Assembly: GCA_016840405.1 (NCBI GenBank)
Contig: JAEOSK010000010.1
Location: forward strand, 1-64,000
Origin: Candidatus Hermodarchaeum yapensis
GTDB taxonomy: Archaea > Asgardarchaeota > Hermodarchaeia > Hermodarchaeales > Hermodarchaeaceae
DNA length: 64,000 nucleotides
Direction of reading: 5' to 3'
Positions 1 to 64,000 of the stretch are shown piece by piece (the first letter of the stretch is position 1; the number at the start of each line of letters is the position of its first letter). The notes under the pieces were generated by a model. It saw nothing but the letters and a program-made list of their open reading frames with translations. It was not told the DNA's origin and did not search any database. A program made the translations under genes and the position numbers.

Positions 1-1047
1 AGAAACCGAAATTGTGCCTGAACCATAAGTTGGACTCACCCAAGAGGATGTGCTGTTGAGTCGTAATTGTAAGCCATTGGCGGTTGGGCTGGGTTTTCCT
101 CGGACGGTGAGTATAACATTGTCAAAGTCCATGGCGAAATAGTTACTGATGGTCCAATCAAAGTCCACGGTCATGCCCAGAGTAACATCAATGGTGTCAG
201 AAGCCCACGATGCGAGTTCATCAACAGAAAGTGAAAAGTTAATGTTATGGAATCCCCAGCCACCTCTATAGGCGTTAAGGCAATATCGGTGGCAGACAAA
301 GATGCGTTCGGCTCCTCCAACTTCTACATACACGGCCATTTCGTCGTCGTCGTCCCGACCGTGAATGTTATCATCGTAGAATTGGACATCAAAGGAGAGC
401 CAAGCGGAGCTGGGGTCAATCCGGTTGAGGTCGATAGTTTGTGTCCACCCGATATATTCCGTATAACTGGGTCCGGATTGCCAATTATATCCACTCGTAT
501 TGGCCCACACGTTGATGCCATCACCGGTTTCTCCCCAGTTTGGTCCATAATTCCACGAAAGACCATCGATACCTGTTCCTGACAATCCAACTTGACTTTC
601 CACCCAGTAGTCTGGTGTCGTCGTTCCGGATTCGAAATTCCCATTTCGAGTGTTACCTATTATGTGAGAAATGTTGTCAAACAAGTTGTACACTGAAGCG
701 GTGAGTTGGTAGCCAGTCCATCCTTGAGGAATCTCAATTTGTCCGGTTGCACTTTCTCCAAAATCAAGATCAGTAACACCTAACGCGGCAGTTTGACCAT
801 GCGAGTATTCCTGGACAGTGAGGACCTGTCCCAGTCCTTGGTAAAGATATTCTGAACCATCCCAACTTGGTCCCTCTGGCAGGGGTGGCATAGAGGGCGA
901 GAGAGATGTTTCTGTTTCGAGGCTAGTTCCATTCTCAGCGAATTCTTGAGCCGCTGGGGTCAAGTCAGTTAAGGGTGTAATTAGGATAAAACTGGATAAC
1001 AAAAACAAAGTCAAGATAGTTAAGGGAATAAAATTTCGTCGCTTCAT
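1..1047 (-). CDS. Secreted/surface protein, paralog of the neighbouring ~4,066-aa protein (N-terminal 349 aa; runs off the window edge)
   Basis: Not in the ORF track; translated by hand from ATG at 1047, with no stop before position 1: MKRRNFIPLTILTLFLLSSFILITP (signal peptide)...PLPEGPSWDGSEYLYQGLG...IPQGWTGYQLTASVYNLFD...NGNFES...AMDFDNVILTVRGK. Collinear with PLPEGPVYSDGQYQYEGMG...LPAGWTGYQLDANVYNLYD...NGNFEN...ALDFDDVTLEVRGK of the neighbour. Confidence 0.92.
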   Translation of the reverse strand, partial: MKRRNFIPLTILTLFLLSSFILITPLTDLTPAAQEFAENGTSLETETSLSPSMPPLPEGPSWDGSEYLYQGLGQVLTVQEYSHGQTAALGVTDLDFGESATGQIEIPQGWTGYQLTASVYNLFDNISHIIGNTRNGNFESGTTTPDYWVESQVGLSGTGIDGLSWNYGPNWGETGDGINVWANTSGYNWQSGPSYTEYIGWTQTIDLNRIDPSSAWLSFDVQFYDDNIHGRDDDDEMAVYVEVGGAERIFVCHRYCLNAYRGGWGFHNINFSLSVDELASWASDTIDVTLGMTVDFDWTISNYFAMDFDNVILTVRGKPSPTANGLQLRLNSTSSWVSPTYGSGTISVS

Positions 1048-1181
1048 GTTTTTTTACCCCGGGGTGGTCAGCGGGGCATTGGAGCGTTGTTGCGTGATTC
1101 CAGGTCGCAATGCAGTGTGAGGGTCAGATGACGCGTTCATCGGTGACCCTTTAGTGTTACCGCTCCAATTACCGCCAAACC
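1048..1181 (-). ncRNA. Putative structured 5' leader RNA (three-way junction) of the first surface-protein gene
   Basis: Perfect inverted repeats: 1078-1086/1161-1169 (9 bp, outer stem), 1120-1126/1144-1150 plus 1127-1131/1137-1141 (inner hairpin), 1090-1094/1106-1110 (second hairpin). Palindrome ACCCCGGGGT at 1056-1065 overlaps the RBS position. Confidence 0.5.
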
Positions 1182-1220
1182 GTTACTTTACGACCGGTGA
1201 GGCGCTTTAAAAACATTTAC
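1175..1220 (-). promoter_or_regulatory. Archaeal TATA promoter (TTTAAA at 1211-1206) with putative start motif GGTTTGG (1181-1175)
   Basis: The same two elements at nearly the same spacing (30 vs 29 nt) precede the paralog at 13657-13622. Confidence 0.6.
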
Positions 1221-1235
1221 CTGCATCGTTGTCTA

Positions 1236-1288
1236 AACAAAAAAGAAAAGATTGAGTGCTCAAGAGCATCCTGTGCGTCGAGCACTCA
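1236..1288 (-). terminator. Hairpin plus U-rich tract downstream of the giant gene
   Basis: 9-bp perfect stem TGAGTGCTC (1253-1261)/GAGCACTCA (1280-1288) just after the stop codon, followed on the minus strand by TCTTTTCTTTTTTGTTT. Confidence 0.7.
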
Positions 1289-1294
1289 GGAAAT

Positions 1295-4200
1295 CTACTC
1301 ATCCATGTTTGCGTTTTGTCGCAACGAATTATACGTAGCTTGGCGCTCTTCCTTACTCAGATACTTCAGGTGATCGACTAAGGCTTCCTTCTCTACATCG
1401 CTAAGATCCGGAATCTTCGCAAGCTCCCGGCGAATCTCAGCAATCACCGCAACGGGGGCGGCAGGGGCCTCTTGGAGTTCGGGAGGTAACACAGTAGGCG
1501 CGGTTCGGTCTTCCCTTTTTACCTTGGGTTCCGGTGGTTCTTCAGGCGGTACTTCTTCCAGTGGGGGCTTTTCAGGCTTAATAGAAGGTGTTTCAGGTGG
1601 AGTGGGTTTTGGTGGTGCTTTTACAGGCGCTACTTCTGGAGGTGGTGTTATCGGTTCTTCACGTTGGGTGAGGAAGTCCATCCGACGTTGACCCATCTGG
1701 CGCTTCAAGTCGTCGAGGAACCAGATCCGGTCTTTGCGAGGAATCTTTCGCATCTCGTTCGCAAGGACGGTTTTCTCTTCCGGACCTAATCCTGGAATCT
1801 TGTCCAATTCAGTCATGATGTCTTCTTCAGTGGCCGTGATTTCTTCCACTTCTTCTGTTTTTGGAATCATAGCTGATGTTGCAGCCACGCCAATCGTACC
1901 CATCGCTGTGTCTACTTTGGACTGCATGGTAACTGCACGGGCTTGGAAGCGTTTCAAGTCCTTCCGACCAAGTTTATAGCCTTCATCCTTTTCAACCGTC
2001 TTTGCGAGTTTCCGCAAACGACGTACTTCCCACGGAATTGAGTAAACACGGGCCCAGAGAATCCAGCCAATCAGCGCAATGACCACTATTACGGCACTGA
2101 TAGATCCATAGAAAATTAAGTAATTCGTGAGTTCTGTGAATTCGATATTGACAAAACTTTCAATTTGGTTGACAGGATTATAATTGAATTTCTCAGCAAT
2201 GAGAGTCAATGTAGTTGAACTGACAAAGGATGTACTAATTGTTATGTTATAAAAACCAGGATGGATTGGATCAGGATTTACCGAGATTGTTCCTCCTATA
2301 GGACCTTCATGTTCATAATTAACTTCAGCCCCAGACACTGGTGCATTGTGATATGTGTCATTTAGATAGAGTCCAAAGGAGTAGGTTGTTCCGATATAAA
2401 GTGTATTAGGAATAGGCTGGGTTAAACTGAGTTCCATTGGAATAGGACCGACTTCAAGGCTCTTGCTAGTCATTTGGTTTTCATAAAAATCTGAACGAAA
2501 TTCAATTATGAGTTCGCGGGTGGCTGATGTATTAAATTGGAAATACACAGTCCAATAGCCGAAGTCGGAATCAAAGGTGAAATCTACAGCAGTAATAAAG
2601 CTGATGGTTCTTGCTAACACCTCTTCTTCAAGGAGACTGCTATTACTCATATCCTTATAATCAAAGGTTAGGATAAGTGTATCTCCAATGGGAATGAACC
2701 AACTGGGGTTCGAATAGGGAACGGAGACATTATAGTCAATCCCATCAATTGTGACGATTGTATATGCACTTATGAGTTCTAATGTTGTTTTTGCCTTGCT
2801 GATTGTTAGAGGAACTGAAGTTGACGAGTCACTGTATTTTGAAAATATTGGATGATAGATACTAATTATCCGGGCTTGACTACTTGGAGTTTCATTGGCA
2901 GGGAACGAGCAATTATACCATCCGTCAGTACCATTTTCGATGAAATTGTATGGGATCCCTTGCCAAAGGAGATACAGCGTGTGGCCATTGATTGGATTCC
3001 ACAGACCAAAACCTCGTGTGTCATTAAGAAAGACGTTAATTATGACATTCTGCTTGTAATCCGCTGAATAAGCCGTTTCTTCGACGATAATCTCACAAGG
3101 CTTATACCTCACAGTGATTGTGAAAGTGATTTGCTGAGGGATTGTATTTGCAGCGCCAGCTGTAACGGTGATGGTTTGAGGTTGAATCCGCCAGTCAGAT
3201 GTATCGAATTCACAATAGTAGGTTCCGTCTGCTATGAAGGTGAAATTCTTCAGCACTAAGGAGGTTGAAGCATTTAGTGCGCGAATTGCGGCATTATTCA
3301 AAAAGTTCCAGAAGGTCTCATTTTCATGAACTGACCAAAAAGTCACAAAAAGAGTGATTTTGTCATCTATGTAGACTTGTATTGCAGTACTATTTCCTGT
3401 TGGAATATCGAGTCTTGTGTTTACTGCTTGAATGCTTACTGTAAAGATGAAAAATTCAGTTTCGTAGTCGGTCATGTTCGTTTGGATGATGAGTTGGGTT
3501 CCTGTTGCTTCTGCTAATCCTGTATCGAGTGTTGGAATAATAGTATAGAAGCCAGGAGTTCCCGTGTATGTCATTAATTCCCAGTCTGAAGTATACCATT
3601 TGTAGATGATTTCGGTGCCGTTGGCTGAGGTCATTGGAGTTCCGGTTAAAACATCTTCAAGGTAAACTGTGACAGGAATGAGTTCTCCCCAGTAAACAAT
3701 TATATTCTCGCCAATTGGGTCGATTTTTACCAGTGAAAGAGGTGCTTTATGGATTGTAATGTCAACATCTCTGATTTGTTCTTCATAATTTGATTTAGAA
3801 GCGGTGAGGTAGAAGGAGAACGCTCCTGCAGCGAGACCTGTTGTGTCAATCATAATTACCCAGGTTCCATCCATTCTCTGAGTATAATTGAATGTCAATC
3901 CAATATCAATAAACCAAATTACATCGGTGATATTTTCGAATCCGTGGTCTCGATCTTGGTATAACGCCTCAATAACCAGCCATTGAGAGTAGTATAGTGT
4001 AGAGGGTTGCGACCAATCGAGCGTTGTGCGAATTTCACGGACACGTGCTGAAACGAAGGTTTCTGCAGATGCATAGTATGGGAAATATTGTGGGTCAAAT
4101 CCTGTGGGCCACGTTAGTGTGATGCGGAATGAATAAGTTCCTATATCAAGATTCATACTTCCGCGAATAATTAGTGTGTAGTTACCGTCAGTTCCTGGCC

Positions 4201-7200
4201 AGGAGGAGGCGGGAACGTACCAGTATGAATCATTCCATCCTGTTATATCGTCACATTCAACAAGAATGCCAACATATTCACTGCCATTAGTGATTAATCC
4301 TCCACCAGTCGTCTCGTAATGCAAATTGATGATGATATCATCACCAGTTGGCTCGGTTTGGATGGTTTCGGAGTAAAGAATGGTTTCAGTTCCTACTGTG
4401 CGGACTGAAAATGCTTTTGTTGCTATAGTATAGAAAGGCGCATTTCCACCAATCCAACTAGCCTCTATTTTCAGGTTGAAGATTATGTTAACCGCTCCTA
4501 GTTCACTAGCATTGATTAAAACGCGATAGTAAAGGGTTGGTTCGCTCCAACCTGCACCAAATGTTATGTCTTCAATATAATAGGTAGCAGAGATTTCACT
4601 ATCGTTTGCAGCATGTAGGATACGGATTCGTACATAAGTACCAGTTGTTAAATTATCGATACCCCAGTCATCAAGGACGTCAGTATAATTTAGGTAGACG
4701 ATAACATTATCCGCATAGTTGGTGTCGGGTGGATTCGTATTGATAATGCGGGTTTCTCGGGTTTCGGATGTTAACCAAACGCCCACCCACTGTTCTTCGT
4801 AGTCTGATGGATCTGCTATCCACCCAAGGGTGATGTTAATCCAGTAACTTCCTGGTGATGGAGTTTGATTAGAGTTGATAGTGATAAGGTATTGGCCATT
4901 TCCTAAGTCTGACAATGAAAAGCTTGGATTACTCCAACTACCATTAGTGAAGATGGTATTTTGATCAGAACCAGTAATGCCGTCTCCATCTTGGGAGCTT
5001 GCATCATCGCGAACGCGATAGATTATTGTGATGTAGAAATCTTCACCATAGGGCGCGGCGTCAACTGGCTCTTTTTCAATCTCAGTGTATACGGTACGGA
5101 TGTTAAATGACATTGGGGGATTGGCGATTCGGGCAGATCGATATGGATCCGTTGGGTGATATGCATCAACTTCGATTTCATAACTCTCAATACCAAGTGC
5201 CTTTGTAATGGTGATGCGGTAGTATCCGGGGTATGGTGTGACGGAATAGTCACTTGGAAGAAGGACTAAACCCCCGATGCCCGTGACGGTAATAGTGGCT
5301 CCGGAAATAAATGCCCCGTTGTTGGAGCTTTGTCCATCCAGGATGAAGTATTGCACATCGACAGTAACATTATCGCCATAAGGTGTTGTTGGGACTCGTG
5401 AGTAAGCAAGTGTTGTGAAGAGAGCACGCACGGTAATTGGGACATTGCTGAGTTCTCTATTAGTAAATTGGGCTGGGCTAGATATTAAAATGTCAAAGAA
5501 ATAGGTCTGATTAGTCGGGAGTTCTGTAGCAAAGATGGTGATGGTATAGGTGCCATCTGCATTGTCCAGGAAGGTAAAGTTCACACCCAGAGTTAAAGTC
5601 GCTATGCTTATTGTAGCTCCTGTGATTGGATCTCCATTTTGGAATGCAATCGTGTCAGAAACGGTGTAGTTCACTTCAAGAATCCCATCTTCTCCCCAAG
5701 CGACGACCGGTGGGCTTTGATAAGTAAAGCTAGTGGCAAGCGCACGAATAGTGGCTGCTGTGTACACCGTGTCATTCTCATAGCTTGCTGAAGTGTACAC
5801 GTATATATCTAGTGCATGAGTTCCTAACGCCCAACCTGTCGTATCTATGGTAACCGTGAAGATACCATCGTCAGGTAAGCCATTTTCTACCCATTGTGTC
5901 CAGTTTCCACTATCAATAAAGAGGGTTGTTGGACCTAGAATCCGTATGGCGATAAGGTCTGCATCAGGAAATGATGTACCTGGCTCATCATCATCGTCAA
6001 CGCGTAAAACCATGGATCCATTATTTTGCCAGGGTATAGTGGTTATGGGATCGATATCACTAGCAATGTAGTGGTTGCGAATCCGAAAACCGATGGTTTG
6101 GTCGGCATTTTGATGGTATGCATCGGGGGCGATAACATGCAAGGCAAGGGAATAGATTTTCACTATGGAGATTTTTCCACTTGAATAAAGGATGGTTAAT
6201 GTGTACTGACCGCCACCGTTATCAACGAGAGTATAATCACCTGGATCGAGTACACTGCCATCGAGCAAAGTTCCTGCGATACTTGTTACTCCGGTAATCC
6301 CATTACCGTCTTCACCACTTGCTGAATCATCCACAATATAATTGAAAACGATAATGACATCTAAACCCCAGGCTGTGCTACCTACTGGATCGTATATGAT
6401 TGCGGTACGAATTGTTCGAATTTCAAACCCAATATTGATGCTTGCATCATCATGTTGGGTATCCGGTGAGTTCACATAGAGATCCAATGAATAGGTCTGA
6501 ATGCTACTAATTCTACCACTTGAGAAGAGAATTGTAAGAGTATATTGTCCCCCGCCATTATCGACTAGTGTATAATCACCGGGATTCAAAGCACCACCCT
6601 CAAGCAAGGATCCCGCAAGTGAGGTGATACCCGTGATTCCTATGCCATGCTGAGAACTGGCAGGATCATTCACTTGATAATTGAAGATAATGACCACATT
6701 TGTACCTCGGGGAACAGGAGGCGTGGGAGTATAATTTATGAGGGTGACAATAGACCGTACGTCGAATTGCACGGATCGGTCTGCGTCGTCATAATTTGCA
6801 GCTGGTTTATTCACATAGAGGTAGAGGGTATATGATTGAATGTTGTTGATTCTAGCGCTGGAATTAAGAATTGTAAGAGTATATTGACCAGCTCCTTCAT
6901 CAACTAATGTGTAATCGGTACCAACTAATCCAACGGCATTTAGTGTTGACCCTGAAATGTCTGTTAAACCAGTAATACCATTACCGTGTTGGATACTCGC
7001 TAAATCACTTACCCGATAATAGAATGTAATAACAACATCATCACCCCAAGGTGTTGGTGAGGGTGGGTCAATCGTCACATGAGTTGTTAAGGCACGAATA
7101 TCGAAGGTAATGGTTTGGTCAGCGTCATCATATTGAGCGGCAGGGGCATCAAAATGTAATTCCAATGTATAGGTCCTAATACTGGACAATTTCCCACTGG

Positions 7201-10200
7201 AATAAAGAAGAGTGAGGGTGTACTGACCGCCACCGTTATCGACCAGACTGTAGTCACCTGATACTAGGGCTATAGCATCTAAGGTAGATCCACTAATGCT
7301 CGTTACTCCGATAATCCCATTCCCGTGCTGGGCGCTGGATGTATCTTCAACCAAATAGAATACAGTGATAACCACATCCTGACCCCAAGGCGTCGGAAGG
7401 GGCGGCGTATAGGTAATCTTTGTACCCAACAAGCGAACAGTAAATGATGTTGTTCGGTCTGCAGTATCGTACTCAGCGCTGGGCGCAACAACATGCAGAG
7501 CCATTGAATAGGACTTGATACTCGAAATAACTCCACTGCTAAATAGGATAGTAAGAGTGTACTGGCCCCCACCATCATCAACCAGAGTATATTCACCGGG
7601 GTTCAGAGCTACTGCGTCAAGAGTGGAGCCGGTAATTGAAGTGACCGCGATTATGCCTGTTCCGTCATTAGAACTGTCTAAGTCGTTGATGATGTAATAG
7701 AAAGTGATGACGACGTCTTCACCCCACGGGGTCTGGGGAATCGGATCAAAGGAAATCGAAGTCCGCAACGTCCGGACACTGAAACTAATTGTTTGTGATG
7801 CATTCTCATGTTGAGCATCAGGAGAAACGACAAAGACAATCAGAGAATACAACTTGACGCTAGATAGTTTCCCACTACTAAATAGAATAGTTAGAGTATA
7901 TTGACCTCCACCATTATCAACGAGTGTATAGTCGCCGGGGTCGAGTGCGACAGCATCAAGGGTTGATCCTGTGATACTAGTAACGCTTGTAATGCCTGAG
8001 CCATCTTGGGAGCTGGTGGGGTCATTTACAGTATAGTAGAAGATGATTTCGACATCTTCACCATACGGTGTGGGACTGACTGCATCATACGTGATGAAGG
8101 TTCGAATGGTCCGAATTTCGAATGTGATGGTTTGGTCAGCATCATCATGTTGGCTATCAGGAGCGACGACATGCAGGTCAAGAGTATATGTTTTGATGTT
8201 GTTGATGATTCCACTGGTAAAAAGTAGTGTTAGGGTGTATTGACCACCGCCATTATCTTCAAATGTATAATCTGTGACGAGGAGTGGTGCTCCATCCAAT
8301 TGGGACCCAGCAATTGACGTTACACCAGAAATCCCGTTTCCATGGTGACTACTGGACGGGTCATTGACCTTATAGTAGAAAATGATGACGACATCCTCAC
8401 TCCAAGGTACTGGAATGACAGGGTCATACGTAATTTCAGTTGCGAGAGTTCTCACATCAAAAGTGATTATTTGATTCGCATCATCATGTTGAGCATCTGG
8501 GGAGTTCACATAAAGGTACAAGCTGTAAGATTGGACGGTATTGATCTTTCCACTCGAGTAGAGGATGGTGAGTGTATATTGACCTCCGCCATTATCTACG
8601 AAGGTAAAGTCGCCAGGATCAAGAAGAACCGCGTCAAGGGTGGATCCTGCTATATTGGTGACGCCAGTGATGCCGTTGCCGTGTTGGGTGCTAGCGAGGT
8701 CACTAACCCGATAATAAAAGGTGATTATAACATCGTCACTCCACGGAGTTTGTGTCGGTGGATCAATCGTTACTTGGGTTGTCAGGGTGCGAATATCGAA
8801 GGTAATGGTTTGATCAGCAGCATCATATTGGACAGCTGGAGCATCAAAATGCAACTCTAGCGTATAGGTCTTAATGCTGGACAGTCTCCCACTGGAATAA
8901 AGGATTGTGAGGGTGTATTGTCCAACCCCATTATCAACTAACGTGAAATCACCTGCAATAAGAGGTGCGCCATCAAGTGTTGAACCCGTGATGCTGGTGA
9001 CGCCAGTGATGCCGTTGCCATGTTGTGCACTGGACGTGTCTTCGACCAAATAGAACACAATGATAACCACATCCTGCCCCCACGGTGTAGGAAGAGGTGG
9101 CGTATACGAAATTTTCGTTCCAAGTACTCGGACTGTGAAAGTGGTGGTTCGATCTGCGGAATCATATTCAGTGCTTGGGGAATCGACGTGCAAGGCTAGC
9201 GAGTAGGATTGGATGTTCGAAATTACTCCACTACTGTACAGAATAGTGAGGGTGTATTGGCCCCCACCATTATCAACGAGGGTATATTCTCCAGGGTTCA
9301 AGGCGACGGCTTCGAGTGTGGAGCCGGTAATGGAAGTGACCCCAGTGATGCCGGTGCCGTCATTGGAGCTGTCTAGGTCGTTGATGACATAGTAGAAAGT
9401 GATGATGACATCTTCGCCCCAGGGGGTCTGGGGAATCGGGTCAAAGGAAATTGAGGTTCGTAGTGAACGAATTGTGAATGAGAGCGTTTGTGTCGCATCT
9501 TCGTGTTGAGCATCGGGTGAGTTCACATAAATGTACAGGGAGTAAGTTTTGATACTGTTTACCAGCCCACTTGAATAGAGAATAGTTAGAGTATATTGAC
9601 CTCCACCATTATCAACGAGTGTATAATCACCGGGGTCGAGAGCGATAGCATCGAGGGTCGATCCTGTGATATCGGTGACGCCAGGGATACCAGTCCCATC
9701 TTGGGAGCTGGTGGGGTCATTTACAGTATAGTAGAAGATGATTTCGCCATCTTCACCATACGGTGTAGGGCTAACCGCATCATAGGTAACAAAGGTTTGG
9801 ATTGCTCGTATAGAAAATCCAATTGTTTGGTTAGCGTCGTCATGTTGGCTATCAGGCGAGTTCACATAAATGTACAGGGAGTAGGTTTTGATGCTGGTTA
9901 TTAGACCACTTGAGTAGAGTATGGTGAGGGTGTATTGGCCGCCCCCATTATCTACAAGTGTGTAATCTCCTCCTGTGAGTGGTGTTCCATCTAGTGTGGA
10001 GCCAGAAATATCGGTTACGCCTGTGATACCATTACCATGTTGACTGCTTGCAGGATCATTGACACTATAGTAAAAGGTGATTATCACGTTCTCGCTCCAG
10101 GGCACAGGAATCACTGGATTGTAAGTAATCTGTGTAGCCAATGTTCGAACGGTAAAGCTCGTGGTTTGAGCAGCGTTTTCATGTTGGGTATCTGGTGTGT

Positions 10201-13200
10201 TTACAAAAACGTAGAGTGAATATGTTGTAATACTATTGATCATTCCGCTGGAGTACAGGATGGTGAGGGTGTATTGGCCCCCACCATTATCGATTAGTGT
10301 ATAATCGCCACCGAGTAGGGGGGCACCATCGAGAGTGGAACCAGTGATGTTGGTGACACCAGGAATTCCTGTACCATGTTGACTACTAGCTGTATCACTG
10401 ACACGATAATAGAACGTGATAACAATATCTTCACTCCAAGGTGTTGAAGCAATGGGTTCGAAGGTAACTTGGGTGATTAATGCCCGAATCACGAAGGTAA
10501 TTTGCCTGTTATTGCCGATGTATTCAGATGAAGGCGAGATAACATACAATTGCAATGTGTAGGATTTGACGGTATTTATTCTCCCACTGGAGTACAGGAT
10601 GGTGAGGGTGTACTGACCGCCACCATTATCCACAAGGGTATATTCGCCGCCAAGGAGGGCACTTCCATCAAGCGTCGTTCCAGTCAGGCTTGTGACACCG
10701 GTGATTCCTTCTCCATCATGTGAACTATCGGGATCATCAACAGTATAATAAAACGTGATTACCTGGTCTTCACCTCGCGGTGTTGGTTGTGGTGGATCAT
10801 AGGTGATAGATGTTTCCAAAGCTCTTACATTAAAGTTGATGGATCTGGTGGCATCACTATACTTCGAATCTGCTGGTGTTACTTGAAGAAGGAGGGAGTA
10901 GGATTTTACAGAATCAATTACTCCACTTGAAGAAAGGATTGTTAGGGTATATTGACCACCTCCAAGATCTGAGAGGGAGTAATTAGTCCCTTCAGTAAGT
11001 GGAGTTCCATCAAGTTGAACAATAATCGATGCTCCGCTCAACCCAGTTCCATCATGTTGGCTGTCTGGATCATTAACGGTGTAATTAAAGGAAATCACTA
11101 CGTCTTCGTCCCAAGATACGGATCCAGGCGGTGTGTAAGTGATGGTCGTTGAGATTTCACGAATTACAATTGTAAGAACTAAAGTCTGGTTTTGATAATA
11201 ATTGAGGTCTGCTTGGATTGCAAGGGAATAGGTACCGGGTGTAGGTTTATCTGTGGTGTCTACGGTTATATTATACCATCCTGCAGTTCCGGTGGGTGTA
11301 ACAACAGTACTTGGCCATCCGGTAGTGGTAATTGTGGCTCCAGTGACCCCGGTATTGTTGTAGACATCCCAGTATTTGACTTGAACAGTGAAAACTTCAT
11401 CATAAGGGACCGTTAATCCAGGTGACTCAGGAGATGTAAGAGAGGTTCCACCTCTGATAAAGAGGTTAATTGATGTGCTCTTTGAATCGAAGTCCGTTTT
11501 ATTAGCATCAATGCTAAGTACATAATCCCCTGGCCCTAGTATATTCTTGGCAATTTGTGCCTCATAATATCCACCAGAAGCATAGAAACTGATAGGATTA
11601 CCAGAAACATTTCCGTTTACAGTTGCTCCTGTAATGGGTAGATTAGTGTCAGTATCTAAGAATTGGACACGTGGATAGAAGTAACCGGTATCTGCATAGG
11701 TGACCCACATATCTGATTCATCGGGAGTTAATGTGGTGGCATGTTCTATACTGATAATTTTTGATTGAAAGCCTGCGGAGGTGATGGAATAAGTGTCACC
11801 GTTGTCATAGCTGATGCAGAGTGTGTAATCTCCGGCTGGGTATATGGTTCCATCAGTGAATTGGATGTTCGGAAACGTGACAGTGGTACTCGTGACGGTT
11901 TGGGATGATTCATTGATAGGATATCCTGTTGGGTCGTAGAGCGTTAAGTTGGCCTGTCCAGAAGAAACCGAGATCGTAGCCTCTACTGTCAATGTTGAGG
12001 GGCTGCCTGGACTAATCCGAAAAGTGTCAAAATTCGTTGTTATAGATGATACACGGTTTGTGGAAGCAAGAGTGAAGTTCCACCAACCATATACATCATT
12101 CACAGCCGCGGTAGAAAGTTCAAAATGCGTGGCTGTAGTCGTGACTACGCTTGTGCGGTCATTGAAGAGCGCGTCTGTCACTTCATACAGAGTCCAAGTT
12201 TCCGTGGTTGGACGAATGATTGAAAGATTGTAATTTTCAAAGAAATATGGTTGATACGAATACACCCAAGTAGTCAAATAAACGGGTGTATTATTTCTTG
12301 CAACAAACTGCGTTCCATCTGGACCCACCTGTTGTTCTGTGGTTGCTTCTTTTGTTATGTATAATGTTAGATCATAATCAAAGCTTACTAATCGTGCATC
12401 ATTATCGGTTGCTTCCCAATGAGCAAGAACCTCTTCATGGACTGTAGTAGGATTCGCCCAAGTTCCAGGTACAGAATAGGTTCCAACACCATAATCTGCG
12501 GTTTGAGCAATTGTGGTGTTCATCATCAAGTCAAGCCAGATATGGTTTGGATTGACTTTTCCTCGGACTTCTAAGGTCACATCATCAAAATCGAGTGCCC
12601 AGTATTCATAATCCCATGCGGCTTGTGCACCAGTCCAAGAGAGACCTAGTCGGACATTAATGTTTCCAGGAACTGACCATGTGAGTAAATCATCATAAGG
12701 AATAGAGATATTCAAATTATACCATTGTCCGTTATTTGGACAGCGTTCATCAAGGAGCTGTCGATAGACAATTCCAGCAACTTCTGCAAAAATTACCATT
12801 CGACCGCGACCTCCACTAGAACCTGCTAAGAGGTTAACCCGTACCCTAAAGGTTAATTTTGCATATTCAGGATCATCTCGTTGAATGTTAATGGCATTTC
12901 GCCAGACAATATATTGTGTGGCATCCCAATTGAATCCGCTCCACCATTCTATCCATGTTCTTACTCCGTTTCCTGAATAACCGTACCCTGATCCCCATAG
13001 GGTTCCGTAGAATGGGTTCGTGGTATTATCTGGTGGTATGATATTGTATTGACTACTCCATGCAGTACCAATATTTTCGAAATTCCCGTTTTCTCGGCTC
13101 CCTTGCATGAAATAGGGTTGATCATAAAGGTTGTAGACGTTCGCATCAAGCTGATAACCCGTCCAGCCAGCAGGTAAGCGAATTTCACCATATTCGTCTT

Positions 13201-13495
13201 CACCATAATAAAAATCGGAAACTTGTAGCGAAAGATTGGAACCTTGGGCGTATTCGGTGGTTGATAGTGTTGTTCCCATACCTTCATACTGATATTGTCC
13301 ATCTGAATAGACGGGACCTTCAGGGAGTGGGATTGGTGAACTTTGTACTCTTGTTGCAGAGTTGGAATCAATAGGTAATGGAGGGGTTTCTTTCGCTTCA
13401 CTCAAATTAGATGAAGGAGTGATCCCTTGTGGGAAGGCGATGGAGAAAAGAAAGAGGGCTAGTAAGAAGCCTAATATGATGGGTTTTCGGTTCAT
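1295..13495 (-). CDS. Giant single-pass cell-surface protein (~4,066 aa) with tandem Ig-like repeats and a cytoplasmic tail
   Basis: Signal peptide MNRKPIILGFLLALFLFSIAF (ATG 13495 preferred over TTG 13504 by comparison with the paralog). Thr/Ser/Tyr-rich beta-strand domains and many N-x-S/T sequons. TM helix YLIFYGSISAVIVVIALIGWILW (~2054-2122), then a charged, Pro-rich tail. Confidence 0.93.
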   Translation of the reverse strand: MNRKPIILGFLLALFLFSIAFPQGITPSSNLSEAKETPPLPIDSNSATRVQSSPIPLPEGPVYSDGQYQYEGMGTTLSTTEYAQGSNLSLQVSDFYYGEDEYGEIRLPAGWTGYQLDANVYNLYDQPYFMQGSRENGNFENIGTAWSSQYNIIPPDNTTNPFYGTLWGSGYGYSGNGVRTWIEWWSGFNWDATQYIVWRNAINIQRDDPEYAKLTFRVRVNLLAGSSGGRGRMVIFAEVAGIVYRQLLDERCPNNGQWYNLNISIPYDDLLTWSVPGNINVRLGLSWTGAQAAWDYEYWALDFDDVTLEVRGKVNPNHIWLDLMMNTTIAQTADYGVGTYSVPGTWANPTTVHEEVLAHWEATDNDARLVSFDYDLTLYITKEATTEQQVGPDGTQFVARNNTPVYLTTWVYSYQPYFFENYNLSIIRPTTETWTLYEVTDALFNDRTSVVTTTATHFELSTAAVNDVYGWWNFTLASTNRVSSITTNFDTFRISPGSPSTLTVEATISVSSGQANLTLYDPTGYPINESSQTVTSTTVTFPNIQFTDGTIYPAGDYTLCISYDNGDTYSITSAGFQSKIISIEHATTLTPDESDMWVTYADTGYFYPRVQFLDTDTNLPITGATVNGNVSGNPISFYASGGYYEAQIAKNILGPGDYVLSIDANKTDFDSKSTSINLFIRGGTSLTSPESPGLTVPYDEVFTVQVKYWDVYNNTGVTGATITTTGWPSTVVTPTGTAGWYNITVDTTDKPTPGTYSLAIQADLNYYQNQTLVLTIVIREISTTITYTPPGSVSWDEDVVISFNYTVNDPDSQHDGTGLSGASIIVQLDGTPLTEGTNYSLSDLGGGQYTLTILSSSGVIDSVKSYSLLLQVTPADSKYSDATRSINFNVRALETSITYDPPQPTPRGEDQVITFYYTVDDPDSSHDGEGITGVTSLTGTTLDGSALLGGEYTLVDNGGGQYTLTILYSSGRINTVKSYTLQLYVISPSSEYIGNNRQITFVIRALITQVTFEPIASTPWSEDIVITFYYRVSDTASSQHGTGIPGVTNITGSTLDGAPLLGGDYTLIDNGGGQYTLTILYSSGMINSITTYSLYVFVNTPDTQHENAAQTTSFTVRTLATQITYNPVIPVPWSENVIITFYYSVNDPASSQHGNGITGVTDISGSTLDGTPLTGGDYTLVDNGGGQYTLTILYSSGLITSIKTYSLYIYVNSPDSQHDDANQTIGFSIRAIQTFVTYDAVSPTPYGEDGEIIFYYTVNDPTSSQDGTGIPGVTDITGSTLDAIALDPGDYTLVDNGGGQYTLTILYSSGLVNSIKTYSLYIYVNSPDAQHEDATQTLSFTIRSLRTSISFDPIPQTPWGEDVIITFYYVINDLDSSNDGTGITGVTSITGSTLEAVALNPGEYTLVDNGGGQYTLTILYSSGVISNIQSYSLALHVDSPSTEYDSADRTTTFTVRVLGTKISYTPPLPTPWGQDVVIIVFYLVEDTSSAQHGNGITGVTSITGSTLDGAPLIAGDFTLVDNGVGQYTLTILYSSGRLSSIKTYTLELHFDAPAVQYDAADQTITFDIRTLTTQVTIDPPTQTPWSDDVIITFYYRVSDLASTQHGNGITGVTNIAGSTLDAVLLDPGDFTFVDNGGGQYTLTILYSSGKINTVQSYSLYLYVNSPDAQHDDANQIITFDVRTLATEITYDPVIPVPWSEDVVIIFYYKVNDPSSSHHGNGISGVTSIAGSQLDGAPLLVTDYTFEDNGGGQYTLTLLFTSGIINNIKTYTLDLHVVAPDSQHDDADQTITFEIRTIRTFITYDAVSPTPYGEDVEIIFYYTVNDPTSSQDGSGITSVTSITGSTLDAVALDPGDYTLVDNGGGQYTLTILFSSGKLSSVKLYSLIVFVVSPDAQHENASQTISFSVRTLRTSISFDPIPQTPWGEDVVITFYYIINDLDSSNDGTGIIAVTSITGSTLDAVALNPGEYTLVDDGGGQYTLTILFSSGVISSIKSYSMALHVVAPSAEYDTADRTTSFTVRLLGTKITYTPPLPTPWGQDVVITVFYLVEDTSSAQHGNGIIGVTSISGSTLDAIALVSGDYSLVDNGGGQYTLTLLYSSGKLSSIRTYTLELHFDAPAAQYDDADQTITFDIRALTTHVTIDPPSPTPWGDDVVITFYYRVSDLASIQHGNGITGLTDISGSTLNAVGLVGTDYTLVDEGAGQYTLTILNSSARINNIQSYTLYLYVNKPAANYDDADRSVQFDVRSIVTLINYTPTPPVPRGTNVVIIFNYQVNDPASSQHGIGITGITSLAGSLLEGGALNPGDYTLVDNGGGQYTLTILFSSGRISSIQTYSLDLYVNSPDTQHDDASINIGFEIRTIRTAIIYDPVGSTAWGLDVIIVFNYIVDDSASGEDGNGITGVTSIAGTLLDGSVLDPGDYTLVDNGGGQYTLTILYSSGKISIVKIYSLALHVIAPDAYHQNADQTIGFRIRNHYIASDIDPITTIPWQNNGSMVLRVDDDDEPGTSFPDADLIAIRILGPTTLFIDSGNWTQWVENGLPDDGIFTVTIDTTGWALGTHALDIYVYTSASYENDTVYTAATIRALATSFTYQSPPVVAWGEDGILEVNYTVSDTIAFQNGDPITGATISIATLTLGVNFTFLDNADGTYTITIFATELPTNQTYFFDILISSPAQFTNRELSNVPITVRALFTTLAYSRVPTTPYGDNVTVDVQYFILDGQSSNNGAFISGATITVTGIGGLVLLPSDYSVTPYPGYYRITITKALGIESYEIEVDAYHPTDPYRSARIANPPMSFNIRTVYTEIEKEPVDAAPYGEDFYITIIYRVRDDASSQDGDGITGSDQNTIFTNGSWSNPSFSLSDLGNGQYLITINSNQTPSPGSYWINITLGWIADPSDYEEQWVGVWLTSETRETRIINTNPPDTNYADNVIVYLNYTDVLDDWGIDNLTTGTYVRIRILHAANDSEISATYYIEDITFGAGWSEPTLYYRVLINASELGAVNIIFNLKIEASWIGGNAPFYTIATKAFSVRTVGTETILYSETIQTEPTGDDIIINLHYETTGGGLITNGSEYVGILVECDDITGWNDSYWYVPASSWPGTDGNYTLIIRGSMNLDIGTYSFRITLTWPTGFDPQYFPYYASAETFVSARVREIRTTLDWSQPSTLYYSQWLVIEALYQDRDHGFENITDVIWFIDIGLTFNYTQRMDGTWVIMIDTTGLAAGAFSFYLTASKSNYEEQIRDVDITIHKAPLSLVKIDPIGENIIVYWGELIPVTVYLEDVLTGTPMTSANGTEIIYKWYTSDWELMTYTGTPGFYTIIPTLDTGLAEATGTQLIIQTNMTDYETEFFIFTVSIQAVNTRLDIPTGNSTAIQVYIDDKITLFVTFWSVHENETFWNFLNNAAIRALNASTSLVLKNFTFIADGTYYCEFDTSDWRIQPQTITVTAGAANTIPQQITFTITVRYKPCEIIVEETAYSADYKQNVIINVFLNDTRGFGLWNPINGHTLYLLWQGIPYNFIENGTDGWYNCSFPANETPSSQARIISIYHPIFSKYSDSSTSVPLTISKAKTTLELISAYTIVTIDGIDYNVSVPYSNPSWFIPIGDTLILTFDYKDMSNSSLLEEEVLARTISFITAVDFTFDSDFGYWTVYFQFNTSATRELIIEFRSDFYENQMTSKSLEVGPIPMELSLTQPIPNTLYIGTTYSFGLYLNDTYHNAPVSGAEVNYEHEGPIGGTISVNPDPIHPGFYNITISTSFVSSTTLTLIAEKFNYNPVNQIESFVNIEFTELTNYLIFYGSISAVIVVIALIGWILWARVYSIPWEVRRLRKLAKTVEKDEGYKLGRKDLKRFQARAVTMQSKVDTAMGTIGVAATSAMIPKTEEVEEITATEEDIMTELDKIPGLGPEEKTVLANEMRKIPRKDRIWFLDDLKRQMGQRRMDFLTQREEPITPPPEVAPVKAPPKPTPPETPSIKPEKPPLEEVPPEEPPEPKVKREDRTAPTVLPPELQEAPAAPVAVIAEIRRELAKIPDLSDVEKEALVDHLKYLSKEERQATYNSLRQNANMDE
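6080..11161 (-). repeat. Intragenic tandem array of 15 x ~339 bp (113 aa) with a 5-unit (1,695-bp) super-repeat
   Basis: The motif DNGGGQYTLTILYSSG or a close variant occurs 15 times at ~339-bp spacing. A 51-bp identical stretch lies at 8001-8051 and 9696-9746 (offset 1,695 = 5 x 339). Confidence 0.95.
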
Positions 13496-13628
13496 GTTTG
13501 TCAATCCCGGGGGTGCACGGTATCATGTTAAAGCGGAACCTTCGAAGCTCAACCGGTTGATGTGAGTCTGTTGTGAACTCTGCTCCCTGTTTTGGATTAT
13601 GAAGTTGTCCGCTTTCTGTAACCAAACC
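13496..13628 (-). ncRNA. Putative structured 5' leader RNA of the giant gene
   Basis: Outer stem AAAGCGGA (13530-13537)/TCCGCTTT (13608-13615), extendable by GTTA/TAAC and CTTC/GAAG. It encloses the palindrome TCAACCGGTTGA (13549-13560) and GAGT/ACTC (13564-13580). CCCGGG lies at the RBS position. Confidence 0.4.
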
Positions 13629-13667
13629 ACAAAGAACCGAATATGTGACGTTTTAAATACGTTTAGC
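13622..13667 (-). promoter_or_regulatory. Archaeal TATA promoter (TTTAAA at 13657-13652) with putative start motif GGTTTGG (13628-13622)
   Basis: Matches the arrangement upstream of the paralog at 1211-1175. Confidence 0.6.
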
Positions 13668-13920
13668 TGGTTTGATGGTTATTTGATTAGACGCTGTTTG
13701 CTATAAAGGGTTAAAAGCACAGACTCTCCAAACCAGTCTAATTCGAAGGCTTTTTCTCATTTTTTGCGTTCATTTCCTCCTTGTGACCACGAATCTGGTC
13801 AGATTTTCACAGATATTATATGTACGCTGACCACACCCAATGAATAATGGGGATGAACTTCCCCGATTAATCGCCATAACCGGTCGAGGAACGACTTGTG
13901 AATTCAACGAATGAGAGTAG

Positions 13921-16900
13921 ATGAACATGACTGATGAACTGGATCTTGAAATTGTAGAAGGCTATCGGAAAGACCTAGCGAAACCGATGGCTGCGATGTT
14001 CAATTCCTGGGATGAATTGTGGCCTGGTGGGTTTACGCAAGGTGTGCCGATGACACCTGAAAGGGTGGACAAGGATTTTGGGTCGCAACGAACGGTTATG
14101 CAGCTGATTGCTCTGGATAAAACGACGAATGAAACGGTGGGCTATTGTTCCTTATTGCAGCATTGGCGGGATAAGGAAGCGGCCTATATTGGGCTTCTGG
14201 GGGTTTCGCCACAAGCCTTGGGGAAAAAGGTGGGCAAACAGCTGCTCTTACGAAGCATGGAGATAGCTACACAGAACGGTTTTGAACGTGTTGACCTGCA
14301 CACTTGGGCAGGGAACCTTCGGGCCGTACCCTTGTATAAGAAAATGGGCTTAATGTGGGATCCTGAAGGCGAAGGAGTACATCTACGAGGATACATTCCT
14401 GGAATCCTGCAACATCCGTTATGTGCTCTTTTCTTTAACGTCCATGATGCTCCTCTTGGGTGGTATGTTTTCCAGCAACGGGACCTCGCCCAAGCACCGG
14501 ACGATATGCAGCAGAATGGCATGAAAGTCTTTTCGTATTCTTTTCAGGCTGATTCGGATGTATTACATGTGGTGGTTGATCGATATGCTAGTGCTATCTC
14601 AGGGGTTGAGTATACCGTTGCTGACCAGCGGTTGAAGGTGAATGCCAGGGTTAAAGATCATTTGGTGTTCTGTGGGATTCCATCTGAGTATATCCTTGAA
14701 GTGGAAAATGGCCTAGCTGAAACCTGTTCAGTGTATGTTCAACTGGAAGGCTTTTCGGGATTGCATTTTCAGAGCAGTACTGAGCATTCTTTGGTGATTC
14801 CTCCAAACGAATCCACTGTGATTGTAGCCCCCTTTTCGCTTGATGCGACGACGCCCATATTTCGTAAGGATTTCAAAAGTCCGGTAATAACAGCGAACCT
14901 AGAAATTAATGGCAAAAAGGCTCAGCTGCAGACTGGGTTGAAGATTCAATCCGCGGCAGAAATTCAACTAAAATTTGGACATTGTCGTATTGTGCCAGGG
15001 GGCAAAGTTGAGTTTCCCGTCACAATCCAGAACAATACTGTGCTTCCCTTGGAGGGGACAATTCAGTTTCATCTTCCCGATGCACCAATCAGTGTCTCAC
15101 CAGTGGAAACCGGTGTGAAACTAAAATCAGAAGGTGTCGCAGGTCTAGCTATCGACGTATTGGCAGCTCCGGAGCTCAATCCTGGAACATATGATATCTG
15201 GGCATCGCTTCAACTACAGTCAAGCAAGGATACGAACGTCTCAGTGACAACTCGGCAATTTCGAATTCCGATCTTCAACATAGCCGAAGGGAATGTGGCG
15301 ATTGGCGAAGATGACTGGCAACGGCGAATTATTGTTGCAGGCAGGGACTATTTTGTTGAAATGGCCCGGGAGGGTGGAACGGTCACAATCCCTTTCCTCT
15401 TTGGGATTGGGGGCTCTCTCTTCCTTCGAAGGGAAATTGGTCCACCATTTGGACTCAGCCCCTTTCGATATGCTGAACAGGATATTCAAGTGGACCAACA
15501 AGCGACATCAACACAAATCACTCTGAGTGCGGAGCATTTTGAACGCCCCCTCCTTGTTGAAACACGTGTTATTCTCGAAAAGAATAGTCCAGTAATTCAG
15601 CAGGAGACTTGGGTTACTAATAATGGATCGGAAAGTCACACATTTCAACTACGCCTTATCGGACCAGGGGGCATCATAGTTGGCGGTGGAAAGTCAATCC
15701 TTCCCTTAACCTCGGGTATAGTCGAAGATAGGTTATCGAGTCTCCTAGTGAGTTACCCGGCAATCTCCAGTAATCCAGACAGCTTCATGGAATCGTGGGT
15801 CGCTGCATCCACGCCCACCTTTACGCGTGGTCAAGTATGGAACCCTGAGAACGTGGAAGAAGTCCGCATTGGCCTTGGTCGTATTGGACGCCTTAGTTAT
15901 CGTCCCGTCACATTAAGTTCTGCAGAAAAACGACGAATTAGCCAAGTATTTTATGTTGCACGAGCGATTGACTGGAATGAAGTGCGTCGTGTTTGGCAGG
16001 AAAGGGTGGAAAAGCGGATTTCACTTCAAAACGAAGAACAAATTCTTATGGAAACGTCGTCGCCCATGAGGATTGCTCCACCACCAATTATCATTCCTCA
16101 TCGAGATACAATTAAACGGAATTTTTCTTTCCAATATGTATCTACAAGTCCTCAAACGGGTGAATTTACAATTGAACCTCCACCTGGTTGGATCGCATCA
16201 TTAAGGCTTCAGAATGAAATGGCTGCAGGGACATCAGTATTGGTTGAGAATGTCACAGGTAAGAATCTTCCACAACTGCATTTGGTTCTCAGACCGAGTA
16301 AGACTATCCCTGATCAATTTGCGATTTTCACTGGACAAGCGAGTTGGCAAATCCCTGTTGGAGAACGCCAATCTTTTCCCATCGTACAGTTGGGTTCATC
16401 AAAAGACGTTGTTGAAATCACTGAAGAAGAAGACCAGGGACTGACAAGCTTTCGCATTTCGAACGGGGTACTTGAATTCAAGGTGTCAGCAGAGTATGGT
16501 GGCTGTCTTTATTCACTCAAGAACTCATTGGGAACTGAACTCCTTAGGACGGCATTTCCAACTCCGACACCTAACGTGTTTCAACAGAACTACCATGGTG
16601 GATGGCAACCCTTTGTTTCAGGAATTGATGAAGAAATCTTTCAGGCAACCACCAATCAAGAGAAAATGCGAGTAAAAACCTGTAAGATAGGCGATATTTG
16701 GAAGGGTGTAGAAATTCGATGGAAAGGGAAGTTACAACCCTGTTGTCGTGGAGTGGACTTTACTCTCCAATACTTAACGGCTCCGGGTAGCCCTCTTATT
16801 TTGTCTAACTGGGAAATCCGAAATTCAACCACTGCAGCGCTTCGACTATTGGCGTTTCAGGGCCTGGATCCCGCATTTAATGGAGATCTCTCGGGTGCCA

Positions 16901-17223
16901 TTCTCCGAACGCAATGGGGAGATACTCTAACAGATTTACGAGGAAGCCCAATACCTGCGGCGTTTATGCCTGATTCGAATTTTACATGGCTCCAGCGCAA
17001 TCCAACGAAGAATGATGTTGTTGAGAGTACAGCATTTCTTAATTCGGGAACCCAGCCTAGCTTACTTGTGCTTTTAACCCATGAATTTAGTTGGATCTTC
17101 TCCTATTCGGATCTCTTCCTTCGTGCAAAAGAGAAACGCACGCTTCGGTCAGCGATTTTCATCAATCCGCTTGATGGGAAACATATCAAAGAAATCCAGC
17201 ACCTGCTTGATGTTCTTTTCTAA
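13921..17223 (+). CDS. Large multidomain GNAT-family N-acetyltransferase (1,100 aa)
   Basis: N-terminal GNAT motifs LGVSPQALGKKVGKQLL and GNLRAVPLYKKMG. The remaining ~900 aa are beta-rich and cannot be assigned. Confidence 0.85.
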   Translation: MNMTDELDLEIVEGYRKDLAKPMAAMFNSWDELWPGGFTQGVPMTPERVDKDFGSQRTVMQLIALDKTTNETVGYCSLLQHWRDKEAAYIGLLGVSPQALGKKVGKQLLLRSMEIATQNGFERVDLHTWAGNLRAVPLYKKMGLMWDPEGEGVHLRGYIPGILQHPLCALFFNVHDAPLGWYVFQQRDLAQAPDDMQQNGMKVFSYSFQADSDVLHVVVDRYASAISGVEYTVADQRLKVNARVKDHLVFCGIPSEYILEVENGLAETCSVYVQLEGFSGLHFQSSTEHSLVIPPNESTVIVAPFSLDATTPIFRKDFKSPVITANLEINGKKAQLQTGLKIQSAAEIQLKFGHCRIVPGGKVEFPVTIQNNTVLPLEGTIQFHLPDAPISVSPVETGVKLKSEGVAGLAIDVLAAPELNPGTYDIWASLQLQSSKDTNVSVTTRQFRIPIFNIAEGNVAIGEDDWQRRIIVAGRDYFVEMAREGGTVTIPFLFGIGGSLFLRREIGPPFGLSPFRYAEQDIQVDQQATSTQITLSAEHFERPLLVETRVILEKNSPVIQQETWVTNNGSESHTFQLRLIGPGGIIVGGGKSILPLTSGIVEDRLSSLLVSYPAISSNPDSFMESWVAASTPTFTRGQVWNPENVEEVRIGLGRIGRLSYRPVTLSSAEKRRISQVFYVARAIDWNEVRRVWQERVEKRISLQNEEQILMETSSPMRIAPPPIIIPHRDTIKRNFSFQYVSTSPQTGEFTIEPPPGWIASLRLQNEMAAGTSVLVENVTGKNLPQLHLVLRPSKTIPDQFAIFTGQASWQIPVGERQSFPIVQLGSSKDVVEITEEEDQGLTSFRISNGVLEFKVSAEYGGCLYSLKNSLGTELLRTAFPTPTPNVFQQNYHGGWQPFVSGIDEEIFQATTNQEKMRVKTCKIGDIWKGVEIRWKGKLQPCCRGVDFTLQYLTAPGSPLILSNWEIRNSTTAALRLLAFQGLDPAFNGDLSGAILRTQWGDTLTDLRGSPIPAAFMPDSNFTWLQRNPTKNDVVESTAFLNSGTQPSLLVLLTHEFSWIFSYSDLFLRAKEKRTLRSAIFINPLDGKHIKEIQHLLDVLF

Positions 17224-17351
17224 TGCTTTCATTGAATTCAGGTAAGAAAACGCTCTACTATCGAATGACTTATTTCTTCTAAGAAGAGAAGGTTATTTAG
17301 GCTAGGACCTGCCTTTGAGGTAGTTGGCTTGCTTCAGCGAGGAATCGGACA

Positions 17352-18035
17352 GTGAAGCTGATAGTATCGTGTCCCACATGTGGTGAAAAAGGTGAACTAG
17401 AGGTTCCTGAGACTACGTGGGAACGGATGGAATCGAATATAATTATCGGGCGAGTTCCACCTGGTAAAGTCTGTGAGCATGGCTTCAAAGTGGAATTTTC
17501 CCGCTCAGGGTTGGTTTTGGGATATCATGACCTCAACGCTGAAGCGAAGGATTTTCAGATTCGCCCTGTGAGTTTTACTGTTCAGAGTGCTATCCGAAAT
17601 TTGAGCATTGATGTAGTGGCAGCATTATTGACTGCCGGAATTAGTGAGGAAACAATTGTCCTAATGGGTTCGTTAGCCGTGACTATGGGTATCCGTGAAT
17701 TCATGGAACGAGTGTTACCGGACAGTGTGGATGTAGGATCGGCTATCTATATGGTGACGAAGGAAGAGTATGCGGACTTACCCGAATCAACGAAAAAACA
17801 TATGACAGTTGACCTTTCGATGAAAACGATAATCAATCCTGCTTTTGATGATGAACAGTTGGAGTGGGTTCGGCGAGTACTCCAGCGTGCGAACATGGTG
17901 ACAGATCAACAAGTATCTGAGGACTTAATTTTGAAAGAGACCTCCAAGTTACGCACGACGGTGAGTTTACTCCGCCATTTGGCTACACGACGGGGCGCAG
18001 GAATCGAGGGGAAAAAGAAGGCGGGTCTCGAATAA
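17352..18035 (+). CDS. Asgard-type Zn-finger protein with a possible DENN-like C-terminal domain
   Basis: N-terminal CPTC...CEH module. VVAALLTAGISEETIVLMGS...FMERVLP resembles the core DENN helix-strand-helix pattern. Confidence 0.55.
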   Translation: MKLIVSCPTCGEKGELEVPETTWERMESNIIIGRVPPGKVCEHGFKVEFSRSGLVLGYHDLNAEAKDFQIRPVSFTVQSAIRNLSIDVVAALLTAGISEETIVLMGSLAVTMGIREFMERVLPDSVDVGSAIYMVTKEEYADLPESTKKHMTVDLSMKTIINPAFDDEQLEWVRRVLQRANMVTDQQVSEDLILKETSKLRTTVSLLRHLATRRGAGIEGKKKAGLE

Positions 18036-18055
18036 TCGTCTAGCGATTTCTGGGA

Positions 18056-20146
18056 TTATGCTTTTTCATTTGAGCTACGGTAAATGTCGATACAGGAGAG
18101 TTTGATTTGGGTGTGTATCCGTTCAGGGATGAGTTGGGATTGCCAAAGGGCATGTAATCCTGAATAAAGAAGGCTTTCAATTTGCGGGTCTTGGAGAAGA
18201 TTATGACGTGGAGAAAATCGGGTAATTTCTTTCGCAATTTTGGCATCATTTTCGAGAGCCGTTTCAAGAGGTTCTTTCAGATATTTCACGAGCTCAGGTG
18301 AGAGTGGTGCCACAGGTGCGGTTCGCTGTCCAATCGACAAGGCCGAGGTTTGTTTGGTGGGCGGGATAACAAGGGGTGGAATCACAATGAGTTTGATTGT
18401 ATCATCTGCACGTTTCAAACCGGCCAGATAGATTGGGACATAAATCGGTTTGTCCGAGTCAGCTGGTAACGAAGCACCTGGTTCAATGAGATACTGTTGA
18501 AACGTCGAGAGTTGATTTTGACTAAAGTTAATGTGATTGACTATGAGGTCGTCAACCTCTGTTTCATAGCTTTTGAGTTTATCTAACCTATCGCGAGTTT
18601 CCTGGAGACGGATTTCTCTTTCCTCTTCTAAAACGTCAACTCGCGCGATCTCTTTCTTTTCTTGGGCCTCATAGCCGTGGCGGACTTTGGCTTTTCGTTC
18701 ATCTGACTGGCGATCCAAATCATCAAGAGCTCGTTGTGTTTGTTGAATTTGCTTTCGCGTTTCTTTTGAATGATTCCGCAGATCTGTTGCAAAGGTGTTG
18801 AACTGATCAAGGGTCTGATTCAGTCGATTGAGATAGCTATCAGCGCCTAGATTGCCGCCAGTTTTCTTTGCCATAAATTCTTCGAGGGCTGCATGTTGTT
18901 GGGCGATTTCTTGGTTGATGGGTTCGAGGCTGGTTTTCAGTGGAATGAGTAGTTTCTTTTCTTGGTCTTGTCGCCAGCGGTCCACCTCAGTGATATCTCT
19001 GTTTTCTTGTTTTGCTAATTCTGTTAAGGCACCATCAATTTCACGTTTCAGTGTGGCTTTCCGCGTGTCGTAGTGCTCTTCAAGTGTAGTAATTTCTGTT
19101 TGAATACGTTCTTCCCATGACTGGATATCCTTTTGGAAATGTGAGCGGAATTGGGTCCATTGATTGGCGGCTTCTTTATGAGTCTCTATGGCTTCTGCAA
19201 AAAACTGTTCAGCCTCTTTTTTGGCCTGACCGTAATTCAATCGGCTGGGCAGTTCAACGCCAAATTGGTTATCCCCATTTGTAATTCGTGAGAGCTGCTG
19301 CATGAGATGAGCGAGTTCAGTGGGGACGGTGTGGATATCAAAGGGAGTAGACTGGGCAGCGGTTCGGACTTCGTCCTTGAGTTTATCCATTACCGCTAGG
19401 TATTCAGGTGATGCGTTCACCTTGAGAAGTGCTTCATAACGACTGGCTGGCGGGACAAATCCACGAGCCACTTGCGGTTGAAGGAGTTTGAGTCCGTCAA
19501 TAAGCAGAAGCTGATTTTCAGGACTAGGCACAACCCAGAAGGGCCAAAGAAGTTTGGCAATAAATTCGTAGCATCCTTCGTTGATTGGCTTGAAGCCGTT
19601 ATCGGCTCGACGAATGTCATCAAGGAGGAGGTGGATGGCTGCGAGTTCTAATCGTGAATCTAAAATCCAATCGCCATTGACTTCGGGATCATCTAGAGCT
19701 TTGCCTTGGAGCTTGGACCCATCTAAAGCAAAGGGGAGTGTGAAGAGGGTTTCATGTCCTTCAGAGGTGCGTTTGGTAGAAACGATGAGTTCGATGTCTT
19801 TCCCAAATTTCTTAAACGGTGTTGGGTTACCATCCCAGTCTGCCACGCGATCAGCGAACTTCTCGATGAATTGGCGTTTGACCTCAGTTAAAACGATCTT
19901 TACGTCTTTTGGGTTATGCCCCTTATCGGAGGCAATGGCGAACAGCAGATCCTCGGTGTGCTCATAATAGAAACTGACGTCTCCCATTTGAATGGTTTCA
20001 ATGCCGCCGTGGCCCAGCTCTTCAGCGAAAGCAGAGAGTGCGCTATAGAACCCACTGAAGATGACTTCATCGACGCCCCGCTTGCTGAACGCCTTGTGTA
20101 CTAGGACTTCACCAGTCCGTTTAAGTACATAAACATCCCGAATCAT
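18056..20146 (-). CDS. Longin-domain protein with a long coiled coil
   Basis: The N-terminal ~120 aa (VYVLKRTGEVLV...IFSGFYSALSAFAEEL...F..KF....WDG) is typical of Asgard longin domains. The central ~250 aa is a charged heptad region. Confidence 0.8.
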   Translation of the reverse strand: MIRDVYVLKRTGEVLVHKAFSKRGVDEVIFSGFYSALSAFAEELGHGGIETIQMGDVSFYYEHTEDLLFAIASDKGHNPKDVKIVLTEVKRQFIEKFADRVADWDGNPTPFKKFGKDIELIVSTKRTSEGHETLFTLPFALDGSKLQGKALDDPEVNGDWILDSRLELAAIHLLLDDIRRADNGFKPINEGCYEFIAKLLWPFWVVPSPENQLLLIDGLKLLQPQVARGFVPPASRYEALLKVNASPEYLAVMDKLKDEVRTAAQSTPFDIHTVPTELAHLMQQLSRITNGDNQFGVELPSRLNYGQAKKEAEQFFAEAIETHKEAANQWTQFRSHFQKDIQSWEERIQTEITTLEEHYDTRKATLKREIDGALTELAKQENRDITEVDRWRQDQEKKLLIPLKTSLEPINQEIAQQHAALEEFMAKKTGGNLGADSYLNRLNQTLDQFNTFATDLRNHSKETRKQIQQTQRALDDLDRQSDERKAKVRHGYEAQEKKEIARVDVLEEEREIRLQETRDRLDKLKSYETEVDDLIVNHINFSQNQLSTFQQYLIEPGASLPADSDKPIYVPIYLAGLKRADDTIKLIVIPPLVIPPTKQTSALSIGQRTAPVAPLSPELVKYLKEPLETALENDAKIAKEITRFSPRHNLLQDPQIESLLYSGLHALWQSQLIPERIHTQIKLSCIDIYRSSNEKA

Positions 20147-20282
20147 ACGAGCGTCACTGCTTAGTGTGCAACTATGTAAAAAACGTGACGGAAATTATAA
20201 TAACCCGACTTAACTCTCGGTGCGCTTTTTTCCGGTTCACTACGCCTTGAATCGGAAATACCCGAACTTGGTCGTGCGCTCT

Positions 20283-21803
20283 ATGGCATCATCGGAACCC
20301 TGGTACATCACAAAGCTCCGTAAATTGGCGGATCCCCTCTTTTGGGTTCCTTTCATTGCCATTATGATTTTTAAACTCGCCATTTTTCATTACGCTTCAC
20401 TTAGTTATCTCCTCCTTGGACAACACCCCTCCTTCGGAATCCCTTTCGAACTAGGTGAATATTATTCCGATTTTACCTATTACTACATGGCTTTTGTCCG
20501 GTTGTTTGTCCAAGGAAACCTTCCCTACACGGAGGCGTTGTATACTATTAATAACGTTCAAGTCTACATCTATCCCCCTCTCTTTTTGTACATCCTCGGG
20601 GTTTTCTACTATATTCCCTCTGAACGGATGTTTCCCAACATTGTGTTTACTGCTGCATCACTTGGTCGAGACTTGGATTTTCTCCGGGTAGGATTTGCGT
20701 TTATCGTGTTCGATTTGGCTACCTGTGTGCTAATGTACATCACGGCTCGGAGATTAACCACCAAACGGGTGATTCCAGTGGTGGTGATGCTTTTGTATGC
20801 ATTGAATCCAGTGTCACTGTGGTGGGGGGACTATCTTTGGCTAAGTACACCAATTCACACCTTCTTTCTTGTGCTGGGATTTTACTTCATGATTCGCGGT
20901 GATCTCCGTTGGGCTGCCCTATGGATTGCGATTGGAACGATGGTGAAACAAACTGCGGCCTTACTGTTGCCTGTCATTCTGTTCTTGGAATACCGCCATG
21001 GTATGAAACGCGTGCTCACCTCTCTGGGAATCATGATAGGAGTAGCATTCGTTCTTTCAATGCCTTACCTTCTATTGTTCCCACTCGATTATCTTCAAGT
21101 AGCGATATCAGGAATGGGATCCTACTGGTTCTATGATGCTCCTCCTGCGGCCACTCATCCCGTACCAGTCTCCGCCTTTGCTGTTTTTTGGCCAGAACCA
21201 TTCAAATTTATTGTTATCGCCGCTGTGTTCAACGGAATTCCGTGGGCGGTATCTCTAGGTCTTCTTTGGTTATTGGCTTACCTTATCCCCGAACAGCCAA
21301 AACAACGGTATCGAGAGCAAGTCGTGTTTTTGGCATTGCTTCTTTCGTTGTCGTTACATATCTTCTGGGCTCGGGGAATCTACAAGTACTATCTCATTGC
21401 GATGTTACCATTCCTCATCTTGTTTGGAGCTGTCTTACAGGGACCGCTGATACCCTCTCGGTCACTAAGTTGTCCTTTTTCCTCCAGATTGCAGCAACGC
21501 TTCCCAGGTCTCCATGTATTGTTCAGTAAGTTGAGAATCCAATTTCAAAATCTTGGAGTGGCTATCGTAAATAATGTGGATACTTGGTGGTTTGTCATCG
21601 TCGGACTAGCGAGTATCGGAATCTTTGTGGTGCATCGGTACTATACTTCTCTCATTCTGCTCTTGTTGTTTTTGCCACTTATTGTATATGGTTTCTACCA
21701 TTATTATTGGCGGAAACGCCAGCACAAAAAGAACCTCCCCGATAAATCGCCGTCTCAACCAGTTCTTAACACAGATCGCCATCGCCCTTCTACTCGGGAA
21801 TAG
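20283..21803 (+). CDS. GT-C membrane glycosyltransferase (GT87/PIG-M-like)
   Basis: Many TM segments with a first-loop YYSDF...GNLPY...YIYPPLF, YALNP and KQTA. ATG 20283 is preferred as start. Confidence 0.75.
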   Translation: MASSEPWYITKLRKLADPLFWVPFIAIMIFKLAIFHYASLSYLLLGQHPSFGIPFELGEYYSDFTYYYMAFVRLFVQGNLPYTEALYTINNVQVYIYPPLFLYILGVFYYIPSERMFPNIVFTAASLGRDLDFLRVGFAFIVFDLATCVLMYITARRLTTKRVIPVVVMLLYALNPVSLWWGDYLWLSTPIHTFFLVLGFYFMIRGDLRWAALWIAIGTMVKQTAALLLPVILFLEYRHGMKRVLTSLGIMIGVAFVLSMPYLLLFPLDYLQVAISGMGSYWFYDAPPAATHPVPVSAFAVFWPEPFKFIVIAAVFNGIPWAVSLGLLWLLAYLIPEQPKQRYREQVVFLALLLSLSLHIFWARGIYKYYLIAMLPFLILFGAVLQGPLIPSRSLSCPFSSRLQQRFPGLHVLFSKLRIQFQNLGVAIVNNVDTWWFVIVGLASIGIFVVHRYYTSLILLLLFLPLIVYGFYHYYWRKRQHKKNLPDKSPSQPVLNTDRHRPSTRE

Positions 21804-21826
21804 AAAAGATTGGCGTGGTGCATGCG

Positions 21827-22096
21827 TTATTCAGTTGTTTTTGCTCCGCATCTTGGACAATAGGCTTCATACGGTTCGAGGAGTTGTTTCCCACACTGGG
21901 GACAATACTGCGGTTTTGAGTGTATAGGGTGCTCCATGGGTGGAGGTGGTTCTTCACGTCCCTGTAGGCCCCAGCAGAATAGCGGTGGAAAAAACAAGAA
22001 GATGAGCAAGGGAAAGCCAGGGATAATAAACCACAGAAAGATCATGAGAACTGAGAGGAGAATGCTGATGATACTTATCAGATGCCACCGATTCAC
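21827..22096 (-). CDS. Small membrane protein with a C-terminal zinc ribbon
   Basis: Hydrophobic N-terminal hairpin, PPPP linker, CPQCG...CPRCG. Confidence 0.75.
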   Translation of the reverse strand: MNRWHLISIISILLSVLMIFLWFIIPGFPLLIFLFFPPLFCWGLQGREEPPPPMEHPIHSKPQYCPQCGKQLLEPYEAYCPRCGAKTTE

Positions 22097-22129
22097 TGTT
22101 GTTGCCCCGTTTAATCCCTGTTCTAGATA

Positions 22130-22582
22130 TTAAAGCTGGTCGGGTAATTCTTCGGCATGTTCCCCAATTTTTTTGATAATATATTGTGATTTTCGAATTG
22201 CTTCTTTTGCACTAAACTCAGTATATTGAATTTCTTCGGGGGCAATTGGGGTTTTTCGTTTACTTTTGAGTTTCTCTTTTAATTCTTCAAGAAGGTGTTC
22301 TGTTTCACGAAGCGAGCTGATGGCTTCGGTCGAGGCGCCGATCACAAGTTGTGCCAGTTCTTTTGCTGGAGGAATTCCTTGCACCTTCGAGAGCTGGCTT
22401 CGGACTTCGATGAAATACTTCTTAATTTCAGATAACACGGTTCTAAGGTTGCCAACTGCATCAATCATTGATTTGAGTTGGTCTGCGCTTGTTAGGTTTT
22501 GAATTTCTGAAAATTCAGTTTCAAATTGATTGACCGTGGATTCGAGTCGGTCCTGCAATTGGAGCACATGGTCGTGACTCAT
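22130..22582 (-). CDS. Hypothetical alpha-helical bundle protein
   Basis: 150-aa ORF with a heptad pattern, starting 12 bp after the peptidase stop. Confidence 0.75.
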   Translation of the reverse strand: MSHDHVLQLQDRLESTVNQFETEFSEIQNLTSADQLKSMIDAVGNLRTVLSEIKKYFIEVRSQLSKVQGIPPAKELAQLVIGASTEAISSLRETEHLLEELKEKLKSKRKTPIAPEEIQYTEFSAKEAIRKSQYIIKKIGEHAEELPDQL

Positions 22583-22594
22583 GATATTATCTAC

Positions 22595-24640
22595 TCATTT
22601 GGCATTCTTAACTTTCTGTATTTCAATAAGGTCAAAGCTCTTGAGGATGTTAACGAGTCTGTCAACAGTGGTGATGTTTGCTGTGTCTCCGAATTCTGCT
22701 TCAAGAGCAGCTAATATTTCATAGAGTGTGCGGTGTCCATCCATGAAATTGGCTAATTCGGTAAGCACTTCTCCTATGCTGGGTTTATTGGGTGCCCAGG
22801 CTTCTTGGTGAGATCGAATCCATTCTGTATCTTCTGGTGTGGTGCGTCGCATGAGTTCGGTGAGATAAAGGGGTCCTTGGAATTTTCGGCGTGGAAGGAG
22901 TGTTTTTGCTTCGCGTTCCTTTTTGCGGAGGACAAGACGTTTCAACGGTGCATATCCAATGGATCGTGAGAGGAGGTCTTCGACTTGTCGGAGTTTTCGA
23001 ATTTCCTCTTGGCGTTCTTGGGCTAGGTCGTCGACCATGGTGTCGATGAATTGAGCGAGTTCCGAATCGTGGGGGCTAAGGACTCTGACACTTTGGAGGG
23101 CGGAGCTTTCTCTTCGGGTAATTTGGCGTATGCTTTCCATGGCTTTCCGGAGGGTGCGGGCAAGTTGGGCTCCACGATCGGCTTGCGAAATCGCTTCAAT
23201 GGCATAATGGACATAGCGTTGAGTGGTTTGGGTAATTCTGGTGTGTGCATTCGCATGGACTTGTGTGGCTATGAACATGGCGTCATCGGATTCTGCATAC
23301 GCTTGGGTTAGGAGTGTCACGAGGACAGCATATCCCACTCGTTTGAGTTGGGTTGCATCACATTTATCCACGGTATCTAGGCTGCTATGATAAAACGCGT
23401 CAGGCCAATGGTTGATCATGGGACATGGGACGCCAACTGTTGAATCGACAAACATGACGTGATCGCTGCCTCCTCCAAAACCTTTTGTTTCGTAATGGAA
23501 TGGCTGGGTGCCTCCATCGGGGGCTAGCAATCGGGGTTCGTTTCCAGCGGTGCTTAAATGGTAATCAAGGATATCATTGATGAAACTTGGTAAGGAATCG
23601 GGGGTACGGAGCAGGGTGAGGGTTCCACCACAAAGACTTGGGTTCTCTCCAACCATGTCACAATTGATTGCACTGAGTGTTCGATGGGCAAATTCGGGGT
23701 GAGCGTTAAGATAGGCGATGGTGCCATAGTATTCTGGCACCCAGAGGAAGCGAATCGTTCTGAGTGGTTGGGGGAGTTTTCCATCTTGGATAAGGGAGGT
23801 GATTGTTCGAGCCAATTCCATGAGTAATGCGCTGCCGCTCGCGTTGTCGTTGGCGCTTGGACGTGGATGGCAGAGATGAGCAATAAGTGCTACTTCTTCG
23901 GTGGGAAATTCTCTTCCTTCAATGACCGCGGTCAGCACGCGTTGCTCGCCTTTGAAGAGCTCTGCATCAACCTTTGCATGGACGAGAACTTCGTGTTCAG
24001 TCTCAATGAGTCGTCGAAGGCGAGTGCCAACCTTTCCGGACACAGAAAATGCGAAACCGACTTTATCTTTCTCTTTGGCATTGGGCCAAATCCCTTGGTA
24101 TGATACTAGCGTCGGATGTTTCGTGCGCCTTTCAAGGGGTGGATAATAAATGTGACCTAAGGCACCGTGTTTATACACGGCTTCTTTATGTACGAGTGAT
24201 GGGCGTCCTGTTGCTAGTACGATTTTTCCTTTCACATACACTTTGCGATAATCCTTCTCCCGGGTTCCGTCTTCGACGTAGACGAGGGGTGCAGTGACAT
24301 CGGCTTTTTGGCTGTGGGCAACGACACTTACTGGGGTTTCACTAAATCGGGCTAGGATTTCCGGTTTCGGGTTGACAAGCCGAAGCTCGCCGTCAGCAAT
24401 ACGCCATCCCATTGGGGCTGTCCATTCCCAGGTTCGGGTTTTTCCATCCGCAGGATAAGTTTCAACGTGTGTAGAAATACCGGGAAATTGATCGATGACC
24501 TGCTTGACATAATAGATGGCGTCATGAAATCCCGGTGATGCTTGGATTCGGTGAAATCGTGTGATTTCAGCCACAAAGTCTTTGGCAATTGCGCCAGATA
24601 ATTCTTCAATGATTACATCACGAAATTTGGTGTGGAACAT
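22595..24640 (-). CDS. M28-family aminopeptidase with PA domain (DUF4910-like) and a C-terminal wHTH-like region
   Basis: AHLCHP..SANDNASG, WVPEYYG, NCDMVG, GSDH, YHSSLD; PA domain VKGKIVL. Confidence 0.88.
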   Translation of the reverse strand: MFHTKFRDVIIEELSGAIAKDFVAEITRFHRIQASPGFHDAIYYVKQVIDQFPGISTHVETYPADGKTRTWEWTAPMGWRIADGELRLVNPKPEILARFSETPVSVVAHSQKADVTAPLVYVEDGTREKDYRKVYVKGKIVLATGRPSLVHKEAVYKHGALGHIYYPPLERRTKHPTLVSYQGIWPNAKEKDKVGFAFSVSGKVGTRLRRLIETEHEVLVHAKVDAELFKGEQRVLTAVIEGREFPTEEVALIAHLCHPRPSANDNASGSALLMELARTITSLIQDGKLPQPLRTIRFLWVPEYYGTIAYLNAHPEFAHRTLSAINCDMVGENPSLCGGTLTLLRTPDSLPSFINDILDYHLSTAGNEPRLLAPDGGTQPFHYETKGFGGGSDHVMFVDSTVGVPCPMINHWPDAFYHSSLDTVDKCDATQLKRVGYAVLVTLLTQAYAESDDAMFIATQVHANAHTRITQTTQRYVHYAIEAISQADRGAQLARTLRKAMESIRQITRRESSALQSVRVLSPHDSELAQFIDTMVDDLAQERQEEIRKLRQVEDLLSRSIGYAPLKRLVLRKKEREAKTLLPRRKFQGPLYLTELMRRTTPEDTEWIRSHQEAWAPNKPSIGEVLTELANFMDGHRTLYEILAALEAEFGDTANITTVDRLVNILKSFDLIEIQKVKNAK

Positions 24641-24862
24641 CGCTCGTCATCATCCTCTGAGTGACGCTGTGTTCTCTAAACCTACAAAAACCTAGCCTTT
24701 GGCATTCCTTTAGAAAATCTTTCTATGTTATTAGAATGAATTTCATTAAATCGGCAATGGGGAAATCTTAATTTCATCTAAATAATCCGCAATTGGTGTT
24801 TTCAGCCTCTCTGAATCTGCACCATCTTTAAAAGTTATAGTGGATATTGAGACTGTAAGAAG

Positions 24863-25816
24863 GTGAGGGTACTGTCCGTGCACCTCCAAATATATGATGT
24901 TGTTGAAACTGGAGAGCTTATGGAGCTATCAATTCCTAGGGAGCTCAAAACAGAGCTTGGTCCTGATCGAGTCCTCATCATTGTGAATGATGACGATCGG
25001 AAGATCTGGCTTTGGAAAGGAGCCGAAGCAGGTGTCCGCAAGAAGTTCATTGCAGCACGTCAAGGACAGGCAGTCCGTAGTCAACGTGGGCTTGTCTATA
25101 AAGTCATGTCGATTGATGGAGGAGAGGAACCAGACGATTTTCTCGCCTTGCTTGGTGAAAAACCGAAGGCGCCTGCACCCAAACGCGAAGTCGCAGTACA
25201 AGTCGATCTTCCGGACAAAACCATCGAGATAACGGCTGATGAACCTTCACCACCTCCAGCAAAGCCCAAACCTATGGCCAAGCCAAAGGTTACGGCACCC
25301 AAGCCTAAACCGGTAACAATGCCTGAGCCATCGAGTCAGCTTGGAATAGAATACAACGGTGCCGAACAACTATGGCCACAACGAGGAACCGTGTCCAGCA
25401 CTGTTCCTGCACCAGCCCAAGATGATATCGTTGGTCGCGTAGCCAACACATCACCACCTCCGGGGTACAGTCGCGAACTTGTTATCATCGGACAAGAAGT
25501 CTTTACATCCGTTGATCGAACAGTCACGTTTCTAGGAAAAACGCAGACCACTAGCCAACTTGAACGAACCCGAACTATCCCAGATGGCCCTTTCTTTGGC
25601 GGTGAATATACACCTCGAATCCTCGTGGAAGGTGGACGAGTACTAGCCACCGAATTTTTGAAGAAAAGCGATGAAAGCTCACATGGTCTACGGGAAGCTA
25701 CAGCAGAAGCTGATGTCGGAGAACTCATCGATATTTTCCGAATCACAACCGCGACCGCAGAGGTTGACGAAGCGAAAGAAAAACCCAAAAAGAAGAAGAA
25801 GAAAGCTTCCAAGTAA
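24863..25816 (+). CDS. Gelsolin-domain protein (Asgard 1DGelX-like)
   Basis: VLIIVNDDDRKIWLWKGAEAGVRKKFIAA...IDGGEEPDDFLALL matches the gelsolin repeat signature, followed by a Pro/Lys linker, a second globular domain and a poly-Lys tail. Confidence 0.82.
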   Translation: MRVLSVHLQIYDVVETGELMELSIPRELKTELGPDRVLIIVNDDDRKIWLWKGAEAGVRKKFIAARQGQAVRSQRGLVYKVMSIDGGEEPDDFLALLGEKPKAPAPKREVAVQVDLPDKTIEITADEPSPPPAKPKPMAKPKVTAPKPKPVTMPEPSSQLGIEYNGAEQLWPQRGTVSSTVPAPAQDDIVGRVANTSPPPGYSRELVIIGQEVFTSVDRTVTFLGKTQTTSQLERTRTIPDGPFFGGEYTPRILVEGGRVLATEFLKKSDESSHGLREATAEADVGELIDIFRITTATAEVDEAKEKPKKKKKKASK

Positions 25817-25959
25817 CAACCGGCTTCGCTCTTCTTGCTTGTTTTTTCCTAGTTCATGAAGATTTTAAGGCTATTATTGGAACTCTCCCTTTGTGCAATA
25901 ATATTAAAGGGTGCATTTGTTAGCACTCACCAAACAAATAACAACTGGAGAGAATTCCC

Positions 25960-27252
25960 ATGAGTCCGGCGTGTCGTAAATGTGGAGCAACCCTGAAGAA
26001 GGGTGCTCAATTCTGTAGAATGTGTGGAACCCCCGTATCACCTTCTCAAGTTCAGGCAAAGCAAGTTACTCCTTCTGGTCAAACTCAAAGGAAGTGTAGT
26101 AATTGTGGAAAAGACCTGAGGGGTTCTGAAAAATTCTGTACAGGTTGTGGAACAAGCATAGAAGAAGTGGCTCCCAGCCCAGTAGAGGGTATTGCTCCAG
26201 GAGCGTGTCCTAACTGTGGATACGCCAACAATCCTCCGGCTTCAAATTACTGTATTAATTGTGGACAAACACTTCCTGATGCATCACCTGCTCGCCCAAC
26301 ACCTGTGGAAGAAATCTCTGAAGCAGTTGAGCCAGTCGTTTGCTCATCTTGTGGAATAGAAGCAAAAAGCGGAGCCAAATTTTGTACATACTGTGGTGGT
26401 ACTCTCACTGTCGGTGAAACAGCAGCTGGTGAGCCTTCTGCAATGCCAGAAGAATCTCCGCCTGTCACTACTAAAATTCCTGATATTAAAACGGTTGATC
26501 CAATTCCTGTTTCTTCAGAGGCTTTAGCAAGCTTGATGGCTCGGGGTCGTCAACTAGTCTTGGAAGAAGAGTATGCGAAAAATGGGATAGAATCAGATAA
26601 ACTTCTTGACGAGCTAAGTAAAGCTGCGGCGGATAGTGATTTTGCCTTAGAAGACCTCATTGACTCTTACATCAATGAACGGGCTGAACTCGACCGACTT
26701 GAAGCCTTACATGAAAAAAGGGAAGTCAGTGAACGAGTTTATGAACGGCTATTGAAGGAATATGAAGAGAAGCTTGAAAAAATGGATAAAGAGATTCAGA
26801 AGGGAACTGACCAGCTTCAAGGATATCAAGTGCAAATTAAGCTTGACCACGCCAAAGTAAAAGAAGAACTAGAAACCATAAAGGCCCGAATGGTCATTGG
26901 GGATGACGTTGATGAAGGTGAGAAACAAACGGCGAAACTCGCCGAAAAGGCTGAACGGCTCAATTATGCTCTAATTGCCACCCAGCATATCCTCAAAAAA
27001 GAGTCGACCATGCGGAATGGTCCCCTAACCAGGTTCGAAGTAAAAGAAACAACCGTAGCGGATTCAAATGTAACAGCTGCTGAACCGGAACCCGAAGAAG
27101 AGGAAGACTCATCAGATCAGGAAACTGACACTTCTGAGCCACAACCCGAATCAAGGCAACCTGATGCCGAAGCTGGAAAAATCTGTACTCAGTGTGGTCG
27201 TGTTACTGCATCCGGAGCCCAATTTTGTATACATTGTGGAAGCCCACTGTAA
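25960..27252 (+). CDS. Multi-zinc-ribbon protein with a CdvA-like coiled coil
   Basis: Four N-terminal and one C-terminal CxxC...[FY]CxxCG ribbons. Coiled coil RLEALHEKREVSERVYERLLKEY...ELETIKARMVIGD. GGAG RBS upstream. Confidence 0.78.
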   Translation: MSPACRKCGATLKKGAQFCRMCGTPVSPSQVQAKQVTPSGQTQRKCSNCGKDLRGSEKFCTGCGTSIEEVAPSPVEGIAPGACPNCGYANNPPASNYCINCGQTLPDASPARPTPVEEISEAVEPVVCSSCGIEAKSGAKFCTYCGGTLTVGETAAGEPSAMPEESPPVTTKIPDIKTVDPIPVSSEALASLMARGRQLVLEEEYAKNGIESDKLLDELSKAAADSDFALEDLIDSYINERAELDRLEALHEKREVSERVYERLLKEYEEKLEKMDKEIQKGTDQLQGYQVQIKLDHAKVKEELETIKARMVIGDDVDEGEKQTAKLAEKAERLNYALIATQHILKKESTMRNGPLTRFEVKETTVADSNVTAAEPEPEEEEDSSDQETDTSEPQPESRQPDAEAGKICTQCGRVTASGAQFCIHCGSPL

Positions 27253-27267
27253 TTGGCACTCACGAAA

Positions 27268-27855
27268 TCATATTGTGATGCCTTGAGCATCGAGTTCTTC
27301 GAAGAAAGCATCCGTCATTTTCGCCCGATACTTAAATCCGCCCAATCCTGAAGCTAGCATAAGTGGGCGTATCTCTGTCAACAATTCTTCGCGACTTCGG
27401 AGCTGGACATCTGAAATCTCTCGGACATCCTTAGCACCTAATTGTCCTCCAACCACCCGGGCGAGGAACACATAAGAGACCCAGGGAATTGGGGGGCGGT
27501 CTCCACAAGAGAGTAACACGTGGGATTCTAAAACGAATCGATCGATTTCCACATCAAATCCGGTTTCTTCTCGAGCTTCCCGTTTTGCAGCGAGGATGAG
27601 GCTTTCTGACGGGTTAGCACCACCGGAGGGTGCTCGGACAATGCCGGTTTTTGAATAAGCGTGTTTTTCAATCACTACGATTTTTCCCTGGTGCTGAATG
27701 AAAATGGTGACATCGTGGTAGCGTCCACGTTTGGCGGAATCTTCAACTAAAACAAATTCTTCGGGGAGCATTTCCACGGCGAATTCCACACGCCGCGGCA
27801 CACCATAATCTTGGTGTAAGGCAGTTAGTTCTGTGTGGAACTCCTCATGCGCCAG
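27268..27855 (-). CDS. NUDIX hydrolase
   Basis: Nudix box GGANPSESLILAAKREAREETG. The start is uncertain; CTG at 27855 lies 8 nt after GAGGT (the ORF track starts at 27945). Confidence 0.85.
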   Translation of the reverse strand: MAHEEFHTELTALHQDYGVPRRVEFAVEMLPEEFVLVEDSAKRGRYHDVTIFIQHQGKIVVIEKHAYSKTGIVRAPSGGANPSESLILAAKREAREETGFDVEIDRFVLESHVLLSCGDRPPIPWVSYVFLARVVGGQLGAKDVREISDVQLRSREELLTEIRPLMLASGLGGFKYRAKMTDAFFEELDAQGITI

Positions 27856-28070
27856 TCTCAATAACCTCAAATGGCAAAAGAAGGCTCTCCCTAAAAGGCT
27901 GATGGAATGCCCACGTAACCGATGGAGTAAATCCAGAGGATACAAAGAAAAATCTGAATTAGATAAATCTTAGCGAAAAAATAGTATTTCCAAGCCTTAA
28001 TGCCTCTACATTAGCATTAAAATAATGAGCACCTTTATCTTAGCGGGGTTACCTCAAAGAGGTTGATGGA

Positions 28071-28499
28071 GTGCCCCGGTCAACTCGCGTTATCCTATGG
28101 GTAGTCATCCACCTAGCCTATGGAACATTAATCCTAGTGTATACTTATACTGAGAATTTAGCAAATATTGCTAGGATACTAGCTGGAATCCCCAGTTGGT
28201 CAAAACTCCCTGTATGGGTTGGGGTACCAGTTGAAATAATTGCCCTCCTACTTGCTGGCTGGACACTCAACCGACAATCATCTAAGGAATGGTACGCATG
28301 GATAACCATCTGCATCAGTCGTATCCTCGTGGGAATCATCTGGATACTAACACCTTACACCACAGGCTGGACCGGACCACCGCTTCCCGGACCACCTCCT
28401 TTCCTTAACTTAATAGAAATAGCCATGATTGGGTTGAACATCATCTTTCTCTTATGGATTTTAACGCAAAAAATCCACTACAACAATTCAGCCTGTTAA
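28071..28499 (+). CDS. Hypothetical 4-TM membrane protein
   Basis: Four hydrophobic segments, with a GAGGT RBS upstream of the GTG start. Confidence 0.7.
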   Translation: MPRSTRVILWVVIHLAYGTLILVYTYTENLANIARILAGIPSWSKLPVWVGVPVEIIALLLAGWTLNRQSSKEWYAWITICISRILVGIIWILTPYTTGWTGPPLPGPPPFLNLIEIAMIGLNIIFLLWILTQKIHYNNSAC

Positions 28500-28616
28500 A
28501 AGTCTAGCGCTTCAAAAATTATTTTGATTCAGAATTTTCATTGTATTCCGTAGAAATAGTGGGGAAGGGACGGGCTCTGGCAACCCGTCCATTCGACCTT
28601 ACGCTGTCGGTTTGGT

Positions 28617-29243
28617 CTATTCCCCGGAGGCTTGTTTGGGCTCTTCCTCTGGCTTCTTGGATTGTAGTTGAAGTTCCAAAATTCCATTGCGGAAGTGGGA
28701 TGAAGTAAGTTCAACAGGAGTTGGAAGTTCCAGTTCACGAAAGAGGTTCCCTTGAACCCATAGTTTTAGAAAATGTCCATCCACATGAATTTTGACATCA
28801 TCGGTATGAGTGGCAGGAGTATCAAAGATAGCAGTATAGCCATCATCGGTGTCGATAATGTCAATCAGGTAGTCTCTCTCTTTGAGTTGAACTTCAGGCT
28901 GTGGACCTGGAAATGGACGATCTGGGGATAACGGATCGGGAATGGGAGAAGGACGACGATCCTGGGGTGGGGGTGGAATCATAAACGTGAAAGGTGAGTC
29001 TTCCATCTGCTTTTCCAATTTCTTCCGAGCTTCAGGAGGAAGGTTACTCCACTCTTGAGTTCGAACGCGACCATCTGGACCAACTGTTGTAGTTCGACCA
29101 TATACAATGGGTCCAATACGCTTGGTGCGAATGTTGTTACGCTCTTCAATGTGGGGTCGGAGTGTAGCATCAGGGATTTGACCAGTTTCTATCATGCGGC
29201 GGAAGAGTTTGATAATTTCGTTAAATTCGTCAGAGTTGATCAT
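28617..29243 (-). CDS. hsp20: Small heat-shock protein (archaeal Hsp20)
   Basis: GPIVYGRTTTVGPDG motif and alpha-crystallin end ELPTPV...SHFRNGILELQL; GGAGG RBS. Confidence 0.85.
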   Translation of the reverse strand: MINSDEFNEIIKLFRRMIETGQIPDATLRPHIEERNNIRTKRIGPIVYGRTTTVGPDGRVRTQEWSNLPPEARKKLEKQMEDSPFTFMIPPPPQDRRPSPIPDPLSPDRPFPGPQPEVQLKERDYLIDIIDTDDGYTAIFDTPATHTDDVKIHVDGHFLKLWVQGNLFRELELPTPVELTSSHFRNGILELQLQSKKPEEEPKQASGE

Positions 29244-29264
29244 TCGTGTTTTGCCTCCTATATA

Positions 29265-29368
29265 CTCACATTATGTGACTAACTTGATGTGTGTAATACT
29301 CCTTTTTAAAGTTTTCCAAAAAGACCGTAACACTAAATATACTCAATATGTCACTAACATATAGTGAG
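29265..29368. promoter_or_regulatory. HSR1-like operator boxes between hsp20 and the ArsR regulator
   Basis: CTAAC-N5-GTGAG (29354-29368), CTCAC-N5-GTGAC (29265-29279) and CTAAC-N5-GTGTG (29279-29293), compared with the Archaeoglobus HSR1 site CTAAC-N5-GTTAG. TATA-like TTTAAA at 29305-29310. Confidence 0.6.
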
Positions 29369-29395
29369 TGAAAAAACAAATGGAAGTGCACTACC

Positions 29396-29932
29396 CTGTC
29401 ACATGATAACCAACTTGACGATAACATCCGCCTTTTTTGGCTTTTAGGCAATCCCACACGCTTTGAAATTCTTCGCCGGTTAGCACGTGAACCCATGTTC
29501 CTTGGTCAACTTAGTCGAGAATTATCAGCTCATCAACAGGCCCTCCTTCGACACCTCGATGAGCTCATCGAAAAAGGATTTCTTGAAACCTATGAGGATG
29601 AAAGCATTCGTGGGCCCCCACGGAAATATTATCGACTAACCAAAACCATCCGATTATCAGTGCACATTACTCCCACGGGCGTGCGGGTGGTTCGAATTGT
29701 GCCAGGAGGTCGACGACCACGGACAATTCAAGAAGTGATTAAACGGAATTATCCTGAACTTGCCCAAATTATTACACGCGCCCAACGACTCCGGGCAATC
29801 CCTGATCCCTTAAATCGCAAACGTGCCGCTATTGATATTATCCAGCAACTGGAAGCAAAGACGAAGGAAATACAGGATGTGAATAAGTTTCTGGATTCTG
29901 TGATTTCCGCACTCCAAAAGGATTATCTCTAA
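29396..29932 (+). CDS. ArsR-family heat-shock regulator (Phr/HSR1-like)
   Basis: The frame is open upstream of ATG 29495 and encodes LLGNPTRFEILRRLAREPMF. wHTH with GPPRKYY and a C-terminal coiled coil. CTG 29396 is the best start candidate after the in-frame TGA at 29369. Confidence 0.85.
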   Translation: MSHDNQLDDNIRLFWLLGNPTRFEILRRLAREPMFLGQLSRELSAHQQALLRHLDELIEKGFLETYEDESIRGPPRKYYRLTKTIRLSVHITPTGVRVVRIVPGGRRPRTIQEVIKRNYPELAQIITRAQRLRAIPDPLNRKRAAIDIIQQLEAKTKEIQDVNKFLDSVISALQKDYL

Positions 29933-30141
29933 GCCTTCCACAAACACTTTTTAAGTAGGCTACGAAGGGGTCAAGTACACAGGGAAATCGAGGAACCGAT
30001 GCAATTGCATTCAGTACCAACCAGATTGCTTTCCGATCTAACTAGAGGGGGTTGACCACCTCACAAAAGGTCATACTTAGACTCGATTTTCTTCACCTAT
30101 ACACTGGTAAGGTAAATTCAAACAAAGTATGGATGTGTGTG

Positions 30142-30552
30142 ATGTTGGGAATCTTTGACCGAATAAAGAGCTGGTTTACACGCAAAACTAAACCCTCCTC
30201 TCCCTCTCCTACGACCGCACCCTCTCCTCCCGCCTTTGATCGCCCTATGTCTACGCCTGACGTGAATTCGGAATCTGTACCGGTGGGGGCGCTGGTGACA
30301 GAGGCTGATGTGTTGATGCAAGAACATGTACAATTGGAAGGTGAGAGAACGCGGTTGCGTCAGGAGATTACGGTGGTGGATTCACAGTATGCAGCGGGTG
30401 AGATAGGCGCAGCTGATCGGGATCGGGCGTATCGTACTCGGTTAGCCCGTGCGGGCAGTATTCGTGTGCGGCAAATGGAGATTCGGAGTCGGCTAGCTGA
30501 GATGGGTCAGGAAGTACCCCAGGAATGGGGTACGATCCGAATTATGCGGTAA
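30142..30552 (+). CDS. Small protein: N-terminal amphipathic helix plus helical hairpin (paralog A)
   Basis: MLGIFDRIKSWF...GEI...DRAYRTRLAR...IRVRQMEIRSRLAEMG; homologous to the next gene. Confidence 0.8.
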   Translation: MLGIFDRIKSWFTRKTKPSSPSPTTAPSPPAFDRPMSTPDVNSESVPVGALVTEADVLMQEHVQLEGERTRLRQEITVVDSQYAAGEIGAADRDRAYRTRLARAGSIRVRQMEIRSRLAEMGQEVPQEWGTIRIMR

Positions 30553-30703
30553 CGAGTTCAAGCGTAACTGGATGAAATACGGAAAATTACCGAAACGCTT
30601 TTTATCCGACACTCGAAGGTCTATAAAACCTCCTTAAGGCAGGACACGGGGTATGCAACCAGCCTAACTAAGTAGAGTGGGTTCTTACGAAGGAGAACTA
30701 ACC

Positions 30704-31033
30704 ATGGGTTTTTTTGATAAGATTAAAGACTGGTTTCGTAAGCTGATAAGCAGGGAACCTAAAGTATCGGAAGTCAAAGGAGACCAGTCAATCCAGACTG
30801 AAGTTGATCAACTCTTCAATGAACAGGCTTCTCTAAGTAGTGAATTTGAACAAATCCGAAAAGAACTTGCTGAAATTGATGACAAATTGGGTATGGGCGA
30901 GCTTGAAGCTTCTGAGCATGACCGTGAATACCGTGAAAGACTGGTTCGGACCAGTCAAATTCGGTTACTTCAAATGGAGATTCGTGAACGGTTAGCTAAT
31001 CTAGGCAGCCCATTACCGGAAGAATCCATGTAA
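30704..31033 (+). CDS. Small protein: N-terminal amphipathic helix plus helical hairpin (paralog B)
   Basis: AGGAG RBS, then MGFFDKIKDWFRKL...GEL...DREYRERLVR...IRLLQMEIRERLANLG. Confidence 0.82.
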   Translation: MGFFDKIKDWFRKLISREPKVSEVKGDQSIQTEVDQLFNEQASLSSEFEQIRKELAEIDDKLGMGELEASEHDREYRERLVRTSQIRLLQMEIRERLANLGSPLPEESM

Positions 31034-31039
31034 TGAGAG

Positions 31040-32194
31040 TTATTTGTTAATTGAGAGAAGTGGAAACACCGTCTCTTTAACTCGAGTTACGCTTTCAGTG
31101 ACTAATCGTCCTACTTGATTGTGATCCACTTGTGACAGGCTAGGTGTTTCTGTGTCATGGAGATGGGTGGGGGCTTTCAAACCTGTCACTTCGGTGAAGA
31201 ATTTTTGCCAATCTTCTGGGATTTCGTTGTCGACTTCATATCCCGCGATTTTAGCGAGAAAGATAGTCCAACATCGGGGAACAGAGAGGAAGGAATATCC
31301 TCCACCACCGATTGCGACCAGCTTACCATCGGCATGCAAGTGAGCGAGTTGATGGATGCGTTCACCAAGAGCGCTAAAGCTGCGTGTGGTCAGAATCAAA
31401 TGACCAAGTTGATCTTGAAAATGTGTGTCAACACCAGTCTGCATGACAATAACTTCAGGTTTGTAGGCTTCAATGATGGGGGGGACAATCGCCTCAAAGG
31501 CCTCCAAATATTGATGATCTTGGGTGTAGGGAGGTAGAGGAAGGTTGACGGAGTAACCTACTCCTTCTCCTACACCTGTTTCTTGAGTAAATCCTGAGCC
31601 TGGAAACAGTATTCGTCCCGTTTCATGAATAGAAAGGGTGAGCACACCTGGGTCATCATAGAAGATCTCTTGAACCCCATCACCGTGATGCACATCAATA
31701 TCCAAGTACAAAATTCTCTTCAGTTTGTACTTGTGTTGCAAGTATTTGCACGCGATTGCTAAATCATTAAAGATGCAGAATCCTGATGCGCGATCGGCAT
31801 GGGCATGGTGAAGCCCACCGCCAGGATTCCACGAATGGTCTGCTTCTCCTTTCATCACTGCATCTACTGCTGATAATGTGGCCCCTACTTTGACACGAGT
31901 AATATCGTATGCATTTGGAAACGCGACCGTATCTCCTCCGTCTAATGCAGAATAGTCATCCCGGGTGCTTAGCATTCGAACTCGTTCAATATATTCGGTT
32001 GTATGAACCAACTTCAATTGATCTTCTGTGGCAAGTTTCACTGGAGGTTCGCTCATTCCTGGCTTTGCTAGGAGACCTAATTGTTTACTTAATTCATAGT
32101 GCAGTAGTATCCGTTCTTGATGAAGGGGATGATGAGCACCTAAATCGTACTCCATGAAACGTTCATCATAGAAGACTGCCACTGAATCAGTCAC
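31040..32194 (-). CDS. Histone deacetylase-family protein (AcuC-like)
   Basis: GGGLHHA, SGFCIFND, DIDVHHGDG and GGGGY motifs are all intact. Confidence 0.93.
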   Translation of the reverse strand: MTDSVAVFYDERFMEYDLGAHHPLHQERILLHYELSKQLGLLAKPGMSEPPVKLATEDQLKLVHTTEYIERVRMLSTRDDYSALDGGDTVAFPNAYDITRVKVGATLSAVDAVMKGEADHSWNPGGGLHHAHADRASGFCIFNDLAIACKYLQHKYKLKRILYLDIDVHHGDGVQEIFYDDPGVLTLSIHETGRILFPGSGFTQETGVGEGVGYSVNLPLPPYTQDHQYLEAFEAIVPPIIEAYKPEVIVMQTGVDTHFQDQLGHLILTTRSFSALGERIHQLAHLHADGKLVAIGGGGYSFLSVPRCWTIFLAKIAGYEVDNEIPEDWQKFFTEVTGLKAPTHLHDTETPSLSQVDHNQVGRLVTESVTRVKETVFPLLSINK

Positions 32195-32276
32195 AATCGC
32201 TCACTTCAAAGACAATAGGTTACTAACCCGATGAACTAGTTTCTTTATGATATGAAAAATGTATCCTCGATATGGA

Positions 32277-33161
32277 TTAACCACCGTGTCGATGAATCTC
32301 ATCTTCTAATCCTTTAATCGACGCTGTAAGTCGTAATCTTTCTTTCACATACTCATCGCCGTTAATTTGCCCTTTCTGAATCCTCTTGTCAAGAGTGGCT
32401 AATTCGCGGTTTAATTTTGAAATTCGTTCTCGAAGCTGATCGACATAATTCACTTGGCCAGCATTGGCTCCCATTTGAGCCGGAGTATAGGTTCCGATAA
32501 TCGTTCCATCTTCGATACGAAGGATTCGACGAGTCGCAGCAGCGACAATGGGGTTGTGGGTGACCATAATGATGGTTTTGTTATATTCACGGTTAATGCG
32601 GAGCAGATAATCCATAATGATTCTACTTGTTTCTGAATCTAATTCTCCGGTTGGTTCATCTGCTAAAAGAATGGGAGGATCATTAGCTAGCGCTGCAGCA
32701 ATTGCCACGCGCTGTTGTTGTCCTCCACTCAACTCATCAGGCTTGTGTTGCAAACGATTTGATAAATCAACAATCCCTAACAGTTCTTTAGCTCGCTCGG
32801 TCCGAGCACCACGATTTTCTTCATTGAAAATCATGGGTAATTCAACGTTTTCCAAAGCTGTAAGGGTGGGAATGAGATTCAGGTTCTGAAAAATATGTCC
32901 AACAACTCTACGCCGATAGTTCACAAGTTCAGAGACAGGGGTGAACCCAAGGGATACATCATCAACCATGATGGTACCAGCATTTGCACGGTCTAGCCCT
33001 CCAAGGATGTTGAGGAGAGTAGTTTTACCAGATCCTGAGGGTCCCATTATTGAGATCATCTCACCCCGGTCAACATCCAGTGAGAGACCTCGTAGGGCTT
33101 GAATTTCGACATTACCAATTCGATAGACTTTCACAACATCAGTACAAGAAATGAATGTCAT
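32277..33161 (-). CDS. ABC transporter ATP-binding protein (LolD/MacB type) with a C-terminal helical extension
   Basis: GPSGSGKT, LSGGQQQRV, LLADEPTGELD, MVTH. Confidence 0.95.
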   Translation of the reverse strand: MTFISCTDVVKVYRIGNVEIQALRGLSLDVDRGEMISIMGPSGSGKTTLLNILGGLDRANAGTIMVDDVSLGFTPVSELVNYRRRVVGHIFQNLNLIPTLTALENVELPMIFNEENRGARTERAKELLGIVDLSNRLQHKPDELSGGQQQRVAIAAALANDPPILLADEPTGELDSETSRIIMDYLLRINREYNKTIIMVTHNPIVAAATRRILRIEDGTIIGTYTPAQMGANAGQVNYVDQLRERISKLNRELATLDKRIQKGQINGDEYVKERLRLTASIKGLEDEIHRHGG

Positions 33162-33164
33162 TGC

Positions 33165-35933
33165 TTATCCCGACCTGAGCACCTCTGCTCCTTTTTGTGC
33201 GCGACGTGTAGCCTGAATGATAGGTATTATTGCAAAGACCATTAGAAGCAGAATCAAACCAAGGATCTGCAAGAATAGTGTTGGAGAAAAAATGATAGTC
33301 ATACTCCGTGGAATAAATGCGTCCAATGCAGTCAAATCAGCCAACTGTGCATATGACACAACAAATCCTGCAAATCCTCCGATTATCAAGGAAAAAAGAA
33401 TCCACAGGGTTGTTTCACCAAGGAGAACTATCCGAGTCTGTTTTTTCGATGACCCCCGCGCTGCCATCAAAGCCAAATCTCGTTCTTTCTCCCTTAATGA
33501 GGCAGTGATAATAATCGCCGTTCCTGCAGAGGCCAACAAGAATGAGAAAAATACTTGGATTCGCAGAATATTCCCTGGGGCACTTAGTATTGGATTATAG
33601 GAATATTCCACTAATTTGTTGTGAAATGAATCAACGGTTGAAATCACAGGATAGGTTTCAATTTCCATCATGATATCATCTCTATCAGCTTGACCATTAC
33701 ATTCAATCAACAACCGACATGTTGAGCCTTCGATGAGTTCCAAGTATTCAAGCAGTTCAATGTTTACAATAGAATAATCGCCATGTCGTGGAGCCGTTTC
33801 TATCGTTGGGAAATCCGCTGGACCAAAGAATCCGACAACCGTAAGCGAAAGTCTATGTTCTCCTCTCCAAACAGAAATTTCTTCGCCAATACTTATATTC
33901 CTGGTTTGGGCGATTCCTCTTTGGAGAATAATCGTTAGATTGTTTGCTTTTAATGCATTGAAGGCTAGATTTGATGAGACGCCAGAAAACCAGTATTCTT
34001 CATAGTAAGCAGTGTTTGACCATTGGCTAGCATTAATTGCTCGGAGGCTTATGTCCCAAACAGATCCGATTGATACATATGTCCAAAATTCCACCGTGGC
34101 AGATTCTACTCCTGAAATATTTTCAACAGAGGGAATTAATACAGGACCACTCAAAGGTGGGACAACTGAAGCTGTAATATCTGCTCCAACCTCTGCATGA
34201 AGTGAACGGTATATGTAATCCTGTTCACTGCCTAGTATAGTTAACGTGTGAAACCCGTATGATATTACAAGGGCTAAAAGGAAAACAATCGCTGCCGTTC
34301 GACTAGGGCTCCGTTTAATGCTTCGAGTTGCTAACTCACCAATGCCCCCCATAATAGGACGCATAATCCTTTCTGAAACTTTGGAGATGATTGAACTGCC
34401 TTGAATGAGCAGTTTGCTTAGTCCATAAATAAATAATAAGATTGCAACAGGTGTTACTGCAAAATCGAATACTAGCCATGTTGAAAGGAAGATTATCATA
34501 GGAAGAGCTGGGGTACCTATCTCCATGATAGTGGTGAGCGGATTTAGGCCTGTCAACCACATCACGATTTTATAGGTTCCACATAATAATGCAATCCATA
34601 CAACCTTTTTGTTATACTCACTTGGATGGGTTGATGGACTATATTCTCTTAATGCCTCAACTGTTGGAATTCTCGCAGAATGTTGAGCTGAAGAATACGT
34701 TGACAGAAATGCAATCAGAATTGCAAAAAGAATGATCAGAACCATCAATGGGAGTGAAAAATCAGAAAGTGGTTGAAAAATCAATATTGGGCCAAGGATT
34801 ATTGGTAAGATGAGTATTGAGATTCCAATACTGAGAAGTCCAGCAATGATTCCGATTAGAAGTGATTCAAATAGAAAAATTCGTAGAATTGTCGGGCGTC
34901 TCGCTCCCTTTGTGACTAATAGACCGATTTCTCGACGTCTAAGGTTAAACGTGACATCACTCATGGTGATTCCCAAATAAAGTGCAATGAAGAAAATTGG
35001 TACTGAAGAAATTAGGAACATTATCAGCAAATCTAGCGATTCTTCAGTGCTTGCGTCAATATTCTCTTTCAAATAATTTAAGACATAAGCATCCGGATGA
35101 CTTACAATTTCTTGCACTTGGGCTTCGATAGCTATCAGTCGTGTGAAAGAACCCTGAAGATCTATGGGGTTAATCACTGCGGATCGGTCTAGCATTACCA
35201 TGATGCTATGCTCAAATGCTGGAGGAAAGGGGTAGCCGAGAACTAAGTTGTGAGTTATGTCCATCTCGTTTTGAAATGTCAGTTCCCAACTAGTAATGTA
35301 AAGATCTCTTTCGGGGGTCTGTTTCCAGGCTTCATAGTCACCCACTAGGATTTCAAGGGCCTGGTCTGTGACTGTAACGAACCCTGCAACCTCTAATGTG
35401 AAGTTTCGAGGATAATCATATGCTATATCCTCATCGGGATGCATTACAATGACTGTGAAGGTTAGATTGAATTGGTCTAGAAGATTGAAATTCGGACGTC
35501 TAACTGATGAATTCACGACCCAGACTTGATTGGGACCCAAGGTGCTATTTCCTGAAAGAACGTTGATACCATCATATACCTTGGAATGGTTTTCAATCCC
35601 GACGTATGCTTCCCATCGTGAAGTTTCGATATCTGGACCCCAAAACTCGCGAGTTTGGACTCTTGTAACGATTTCCGCGTGTTGCACTAAGCTAATTTCA
35701 TTGATTTCGTTTCGTAGATTAACGAGTGCTGAAGACCACTTTTTGTACAAGAACTGAGACGCTTCAATATCAACTGGGTACTCTTCGAATGATTGGTCAA
35801 CCATTCCCATGAAAAGTGCATTTGTACCTAACGAGATGGTTGCAAACGTTGTAGACGAAATGAGGACGCCAGCTAGTAAGACAATGAATAGCTGTTTACT
35901 GCGCATGATACGTTTGAATGCATATCCGATCAT
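33165..35933 (-). CDS. FtsX/MacB-like ABC permease (two permease halves)
   Basis: RRREIGLLVTKGA and KERDLALMAARGS motifs, two large extracellular domains, adjacent to the ATPase. Confidence 0.9.
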   Translation of the reverse strand: MIGYAFKRIMRSKQLFIVLLAGVLISSTTFATISLGTNALFMGMVDQSFEEYPVDIEASQFLYKKWSSALVNLRNEINEISLVQHAEIVTRVQTREFWGPDIETSRWEAYVGIENHSKVYDGINVLSGNSTLGPNQVWVVNSSVRRPNFNLLDQFNLTFTVIVMHPDEDIAYDYPRNFTLEVAGFVTVTDQALEILVGDYEAWKQTPERDLYITSWELTFQNEMDITHNLVLGYPFPPAFEHSIMVMLDRSAVINPIDLQGSFTRLIAIEAQVQEIVSHPDAYVLNYLKENIDASTEESLDLLIMFLISSVPIFFIALYLGITMSDVTFNLRRREIGLLVTKGARRPTILRIFLFESLLIGIIAGLLSIGISILILPIILGPILIFQPLSDFSLPLMVLIILFAILIAFLSTYSSAQHSARIPTVEALREYSPSTHPSEYNKKVVWIALLCGTYKIVMWLTGLNPLTTIMEIGTPALPMIIFLSTWLVFDFAVTPVAILLFIYGLSKLLIQGSSIISKVSERIMRPIMGGIGELATRSIKRSPSRTAAIVFLLALVISYGFHTLTILGSEQDYIYRSLHAEVGADITASVVPPLSGPVLIPSVENISGVESATVEFWTYVSIGSVWDISLRAINASQWSNTAYYEEYWFSGVSSNLAFNALKANNLTIILQRGIAQTRNISIGEEISVWRGEHRLSLTVVGFFGPADFPTIETAPRHGDYSIVNIELLEYLELIEGSTCRLLIECNGQADRDDIMMEIETYPVISTVDSFHNKLVEYSYNPILSAPGNILRIQVFFSFLLASAGTAIIITASLREKERDLALMAARGSSKKQTRIVLLGETTLWILFSLIIGGFAGFVVSYAQLADLTALDAFIPRSMTIIFSPTLFLQILGLILLLMVFAIIPIIQATRRAQKGAEVLRSG

Positions 35934-36048
35934 TCTAAGACACTGTTAGGCAATTTTAGGTGTGGCTAAGAGGGTCAATGTTCCTCGATGATAAATTATA
36001 TAACTTTTGATATCGGTGCATAATCTCCAATGCTCCAAGGTGCCAATT

Positions 36049-36483
36049 ATGTCACCCGACGAATCTGATGTTGAACCTGTAAGTGAAATGATTAAGGACA
36101 AACCTAAACGCTCCTTAAGAGATCCTTTATTATTGACCTTAGCTGGTTTCCTTATAATCGGTGGTAGTATCTGGCAACTATTTCGCTTGACTGATATTGT
36201 GCCTTTTCTTCCAGAAAATCAAGCTCTCATTTTTGTTACACAAACAGTTGAGGGTTTCTACTTGGCAATTATTTTGGGTTCGTTGCTTTTTGTGAGTAGT
36301 GCGGTTATGTTACTTGTGAATCGGCAAATAGGTGCTGTAATTGGGCTTATTTGTTCGGTGATTGGTTTCTTCATTCCGGGCTCTGGCTTTTTCATTGGAC
36401 CTATCTTAGGGTTAATTGGTGGGTTCGATGTATTGATGGTAAGTAAGCCACCTTCGGTTGGAGATCCAAATGAGGTTCTTTAA
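36049..36483 (+). CDS. Hypothetical small membrane protein
   Basis: Four Gly-rich hydrophobic segments (GFFIGPILGLIGG). ATG 36049 follows AGGTG. Confidence 0.7.
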   Translation: MSPDESDVEPVSEMIKDKPKRSLRDPLLLTLAGFLIIGGSIWQLFRLTDIVPFLPENQALIFVTQTVEGFYLAIILGSLLFVSSAVMLLVNRQIGAVIGLICSVIGFFIPGSGFFIGPILGLIGGFDVLMVSKPPSVGDPNEVL

Positions 36484-36743
36484 GTTTAGCAGAAAACCTC
36501 CTAACAAAATCTGGCTTAAAAGTTCTTGAGTTAGATTTTAGTTTGTCCAACTTAGTCACAGTTTCTTGTTTTTTTGAGGTTTTCGTCGGTTTCTTTTGTT
36601 TTTGTTGCGGAAAATCCAAGGAAAATTGAATAAAATCGTGGTTTCCTCGAAAAACTCGAAGAGTATAAAAATCTCGGTCTGCGATAATGGACTGTAAGGT
36701 GTGGCTTGCTAGGTAGTAGTGTGCTAGCTTACATGCTATCGGT

Positions 36744-37364
36744 GTGGTGTATACTCTGGAAACTCATGAACATTCCAATGGAAAGACACAGGTTGCAATC
36801 GTACCCACGACGGTGACCACCAAAACGCCGATTTACAAAGTGATTGTTGCTGGCGAAGGAGGAGTGGGGAAGACCAGTATCATCCAACGGTATATCACCG
36901 GTTTCAGTTCAACACCGATTATGACTGTTGGATCCGAATTTGCCTATCAAGAACTTGATGTCAATGCACAACGCGTGGGCTTATCTATTTGGGACTTTGG
37001 TGGCGAAGAACGTTTCCGCGAACTCATGCCCATTTTCTGTTTAGGAGCCCACGGGGCATTCGTTGTGTTTGATCTGAATCGTTTTTCCACATTCCTACAA
37101 CTTGCTTACTGGGTAGAAATCATCCGAGACGCCGCAGGAGCAATTCCGATAATTCTTGTGGGAGCCAAAGCCGATTTGGAGGGAGGACCCTCCGATGAAG
37201 ACCTTCATGATTTCTGTCTTCGTCATGAAGTCTCAGCCTATTTCCCCGTCTCTGCAAGAACAGGTGAAAATATCAGCCACCTCTTTTCATATCTCGCTGA
37301 TAAAATGATCCAAGCAACAGATGAAGGTCGGATTACTCCCGCATATTCCTTGAAAGAGAAATAG
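36744..37364 (+). CDS. Rab-like small GTPase
   Basis: YKVIVAGEGGVGKTS (G1), TVGSEF (G2), IWDFGGEERF (G3), GAKAD (G4), VSARTGENI (G5). The start is uncertain. Confidence 0.92.
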   Translation: MVYTLETHEHSNGKTQVAIVPTTVTTKTPIYKVIVAGEGGVGKTSIIQRYITGFSSTPIMTVGSEFAYQELDVNAQRVGLSIWDFGGEERFRELMPIFCLGAHGAFVVFDLNRFSTFLQLAYWVEIIRDAAGAIPIILVGAKADLEGGPSDEDLHDFCLRHEVSAYFPVSARTGENISHLFSYLADKMIQATDEGRITPAYSLKEK

Positions 37365-37477
37365 CTCCTGCCTAAGAAAACTTATTTTCATTTTTTCTGT
37401 TCTCAGGCTTCCAAACTTTTATAGGAAAACCTACTGCAAGAACCCCTTGACCAGATTACAATGACGATGATGGGATT

Positions 37478-38185
37478 GTGCCAGTAATGTACAAGGGTAA
37501 GCGCGTCTGCGTGGTAATTCCTGCCTGGAATGAAGAGGAGCCTATTGGACACACGGTGAAAAATTTTCTTACTCAAGAAGTGGACGAGCTTATTGTGGTT
37601 GACAACAATTCAACAGATAACACAGCCAAGGTCGCAAGGAGGGCGGGAGCGACTGTTGTTCCTGAGCCCATTCAAGGATACGGAGCAGCGATTCGAAGAG
37701 GATTACGCGAAGCCCTTAATCGTGGGTATGACTTGATTATCATTACTGAAGCAGACCAAACCTTCCTTGGCACTGACATCCCCAACCTCTTGGAACACAT
37801 TGATAAGCATCATTTTGTGGTTGGCACTCGTACAGCCACACCCTACTTGGAAGAAGGGGCTAACATGGGGCTCTTTCTTGTTGTCGGTAATATTGCGGTT
37901 GCAAAATTACTGGGATTACTGCATGGGTATCCCCCACTCACTGACGTCGGTTGCACCCTCCGTCTCATTCGACGTGAAATGTTAGAAGCCATCCTTCCAG
38001 AATTAGATGCTGAAGGTGCTGCGTTCTCTCCCCAAATGATTGTCAAAGTCCTGCAACATAGTGGAAAGATGAAAGAGATTCCTGTTCACTATTTGGTTCG
38101 AGTGGGAGAAGCAAAGATTACTACTTCAAAAAGGAAAGCCTTCGGCACCGGACTCAAAATGATTAGGGTTATTTTGGGATTATAG
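37478..38185 (+). CDS. GT2 glycosyltransferase, dolichol/polyprenyl-phosphate hexose synthase type
   Basis: VVIPAWNEEE, VVDNNSTDNT, GYGAA, EADQT, VGTR. Confidence 0.9.
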   Translation: MPVMYKGKRVCVVIPAWNEEEPIGHTVKNFLTQEVDELIVVDNNSTDNTAKVARRAGATVVPEPIQGYGAAIRRGLREALNRGYDLIIITEADQTFLGTDIPNLLEHIDKHHFVVGTRTATPYLEEGANMGLFLVVGNIAVAKLLGLLHGYPPLTDVGCTLRLIRREMLEAILPELDAEGAAFSPQMIVKVLQHSGKMKEIPVHYLVRVGEAKITTSKRKAFGTGLKMIRVILGL

Positions 38186-38929
38186 AATCGAGTCTTTATC
38201 TTTGCTAAGAAGTTTTTCAGCCTCAATGATGTCTTCGGGATAAGTGACGTTGAGATATTGTCCTCCGAGGAAATATCCATAGACATCTTTCCCTAATTCG
38301 CGAATAGTATTGAGGGTGTCGGTGATTTCAATTTCATTCTTCTTTGACGGAGGTGTTCGTCGTACTGCTTCGAATACAGTTTCGTCGAAGATGTAAGACC
38401 CGCAACCAAGGATGTTGTTGGTAAGCTCTGTGGGTTTTTCGATGAGATGTTGGATGATCTGAGTTTCGGGGTCGATTTCAACGGAGTAGTTTTTCTTGAT
38501 GAGGTTTTCATCCTCAACACGCATTATGCCAATTGAAGCCGCACATCCCGTTTTATCAAAGGAGTGAATGAAGCCATTATGGTCCGAGTCTAGGTAAAGC
38601 TCATCACCAAGATATACAACAAAGGGTGTATCCACAACACCTTCTGTTAAACTCACGGCATGTCCGATACCTTCCGGTTTAGGTTGTCCGACGTATTCAA
38701 TAGAAACACCGAGTTCACTGCCATCTTGAAAGTAGTTCTTGACTGCATCCGATTTTGGATTCACCACAATGATGATTTTAGAAATTCCTGCGTTTTTACA
38801 GCGGTTGATTACATGGGCTAGTATTGGACGGTTAAACACCTGAATCATGGGTTTTGGAACTTTTTCCGAGTAGGGTAAGATGCGTCTTCCTTCACCAGCT
38901 GCGGGAATTACAGCGTATTCGGGTGGCAT
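38180..38929 (-). CDS. Sugar-1-phosphate nucleotidyltransferase (RmlA/GalU-like)
   Basis: IPAAGEGRRILP...PKPM, Q..PEGIGHAV, YLGD, IEKP, EIEITD. Confidence 0.9.
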   Translation of the reverse strand: MPPEYAVIPAAGEGRRILPYSEKVPKPMIQVFNRPILAHVINRCKNAGISKIIIVVNPKSDAVKNYFQDGSELGVSIEYVGQPKPEGIGHAVSLTEGVVDTPFVVYLGDELYLDSDHNGFIHSFDKTGCAASIGIMRVEDENLIKKNYSVEIDPETQIIQHLIEKPTELTNNILGCGSYIFDETVFEAVRRTPPSKKNEIEITDTLNTIRELGKDVYGYFLGGQYLNVTYPEDIIEAEKLLSKDKDSIL

Positions 38930-39085
38930 ACGAATTCGTCAACCTGTTTCTTCTCTACAAAAGATTATCTGTCTCCTTCAAAAGCCTTTCAGGTTAATAG
39001 CCATGGAAATTCTTTCATGTGGTAGTATTTTTAGGCTAGTGTTATGCAGAAGGGATTCACGTTTGCCTATTTTGAGCTGTGCGTT

Positions 39086-40150
39086 ATGCGTTCTCGATAT
39101 TATTACCTCATTGCCATTGTGAGTCTAATCCTGATCATTGTCTGGTTACAAATTGCCTTAGTTACCGCTGGATTTGGGGGAATTGGGGCAATCTTCGTTG
39201 TTTTATCAACAGCAAATCTCTTTTGGTTACTTCCTGCTATTGCACTGTTTGCAATTGCTTATGTTCTTCGAGCGATAAGATGGTGGGTCTTACTTCGACC
39301 CTTTAAAACTCCAGGAAATCCTGCTAACCTCTTCCCAATGCTTGTAGGAGGCATCTTCCTCACCTATGTCGCGCCTCTTCGAGCTGGTGACCTTGCTACT
39401 CCCTATTGGTTAAGAGAGAAAAAAGGGACACGCTTTTCTGCGGGCCTCGCCTCTATCGTGTTGGCCCGGTTTCTCGATTTCTCAGCGCTTATCATAATAA
39501 TAGTTGTTTCAGTCTTTCTTATTTATGGTACATTAACCGGTGCAGCTTTAGAAGCGATTTTAGTTCCTATCCTATTGGGAGTAATCTTCATTGTGTTCTT
39601 CATTCTCATTCGTAATGACCGGTTTGTGAAATTCCTATCACGAATTCTTGGACGTTTATTCAAACCCTCTGAGCGATTAAAGGCTGAGGTCCCAAATTTC
39701 GTTGAGAATTTTGCGGCTGATCTCGGGACAGATGTGGGCAGTTGGAATACAGGTTGGGCGTTCTTACTGAGTGTTCCACTGTGGATGATGGAAACCATGA
39801 AACTTACATTTCTAGGTCTAGCCTTTGGAGTCAATATTCCAATTGTAGTTTCAATGTTTGTTGCGGCTATTAGTTACACCGGCGGCCATGCCCTTGGACT
39901 ACTCTTACCTGCAGGAATTGCTATTTTCATAATCCAAGTCTTCGCATTAATCGCTCTACTTGGTGGCTTTGGGATTCCAGAAGTAATTGCGATAAGCATA
40001 GCGCTCTTAGATGGTTTGATTTACATCATTGGATTCACTATAATGGGTGTACCATCCATTGCCACCATGGGTCGTGGTTATCGGGAACTCCAAGAAGAAG
40101 AATCACTCCAGGAAATTGAAGAAAAGACTTCCTCAACGGGTGATGGATAG
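39086..40150 (+). CDS. LPG-synthase-TM/UPF0104 flippase-like membrane protein
   Basis: LRAIRW, PLRAGD and LARFLD motifs with about 8 TM segments. Confidence 0.82.
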   Translation: MRSRYYYLIAIVSLILIIVWLQIALVTAGFGGIGAIFVVLSTANLFWLLPAIALFAIAYVLRAIRWWVLLRPFKTPGNPANLFPMLVGGIFLTYVAPLRAGDLATPYWLREKKGTRFSAGLASIVLARFLDFSALIIIIVVSVFLIYGTLTGAALEAILVPILLGVIFIVFFILIRNDRFVKFLSRILGRLFKPSERLKAEVPNFVENFAADLGTDVGSWNTGWAFLLSVPLWMMETMKLTFLGLAFGVNIPIVVSMFVAAISYTGGHALGLLLPAGIAIFIIQVFALIALLGGFGIPEVIAISIALLDGLIYIIGFTIMGVPSIATMGRGYRELQEEESLQEIEEKTSSTGDG

Positions 40151-40221
40151 ACCGAAAAGTTAAAGCTTATTCACCTCCCCCAGTGCATCACTGGGCAGTT
40201 CTCCAATCGGATGTGAAATGA

Positions 40222-41274
40222 ATGAAATCTAAGGACCTCCCTCTTGCTGTTGTGAAAACCACTCCAGAAACTTATTTCGATGATGTTGCTCGCCTGTTCA
40301 GGTTATCTAAATTTGATCAGTTTATGGACCCCAAAGTTCGGACCGTTATGAAGCTAAACATTTCTTGGCAGGAATACTTCCCCTCGTGTTCAACGCAACC
40401 GTATCAGCTCGATGCTACGCTCCGAGAATTATCCAAGCGGAATTTTTCTGATGTCATCGCCCTGGAGAACATGACGGTGGTTACCGATGCTTACACGGGG
40501 ATGTACAAGAATCGCTATGTGCCCCTTTTAGAAAAACATGATATCCCTTGGACGATTCTTGTTGACGAAGAATGGCAGGAGGTCAATCCTTCAAAGCCCA
40601 TGGTCTTTGGGCAAGAAGATATGCTCATGCCAAAGACGATAATCGATGCTCAAGTCATTCATCTTCCCACCTTCAAATGTCACGGGCACAGCACGATTAC
40701 TTGTTCGATGAAGAATGCCTTTGGTTTTCTTCGAACCGTCCGTCACCACTATCATCTAAAAATTCACGAAATCTTAGTCGACTTGCTCCGCATCCAACAA
40801 GAATTCTGTGGCCCTCTCTTTGCCTTTGCTGATAGTACGATTGCAATGGATGGTGCTGGTCCACGAACAGGACGACCATATGTGCAGAACTACATCGCTG
40901 CGAGTGGTGACCTTGTCGCCCTGGATGCCCTGTGTGCTCAGATGATTGGTTATGACCCCATGAGCATTGGGCACGTCCGTATGGCCCACGAACAAGGCTT
41001 AGGCAATGGCGACCTTTGCACTAAGAAAATGGTGGGAGATGATGTGGAAGGTGTCTGCTTCGATTACGAAACTAAGCTGGATCCGGTTATTCGGTTTGAC
41101 CGATTCTTCCGTAGCAGTTTCCTTGAACCCTTCATGATGCGATCCGCCTTCTTCAATGTCAATGTGAAAATTAGCCATTACTTGCGCGACATCTGGCTTA
41201 AGACACGGGGCAAAAAGCACATCGACCGGATCATGAAAACTTCCTGGGGTAAGCTCTTCCGTCGCTATCTCTAA
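40222..41274 (+). CDS. DUF362-family protein
   Basis: KLN, HLPTFKCH, TCSMKNAFG, MDGAGP, DLVALDA. Confidence 0.82.
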   Translation: MKSKDLPLAVVKTTPETYFDDVARLFRLSKFDQFMDPKVRTVMKLNISWQEYFPSCSTQPYQLDATLRELSKRNFSDVIALENMTVVTDAYTGMYKNRYVPLLEKHDIPWTILVDEEWQEVNPSKPMVFGQEDMLMPKTIIDAQVIHLPTFKCHGHSTITCSMKNAFGFLRTVRHHYHLKIHEILVDLLRIQQEFCGPLFAFADSTIAMDGAGPRTGRPYVQNYIAASGDLVALDALCAQMIGYDPMSIGHVRMAHEQGLGNGDLCTKKMVGDDVEGVCFDYETKLDPVIRFDRFFRSSFLEPFMMRSAFFNVNVKISHYLRDIWLKTRGKKHIDRIMKTSWGKLFRRYL

Positions 41275-41385
41275 CCCCGGTTGGGTTGTTATCCTTCTAA
41301 CTTTTCTGATACTCAATTGGCATAAGGCTTTTGAGTCCAAAAGTGGCACAAGCCCTTACTGAATTCACTTTTCACCACATATTGA

Positions 41386-43938
41386 GTGAATGAGTGTGTA
41401 CCTACCTTGACGGATGAGCAATCTGATCCGAAACCACAAGGGTTCACTTGGGAAAGAATTCGAGATGCTCTGAATCTCAAGGATATACCTCAACTCTTAC
41501 ATGATGATGGCTTCTGGGCTGGCCTCATCGTTCGACTCGTGACGTTAATCGGTTTTCTCCTTTTCATCAACGTGGCTGGCGACCTCAATGATATGAATGA
41601 ATTAGTCTTCAAAGGGATGGCGAACACCCTTCAATTCATTAATCCCTATAGTCAAACCTACATCTTGCAAACCTTCGGTGGCCCATACACGCAAAACTAC
41701 TTCAACTATCCTCCTTTTGCGATTCTTTTCCACCTCCCCTGTATGCTCTGGCCAGGACCGCAAAGCATTGGAACTATTGATTTTATGCCGGCATTTTTTT
41801 TGCTTCACACCTTTTTTGATTCTGTCACTTATTACCGGCTCTGGCAAAGAGACCATCGCATCATCTCGAAGATCATTTGGATTAATCCCTTCTTTGTCTT
41901 CGTTGGCGTCATCACTTTCATGTCTCTTCCACTCATGCTACTCACGCTAGCTCTGTTGAATATTGATAAGCCCATACAGAGTGGTTTGTACTCCACTCTT
42001 CTTGCAGCGACTTACCAAATGGGTGCCCTTTTCGTTCCCTTTCTCATGATTTACCATTGGCGTCGAGGGCAGTTACGTCAAAATATTCTGGGCATGATAC
42101 CCGTCCTCTTAGTTGTCTTAGTGTTTTTTGTCTGGAACCCATTCTTCTTTGTCCGTGATCTGTTTGTCATGCAAGTCGGTCGCCCTCACGTGAACTGGCA
42201 AGACAATAATCCCCTAAGTCCCTATTACAACCGGTATTATCAGACGGCCTTCATCTTTATGGGTTCCATCCCTTCGATTGTGTTTAACATCGCGATTTTC
42301 ATGGGGGTACCACCATCCATTGCTCCACAAATCGCTCCAGTCATGATGGCATTTGTTGGGGTCCTCGGTGTCCTTGCCGTAATTTACTTCTTTAAAAATT
42401 CCAGGAAAGCCCTCGCAATCTTTTTGCCAGGTGTCCTCCTTGCTTTGTTTATCGCCAGCACAGCAGAGGGACTCACGCATTATTGGGTATTATGCCTTAC
42501 TCTGCCTTTTCTGTTCTGGGCGCAGCGTGATTCGTTCAGAGTTCCACCTGATAAAGAAATTTCAGAAGAAATATCGGAGCCTCCCCCGCGAATATCAGAA
42601 AGGGATACTGATGAGGAGGAAATACTGGAGAGCCCACCACCAAAAGAGATTGAACCGATAGTGACGAGAGTTTCGGATGCGCCAACATCACTTTTTATGA
42701 GAATTCGAGTAGCTATTATTAATAGTCTCAAGCTCTATCGTCTATGGTGGAGGGAGATTGGTCTTGGCATCGTTCTCCGAGTGTTAGCACTAGCTCTCGT
42801 TTTATATGTCGCTAGTGTGAATCCCTTCTTTCCTGATATCAATGACATGAATGAGCTGCTCACCAGTGGGCTCACATATATGTTTCAAGGGCTCAATCCC
42901 TATGGGCGTGACTATTGGCTAACTGCCCTCGCCCAAGGTCCGTGTGACATTTATTATCAAGGATTCATTAATTATGGTCCCGGAAGCCTGTTGATTCATC
43001 TCCCCTGCATGATCTACCCTTACTCGCTCAACTTCGCTGGCTGTATGGATTTCCAGCCCAGCTTTATGATCTTGCATGGCATCTTTGACTTTCTCTTATT
43101 TGACCGATTGATGCGTCGCGGTCATCGCATTGTCGCTCTTTTTGTGTTGTACAATCCCATAATGGTTACACTAAACTTCGTGACTCACATGAGTGTCGTC
43201 ATCTTCATACTGTATATGGGCTATGAAAAATGGAAGGATCCTTTCTGGTCAGCTTTCTGGCTTGGACTCGGTGCAGTCACTTACCAATATCTTGCCTTGC
43301 TCCTCCTCTTTGCTATTGCTTATCACATCCGTAGCTATCGAAAATGGCTTATCGGTATTCTACCTGCGGTGGCTATCTTTGGTGTGTTTCAAATATGGGC
43401 TTCAGTAGAAGCAATCCTTTACAATGATCCGTCTCGCCATTTAGCATTGTTAAATGACTTGGTGTTTGTACAATTTGGACGATCCTATGAGGCGTGGCCT
43501 TTACATTGGCACTCTTGGTGGAGTTGGACTGGATCGGTTCCTGCCGTACTTTTTAATTGCATTTGGATTGTCGATAGTTGGATACGAACAAGTTTCGGAT
43601 TAATACCAGTTTCACCTACGATTTGGGTGGAAATTGGTGATCCGCTTCAAGTAGTGACCCGTGGTCCTCTCATGCAACTTTCGGGAGGATTAATTCTTGA
43701 CGGGATTCGGATTGCCACTCTGTTTACCGTCTTGGCTGTACTAGTGACAATGCTGTTCTTGATAAAACTAGTACGCATATCTAGTTTCAAACATAGTATC
43801 ACGTACAGTGCGATGGCTATGGGCCTCTTCTTGGTTGGGGCTCCGGCAGGAATCTGGCATCACAACTTCATCATTGTAATTCCAGTGTTTTTCCTTTGGG
43901 TCTACAGGTCCGTTTTTCCTGATAAAGAAAAATCTTGA
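41386..43938 (+). CDS. Tandem double GT-C (GT87/PIG-M-like) membrane glycosyltransferase
   Basis: Two homologous halves, DLNDMNEL...INPY...FNYPP...LFHLPCM...DFMP and DINDMNEL...LNPY...INYGP...LIHLPCM...DFQP, joined by an acidic Pro-rich linker. Confidence 0.72.
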   Translation: MNECVPTLTDEQSDPKPQGFTWERIRDALNLKDIPQLLHDDGFWAGLIVRLVTLIGFLLFINVAGDLNDMNELVFKGMANTLQFINPYSQTYILQTFGGPYTQNYFNYPPFAILFHLPCMLWPGPQSIGTIDFMPAFFLLHTFFDSVTYYRLWQRDHRIISKIIWINPFFVFVGVITFMSLPLMLLTLALLNIDKPIQSGLYSTLLAATYQMGALFVPFLMIYHWRRGQLRQNILGMIPVLLVVLVFFVWNPFFFVRDLFVMQVGRPHVNWQDNNPLSPYYNRYYQTAFIFMGSIPSIVFNIAIFMGVPPSIAPQIAPVMMAFVGVLGVLAVIYFFKNSRKALAIFLPGVLLALFIASTAEGLTHYWVLCLTLPFLFWAQRDSFRVPPDKEISEEISEPPPRISERDTDEEEILESPPPKEIEPIVTRVSDAPTSLFMRIRVAIINSLKLYRLWWREIGLGIVLRVLALALVLYVASVNPFFPDINDMNELLTSGLTYMFQGLNPYGRDYWLTALAQGPCDIYYQGFINYGPGSLLIHLPCMIYPYSLNFAGCMDFQPSFMILHGIFDFLLFDRLMRRGHRIVALFVLYNPIMVTLNFVTHMSVVIFILYMGYEKWKDPFWSAFWLGLGAVTYQYLALLLLFAIAYHIRSYRKWLIGILPAVAIFGVFQIWASVEAILYNDPSRHLALLNDLVFVQFGRSYEAWPLHWHSWWSWTGSVPAVLFNCIWIVDSWIRTSFGLIPVSPTIWVEIGDPLQVVTRGPLMQLSGGLILDGIRIATLFTVLAVLVTMLFLIKLVRISSFKHSITYSAMAMGLFLVGAPAGIWHHNFIIVIPVFFLWVYRSVFPDKEKS

Positions 43939-44055
43939 TTTCAGTTCAGTCAATCCCAAATTTCTGCGACCGATAATACCCAAGTATTTAAATCCGCGGG
44001 TTTCCTGTATTCACACAGGCTTGCATGTTTGCAATCGAGGGTAGGATGTACACCC

Positions 44056-44598
44056 ATGGCTACTAGGCTAAAGAGAATTGAAGCGGCACGAGAACTGCTC
44101 AAGCTCTTCCACACAAGGAAGCGTATCGAGACCATTATGGAGAAGCACACCTCTCCTCCAGGTGAGTGTCCGTTTTACGATAAGAAAATACTCAGCCATT
44201 GCAGTCTAGATCCTCACGCTGCCCACCTCCAAGATTGCCGGGGTCGCACCTTCGAGGAAGGAATGCTCTGTGAAACTATTGCTGACCTACCCTTAGATCG
44301 GCGAGCTAGAATCACCTTTTCGAATGCCCTCGAAGCCTTACGCGAAGCCCAACAACAGGACCCCCGAACTCTCAGTGCCTTTCTCAGTGCCTTTACTGAC
44401 GGCTATTGGGAACTCCTCGCTGAGGGTGGTCTCACCGATCACGAGATTTTAACCAAGAGTATTCTCGAATTGGAAGCCCTTTTAGCAGAATATTTTGCTG
44501 ATCGCCGATTTGATTTACGCGGAGAAATTAAAGATGTCGTGAATGATTTAACAGAAGAATTTCGTCGACATCTTGAACCTGCTATTAAATGCACATGA
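44056..44598 (+). CDS. Hypothetical protein with a Cys-rich putative metal site
   Basis: CPFY...HC...C...C followed by an acidic helical domain. ATG 44056 follows AGGATG. Confidence 0.7.
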   Translation: MATRLKRIEAARELLKLFHTRKRIETIMEKHTSPPGECPFYDKKILSHCSLDPHAAHLQDCRGRTFEEGMLCETIADLPLDRRARITFSNALEALREAQQQDPRTLSAFLSAFTDGYWELLAEGGLTDHEILTKSILELEALLAEYFADRRFDLRGEIKDVVNDLTEEFRRHLEPAIKCT

Positions 44599-44634
44599 TA
44601 CGTTCTTTGCACCTTGCTAAATGGACGACGGTGT

Positions 44635-46242
44635 CTACTTATTCCATCCAACAAATAGAGGTGCTTCTTGGATGTAAGGACGTCCAGTGACTAATGCAAG
44701 TTCAGCTTTTGCTAATTCGCGACCAATATAGGCAGCATGGTCTAATTGAGATACGAGTTCTCGGGTAAGGATGGCATCGATTAGCTGTTGAGCGCTGGTT
44801 CCTTTCAGTTCAATTGTGGGAACCTCGGTGCTTCTCGAAGCGTAATGGCGAGCTACAATTTGACCTTGCTTTCGGTCAATATGAAAGGTGAAATAACCAG
44901 TCGCATCTAGTCGATGGATTAAGGCTTCGTGGCTCACATCCACTTTCGGGTAATCAGCATCTGGAATAGGTTCGTAGGGTAGTTCAGGGAAACGTTTGGT
45001 TTTGAATAAGAATAAATCAATACCGAGATCTTTGGGGGGTGCCCGTCGGCGGCGAGCGAGATACATCATCTGGGTTGATTGATGGAGTTCCCGCACTGAA
45101 CCCTTTGTTTTGGGACTGACTTCTGTAGTTAACAATAATGAGACACCAAGTTCTTGGGCTATACCTGCAAGTAATGCATTAGCCCCTGGACTGTCTGCGT
45201 CTAGCAGTTCAGTGATGTTGCCAACACCCATCAACAAAGGAACTTTGGGGTGGCGGTCATGAAATTCGATATAGGCACGGAGTGCTTTTGTGAGTCCGGG
45301 AGCGATTAAGGGGTCAAAGAGAGGATCTGCAACGAGTTGCTTAAAACCAAGGCTCCGTGCATTGGATAAGTTATCAGCAAGAAGTTCAATTCGTGTGTCG
45401 AGCGTTTTGGGAATTTCGGCTCCCCCTTGGCTTGCAGGAATAACCGCATAGGTTACACCTTTTCGATAGCGTTTAGGGATATCCATCATGTTGTCTTGAT
45501 CAAGACTCAGAACGAAATGTGCACCACCTTGAAGACCTGCTCTGATTTCTTGGGCGTTCATTGAATCAATGCTAATAGGAACTTGAATCTGTTGACGGAG
45601 GAACTTGACAATCGTTTTCGCTGCATCAGGATCAGGTGATCCTGCCACCATTCCCACATCGATAATGCTAGCACCACTTTTCACAAAATACTGGGCAAGA
45701 CGAAGGAGCTCCTCTTGAGATCTAAGGGGTGCATCGGTGATTTCAGCAATTACACGCATAGGCATTCGTGGACCAATAAGTACCGTTGAGCTCCCTTTTC
45801 CAATTTCCAAATACTCAGCTGATAGAGGGCGCTTAGGGCCTTTTTCCCCCTTCGCGATATCTTGTCTCGCTTTTTTCGCAAGCTGCTCCGCAATAACCAA
45901 ATCTGCTGGCTGAGTTGTTGAAAGGCGGGCTTCAACATCAAAGAGGTTTTCAAGGAGAATTGGAAGGTCAGCAGCATGTTGCGTCCCTTTATACGTGGGA
46001 ATGCCCACGCTTTTCGTGACAATATTAGTGTCACCCGAAACCATTCCAGGCAGGAGAATGAGATTGTATTTTTCTAGAGGACCACGTAGATGTATTTGTG
46101 AAGCCACATATTTTGGATGAAGAAATGCTGCTACAGCTAACGGCAATACAAGTATATCAAACGTGTGTTGAGTTTGTGTTTCATTGAGGATTTGACGAAT
46201 TAAGGGTTCGGCTAATTTTCCTGTCACTAATAGCACTTTCAA
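44635..46242 (-). CDS. Archaeal dihydropteroate synthase-like protein (pterin-binding barrel plus DUF4346-like C-terminus)
   Basis: LLVTGKLA, IAEITDAP, IIDVG, ISIDS, ADP, GVGNITELLDADSPGANALL, HAAYIGRELAKAE. GGAGG precedes TTG 46242. Confidence 0.88.
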   Translation of the reverse strand: MKVLLVTGKLAEPLIRQILNETQTQHTFDILVLPLAVAAFLHPKYVASQIHLRGPLEKYNLILLPGMVSGDTNIVTKSVGIPTYKGTQHAADLPILLENLFDVEARLSTTQPADLVIAEQLAKKARQDIAKGEKGPKRPLSAEYLEIGKGSSTVLIGPRMPMRVIAEITDAPLRSQEELLRLAQYFVKSGASIIDVGMVAGSPDPDAAKTIVKFLRQQIQVPISIDSMNAQEIRAGLQGGAHFVLSLDQDNMMDIPKRYRKGVTYAVIPASQGGAEIPKTLDTRIELLADNLSNARSLGFKQLVADPLFDPLIAPGLTKALRAYIEFHDRHPKVPLLMGVGNITELLDADSPGANALLAGIAQELGVSLLLTTEVSPKTKGSVRELHQSTQMMYLARRRRAPPKDLGIDLFLFKTKRFPELPYEPIPDADYPKVDVSHEALIHRLDATGYFTFHIDRKQGQIVARHYASRSTEVPTIELKGTSAQQLIDAILTRELVSQLDHAAYIGRELAKAELALVTGRPYIQEAPLFVGWNK

Positions 46243-46275
46243 GTGGGGTATACCTCCTCCGTCACTACACAACCG

Positions 46276-47073
46276 TTAATCTTCGTCCCATTCAAACTCA
46301 GCAATATTGCGGTTCGGAATGCCGGGAATGCTAGTATAGATACCCGTCAAGTTGATGATGGGACTTTCGCTCCAGGTTACCAACCAGGATAATAGTTTTT
46401 TTGCGACCAATAGCTTTTGCTGTTTGATAGGACTTGCTCGAATATCCTGATCTAACTCAGGCTTCGAATATTTCCCAATTATATTTCCCAAATCCATGCC
46501 GACCAAGGCAATTCGTTTGGCTCCAAGTCCTTCTGCCCAGAAGGCACATCGATCACCATCGGTGAATCCTCCCAGATTGTGAACTTCGGGTTGTGGTCTA
46601 GCTTGCGTGGAACCCATGGTCTGACTCTGTCTCATTCTTGGAACCCAGAGTTGAAGTGCTGGGATGTTATCGCCATGGGCATGTATGACGACAATAGCAC
46701 CCTGCTGCTGAGCTGCGACAATATCCTCCATATTGCCATCTAGATCTGTCAAGATAAAGTCAGGCACAACTTCATATTCTAAACAAGCCGTTGTTGCGCC
46801 ATCAGCTGCGAATACAATGGTCTCTTCAAATGCAATATTCGTGACTATATGCTCCAAGTTTTGACAAATTGATGGTCCTGCACCACAGACAACGACATTC
46901 TTTCCTTGAACCTTCTTTCGGGCATCTATTAACGAGTAGGCTACATGTTTGATGTATTCACTCAGTAAATCTGCTGCTTCTTGATCGGTTGTGATATTGT
47001 ATCCAAACTGATCAATGATTGCTTGGTATCGGGGCCACCATGTTTTCAGGTCAATTGGACTCACATGTAACAC
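46276..47073 (-). CDS. mptE: 6-hydroxymethyl-7,8-dihydropterin pyrophosphokinase
   Basis: GAGPS, AADGA, TDLDG, HAHGDN, GGFTDGDR. Confidence 0.9.
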   Translation of the reverse strand: MLHVSPIDLKTWWPRYQAIIDQFGYNITTDQEAADLLSEYIKHVAYSLIDARKKVQGKNVVVCGAGPSICQNLEHIVTNIAFEETIVFAADGATTACLEYEVVPDFILTDLDGNMEDIVAAQQQGAIVVIHAHGDNIPALQLWVPRMRQSQTMGSTQARPQPEVHNLGGFTDGDRCAFWAEGLGAKRIALVGMDLGNIIGKYSKPELDQDIRASPIKQQKLLVAKKLLSWLVTWSESPIINLTGIYTSIPGIPNRNIAEFEWDED

Positions 47074-47120
47074 CTACTGTGGGGCTTTCTAGAAAATGAA
47101 CTGATTGAATTCAAATGGTT

Positions 47121-48074
47121 TTAGGGTGAATGATTTTCATTAATCTGCCGTCGTGCTTCTCCCATTGTGATAGTCTCTTCTGCTACCAGATCATGACGGT
47201 GAATGCATTCTTCGTTGCGTTGAATAAAATGTAATTCCATACTATCAGGAAGATCAGGATACGCTTCAACGACGTTTTTCACCATTTGCCGTATGGCATC
47301 CTCAACAAATTTGGGGTTATTAAGAGCTGTTTGAACTACAGTCGCTTCATCAGGGCGTTTTAGCAGCTCGTAGGAACTCGCACTCATCGCCTGCTCCACT
47401 AATCCAACTAACTGAATGGCATCGAGGTAGAAGTCCTCTGGTGTTTCTACCATGACCGATCCGTAACTTCGTTGCATGTGACTTCCAATAGGCAAAGTAT
47501 CAACGAGGTGTTGAATGCGACTTTCATCTAATTGCAGTTCGGTTTTCAACTTTTTTTCAACTTGATCCCGTAACATTTCTTGTGCACATGGGCAGGCTGT
47601 GATTCCACCAACAGTGACACCTATCCATTGGCGAAAACTAATCTTTCCTTTTTTCCCTCGACTTGCAATAGCTCGGGCCTTCATGGTACACGATTCATAG
47701 GTTCGCATGTCACTTTCTGGGGTTTTCCGTGCATAAACCACATCAGCTGCGGCAACCACTTCAGCTTCAGTTGCATAATCGTGTCGTTCTAATTGCTCCC
47801 TGGCAATATCAGCACACAAATCCTCTAAGCGATTTAACTTCTCAGCGTGTTGGCTCACAATCTCAACCGTTGCTTCATAGCTTCGTGAGGGGTGAATCCC
47901 CTTTTGATATGCTGGTAAATTGACATAAACATCGAAGGTGGGAACAACGATGGCCGGTTGTTCTTCAAAGAAGATGAACTGAATGGGAACGCGGATGCTT
48001 GTTACTCCGACACGACGAACGGAAATTTGAACCTCGGGTTTGTCAACGTGTACGTCTCGAGGGGACAACTGCAT
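47121..48074 (-). CDS. mptA: GTP cyclohydrolase MptA/FolE2
   Basis: RVGV, QKGIHPSR, TACPCA, HMQR, LLKRPDE, NPKFVED, EECIHRH. Confidence 0.92.
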   Translation of the reverse strand: MQLSPRDVHVDKPEVQISVRRVGVTSIRVPIQFIFFEEQPAIVVPTFDVYVNLPAYQKGIHPSRSYEATVEIVSQHAEKLNRLEDLCADIAREQLERHDYATEAEVVAAADVVYARKTPESDMRTYESCTMKARAIASRGKKGKISFRQWIGVTVGGITACPCAQEMLRDQVEKKLKTELQLDESRIQHLVDTLPIGSHMQRSYGSVMVETPEDFYLDAIQLVGLVEQAMSASSYELLKRPDEATVVQTALNNPKFVEDAIRQMVKNVVEAYPDLPDSMELHFIQRNEECIHRHDLVAEETITMGEARRQINENHSP

Positions 48075-48365
48075 TTACCTCCGCAATGTGTGTGAGTGGT
48101 CAGCCTAAAGCTTTTACTGAATTATGGATTTCAGGAAATCTATAAGTAAAAATAAATTCCTGAAGTTGTTTATAAAAACCGTTAGTGTGTTTGAAAGAAA
48201 TAAGCCCAACTTGACTCGTTTTTTGTTTATTGGAAAGAAGAATTCGTTGCTTTCGTCACCATAACTGAATTATAGGAGAACGATTGCATACTATAATTCC
48301 TGTTCGGACGATCGATAGGGTCTGCCACATATTTCCCCAACTGATGCGATGGTGGAGGACGATCA

Positions 48366-48752
48366 ATGGATTACTCAATGCTGCGTTTCAGACGATCACT
48401 TCAAGCACTGGCGGCTCCCGCAGACGTCCAACTCCAACTTGTTCCCGATTACTTATGGGGAGTAGATGAATTAGCCATCGAGTTTGATCAATGGTTTCAA
48501 GTGATGAAACGTCGGCGAACCATTTTCTCCAAAAAGCAACGCAGTATTCTGGAAGATCTAAACAAGAAACTCGATGAGATAAGTGGACCAGAAAATCTTC
48601 GATATTGGATGGAAGATACCGTCCGGACCGATATTGCCTGGGAGGACATCCGCAATTTAGCCCGAAACGCGCTGGATGCCATGGGTTGGCCCCGTCAGGA
48701 AACGCTGAAGAAATCTAGCGAAATTCCTGTAAAAGCCTCTTATGGGGAATAG
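48366..48752 (+). CDS. Hypothetical helical protein (possibly immunity-protein-like)
   Basis: 128-aa ORF after a GGTGGAGG RBS; Trp/acidic pattern DELAIEFDQW...W...WEDIRNLA...GW. Confidence 0.65.
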   Translation: MDYSMLRFRRSLQALAAPADVQLQLVPDYLWGVDELAIEFDQWFQVMKRRRTIFSKKQRSILEDLNKKLDEISGPENLRYWMEDTVRTDIAWEDIRNLARNALDAMGWPRQETLKKSSEIPVKASYGE

Positions 48753-48842
48753 GTGCACCACTTTTTTGTTTAGAAAAGACATTAAGACTAGATGCATTGC
48801 CCTAGTGTATGGATATGCGGGCTAGCTGGTGGTTGCATCATA

Positions 48843-49487
48843 GTGAATTCTGAACAGCTTGAAAGGATGGGGTTTGTTGAAGGAGATGTAGTTGAATCCA
48901 TCATCACTACCCTCTCTTCAGATCAAGAATTCAATGCAGCCCCAATGGGCGTATGGGTTCACCCAGATCACCAACTCATTATTCGACCTTATGAAGGAAC
49001 ACAAACCGCCAGTAACATTCAAGACGTTGGAGAAGCGGTCATCAACATCACACATGATCCTCATGTTTTCCTCGTCACCGCGTTCAAAGAAGAACTCTCT
49101 TCATCTCCACAGTTTGAGTTTGAATCTGCAATCACGGTTAAGGCTCCGAGACTAGCTGGTATGTCGGGGTATCTTGAAGTAACTGTTGAACCTAAGCTCG
49201 TTGAGGAAGATACACCACGATACCGGGAACTATTATGCACTCTCCAACATATTGAGATTGCATCACCTTTTCCGGTGGTCCTTTCCCGAGCTCGTTGTGC
49301 CGCGATTGAATGTGTTATTCACGCCACTCGAGTTCGTGCATTTCACACTATTGACGAAGCAACCACCCAAAGGCTAGTCCATCGCATCGATGATCTTAGG
49401 ACACTTGTCAATCGTATTGCTGCCAAATCTCCGGCCGCAGAGGTCATTCAAAAAGTAATAGAAATGCTTCCACGTTGGACAAAGTGA
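48843..49487 (+). CDS. DUF447-family protein (methanopterin-associated split barrel)
   Basis: ESIITT...NAAPMG...T..N...SRA..AAIE..IHATR; overlaps the RFAP synthase start. Confidence 0.82.
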   Translation: MNSEQLERMGFVEGDVVESIITTLSSDQEFNAAPMGVWVHPDHQLIIRPYEGTQTASNIQDVGEAVINITHDPHVFLVTAFKEELSSSPQFEFESAITVKAPRLAGMSGYLEVTVEPKLVEEDTPRYRELLCTLQHIEIASPFPVVLSRARCAAIECVIHATRVRAFHTIDEATTQRLVHRIDDLRTLVNRIAAKSPAAEVIQKVIEMLPRWTK

Positions 49488-50482
49488 GCGGAATGTCACA
49501 GCCAGAATTCGACTCGGTCACAATTCGTGCAACCGCCCGTCTTCATCTAGGCTTTATTGACTTACATGGCGGATTGGGTCGCATCTTCGGATCATTAGGA
49601 TTATCAATTAACAAACCCACATGCGTCGTTGAACTCCAACGCAAAAAAGAAGGCCTGGTCGTTACTGGCGAGGAAAAAGAGAGAGTAAAAAATCTAGTTG
49701 AACGGCTGGCTAACCAGTTTGGAACTGACAAAGGTTTTCAACTCACAGTGTGGGAATCGATTCCAAAGCACGTGGGATTAGGTTCTGGTACTCAGTTGTC
49801 TCTAGCGGTGGGAACTGCTATCGCCATGTTATATGGGAAATCGTTTACTACGCATGAATTGTCACAGATCATGGGTCGAGGTGTGGTCTCAGGTGTTGGT
49901 ACAGCGACATTTGCTGGAGGTGGATTTGTGATTGATGGTGGAAAGCCAACGACAATCCCTGAAGGCAAAGGTACGGAAGATGTTCCACCCCTCCTTATAC
50001 AACAACCTGTACCTGAGGATTGGAATTTCATCATTGCTATTCCCGATGTTTCAAAGGGTCTTAGTGGAGGGCACGAGAAACATGCGTTTCAAGAATTACC
50101 AAAAGGGAAGGCAAGTCATGCCAAGGAAACGAGTCGACTAGTACTAATGCAACTGCTTCCAGCCCTAATTAGAGATGATATCGATCAATTCGGTGAAGCA
50201 TTAACACGGATTCAAGTATTAGTCGGAGATGCGTTTTCTAAAGCTCAGGGAGGTCGATTTGCCAGCCCTGAAATAACAAAATGCGTGGACACTATGCTCA
50301 AGGCTGGAGCTGTCGGAGCAGGACAGAGCTCTTGGGGACCAACCTGTTATGGACTTGTCCGTGACATGAAAACTGCAATAAAGGTAAAGACTGCAGTGAG
50401 TAAAGCTATAGGCACTCCTTCTGGCGGCACAACCTTCATTGCAACAGCGAATAATCAAGGAGCTCAGATTATTACCAGTTAA
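49484..50482 (+). CDS. mptG: Beta-ribofuranosylaminobenzene 5'-phosphate (RFAP) synthase, GHMP family
   Basis: ARLHLGFIDL, HVGLGSGTQL, GRG..SGVG, GGFVIDGG, GQSSWGPT. GTG 49484 overlaps the upstream stop (GTGA). Confidence 0.9.
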   Translation: MSGMSQPEFDSVTIRATARLHLGFIDLHGGLGRIFGSLGLSINKPTCVVELQRKKEGLVVTGEEKERVKNLVERLANQFGTDKGFQLTVWESIPKHVGLGSGTQLSLAVGTAIAMLYGKSFTTHELSQIMGRGVVSGVGTATFAGGGFVIDGGKPTTIPEGKGTEDVPPLLIQQPVPEDWNFIIAIPDVSKGLSGGHEKHAFQELPKGKASHAKETSRLVLMQLLPALIRDDIDQFGEALTRIQVLVGDAFSKAQGGRFASPEITKCVDTMLKAGAVGAGQSSWGPTCYGLVRDMKTAIKVKTAVSKAIGTPSGGTTFIATANNQGAQIITS

Positions 50483-51576
50483 GCTTCACGGTACATTTCA
50501 CGGATTTGTTTAGCTTGGGGCAGACTAATCCAGTCTAATACTGTTCCATTACATTCACGGAGTCGCATGGTTTCAAATAGCTCAGAGGTGGGACCACTGG
50601 CTAGCCCGTCCGCAAATAATGCAGCTCCCTGCGCTGCTTCCTTGGATTTATCGCCAATTCGCTGAACCCGTGTAACCGGAAGCCCAAAACACTGCATCCG
50701 CTTTTCGAGATCTTTAACCAATCCGGTGACACGTGTTAGTCTCCCTGATAGAAGAATTTCTTTTGGCTCGGGAACGGCTACTCCCAAAGCAGCAACTGAT
50801 TTGACAAGCCCTTCAGCAACAGCGTTCCACGCTTCCTGGGCTTGTTGATCATCATGTGCAAGTTGATCGGCAAAAGCCTCCGGGCTAAGGTTAGGATCAT
50901 CTAGTAATGACAACACTCCACCTTGAAAGAGGGTACCTTTCGAAAACCCTCGGAGAAGATATGCAAGCTCACCATCCATGCCACCTAAGGTTAAGAATCC
51001 CGGTCCGCCAATTGTTCCTCCAATTCCGTCAACCACAAGTCCATTGTCCACGGCGACAGCAGCAGGATAACCGTAACCTAGCTCAATCAGAATGAAGGAT
51101 GTGTCTTTATACGCTATCTTGAGGCGGCGAGCCTGATCATACACTCCGAGAATCGCACAACATAACTTGTCAGCTGTTCCTAGATCAATCCGATTATGCT
51201 TTCGCCAAGCTGGAACTGAATGAAGATGAATAACACCAGGGATGAACATCATATTGATGTCCGTTTTTTGGACCAGTCGCACCATATCTTTGATGGCTTC
51301 AAGAACTGGAATCTTGTCATCATCATGACGGACTAACACAAGTTGAAAGAATTCCTTCTCAGTTACTTCTGACGCATGGAGCAGAGGAAGCCCATATCCC
51401 GACGGACCTGCAACCAAGTCAACTTTACCCGCCTCCGTAATGACATCAAGGATACTTTGGGGATTCTCAGCAACCTCAACACTTGTAATCGAGGTCTGCA
51501 AAAACACTTCACCATCTTCTAAACCACAGAAATCGAACGAGCGAGTTCCAGGATCAATGCCAATAACACGAACCAT
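50479..51576 (-). CDS. DUF1464-family ASKHA (butyrate-kinase-like) protein
   Basis: IGIDPGTRSFD, GPSGYG, NRIDLGTADK, DGELAY, KEAAQGAA. Confidence 0.85.
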   Translation of the reverse strand: MVRVIGIDPGTRSFDFCGLEDGEVFLQTSITSVEVAENPQSILDVITEAGKVDLVAGPSGYGLPLLHASEVTEKEFFQLVLVRHDDDKIPVLEAIKDMVRLVQKTDINMMFIPGVIHLHSVPAWRKHNRIDLGTADKLCCAILGVYDQARRLKIAYKDTSFILIELGYGYPAAVAVDNGLVVDGIGGTIGGPGFLTLGGMDGELAYLLRGFSKGTLFQGGVLSLLDDPNLSPEAFADQLAHDDQQAQEAWNAVAEGLVKSVAALGVAVPEPKEILLSGRLTRVTGLVKDLEKRMQCFGLPVTRVQRIGDKSKEAAQGAALFADGLASGPTSELFETMRLRECNGTVLDWISLPQAKQIREMYREA

Positions 51577-51590
51577 CGGTCACAACCTCT

Positions 51591-52826
51591 TCACTTATTG
51601 TTACCTTCTACTTTTTGAATTCGATGAATAGGTCTAAGATTGTTGTAAATCGTTTTAACAATATCCCACGCCCTATCGAGCGCTGTTTTCCTGGTAGCTG
51701 CAATGTGATTGACCGTACATACAGGGTCTCCCCGACTAGCTACACTACCTGGCATTGGGATGTCAACAATCCCTGGAATATTGCTTAGATTGGGAATCTC
51801 ACAATCTGTTTGCGCATAGACAATCACACGGGCGCAGAATGCTCGGATTATTGGCTCATCTTTAGGAAGGTGGCCTTGACATGCTTGAAGATGAAGTGAG
51901 ACGACATTGACATTACTGACCAATTCAATGGCTTCGATGGTAGCCTGAATCCGAGGATTGATTTCCATGAAATACGGTGTTTCCGAGGCATCAACCACAA
52001 AATCAAAACCATTACTACCCTGCAATTCAAGATGGCAACTGATATCTTCAGAGATTGTCGCAAGGTGTGCTTTGATCTCAGGGCTAGTCTCGAGCGGAAT
52101 GATGTTTCCACAATAGGCTTTGGTTCTTCTCTTACCCAGTTCAGGAAGACCAATTAATTGTTCATTAACAGATACTGTGACTGCCTCCTGCCCGTTACCA
52201 AGAATAGACACACTGGCATCTATTCCAGCAATCAAGTTCTGGACAAGAATTGGATTGGGAATTGAGAAATGGTGCCGATCCGCATAGGAGTCGAGTTCTG
52301 CTTCTGATTCAAGGACACGAGTATGGAATCCCCCACTTCCAAATTTTGGTTTCACAATTATTGGTAATTCCAGCTTATTCACGGCTGCTTGAAAGGTCTT
52401 TTGACTATTCACCTCAAAGCTAGTTGGAAGAGCGGCTCCATACTTTTTAGCGATCTTATTAGTCAATTGACGATTTCGGGCATTAATCATGACTTCGGTT
52501 GTATTTCCGGCAAGAGGGGCTAGATTGCCTAAGCGTTTCCAGGCTTCTGGATGGTCGTCAAAACCCCCACTCGCAATGATATAGTCAACGGGTCCGGCTT
52601 TATCTAAGAGTTGTTGGACACCACTAACCAAGGCATCAGCGGTTGGAATTTGAGGTCGGTCGGGTCTTTGGTTTGGCTGTTGGTCGAGTACACTAAGCTG
52701 CTCGTCGGTCCATTGAATAAGATCCAAATCCCCCCAAAAATCGACAGCTAGCACTTTCATTCCTGCCTTCTTGGCAGACCGTGCAAGCGGACGAACATTG
52801 AAGCCTACTACGAGAACTGAAGACAT
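51591..52826 (-). CDS. ATP-grasp protein associated with methanopterin biosynthesis
   Basis: VRPLARSA...DFWGDLD, IVKPKFGSGG, GSNGFDF, MEINPR, GDPVCTV. Confidence 0.85.
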   Translation of the reverse strand: MSSVLVVGFNVRPLARSAKKAGMKVLAVDFWGDLDLIQWTDEQLSVLDQQPNQRPDRPQIPTADALVSGVQQLLDKAGPVDYIIASGGFDDHPEAWKRLGNLAPLAGNTTEVMINARNRQLTNKIAKKYGAALPTSFEVNSQKTFQAAVNKLELPIIVKPKFGSGGFHTRVLESEAELDSYADRHHFSIPNPILVQNLIAGIDASVSILGNGQEAVTVSVNEQLIGLPELGKRRTKAYCGNIIPLETSPEIKAHLATISEDISCHLELQGSNGFDFVVDASETPYFMEINPRIQATIEAIELVSNVNVVSLHLQACQGHLPKDEPIIRAFCARVIVYAQTDCEIPNLSNIPGIVDIPMPGSVASRGDPVCTVNHIAATRKTALDRAWDIVKTIYNNLRPIHRIQKVEGNNK

Positions 52827-53050
52827 TATTTAAAACACAGTGGCAATTTGAGTTCTTCAAGGTTAATCTTTCATCTTTTAGAAACCTTTCCACACGGGAA
52901 CTTTGTTTGTTGAATTGGTTTATGGTGTTTGATTTTTGTTGAGGAGTTCGCATCAGTCCAGGGAATCATGGAAAGAACTGAAAATGTTTAATAACGTCCA
53001 CTGACGGAGACAATCTTAGAAACATGCAATACGACCAGCGGGGAATATGC

Positions 53051-53521
53051 ATGACACAAGCAGAGGACACACCTGACAACGTAACAATACCGACCTTCTG
53101 TCACAAATGTCAACAAGAAATCTACATCAGCTTGCCAAAGATCCTCATTGACAATGCCAACTCCTATCCGGTCAGCCATGCCCACCTTCATGGTAACCCA
53201 CCCCATGTCTTGGTTATCTATGTTGACCGTCAATACTTTATTCGGGGTACCGAACTAAGTGAAACCGTTACCGTAGAACGTGCCCGAAAAACCACGCCAC
53301 TTAGTGCAATGGTGCTCCTCCGAATCCCGCCCCGGTTCAAACAAACTGCAATGGCCATGCTGAAACTCCGCCAAGCCAATTCTACTGAAATTGCGGCCAT
53401 TACAGGTAAAACTCAGAATGCAGAGTCTAAATACCTTGGAGCCATGTTTCGACTGGGCTATTTGGAAAGAATCCGTGTCAAACGCTTCTTTCAATATGCC
53501 ATCCCTGGAAAATCCCGCTGA
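53051..53521 (+). CDS. Asgard-type Zn-binding domain plus winged-helix protein
   Basis: CHKC...HLHGNPPH...YVDRQYFIRG, then ANSTEIAAITGKTQNAESKYLGAMFRLGYL (wHTH). Confidence 0.72.
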   Translation: MTQAEDTPDNVTIPTFCHKCQQEIYISLPKILIDNANSYPVSHAHLHGNPPHVLVIYVDRQYFIRGTELSETVTVERARKTTPLSAMVLLRIPPRFKQTAMAMLKLRQANSTEIAAITGKTQNAESKYLGAMFRLGYLERIRVKRFFQYAIPGKSR

Positions 53522-53544
53522 GTCAACTCAAAAGAGGTAAAAAG

Positions 53545-54375
53545 ATGACCTATGCTTCAATAAGCAGCTGGAATCCCCGATCGAAGATTAACAAATCGAT
53601 CACCGTTCATAGCTACAAAGGAGGCACTGGTAAATCTAACCTCTCAGCCAATGCAGCTCTAATCTTAGCAAAAAGAGGATACAATGTTGTCCTCTTTGAT
53701 TTTGATTTTCGCGCTCCAAGCCTAAATGCGCTCTTCCAAATGAATGGCACCCAATATTGGATTAACGATTGGCTCGCTCAACGCTGTGAACTCACTGAGG
53801 TTCTTGTTGATCTTAGTGCTCAGTTTCACACCAAAGGTCGATTCCAAGTAGGATTCACTAATCCCAGTGGGAAAGCCATTAACGAAATGACCATCCACAG
53901 CCTTGACGAAGAATGGCAAGCCCGGGTTCTTCAACTTGTTCTTGATGGGAAAGACCTCCTCTTTGAGAGACACAATGTCAACTTTCAAATCTTCGATACC
54001 AGTCCTGGCTTTGCGATGAGCTCCATCAACGCAATCTTGGCGGCTGATGAACTCATCTTGGTCATTAAAATGGATCAACTAGACATTGTCGGAACTCAAC
54101 ACCTCATTCGTGGGGTCTATAACCAAACTCTCGGTAAAAAACCTGAATTAATTGTGAATAAAGTTCCCTGCAGCATGTTGCAAACACCGGATGATTATAA
54201 ACGCCTTAAAATCGATTTGAGTAAGAAATTGGGTGTTGGAATCATTGAGATTATTCCCTGTTTTTGTGAAGTAATGGAAAACATGGGTCAGACCCTCTTT
54301 GTAGAGAAACAGCCTGACCATGAATTTTCCAAATCGATTGGTCAACTGGCATCGTATTTTGAATTAGGAAATTAA
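53545..54375 (+). CDS. MinD/ParA-family ATPase
   Basis: Deviant Walker A SYKGGTGKS, DFDFRAPSL, DTSPG, IVNKV; GAGGT RBS. Confidence 0.9.
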   Translation: MTYASISSWNPRSKINKSITVHSYKGGTGKSNLSANAALILAKRGYNVVLFDFDFRAPSLNALFQMNGTQYWINDWLAQRCELTEVLVDLSAQFHTKGRFQVGFTNPSGKAINEMTIHSLDEEWQARVLQLVLDGKDLLFERHNVNFQIFDTSPGFAMSSINAILAADELILVIKMDQLDIVGTQHLIRGVYNQTLGKKPELIVNKVPCSMLQTPDDYKRLKIDLSKKLGVGIIEIIPCFCEVMENMGQTLFVEKQPDHEFSKSIGQLASYFELGN

Positions 54376-54388
54376 ATGGTGATAGGAT

Positions 54389-56881
54389 GTGACTCGCGAC
54401 GATGAAACGATGGAACTTCGTCGAATCACAATCCTAGAACGCAACGCTGATTATTATGATGCTGCGAAACGATGCTTTACCATATATCAGCGAACCAAAA
54501 ATCCTGATTTTGCTTTTCGGGGATTTGACAATTTATATAACAGTGTCTGGAGCGCCAATTCTCTTCAGGAAATGAAAGCAACTCTCTCAGAGTTGGTTAC
54601 TCTTGTCAACAAAGCGCTCGAATCGAACATGCTCAAAGAAGACCAGATCAATCACATGCAGGCAATAGGCTTTGAAGCGGAGGGTTGGCTTGCTGATCCC
54701 CCACATCCTGAGCGACTTGAAAAAGCCATCAAACTTTTCGTACAAATTGGTGAAATTTCGCGGGCTTTGGATCTCATTCCAAGTCTAGTTGCCTTCGAGG
54801 AACCTGAATGGCAAGTCCATTGGACGAAATATGGAATTGAACTCGCTACTGATTTACCCTCTGAGAAAAGTTACGCCTACTACCTATTACTCATTGAACC
54901 GCTTTTATTCTATGCAGAAGGTGAAGAAAAGAAAACCCTCCTAACAGAAATTTTCCAAAAAACCGAAGCGTTAAGCCAAGTCCCAAATCGAACACACATT
55001 GGAAATATTGCGGTGTTGAATGGAATTGACTTGATTCACCCCTACCGAATTGAAGCTGAAAAAACCAAACAGATTCTTCATAATAATGTTCATGAACTGG
55101 TCCGCTCACTTTCTACAGTCACTAATAATCGTTTACGTGGAATGATACTGAGCCTCTTAGGAAGTTCTTTTTACAGAATGGCTGAAACAGAAAAAGACCC
55201 TGATATCCGACAAGAACTGTACAAAAAAGCCAAGGACTATTTTTTAGAATCGGTTGTTACTTTGGAGCGAACACCCACATACGGGGAGTTATTCCACGCC
55301 TATACTCTGGCTGGTACAGGATTTCTTTCCATCGCTGAACTCGAACAGAACTTCGAACAAAGGAACGAATTCTATCGGTTGGGCGAAGAACATCTACGAA
55401 AATCGCGTGAAATCGGGGAAAAGACACAGCTCTACCAACTTCGAGCACGAGCCGCTATTAACCTTGGAGTAGCTTTAGAACGAGTAACTTGGTTCGACAT
55501 GAATCCCGAAAGCCGTAAAGAGAGACTCAAGGAAATCTATAATCTGCAACTCGAAGGCCGGGATTTGGCTGAAAAAACAAAAGGACTTCGCGCTGCAGGC
55601 TATGCCACAATGAATGCCAGTGAGATGTGTGGTTTCCTCTCCGACTTGGAAACACGGAACGACAAGAAACAAGAATGGGCCATCCAACAACGAGACCTCA
55701 GCCAAACCGGTCTTGCGTTATTGGAACAAACTCAGGACCTACGAGGACAACTTGTCGCCCTAAGCTATGCGGCTTTTGCCTGCGCCAAGCTAGCTGATCT
55801 TTCACCAACGCTAGAGGAAAAGCAACCGCTCTATGAAGAAATGCTCAGCTATGGAGAACGAGCAATTGAGATTGTAGAAAAAGTTCCGGATCCTGTTGCT
55901 ACAGCTTATGCCTTTGATCAAGCCGGAGATGCCGCCCAACACTTGGGTATACTAACTGGAAATGCGGAACTTCTTGGAAAGGCTTCAAAATTATTTGAAA
56001 AAGCTATTGAAGATTGGGCTAAAACTGGTGAAAGTCACAAACGAGCTCAAACCATAACCAAACTAGCTGACAACCTGCTCTTCCTAAGCAGTCTAGATTT
56101 CACACCTGCTGAACCTGAACGCCAAGAGTTGCTCGAGCAAAGCACACAATATCATTTTCAAGCAGCTGAACTATTTACCAAACTCTTCTTTTTCCACGAT
56201 GTGGGTGAAAACTATTGGCGTATTGGTCAAATTCACCTTCTCAAAGAAGACTTCAATGGAGCTCAGGAATTTTTCGACAAGGTTCAGAAGTCATTTGATC
56301 AGGTATCAGAGATTGTCCCTGATCTAGCTGAAGTGTATTCGGTATTCCGAACCTATGGCGTCACATTAGTTGGACTGATAGATGGTCTCAATATCATCAA
56401 CCGTGGTGATCATGCCCATGCTGCGAAACTTTTCGACGATTTAGCAAAAAGCTTGAACCAAGAAACTGATCGAAGCTTGCGAAGCCTCCGTCAGCTCCTA
56501 GTTGCTCTAACATCAATCAGCAAATATGCCGCAACTAACGATGCAACCCATCGTGAGAACGCTGAAAAAGAGCTGAATCGCTTACGCTCTCAACTAAATC
56601 CAGACGCCTACGAACAAATGCTTCCGTTTAGTCTACAAAAAACTGTTCACCGATTACAGGTTTTCTTGATAGCACCTAAACTCTTCTTTCCTCCTCTTCT
56701 GTTGGATCTTCCACTCCAAGAAAAGATGCTAGCGATAACCCAAACCCGGCACATCGTCAGCACTGCACTCAGCTTGTATCAATCAACTGCTGGAAAACGA
56801 GACGTTACTGTTGATGAACCTTCAGAAGATGTGCTGCGAAACTATGTTGCTCGCATTAGCTCTATTCTTGAAGAACGTTAG
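54389..56881 (+). CDS. TPR-like alpha-solenoid protein (830 aa)
   Basis: All-helical, with five consecutive repeats at an exact 51-aa period. Confidence 0.78.
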   Translation: MTRDDETMELRRITILERNADYYDAAKRCFTIYQRTKNPDFAFRGFDNLYNSVWSANSLQEMKATLSELVTLVNKALESNMLKEDQINHMQAIGFEAEGWLADPPHPERLEKAIKLFVQIGEISRALDLIPSLVAFEEPEWQVHWTKYGIELATDLPSEKSYAYYLLLIEPLLFYAEGEEKKTLLTEIFQKTEALSQVPNRTHIGNIAVLNGIDLIHPYRIEAEKTKQILHNNVHELVRSLSTVTNNRLRGMILSLLGSSFYRMAETEKDPDIRQELYKKAKDYFLESVVTLERTPTYGELFHAYTLAGTGFLSIAELEQNFEQRNEFYRLGEEHLRKSREIGEKTQLYQLRARAAINLGVALERVTWFDMNPESRKERLKEIYNLQLEGRDLAEKTKGLRAAGYATMNASEMCGFLSDLETRNDKKQEWAIQQRDLSQTGLALLEQTQDLRGQLVALSYAAFACAKLADLSPTLEEKQPLYEEMLSYGERAIEIVEKVPDPVATAYAFDQAGDAAQHLGILTGNAELLGKASKLFEKAIEDWAKTGESHKRAQTITKLADNLLFLSSLDFTPAEPERQELLEQSTQYHFQAAELFTKLFFFHDVGENYWRIGQIHLLKEDFNGAQEFFDKVQKSFDQVSEIVPDLAEVYSVFRTYGVTLVGLIDGLNIINRGDHAHAAKLFDDLAKSLNQETDRSLRSLRQLLVALTSISKYAATNDATHRENAEKELNRLRSQLNPDAYEQMLPFSLQKTVHRLQVFLIAPKLFFPPLLLDLPLQEKMLAITQTRHIVSTALSLYQSTAGKRDVTVDEPSEDVLRNYVARISSILEER

Positions 56882-56969
56882 TAGGATTATTTGACAGTAT
56901 GGAGTAAAAACTAGGGCAAAGGGGCGAAGATTTTTATTACTTCTATTGCCTTTGCCGATAAGAGGAGTT

Positions 56970-57896
56970 ATGGTGTCATTATCAGTAAAGAACCTAATTA
57001 GTATCGCAGACCTAAGCACCGAAGAAATCATCGCCATTCTTGACCGGGCAGACAAAATGGAAACCATTGTCAAAAGTGGCAAGCCCTCGAAATTACTAGG
57101 GGGAAAAATACTTGCAGCTCTCTTCTATGAACCTTCCACGCGAACACGTCTTAGCTTTGAATCAGCAATGGCTCGACTTGGAGGATCAAGCATTACAGTA
57201 GCAGATATCGGAGCCTCCTCAGTGGCAAAAGGAGAATCCTTAGCTGATACTATTCGTACAATCGAGAATTACGCTGATGTTATAGTCCTGCGACATCCCC
57301 AAGAAGGCGCCGCTCAATGGTCTTCTGAAGTAGCTCGAATTCCAGTTATTAATGCCGGGGATGGGGCTGGTCGCCATCCCACGCAAACACTTCTAGACCT
57401 CTCGGTAATTCGACGAAGCCAGGGCAAGTTGGAAAACCTAAATATTGCAATGCTTGGAGACTTACGATTCGGACGGACGGTTCATTCTCTATCATATGCT
57501 ATTACGCGGTTCACTGACCGCTTATATTGTATTTCACCAGAAGGGCTCGAACTCCCCGCTGAAATCGCAATGGATCTCCGAGAAATGGGTAAAGAAGTGA
57601 TTGAAACAACGGACCTACAAAAAATCCTACCTGAACTGGATGTACTATACGTTACTCGAATCCAAAAAGAACGATTCCCCACTCCCGCTGATTATGAAAA
57701 AGTGAGTGGCATTTATCGGATCGATAATGAGCTCCTGAAGGATGTGAAACCCACTCTCGACATCCTTCATCCGCTACCACGGGTGGAAGAAATCGCCCCT
57801 GAGGTTGATAGCACTCCCTATGCTCGCTATTTCATCCAAATGTTCCATGGCGTTCTTGTTCGAATGGCGATTCTCACAATGTTATTGGAGGCATAA
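56970..57896 (+). CDS. pyrB: Aspartate carbamoyltransferase, catalytic subunit
   Basis: FYEPSTRTRLSFE, INAGDG..HPTQTLLD, YVTRIQKER, LHPLPR. Confidence 0.97.
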   Translation: MVSLSVKNLISIADLSTEEIIAILDRADKMETIVKSGKPSKLLGGKILAALFYEPSTRTRLSFESAMARLGGSSITVADIGASSVAKGESLADTIRTIENYADVIVLRHPQEGAAQWSSEVARIPVINAGDGAGRHPTQTLLDLSVIRRSQGKLENLNIAMLGDLRFGRTVHSLSYAITRFTDRLYCISPEGLELPAEIAMDLREMGKEVIETTDLQKILPELDVLYVTRIQKERFPTPADYEKVSGIYRIDNELLKDVKPTLDILHPLPRVEEIAPEVDSTPYARYFIQMFHGVLVRMAILTMLLEA

Positions 57897-57900
57897 ACAG

Positions 57901-58419
57901 GTGGCTACCAAAAAAACAGAATCGAGTAAGACAACAACCGAGGAAAAAGTCAATGAATTGTTAGTTAAGAAAATCACTGCTGGTACTGTAATCGACCACA
58001 TCACAGCGGGCTATGCTCTAGCGGTCATGCAAATACTGGGAATCACTGGTCGCGAAGGTGACATTATTAGTATCGCTATGAACGTTCAAAGCAAACGGAT
58101 GAAGAAAAAAGACATCATCAAAGTTGAGGGTCGCGAATTAACCACTGATGAGATAAATCGAATTGCTCTTGTTTCACCCAACGCCACCATTAACATCATC
58201 CGGAAATATAAGATTCATAAAAAAACAAGAATTGCAGTTCCAGATGAAATTGTTGGAATTGTGAGATGTCAAAATCCTAGTTGCATTACAAACAATGAAA
58301 GGGGGATTACCAGTAACTTCAAGGTTGTAGGGAGAAAACCTGTCATTCTCCGCTGCAGTTACTGTAAACGTATCACTGGCCACGACCATATCATCGAACA
58401 ACTCCTTGGACTCTGTTAG
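57901..58419 (+). CDS. pyrI: Aspartate carbamoyltransferase, regulatory subunit
   Basis: GTVIDHI, KKDIIKVE, CQNPSCIT, CSYC; GGAGG precedes GTG 57901. Confidence 0.95.
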   Translation: MATKKTESSKTTTEEKVNELLVKKITAGTVIDHITAGYALAVMQILGITGREGDIISIAMNVQSKRMKKKDIIKVEGRELTTDEINRIALVSPNATINIIRKYKIHKKTRIAVPDEIVGIVRCQNPSCITNNERGITSNFKVVGRKPVILRCSYCKRITGHDHIIEQLLGLC

Positions 58420-58451
58420 ACCCCTGCCTTCTAATACGAGGCGATCATGAA

Positions 58452-59846
58452 ATGACAAAATTGTTCGGGCAAGCATTTATCAAAGCACTTGAAGAACGCA
58501 CGAAGTCCACCCAATCACGAGTTATTCATGCTATGGATATTGCGGACACGTTGCCTCCAGGTGCTCCTGATTCAGCTCGTCGAAATTTAGTTGAACGAGC
58601 ATGTCATCATGCTGCTGCAGTAGAACCACACGTTGTTGCCCTCAAATTAAATTATCCCCTGGTGCTAGCGACGGGATTAGAAATCGCTCATCATATCAAA
58701 ATGGTGGCTCCTAATCTTCCTTTAATTGCTGATTTTAAAGTCGCAGATATTGACAACACCAATGCTTGGATTGCCCGTCACACTTATGCTGCAGGCATTG
58801 ACGCCATTATTGTCCAAGGCTTCATTGGTGATGATGCTATCCAAGCTGTTTTGGATGAAGCCCGGAATTATGGTGACCGAGGAGTAATTCTGGTTGTCGA
58901 CATGAGTCATCCAGGTTCGCTTCAATTCATCCATCCCCAAACTCCAAAGCTAGCGAAATTGGCTGTCAAGCTAAAAGTGACCGGTGTCATTTCTCCTGGA
59001 ACGCGACCCCCCCATGTCCGTGATATCCGAACATGGGTTGGACCTGACACCCTCGTTCTAGCCCCTGGCGTCGGTGCTCAAGGTGGAAAGCCTGGTTCTG
59101 CTATCGCTGCTGGAGCAGATTACGAAATTATTGGGCGATCGATTTATCAAGCTGAAGACCCAGCTCAAATAGCTAGGGAATTTGCCAAGCAAACCTTTCA
59201 GGCGGGTGAGAAACGGGATTCAGGACCTTCGCAAAGAGAGGTGTTTATCCACAATGTAGCCCTGCTCTTAGATGATGTTGGTGCCATCAAATTTGGAAGC
59301 TTCACTCTAGCCTCCGGTAAAAAAAGCCCTTACTATATTGATTTACGAATCGTTCCATCATTTCCTGACGCTTTCTCACGGTTAATCGACTTGTTTGTCG
59401 AATGGCTTGCTGAACACCCTAAGGTGTCCTTTGATCGTATTGCTGGTGTACCCACGGCTGGTATCTCCTTTGCCACAGCTCTCAGTCAACGTCTCAATAA
59501 ACCGATGCTCTATGTTCGCAGCCAACCTAAGAAATACGGACGTCAACAACGGGTTGAAGGCATCCTCAAAAAAGGCGATGAAGTGCTCGTTGTCGATGAC
59601 CTCATTACCGATGGTGGGAGTAAACTCGCTGCCGCACAATCTGTACGGGATGCTGGTGCTAAGGTGTCCGATGTCTTGGTTGTGGTTGATCGAGAACAAG
59701 GTGGGGCTGACCAACTTGCTAAAGAGAAACTAACACTCCATTCCCTAGCACCAATTACACAAATCGTACGGGCTTTGTTTGCTGAAAAACGATTATCCCA
59801 AGAGGAAACCAATGGTATTCTAGCTTACATCGCCGAGGACCAATAG
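58452..59846 (+). CDS. pyrF: Bifunctional OMP decarboxylase-orotate phosphoribosyltransferase (PyrF-PyrE fusion)
   Basis: N-terminal half DFKVADIDNT, PGVGAQGG, IIGRSI. C-terminal half FTLASGKKSPYYIDLR, VVDDLITDGGS, VVDRE. Confidence 0.93.
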   Translation: MTKLFGQAFIKALEERTKSTQSRVIHAMDIADTLPPGAPDSARRNLVERACHHAAAVEPHVVALKLNYPLVLATGLEIAHHIKMVAPNLPLIADFKVADIDNTNAWIARHTYAAGIDAIIVQGFIGDDAIQAVLDEARNYGDRGVILVVDMSHPGSLQFIHPQTPKLAKLAVKLKVTGVISPGTRPPHVRDIRTWVGPDTLVLAPGVGAQGGKPGSAIAAGADYEIIGRSIYQAEDPAQIAREFAKQTFQAGEKRDSGPSQREVFIHNVALLLDDVGAIKFGSFTLASGKKSPYYIDLRIVPSFPDAFSRLIDLFVEWLAEHPKVSFDRIAGVPTAGISFATALSQRLNKPMLYVRSQPKKYGRQQRVEGILKKGDEVLVVDDLITDGGSKLAAAQSVRDAGAKVSDVLVVVDREQGGADQLAKEKLTLHSLAPITQIVRALFAEKRLSQEETNGILAYIAEDQ

Positions 59847-59857
59847 TAGAGTCTTGA

Positions 59858-60556
59858 TTATTCAGATTTTTTGATAATAACGAGTTGATTTCCAACATAT
59901 ACAATGAATATTAGGCCAAATATTCCAAGAATGAAGGCCAGTGGGTAATGTACAACCTCAAATGGTACTACAATCGATGCTGGCGCCCATAGTTCAAATA
60001 AAATACGAAGAAAATTCCCTACTCCGATAACTAGCATCGTGGTTAGTCCGATATTGAATCGATCTGGACGGGGCTGGGGCGATTTGTCAGCTAATAAGAG
60101 CAAGAGGAGACTGGGAAATAAGACAATAAGTCCTGCACAGGCGTTATCAATCTCCCCTCCTACCAATCGACCAGTCCCCAATTCCTGAACTATGACGGAA
60201 ATCTGTGCTCCACCAAAATGTGGGTTGAATGAAAGCCAATATGGGACATTTAAGGAGAGAAGCGCAGTTGAAACCATTTGTGCAATGATGTGCTGGAGAG
60301 GCCAGAAATCTATGAAAATTATTGGCATTGCAGAAAGCGTAACTACAATTATCAATCTTCTAATTTGGGTGACTTGAAAGGCTCGGGAAGATTGTAAGAA
60401 AATCGTTGTCCCTATAATGATCGACAAGATGGAAAGAGGGCTAAGAAATGCAGGAAGGATTGCATAACCTATTCCTCCAAGGGTTATGAAGCTGAATCCT
60501 GCGAAGAGATGTATAATGGCTGGAGAGTACTCATAAGCCTGACTAACCCGCCTCAT
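59858..60556 (-). CDS. Exosortase/archaeosortase-family membrane transpeptidase
   Basis: Multi-TM, with the Cys-Arg-His triad in family context: EIDNACAGL, GNFLRI, VVHYPL. Confidence 0.72.
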   Translation of the reverse strand: MRRVSQAYEYSPAIIHLFAGFSFITLGGIGYAILPAFLSPLSILSIIIGTTIFLQSSRAFQVTQIRRLIIVVTLSAMPIIFIDFWPLQHIIAQMVSTALLSLNVPYWLSFNPHFGGAQISVIVQELGTGRLVGGEIDNACAGLIVLFPSLLLLLLADKSPQPRPDRFNIGLTTMLVIGVGNFLRILFELWAPASIVVPFEVVHYPLAFILGIFGLIFIVYVGNQLVIIKKSE

Positions 60557-60582
60557 TTATTCATCACAACTCTGATTCATCG

Positions 60583-61455
60583 CTAGCTTGGACATGTCGT
60601 ATCAGTAGGATTTACGGGGTGACGTTTTCCTGTGCTATCACGCGTCCATCGACCAAAGTCAGAATTTTTCAAGGTCTTAACATCGAAGACTGGTCCCTCA
60701 TGACATACTCGTCGACCTTTGGAATCAATAATACAATGCCCGCAAAGGCCAACCCCGCATTTCATGTAGCGTTCTAAGCTAACCTGTAATGGAATTGGAA
60801 ACTTCTGAAGGAGCAGGTTCAAGTTAACTAGCATCCCTTCTGGACCACAAGCTAGAGAAGCAGCATACTCGGAGTTGGCTTCAAGTAGAAAGGCTGCAGC
60901 ATCAACCGATGTGCCTTGAATGCCTTCTGACCCATCATCTGTTGCAACTACAAGGTTTCGCAACTTGAGCTCCTTGAATGGCTGTTGGAAGAGGAGCTCT
61001 TCACTTGTTGTTGCACCAAGTGCGACATCAACGGCGAATCCCGTCTCTAAAGCAGTCGTTGCTGCAAATAATATCGGAGGTGTGCCACACCCACCGGCCA
61101 CTAAAAGGAGGGCTTTACCCTTTGGTTTTTTGGGGAAGACAAAACCTTCTCCAAGGGGTCCACGAACGCCAAGAAGGTCACCTGGTTTTAGCTTATGAAG
61201 TGCTGTGGTTGCATCACCCACGCGGGCTACCGTAAATTCGACTTGATCTCCGCTTGCATTGGAGATGCTCATGGGTATCTCATCGGTTCCGGGAATCCAC
61301 ACCATCATAAACTGCCCAGGAGTTGCAATCCGAGCAATAGGTGCTGCAGAAAGTGTAAACCTCTTATTACGTGGAGTCTCTGTCTTTACATTGAGAATTG
61401 GAGTGACGATGGGGTGAAGGGCTGTTGAGGGTGTGAGCTTCTTGTTGGTTGTCAT
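60583..61455 (-). CDS. pyrK: Dihydroorotate dehydrogenase electron-transfer subunit
   Basis: PGQFMMVW, RGPLG.GF, GGCG, CGPE, ERYMKCGVGLCGHC, VCHEGPVF. Confidence 0.95.
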   Translation of the reverse strand: MTTNKKLTPSTALHPIVTPILNVKTETPRNKRFTLSAAPIARIATPGQFMMVWIPGTDEIPMSISNASGDQVEFTVARVGDATTALHKLKPGDLLGVRGPLGEGFVFPKKPKGKALLLVAGGCGTPPILFAATTALETGFAVDVALGATTSEELLFQQPFKELKLRNLVVATDDGSEGIQGTSVDAAAFLLEANSEYAASLACGPEGMLVNLNLLLQKFPIPLQVSLERYMKCGVGLCGHCIIDSKGRRVCHEGPVFDVKTLKNSDFGRWTRDSTGKRHPVNPTDTTCPS

Positions 61456-62780
61456 TCTTCTTCACGATTATAGATGGTTGTTCCCCCAAGGAGGGTTCGT
61501 TGAACTCGGCCTTTCACTTTCCAACCCTCGAATGGTGTGAGAGTCGATTTGTTGTGAAGTGTTTCACTTCGTATTGTCGAGGTGGCTTTGGGATCGAATA
61601 AGACGATATCAGCATCGGCTCCTACTACAAGTTGACCTTTCTCAATCCATTGGGCGTTTCGGATTCCAAATCGTTTTGCAGGATTATATCCCATCATTTG
61701 GATAAGCATTGGTAACGGCATTTCTGCTTTTTGGACCAACTTGGTATACAGGAGTGGTAATGTAGTTTCAACTCCGATAATTCCTCCGGGAGCAGTAGCG
61801 AAGTCAGCGTCAGATCCGGTTTTTTCAGCTGCTGTGTGTGGAGCATGGTCCGAGGCAATAATCGTGATTTGTCCTGCAAAACAAGCATTGAGTAAGGCTT
61901 CCGTATCTTTGGTCGAACGAAGCGGTGGATAACATTTTGCGATGGGACCAATTTTTGCCATGTCTTTTACTGTTAGAAGCAGATGGTGGGGTGTGACTTC
62001 AGTCGTTACAGGTATGCCTTTATGTTTTGCTGCAAGGATATGGCGAAAGCCTGCAGCTGTGGAGATATGACAGATATGAAGACTACATAGTGGAGGCTCA
62101 GCAAGAAGCGTTTCAATGCATTCTACTTCCGCTTCAGGCGGTCGGCTAGCAAGAAATGCATATGAAGAGCCATCTGTCGGCTCTGAAAGCTTCGCTGGAT
62201 CTTCCGCGTGAATCGTAAGTGGATTTCCCAGAGGTGCAAGATACGGAATTGCAGGGCCTTCTTGATGAGGCATATATATTTTGAATGATATGATACCTGC
62301 GTCGATAAGCTGATTTGCCATATCAACTAATGCAAGCTCTTGACTTTCCCAATTCGTTTCTTTGGTAAGAGCTGCTTCTTCAGCGAGATAGGGACCACCA
62401 TGAAAAGCATAATCAACTAAGCATTTCTTTTCTGCCCGTTGGATTTTTTCAAACAGCCGTTCTGTAGTCGTTGTGGGCGGCTTCGTATTCGGCATATCGA
62501 TAATTGTGGTGATACCACCAGCTGCCGCGGCTAATGAACCCGTTCCAAAGTCTTCCTTCTCGGGAAATCCAGGATCACGAAAATGAACATGAGCATCCAC
62601 CAATCCAGGAAACACTAAGTAACCAGAAGCATTAATGACTACATCGGCTTCCTCTTGAGCGCTCTTTCCAGGTTTAATGATCGCTGTTATGAGCCCATTG
62701 TCAACTAAGATATCTCCTTCTTCGATGCTTTCGGACAGGACTAGGCGTCCATTCATTATTTTCAGGTCATGGACCGCCAT
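61452..62780 (-). CDS. pyrC: Dihydroorotase
   Basis: DAHVHFRDPG, DMPNT.P, HAED, HICHIS, EVTPHHL, PPLR, SDHAPH; lies between pyrD and pyrK. Confidence 0.9.
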   Translation of the reverse strand: MAVHDLKIMNGRLVLSESIEEGDILVDNGLITAIIKPGKSAQEEADVVINASGYLVFPGLVDAHVHFRDPGFPEKEDFGTGSLAAAAGGITTIIDMPNTKPPTTTTERLFEKIQRAEKKCLVDYAFHGGPYLAEEAALTKETNWESQELALVDMANQLIDAGIISFKIYMPHQEGPAIPYLAPLGNPLTIHAEDPAKLSEPTDGSSYAFLASRPPEAEVECIETLLAEPPLCSLHICHISTAAGFRHILAAKHKGIPVTTEVTPHHLLLTVKDMAKIGPIAKCYPPLRSTKDTEALLNACFAGQITIIASDHAPHTAAEKTGSDADFATAPGGIIGVETTLPLLYTKLVQKAEMPLPMLIQMMGYNPAKRFGIRNAQWIEKGQLVVGADADIVLFDPKATSTIRSETLHNKSTLTPFEGWKVKGRVQRTLLGGTTIYNREEE

Positions 62781-62781
62781 T

Positions 62782-63747
62782 CTATGTTTTCACGTCCTGA
62801 GATTTCATCCGTCCTGTTAATTGGGTAATTCGTTTGATTCGATGGCGCTTCATATATTCTGTCAACTCATCGCAAATTTGAGTGAAAATTGTGGAGCCTC
62901 GGGTTAAGACTCCAGTACCAATTTCGACAGCACTTGCGCCAGCAAGGAAGTATTCGATGACATCTTGACCTGTTAGAATCCCTCCGACTCCAATAATCGG
63001 AATGGTGAGTCCTGACTGATATAATTCCCAGACAGCGCGTATTGCAATTGGCTTTATCGCTGGACCAGATAATCCACCAATCCCTGCCCCTAAAAGAGGT
63101 CTTCGAGATTCGACATCTAAGGCGAGTGCTGGAAGTGTGTTCAAGGCCACGACAGCAGAGGCACCGGCTTTTTCTGCGGCTTTTGCAACTTGTACAAGTC
63201 GCGGGTAATCTGTCGAGCCTGGAAGTTTCACCCAAACAGGGATCTCCTTTTCTGTTTGTTTAACGACTTGGGAAACAACGGCACTAGTACTTTGTGGATC
63301 CATACCGAGGAGATATAGTGAGCCAACATGGGGACAGGAGACATTTAGCTCAATTGCTGTCACACCTGCTTTACGTAAGGCAACAGCAACTTTAGCAAAC
63401 TCCTCTGGACTACTCCCCAACGCACTCCCAATCACCGGAATACTCTGGTTCACAGCTGCATTAATTTCAGGTAAATAATCTTCAATTCCTGGATTTGGAA
63501 TCCCCATGGCGTTCATTAAGCTATTACCATAGAGTCCCACAATTCGAGGACCTGGGTGCCCTGACCGGGGCTGTAAACCTACGGTTTTTGTAACAACCGC
63601 TGCGGCCCCATCTTTCCATGCTCGAATGAGCCCACCGGCTGCCACTCCCAAAACGCCTGATGCTAAAATTGTTGGATTCGGTAATTTGACAGAACCAATC
63701 TTCACTTTTAGACGGGAATTCTTTTTTTCACGGTCCTTAACTGCCAC
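62782..63747 (-). CDS. pyrD: Dihydroorotate dehydrogenase, family 1B catalytic subunit
   Basis: ASG, VTKT, NAMG..NPG, ELNVSCPH, GGLSGPAIKPIA, IGVGGI. Confidence 0.96.
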   Translation of the reverse strand: MAVKDREKKNSRLKVKIGSVKLPNPTILASGVLGVAAGGLIRAWKDGAAAVVTKTVGLQPRSGHPGPRIVGLYGNSLMNAMGIPNPGIEDYLPEINAAVNQSIPVIGSALGSSPEEFAKVAVALRKAGVTAIELNVSCPHVGSLYLLGMDPQSTSAVVSQVVKQTEKEIPVWVKLPGSTDYPRLVQVAKAAEKAGASAVVALNTLPALALDVESRRPLLGAGIGGLSGPAIKPIAIRAVWELYQSGLTIPIIGVGGILTGQDVIEYFLAGASAVEIGTGVLTRGSTIFTQICDELTEYMKRHRIKRITQLTGRMKSQDVKT

Positions 63748-63836
63748 TGTTATCGAAACTCACATTGATATACCTACATATTAATGCCTTTTCACCACTG
63801 CTATTCACTGAATCTATACCCAGCCATACTATCTCT

Positions 63837-64000
63837 CTAGTAGCGAAATTGGAGGCCAAGGAAATGAAGAGGGGTTCGCTGGATTTTTTCATCTGGTCCT
63901 TCGGTGCGTAATTCTAGCGTATTGATGATATCATAACCTCGTCGAACAAAAAAGCGAATCGCGTCAATATTCCGTGGAACAACCGACAAATAGAGATTGG
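63837..64000 (-). CDS. C-terminus of a GNAT acetyltransferase (partial, enters from the window edge)
   Basis: Manual translation ...LYLSVVPRNIDAIRFFVRRGYDIINTLEL...LGLQFRY* contains the GNAT motif N..A..F....G. Confidence 0.7.
   Translation of the reverse strand, partial: NLYLSVVPRNIDAIRFFVRRGYDIINTLELRTEGPDEKIQRTPLHFLGLQFRY

Follow-up and report, generated by a model that had tools for sequence, protein, structure and literature searches.

Two giant paralogous genes and what precedes them

What stands in front of the very large genes at the start of this contig: a promoter, an untranslated leader, or a regulatory RNA of a new kind? The window, by which we mean the whole 64,000-nt stretch of Candidatus Hermodarchaeum yapensis DNA under analysis, opens with two giant paralogs on the minus strand, here called gene 1 and gene 2 (Table 1). 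The initial annotation, made from the letters of the window, had proposed that both begin with equal-length structured leaders that together represent a new cis-regulatory RNA. We find that a promoter-plus-long-leader module in front of these genes is real and is conserved across the genus, but that much of what the two paralogs share is a DNA promoter element and not RNA. The upstream interval very probably consists of a promoter and a 5' untranslated region, while its reading as a new riboswitch-like RNA does not hold up.

Gene 1 encodes a giant secreted, membrane-anchored surface protein. The N-terminal regions of the gene 1 and gene 2 products are 35% identical across 340 aa, and signal-peptide-like N-termini can be recognized in the sequences of the giant paralog proteins. 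Pfam is nearly empty for the 4066-aa product of gene 2, with a single weak match of 12 residues to PF19079 (Collagen-flanked surface repeat, E = 7.8e-8), and the N-terminal 1165 aa of this protein are without any Pfam match. The N-terminal domain has homologs in 10 of 14 further genomes of the genus and in three of four from the sister genus. A metagenome protein from ENA (P0001, 890 aa, encoded on a contig of 3327 nt) shares 91% identity with the product of the truncated gene 1, and the closest available copy of leader 1 probably lies on that same contig.

The stop codon of gene 2 is followed by a hairpin and a T-rich run, which from their sequence are likely an archaeal terminator. Similar hairpin-plus-T runs are found ahead of the promoter at several related loci. 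Scanning positions 900-1500 for bacterial-type terminators and promoters, with a strict loop rule, gave no match.

A promoter module dedicated to the giant paralogs

The landmarks on which the initial annotation was built are all correct. TTTAAA at 1211-1206 is followed 30 nt later by GGTTTGG (1181-1175), from which 134 nt lead to the ATG at 1047; ahead of gene 2, TTTAAA at 13657-13652 is followed 29 nt later by GGTTTGG (13628-13622), with 133 nt to the ATG at 13495. The leader ends CACCCCGGGG..AAACATG and CACCCCCGGG..AAACATG are also present as described. These landmarks belong to a module of ~76 nt, in which TTGnnTAGA (~-59 from the predicted start), the BRE-like CAGNTAAA, TnTTTAAA, GCGTC and finally C|GGTTTGGC follow one another in fixed order. 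Across an alignment of 16 sites, the distance from CAG to GGTTTGG is held at 42 nt (41 in leader 2).

How widely is the module used? A degenerate 23-nt pattern, CAGNTAAANNTWTWTAARNCGYY, has 16 matches in nine of the 15 genus genomes and never more than two per genome, and all 16 lie 154-176 nt upstream of a gene of the giant-paralog family. The same pattern has no match in the sister genus, and reversed-pattern controls gave none either. Within the organism's own genome it returns only the two sites of the window, and a promoter HMM run across the 2.7-Mb assembly returned the same two, with the next best hit at E = 1.7. The module is therefore not the organism's general promoter consensus, but is dedicated to the two giant paralogs. 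Between these it is ~75% identical, the proteins having diverged to ~35%. The simpler arrangement TTTAAA-N22-26-GGTTTGG occurs three times in the 2.7-Mb genome, compared to once for a reversed control, so that the two motifs come together more often than chance would have them; its third occurrence (contig C76:41991-42026, L008) falls inside a coding region without promoter context and was discarded as a chance match. When metagenomes were scanned with the 23-nt pattern, the matches listed were mostly chance AT-rich sequence, and at least two were true sites. In promoter-HMM score these two equal two loci from our own set, and presumably the DNA is the same.

The sequence has the layout of an archaeal core promoter: TTTAAA occupies -30 to -25 relative to the G of GGTTTGG, the purine-rich, BRE-like CAGNTAAA stands just upstream of it, and there is a C at -1, so that the TATA centre falls ~27 nt before a pyrimidine-purine step, C|G. 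Unlike archaeal core promoters at large, this one has extra conserved blocks, namely TTGnnTAGA at ~-59, GCGTC after the TATA box and GGTTTGGC at +1 to +8, and it is specific to two genes per genome.

The TATA spacing places the predicted transcription start at the G of GGTTTGG. The spacing from TATA to GGTTTGG is constant over the 16 sites, which fits a start at this G. Leaders predicted in this way are 112-134 nt long in the 15 loci where they are complete. Genome-wide, TATA-like hexamers ahead of long ORFs peak at -50 to -41 from the ATG (~45 nt), and SD-like motifs peak at -13/-12; the position of the TATA peak suggests that typical leaders in this organism measure a few tens of nucleotides and that those of the giant genes are several times longer. 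Homologous genes of the sister genus have a different conserved TATA at ~-215, so long leaders would seem to be a family trait of the giant genes.

The sister-genus homologs (L016-L018) lack the module itself. They have another conserved block, CAATATAAA..CTGnTAAAGnTATTTATA followed by GCGGTGGATTC, at ~-230 to -170 from the ATG, and its placement implies leaders that may be longer still, at ~180 nt.

Table 1. Positions in the window of the two giant genes and of the sequence elements discussed in the text. MFE, minimum free energy fold.
Feature	Position	Strand	Sequence and remarks
Gene 1	ATG 1047	-	Cut by contig end; product truncated
Gene 2	ATG 13495 to TAG stop 1297-1295	-	4066 aa; upstream paralog of gene 1
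Gene 2 3' end	1229-1297	-	Stop TAG 1297-1295; hairpin arms GAGTGCTC (1287-1280) and GAGCACTC (1261-1254); T-rich run 1249-1235
Distal promoter element, gene 1	1232-1240	-	TTGTTTAGA; ~-59 to -51 from predicted start; consensus TTGnnTAnA from start-anchored alignment of 16 sites
Core promoter, gene 1	1201-1223	-	BRE-like CAGGTAAA (1223-1216); TATA box TTTTTAAA (1213-1206); conserved GCGCC (1205-1201)
Core promoter, gene 2	13647-13669	-	CAGCTAAA; TATA (TTTAAA 13657-13652); ACGTC
Predicted start and conserved 5'-terminal motif, gene 1	1172-1181	-	Start G 1181; GGTTTGGCGG; 5' arm of outermost helix, pairs with 1074-1066 (MFE)
Predicted 5' untranslated leader 1	1048-1181	-	134 nt; gene 1, ATG 1047
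Predicted leader 2	13496-13628	-	133 nt; 4066-aa gene; GGTTTGG 13628-13622; CCCCCGGG box near 13518-13511
Leader 1, 9-bp stem, 5' arm	1161-1169	-	ATTGGAGCG; pairs with CGCTCCAAT (1086-1078) (MFE)
Leader 1, hairpin	1120-1150	-	AGGGTCA-CC-GATGA-loop-TCATC-TGACCCT (MFE); unconserved among orthologs
Leader 1, hairpin	1090-1110	-	TTGCG-loop-CGCAA (MFE); unconserved among orthologs
Leader 1, 3' arms of closing helices	1066-1086	-	CGCTCCAAT (1086-1078) and CCGCTGACC (1074-1066)
Leader 1, palindrome	1056-1065	-	ACCCCGGGGT; contains SD-like GGGGT at -13 to -9

A three-way junction confined to leader 1 of this genome

Leader 1 had been described as a clean three-way junction with four perfect helices. 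The four helices are present and are reproduced by the minimum free energy (MFE) fold, which adds an outermost one beyond them, pairing GGUU.GGCGG with CCGCUGACC at -27 to -19. This fold (RNAfold) has an energy of -45.6 kcal/mol and a z of -3.25, and none of 200 dinucleotide shuffles folds as well; an independent shuffle run gave a z of -2.97, and the antisense strand gave -2.0. Leader 2 has an MFE of -26.1 kcal/mol at a z of +0.36, matched by 125 of 200 shuffles, and contains an 8-bp stem between AAAGCGGA (13615-13608) and TCCGCTTT (13537-13530), which as RNA reads AAAGCGGA/UCCGCUUU. Given the z of leader 2, the claim of structured leaders on both paralogs is true of one leader only, leader 1 with its z of about -3. 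The folding z of the other 14 leaders ranges from -1.25 to +1.9, no better than shuffles, and the expectation of folding beyond dinucleotide shuffles was thus borne out by leader 1 but not by the remaining 14 of the 15, leader 2 included.

What, then, do the 15 homologous leaders have in common? Conserved across the genus are the promoter module, its fixed geometry, the length of the leader, the opening 8-12 nt of the transcript and a Shine-Dalgarno (SD) box that is palindromic. As the initial annotation had remarked for the two paralogs, the interiors share no evident sequence; they are unalignable even between orthologs whose proteins are 67-74% identical. MAFFT and RNAalifold applied to all 15 leaders returned no consensus pairs, because interiors of this kind cannot be aligned. 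In the closest available ortholog (74% identical), nothing corresponds to the three-way junction of leader 1; the junction is private to this genome. The broader idea of conserved length and topology without conserved sequence survives for length, at 112-134 nt around diverged interiors, but not for topology, and its premise fails at the promoter, at the 5'-terminal 8-12 nt and at the SD box, all of which are conserved in sequence.

No known riboswitch had been recognized in leader 1, and no Rfam match was expected. Rfam 15, searched at gathering thresholds over the whole 64-kb window, gave no match, and when six promoter/leader loci were searched at E<=1, the only match was a weak and unrelated one to sR35, outside any leader. 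A search of the organism's own genome for further leader copies, or for trans partners of the leader motifs, found none.

Several more specific candidates were considered and rejected. For a riboswitch, a conserved ligand-binding core would be looked for; the interiors are unalignable, RNAalifold on the 15 leaders gave no pairs, and the 74% identical ortholog lacks the junction. A uORF of 28 codons (MNASSDPH...TTPG, 1054-1140, minus strand) is present in leader 1; its TAA overlaps the SD and ends 6 nt short of the main ATG. Two other leaders have similar uORF ends, but the presence, position, frame and peptide of the uORFs vary across the 15, and control by a leader peptide was rejected. The hairpin of leader 1 also contains GAUGA...CUGA, reminiscent of a C/D box or K-turn; the boxes are only ~9 nt apart, which is not the guide-length spacing of such elements, and are themselves part of a Watson-Crick stem, the arrangement is not conserved, and there is no C/D match in Rfam. 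With no conserved interior, no conserved uORF and no Rfam match, a riboswitch-like reading is unsupported.

A possible pairing of the two leader ends

One element of the proposed fold does recur. An outer stem had been suggested for each leader, and stems that connect the 5' end with sequence ahead of the SD are found repeatedly among the leaders: over the 15, the first ~22 nt tend to pair with -50 to -15. In partition function calculations, the expected number of pairs between nt 1-12 and the final 55 nt averages 6.4, compared to 3.6 when the rest is shuffled, and 12 of the 15 leaders lie above their shuffle mean. Averaged over the first 10 nt, the probability of being unpaired is 0.26, compared to 0.47 in the interior. 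The duplex of nt 1-14 with -52 to -13 is stronger than that with every interior window in all 15 leaders, and in 12 of them it ranks with the top 10% of random genomic windows; for six leaders the cognate 3' window ranks top among all 15 such windows.

Composition-preserving shuffles lower these figures. Over nt 1-24, z averages -1.3, being negative in 13 of the 15 leaders and significant at p<0.05 in four, and p-values combined over the set overstate the signal because the 15 sequences are related. For nt 1-14 the window's two leaders have z of 0.01 and +0.76, which is chance level. Leader 1 reaches a z of -2.96 over nt 1-24, a stretch that includes its 9-bp stem, and its closure is significant only once that stem is counted.

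Applied class by class, RNAalifold returned the closing helix independently for two classes of leader. In class A (five sequences), 88% of the helix cells are paired, compared to 27-49% when the arms are slid against each other, three pairs are changed on both sides, and the covariation score is matched by four of 500 shuffles. The class B helix is paired in 95% of cells, compared to 48-68% when slid, and no covariation was found in it. The compensatory changes that had been anticipated in homologous leaders are accordingly seen in the closing helix of one class, represented by five sequences, but not elsewhere. Equivalent stems, of differing sequence, connect +13 to +21 with ~-42 to -31: AUUGGAGCG/CGCUCCAAU in leader 1, AAAGCGGA/UCCGCUUU in leader 2 and GGAA/UUCC in class B.

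We also compared duplexes on the two strands. Class A favours the sense strand, and the helix of class A and of G010/G011_C37 relies on G-U pairs and is better on that strand. In class B, pairing on the antisense strand equals or exceeds that on the sense strand, and the complementarity there may come from a DNA inverted repeat. Taking these results together, the balance tips somewhat toward a selected RNA closing helix.

The leader classes do not track the protein phylogeny, as judged against a tree of N-terminal domains (loci L009-L028). Class A leaders, those of the CCTCGAGG type, precede the clade I genes G006a, G012a and G014_C20 as well as clade III genes (both G007 copies), and the clade I genes G000_g1 and G011_C37 have leaders of other types. 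The mismatch suggests recombination or gene conversion between the promoter/leader and the coding region.

A palindrome over the Shine-Dalgarno sequence

Immediately before the coding sequence, GGGGT or GAGGT at -13 to -9 fits the 3' end of the 16S rRNA (...GGATCACCTCCT / ...GGAUCACCUCCU). In eight of the 15 leaders this SD is covered by a perfect palindrome of 8-10 nt at -20 to -17; a 30-mer drawn at random from this genome contains a palindrome of at least 8 nt with a probability of 0.07. The sites are at 1056-1065 and 13511-13518 in the window and at -20 to -9 in L011-L013, L015, L025, L049 and L056. They take the forms (A)CCCCGGGG(T), (A)CCTCGAGG(T) and CCAATTGG, the inner bases changing symmetrically, and two further leaders have CCCGGG at the same position. 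Of the two halves of the palindrome, the right one is the SD and the left one is similar to an anti-SD. In its 10-nt form it could fold only into a mini-hairpin of 3 bp, and the mean unpaired probability of the SD is 0.37, so that it is neither especially exposed nor hidden.

Competing readings of the module

How might these features work together? The reading we favour, which is tentative and slightly more apt to be wrong than right, is that of a dedicated promoter joined to a long 5' UTR whose sequestered 5' end has an mRNA-stabilising role. On this reading the interval 1048-1223 on the minus strand would comprise a dedicated archaeal promoter (distal element, BRE, TATA and start region) and the whole leader of gene 1. 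Transcription would begin at the G of GGTTTGG, and the first ~22 nt would pair with the C-rich segment at -50 to -15, so that the 5' end is enclosed in a panhandle immediately ahead of the ribosome-binding site. Such a panhandle could protect mRNAs of at least 12 kb from decay that depends on the 5' end, and might tune ribosome loading. The variable interior would then be filler, and the three-way junction of leader 1 a lineage-specific filling of the loop and not a functional core.

Much of the same evidence could be read at the level of DNA only. The conserved core would then be a promoter from -62 to +12 with regulator sites, among them an operator over the start; the SD palindrome (8-10 bp) and the inverted repeat between the start and -45 to -15 would be further operators, possibly looped, with the interior as a length-constrained spacer and the fold of leader 1 incidental. 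Conservation is indeed at its highest at the predicted start and in the rigidly spaced sequence ahead of it; the first 8 nt hardly vary, although the RNA segments they should pair with do; eight of the 15 leaders have a perfect palindrome at one set position; most leaders have no thermodynamic signal; and the antisense complementarity of class B is what a DNA inverted repeat predicts. However, operators 100 nt downstream of an archaeal start are unusual, and the G-U-dependent helix of class A and G010/G011_C37, better on the sense strand, speaks for RNA. The 3' arms differ by class yet complement the local 5' arm, which a protein site would not need, and the symmetric inner changes of the palindrome (CCCCGGGG, CCTCGAGG, CCAATTGG) look more like pairing than half-site recognition. 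We regard this DNA-level account as credible but unlikely. It is rather unlikely, too, that the promoter is real and the long leader has no specific structural function, the complementarity coming from a G-rich start and a C-rich pre-SD region and the junction being a chance or neutral feature picked by eye from 64 kb. That account draws on the loss of the nt 1-14 signal under composition-preserving shuffles in both window leaders, on the mere four of 15 leaders significant in the 24-nt test, on the global alignment without structure and the unconserved junction, and on the modest surprise of a single z of about -3, spotted by eye, among 15 leaders. It has to contend with a length kept at 112-134 nt despite complete turnover of the interior, with the negative mean z and its 13 negative values, with the six leaders whose cognate 3' window is the best of 15, and with the compensatory changes of class A.

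Readings that assign a specific regulatory device to the leader fare less well. An undescribed, Asgard-specific cis-acting leader, composed of the GGUUUGG tag, the panhandle and the self-complementary SD box (CCNN|NNGG), might be read by a dedicated factor or through RNA-RNA pairing between paralogs, and might co-ordinate or switch the two giant surface proteins while being swapped between paralogs by recombination; we consider this improbable. A riboswitch-like or protein-binding RNA with a conserved three-dimensional core, or a uORF attenuator, is highly improbable. The stable three-way junction of leader 1 and the uORF that ends 6 nt before its ATG would suit it, but it is largely refuted by interiors that conserve neither sequence nor structure over 15 leaders, by uORFs that differ in presence, position, frame and peptide, and by the lack of an Rfam match even at E<=1.

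Relation to known leaders and significance

The nearest archaeal parallel is the Methanosarcina S-layer gene slmA1, which has a TATA promoter, a mapped 5' end and, in M. barkeri, a 154-nt UTR of unknown role (PMC3361143). Its promoter and UTR are conserved between species, the UTR at >91%, and secondary structures have been predicted in it (PMC3361143). Like the genes described here, slmA1 is an archaeal gene for a major cell-surface protein with a TATA promoter and a long leader. It belongs to another phylum, has no sequence similarity to our loci and has mapped 5' ends, whereas the start here is inferred and only the ends of the leader are conserved.

Bacterial envelope genes offer a second comparison. 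In E. coli, ompA has a 133-nt 5' leader that stabilises its mRNA. The long 5' UTR of Lactobacillus slpA forms a stabilising structure, and transcript half-lives are 14-15 min (PMC3666127). The proposed likeness lies in a leader of ~130 nt, a gene for an envelope protein, abundant in the bacterial examples and perhaps so in ours, and a base-paired 5' end, which is what would shield the mRNA from 5'-end-dependent decay; both the start and the pairing are predictions in our case. The bacterial examples differ in having measured half-lives, known nucleases and a local 5' hairpin, in place of the long-range panhandle predicted here. The mRNA decay enzymes of archaea also differ from those of bacteria, being of the RNase J/aCPSF type. 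With the riboswitch and other cis-regulatory families of Rfam the module shares its location in a 5' leader and, in leader 1, a multi-helix junction; it differs from the riboswitch families in having no match among them and in that the homologous leaders are without a conserved core sequence or junction.

To our knowledge, almost nothing is known of promoters, leaders or post-transcriptional control in Asgard archaea, most lineages of which are uncultured. The locus provides a well-defined promoter and leader, conserved across a genus and driving the largest genes of the genome, and metatranscriptome studies that set out to map the 5' ends of transcripts could aim at it directly. It may further serve as a strong expression module, and it lends itself to asking how mRNAs of at least 12 kb stay intact in archaea. 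The palindromic SD box, as a recurring feature, is worth specialist attention.

The helix-45 loop of 16S rRNA is normally invariant. In this genome the 3' end of the 16S gene, which lies outside the window on the minus strand of contig C71 (reverse-complement offset ~12099-12190), reads ...GTAGCCGTAGGGGAA, then ~31 extra nt (TAAATCGGAGATACGGTCTCCGGTTTCCCTAG), then CCTGCGGCTGGATCACCTCCT, and the extra stretch looks like an insertion in that loop.
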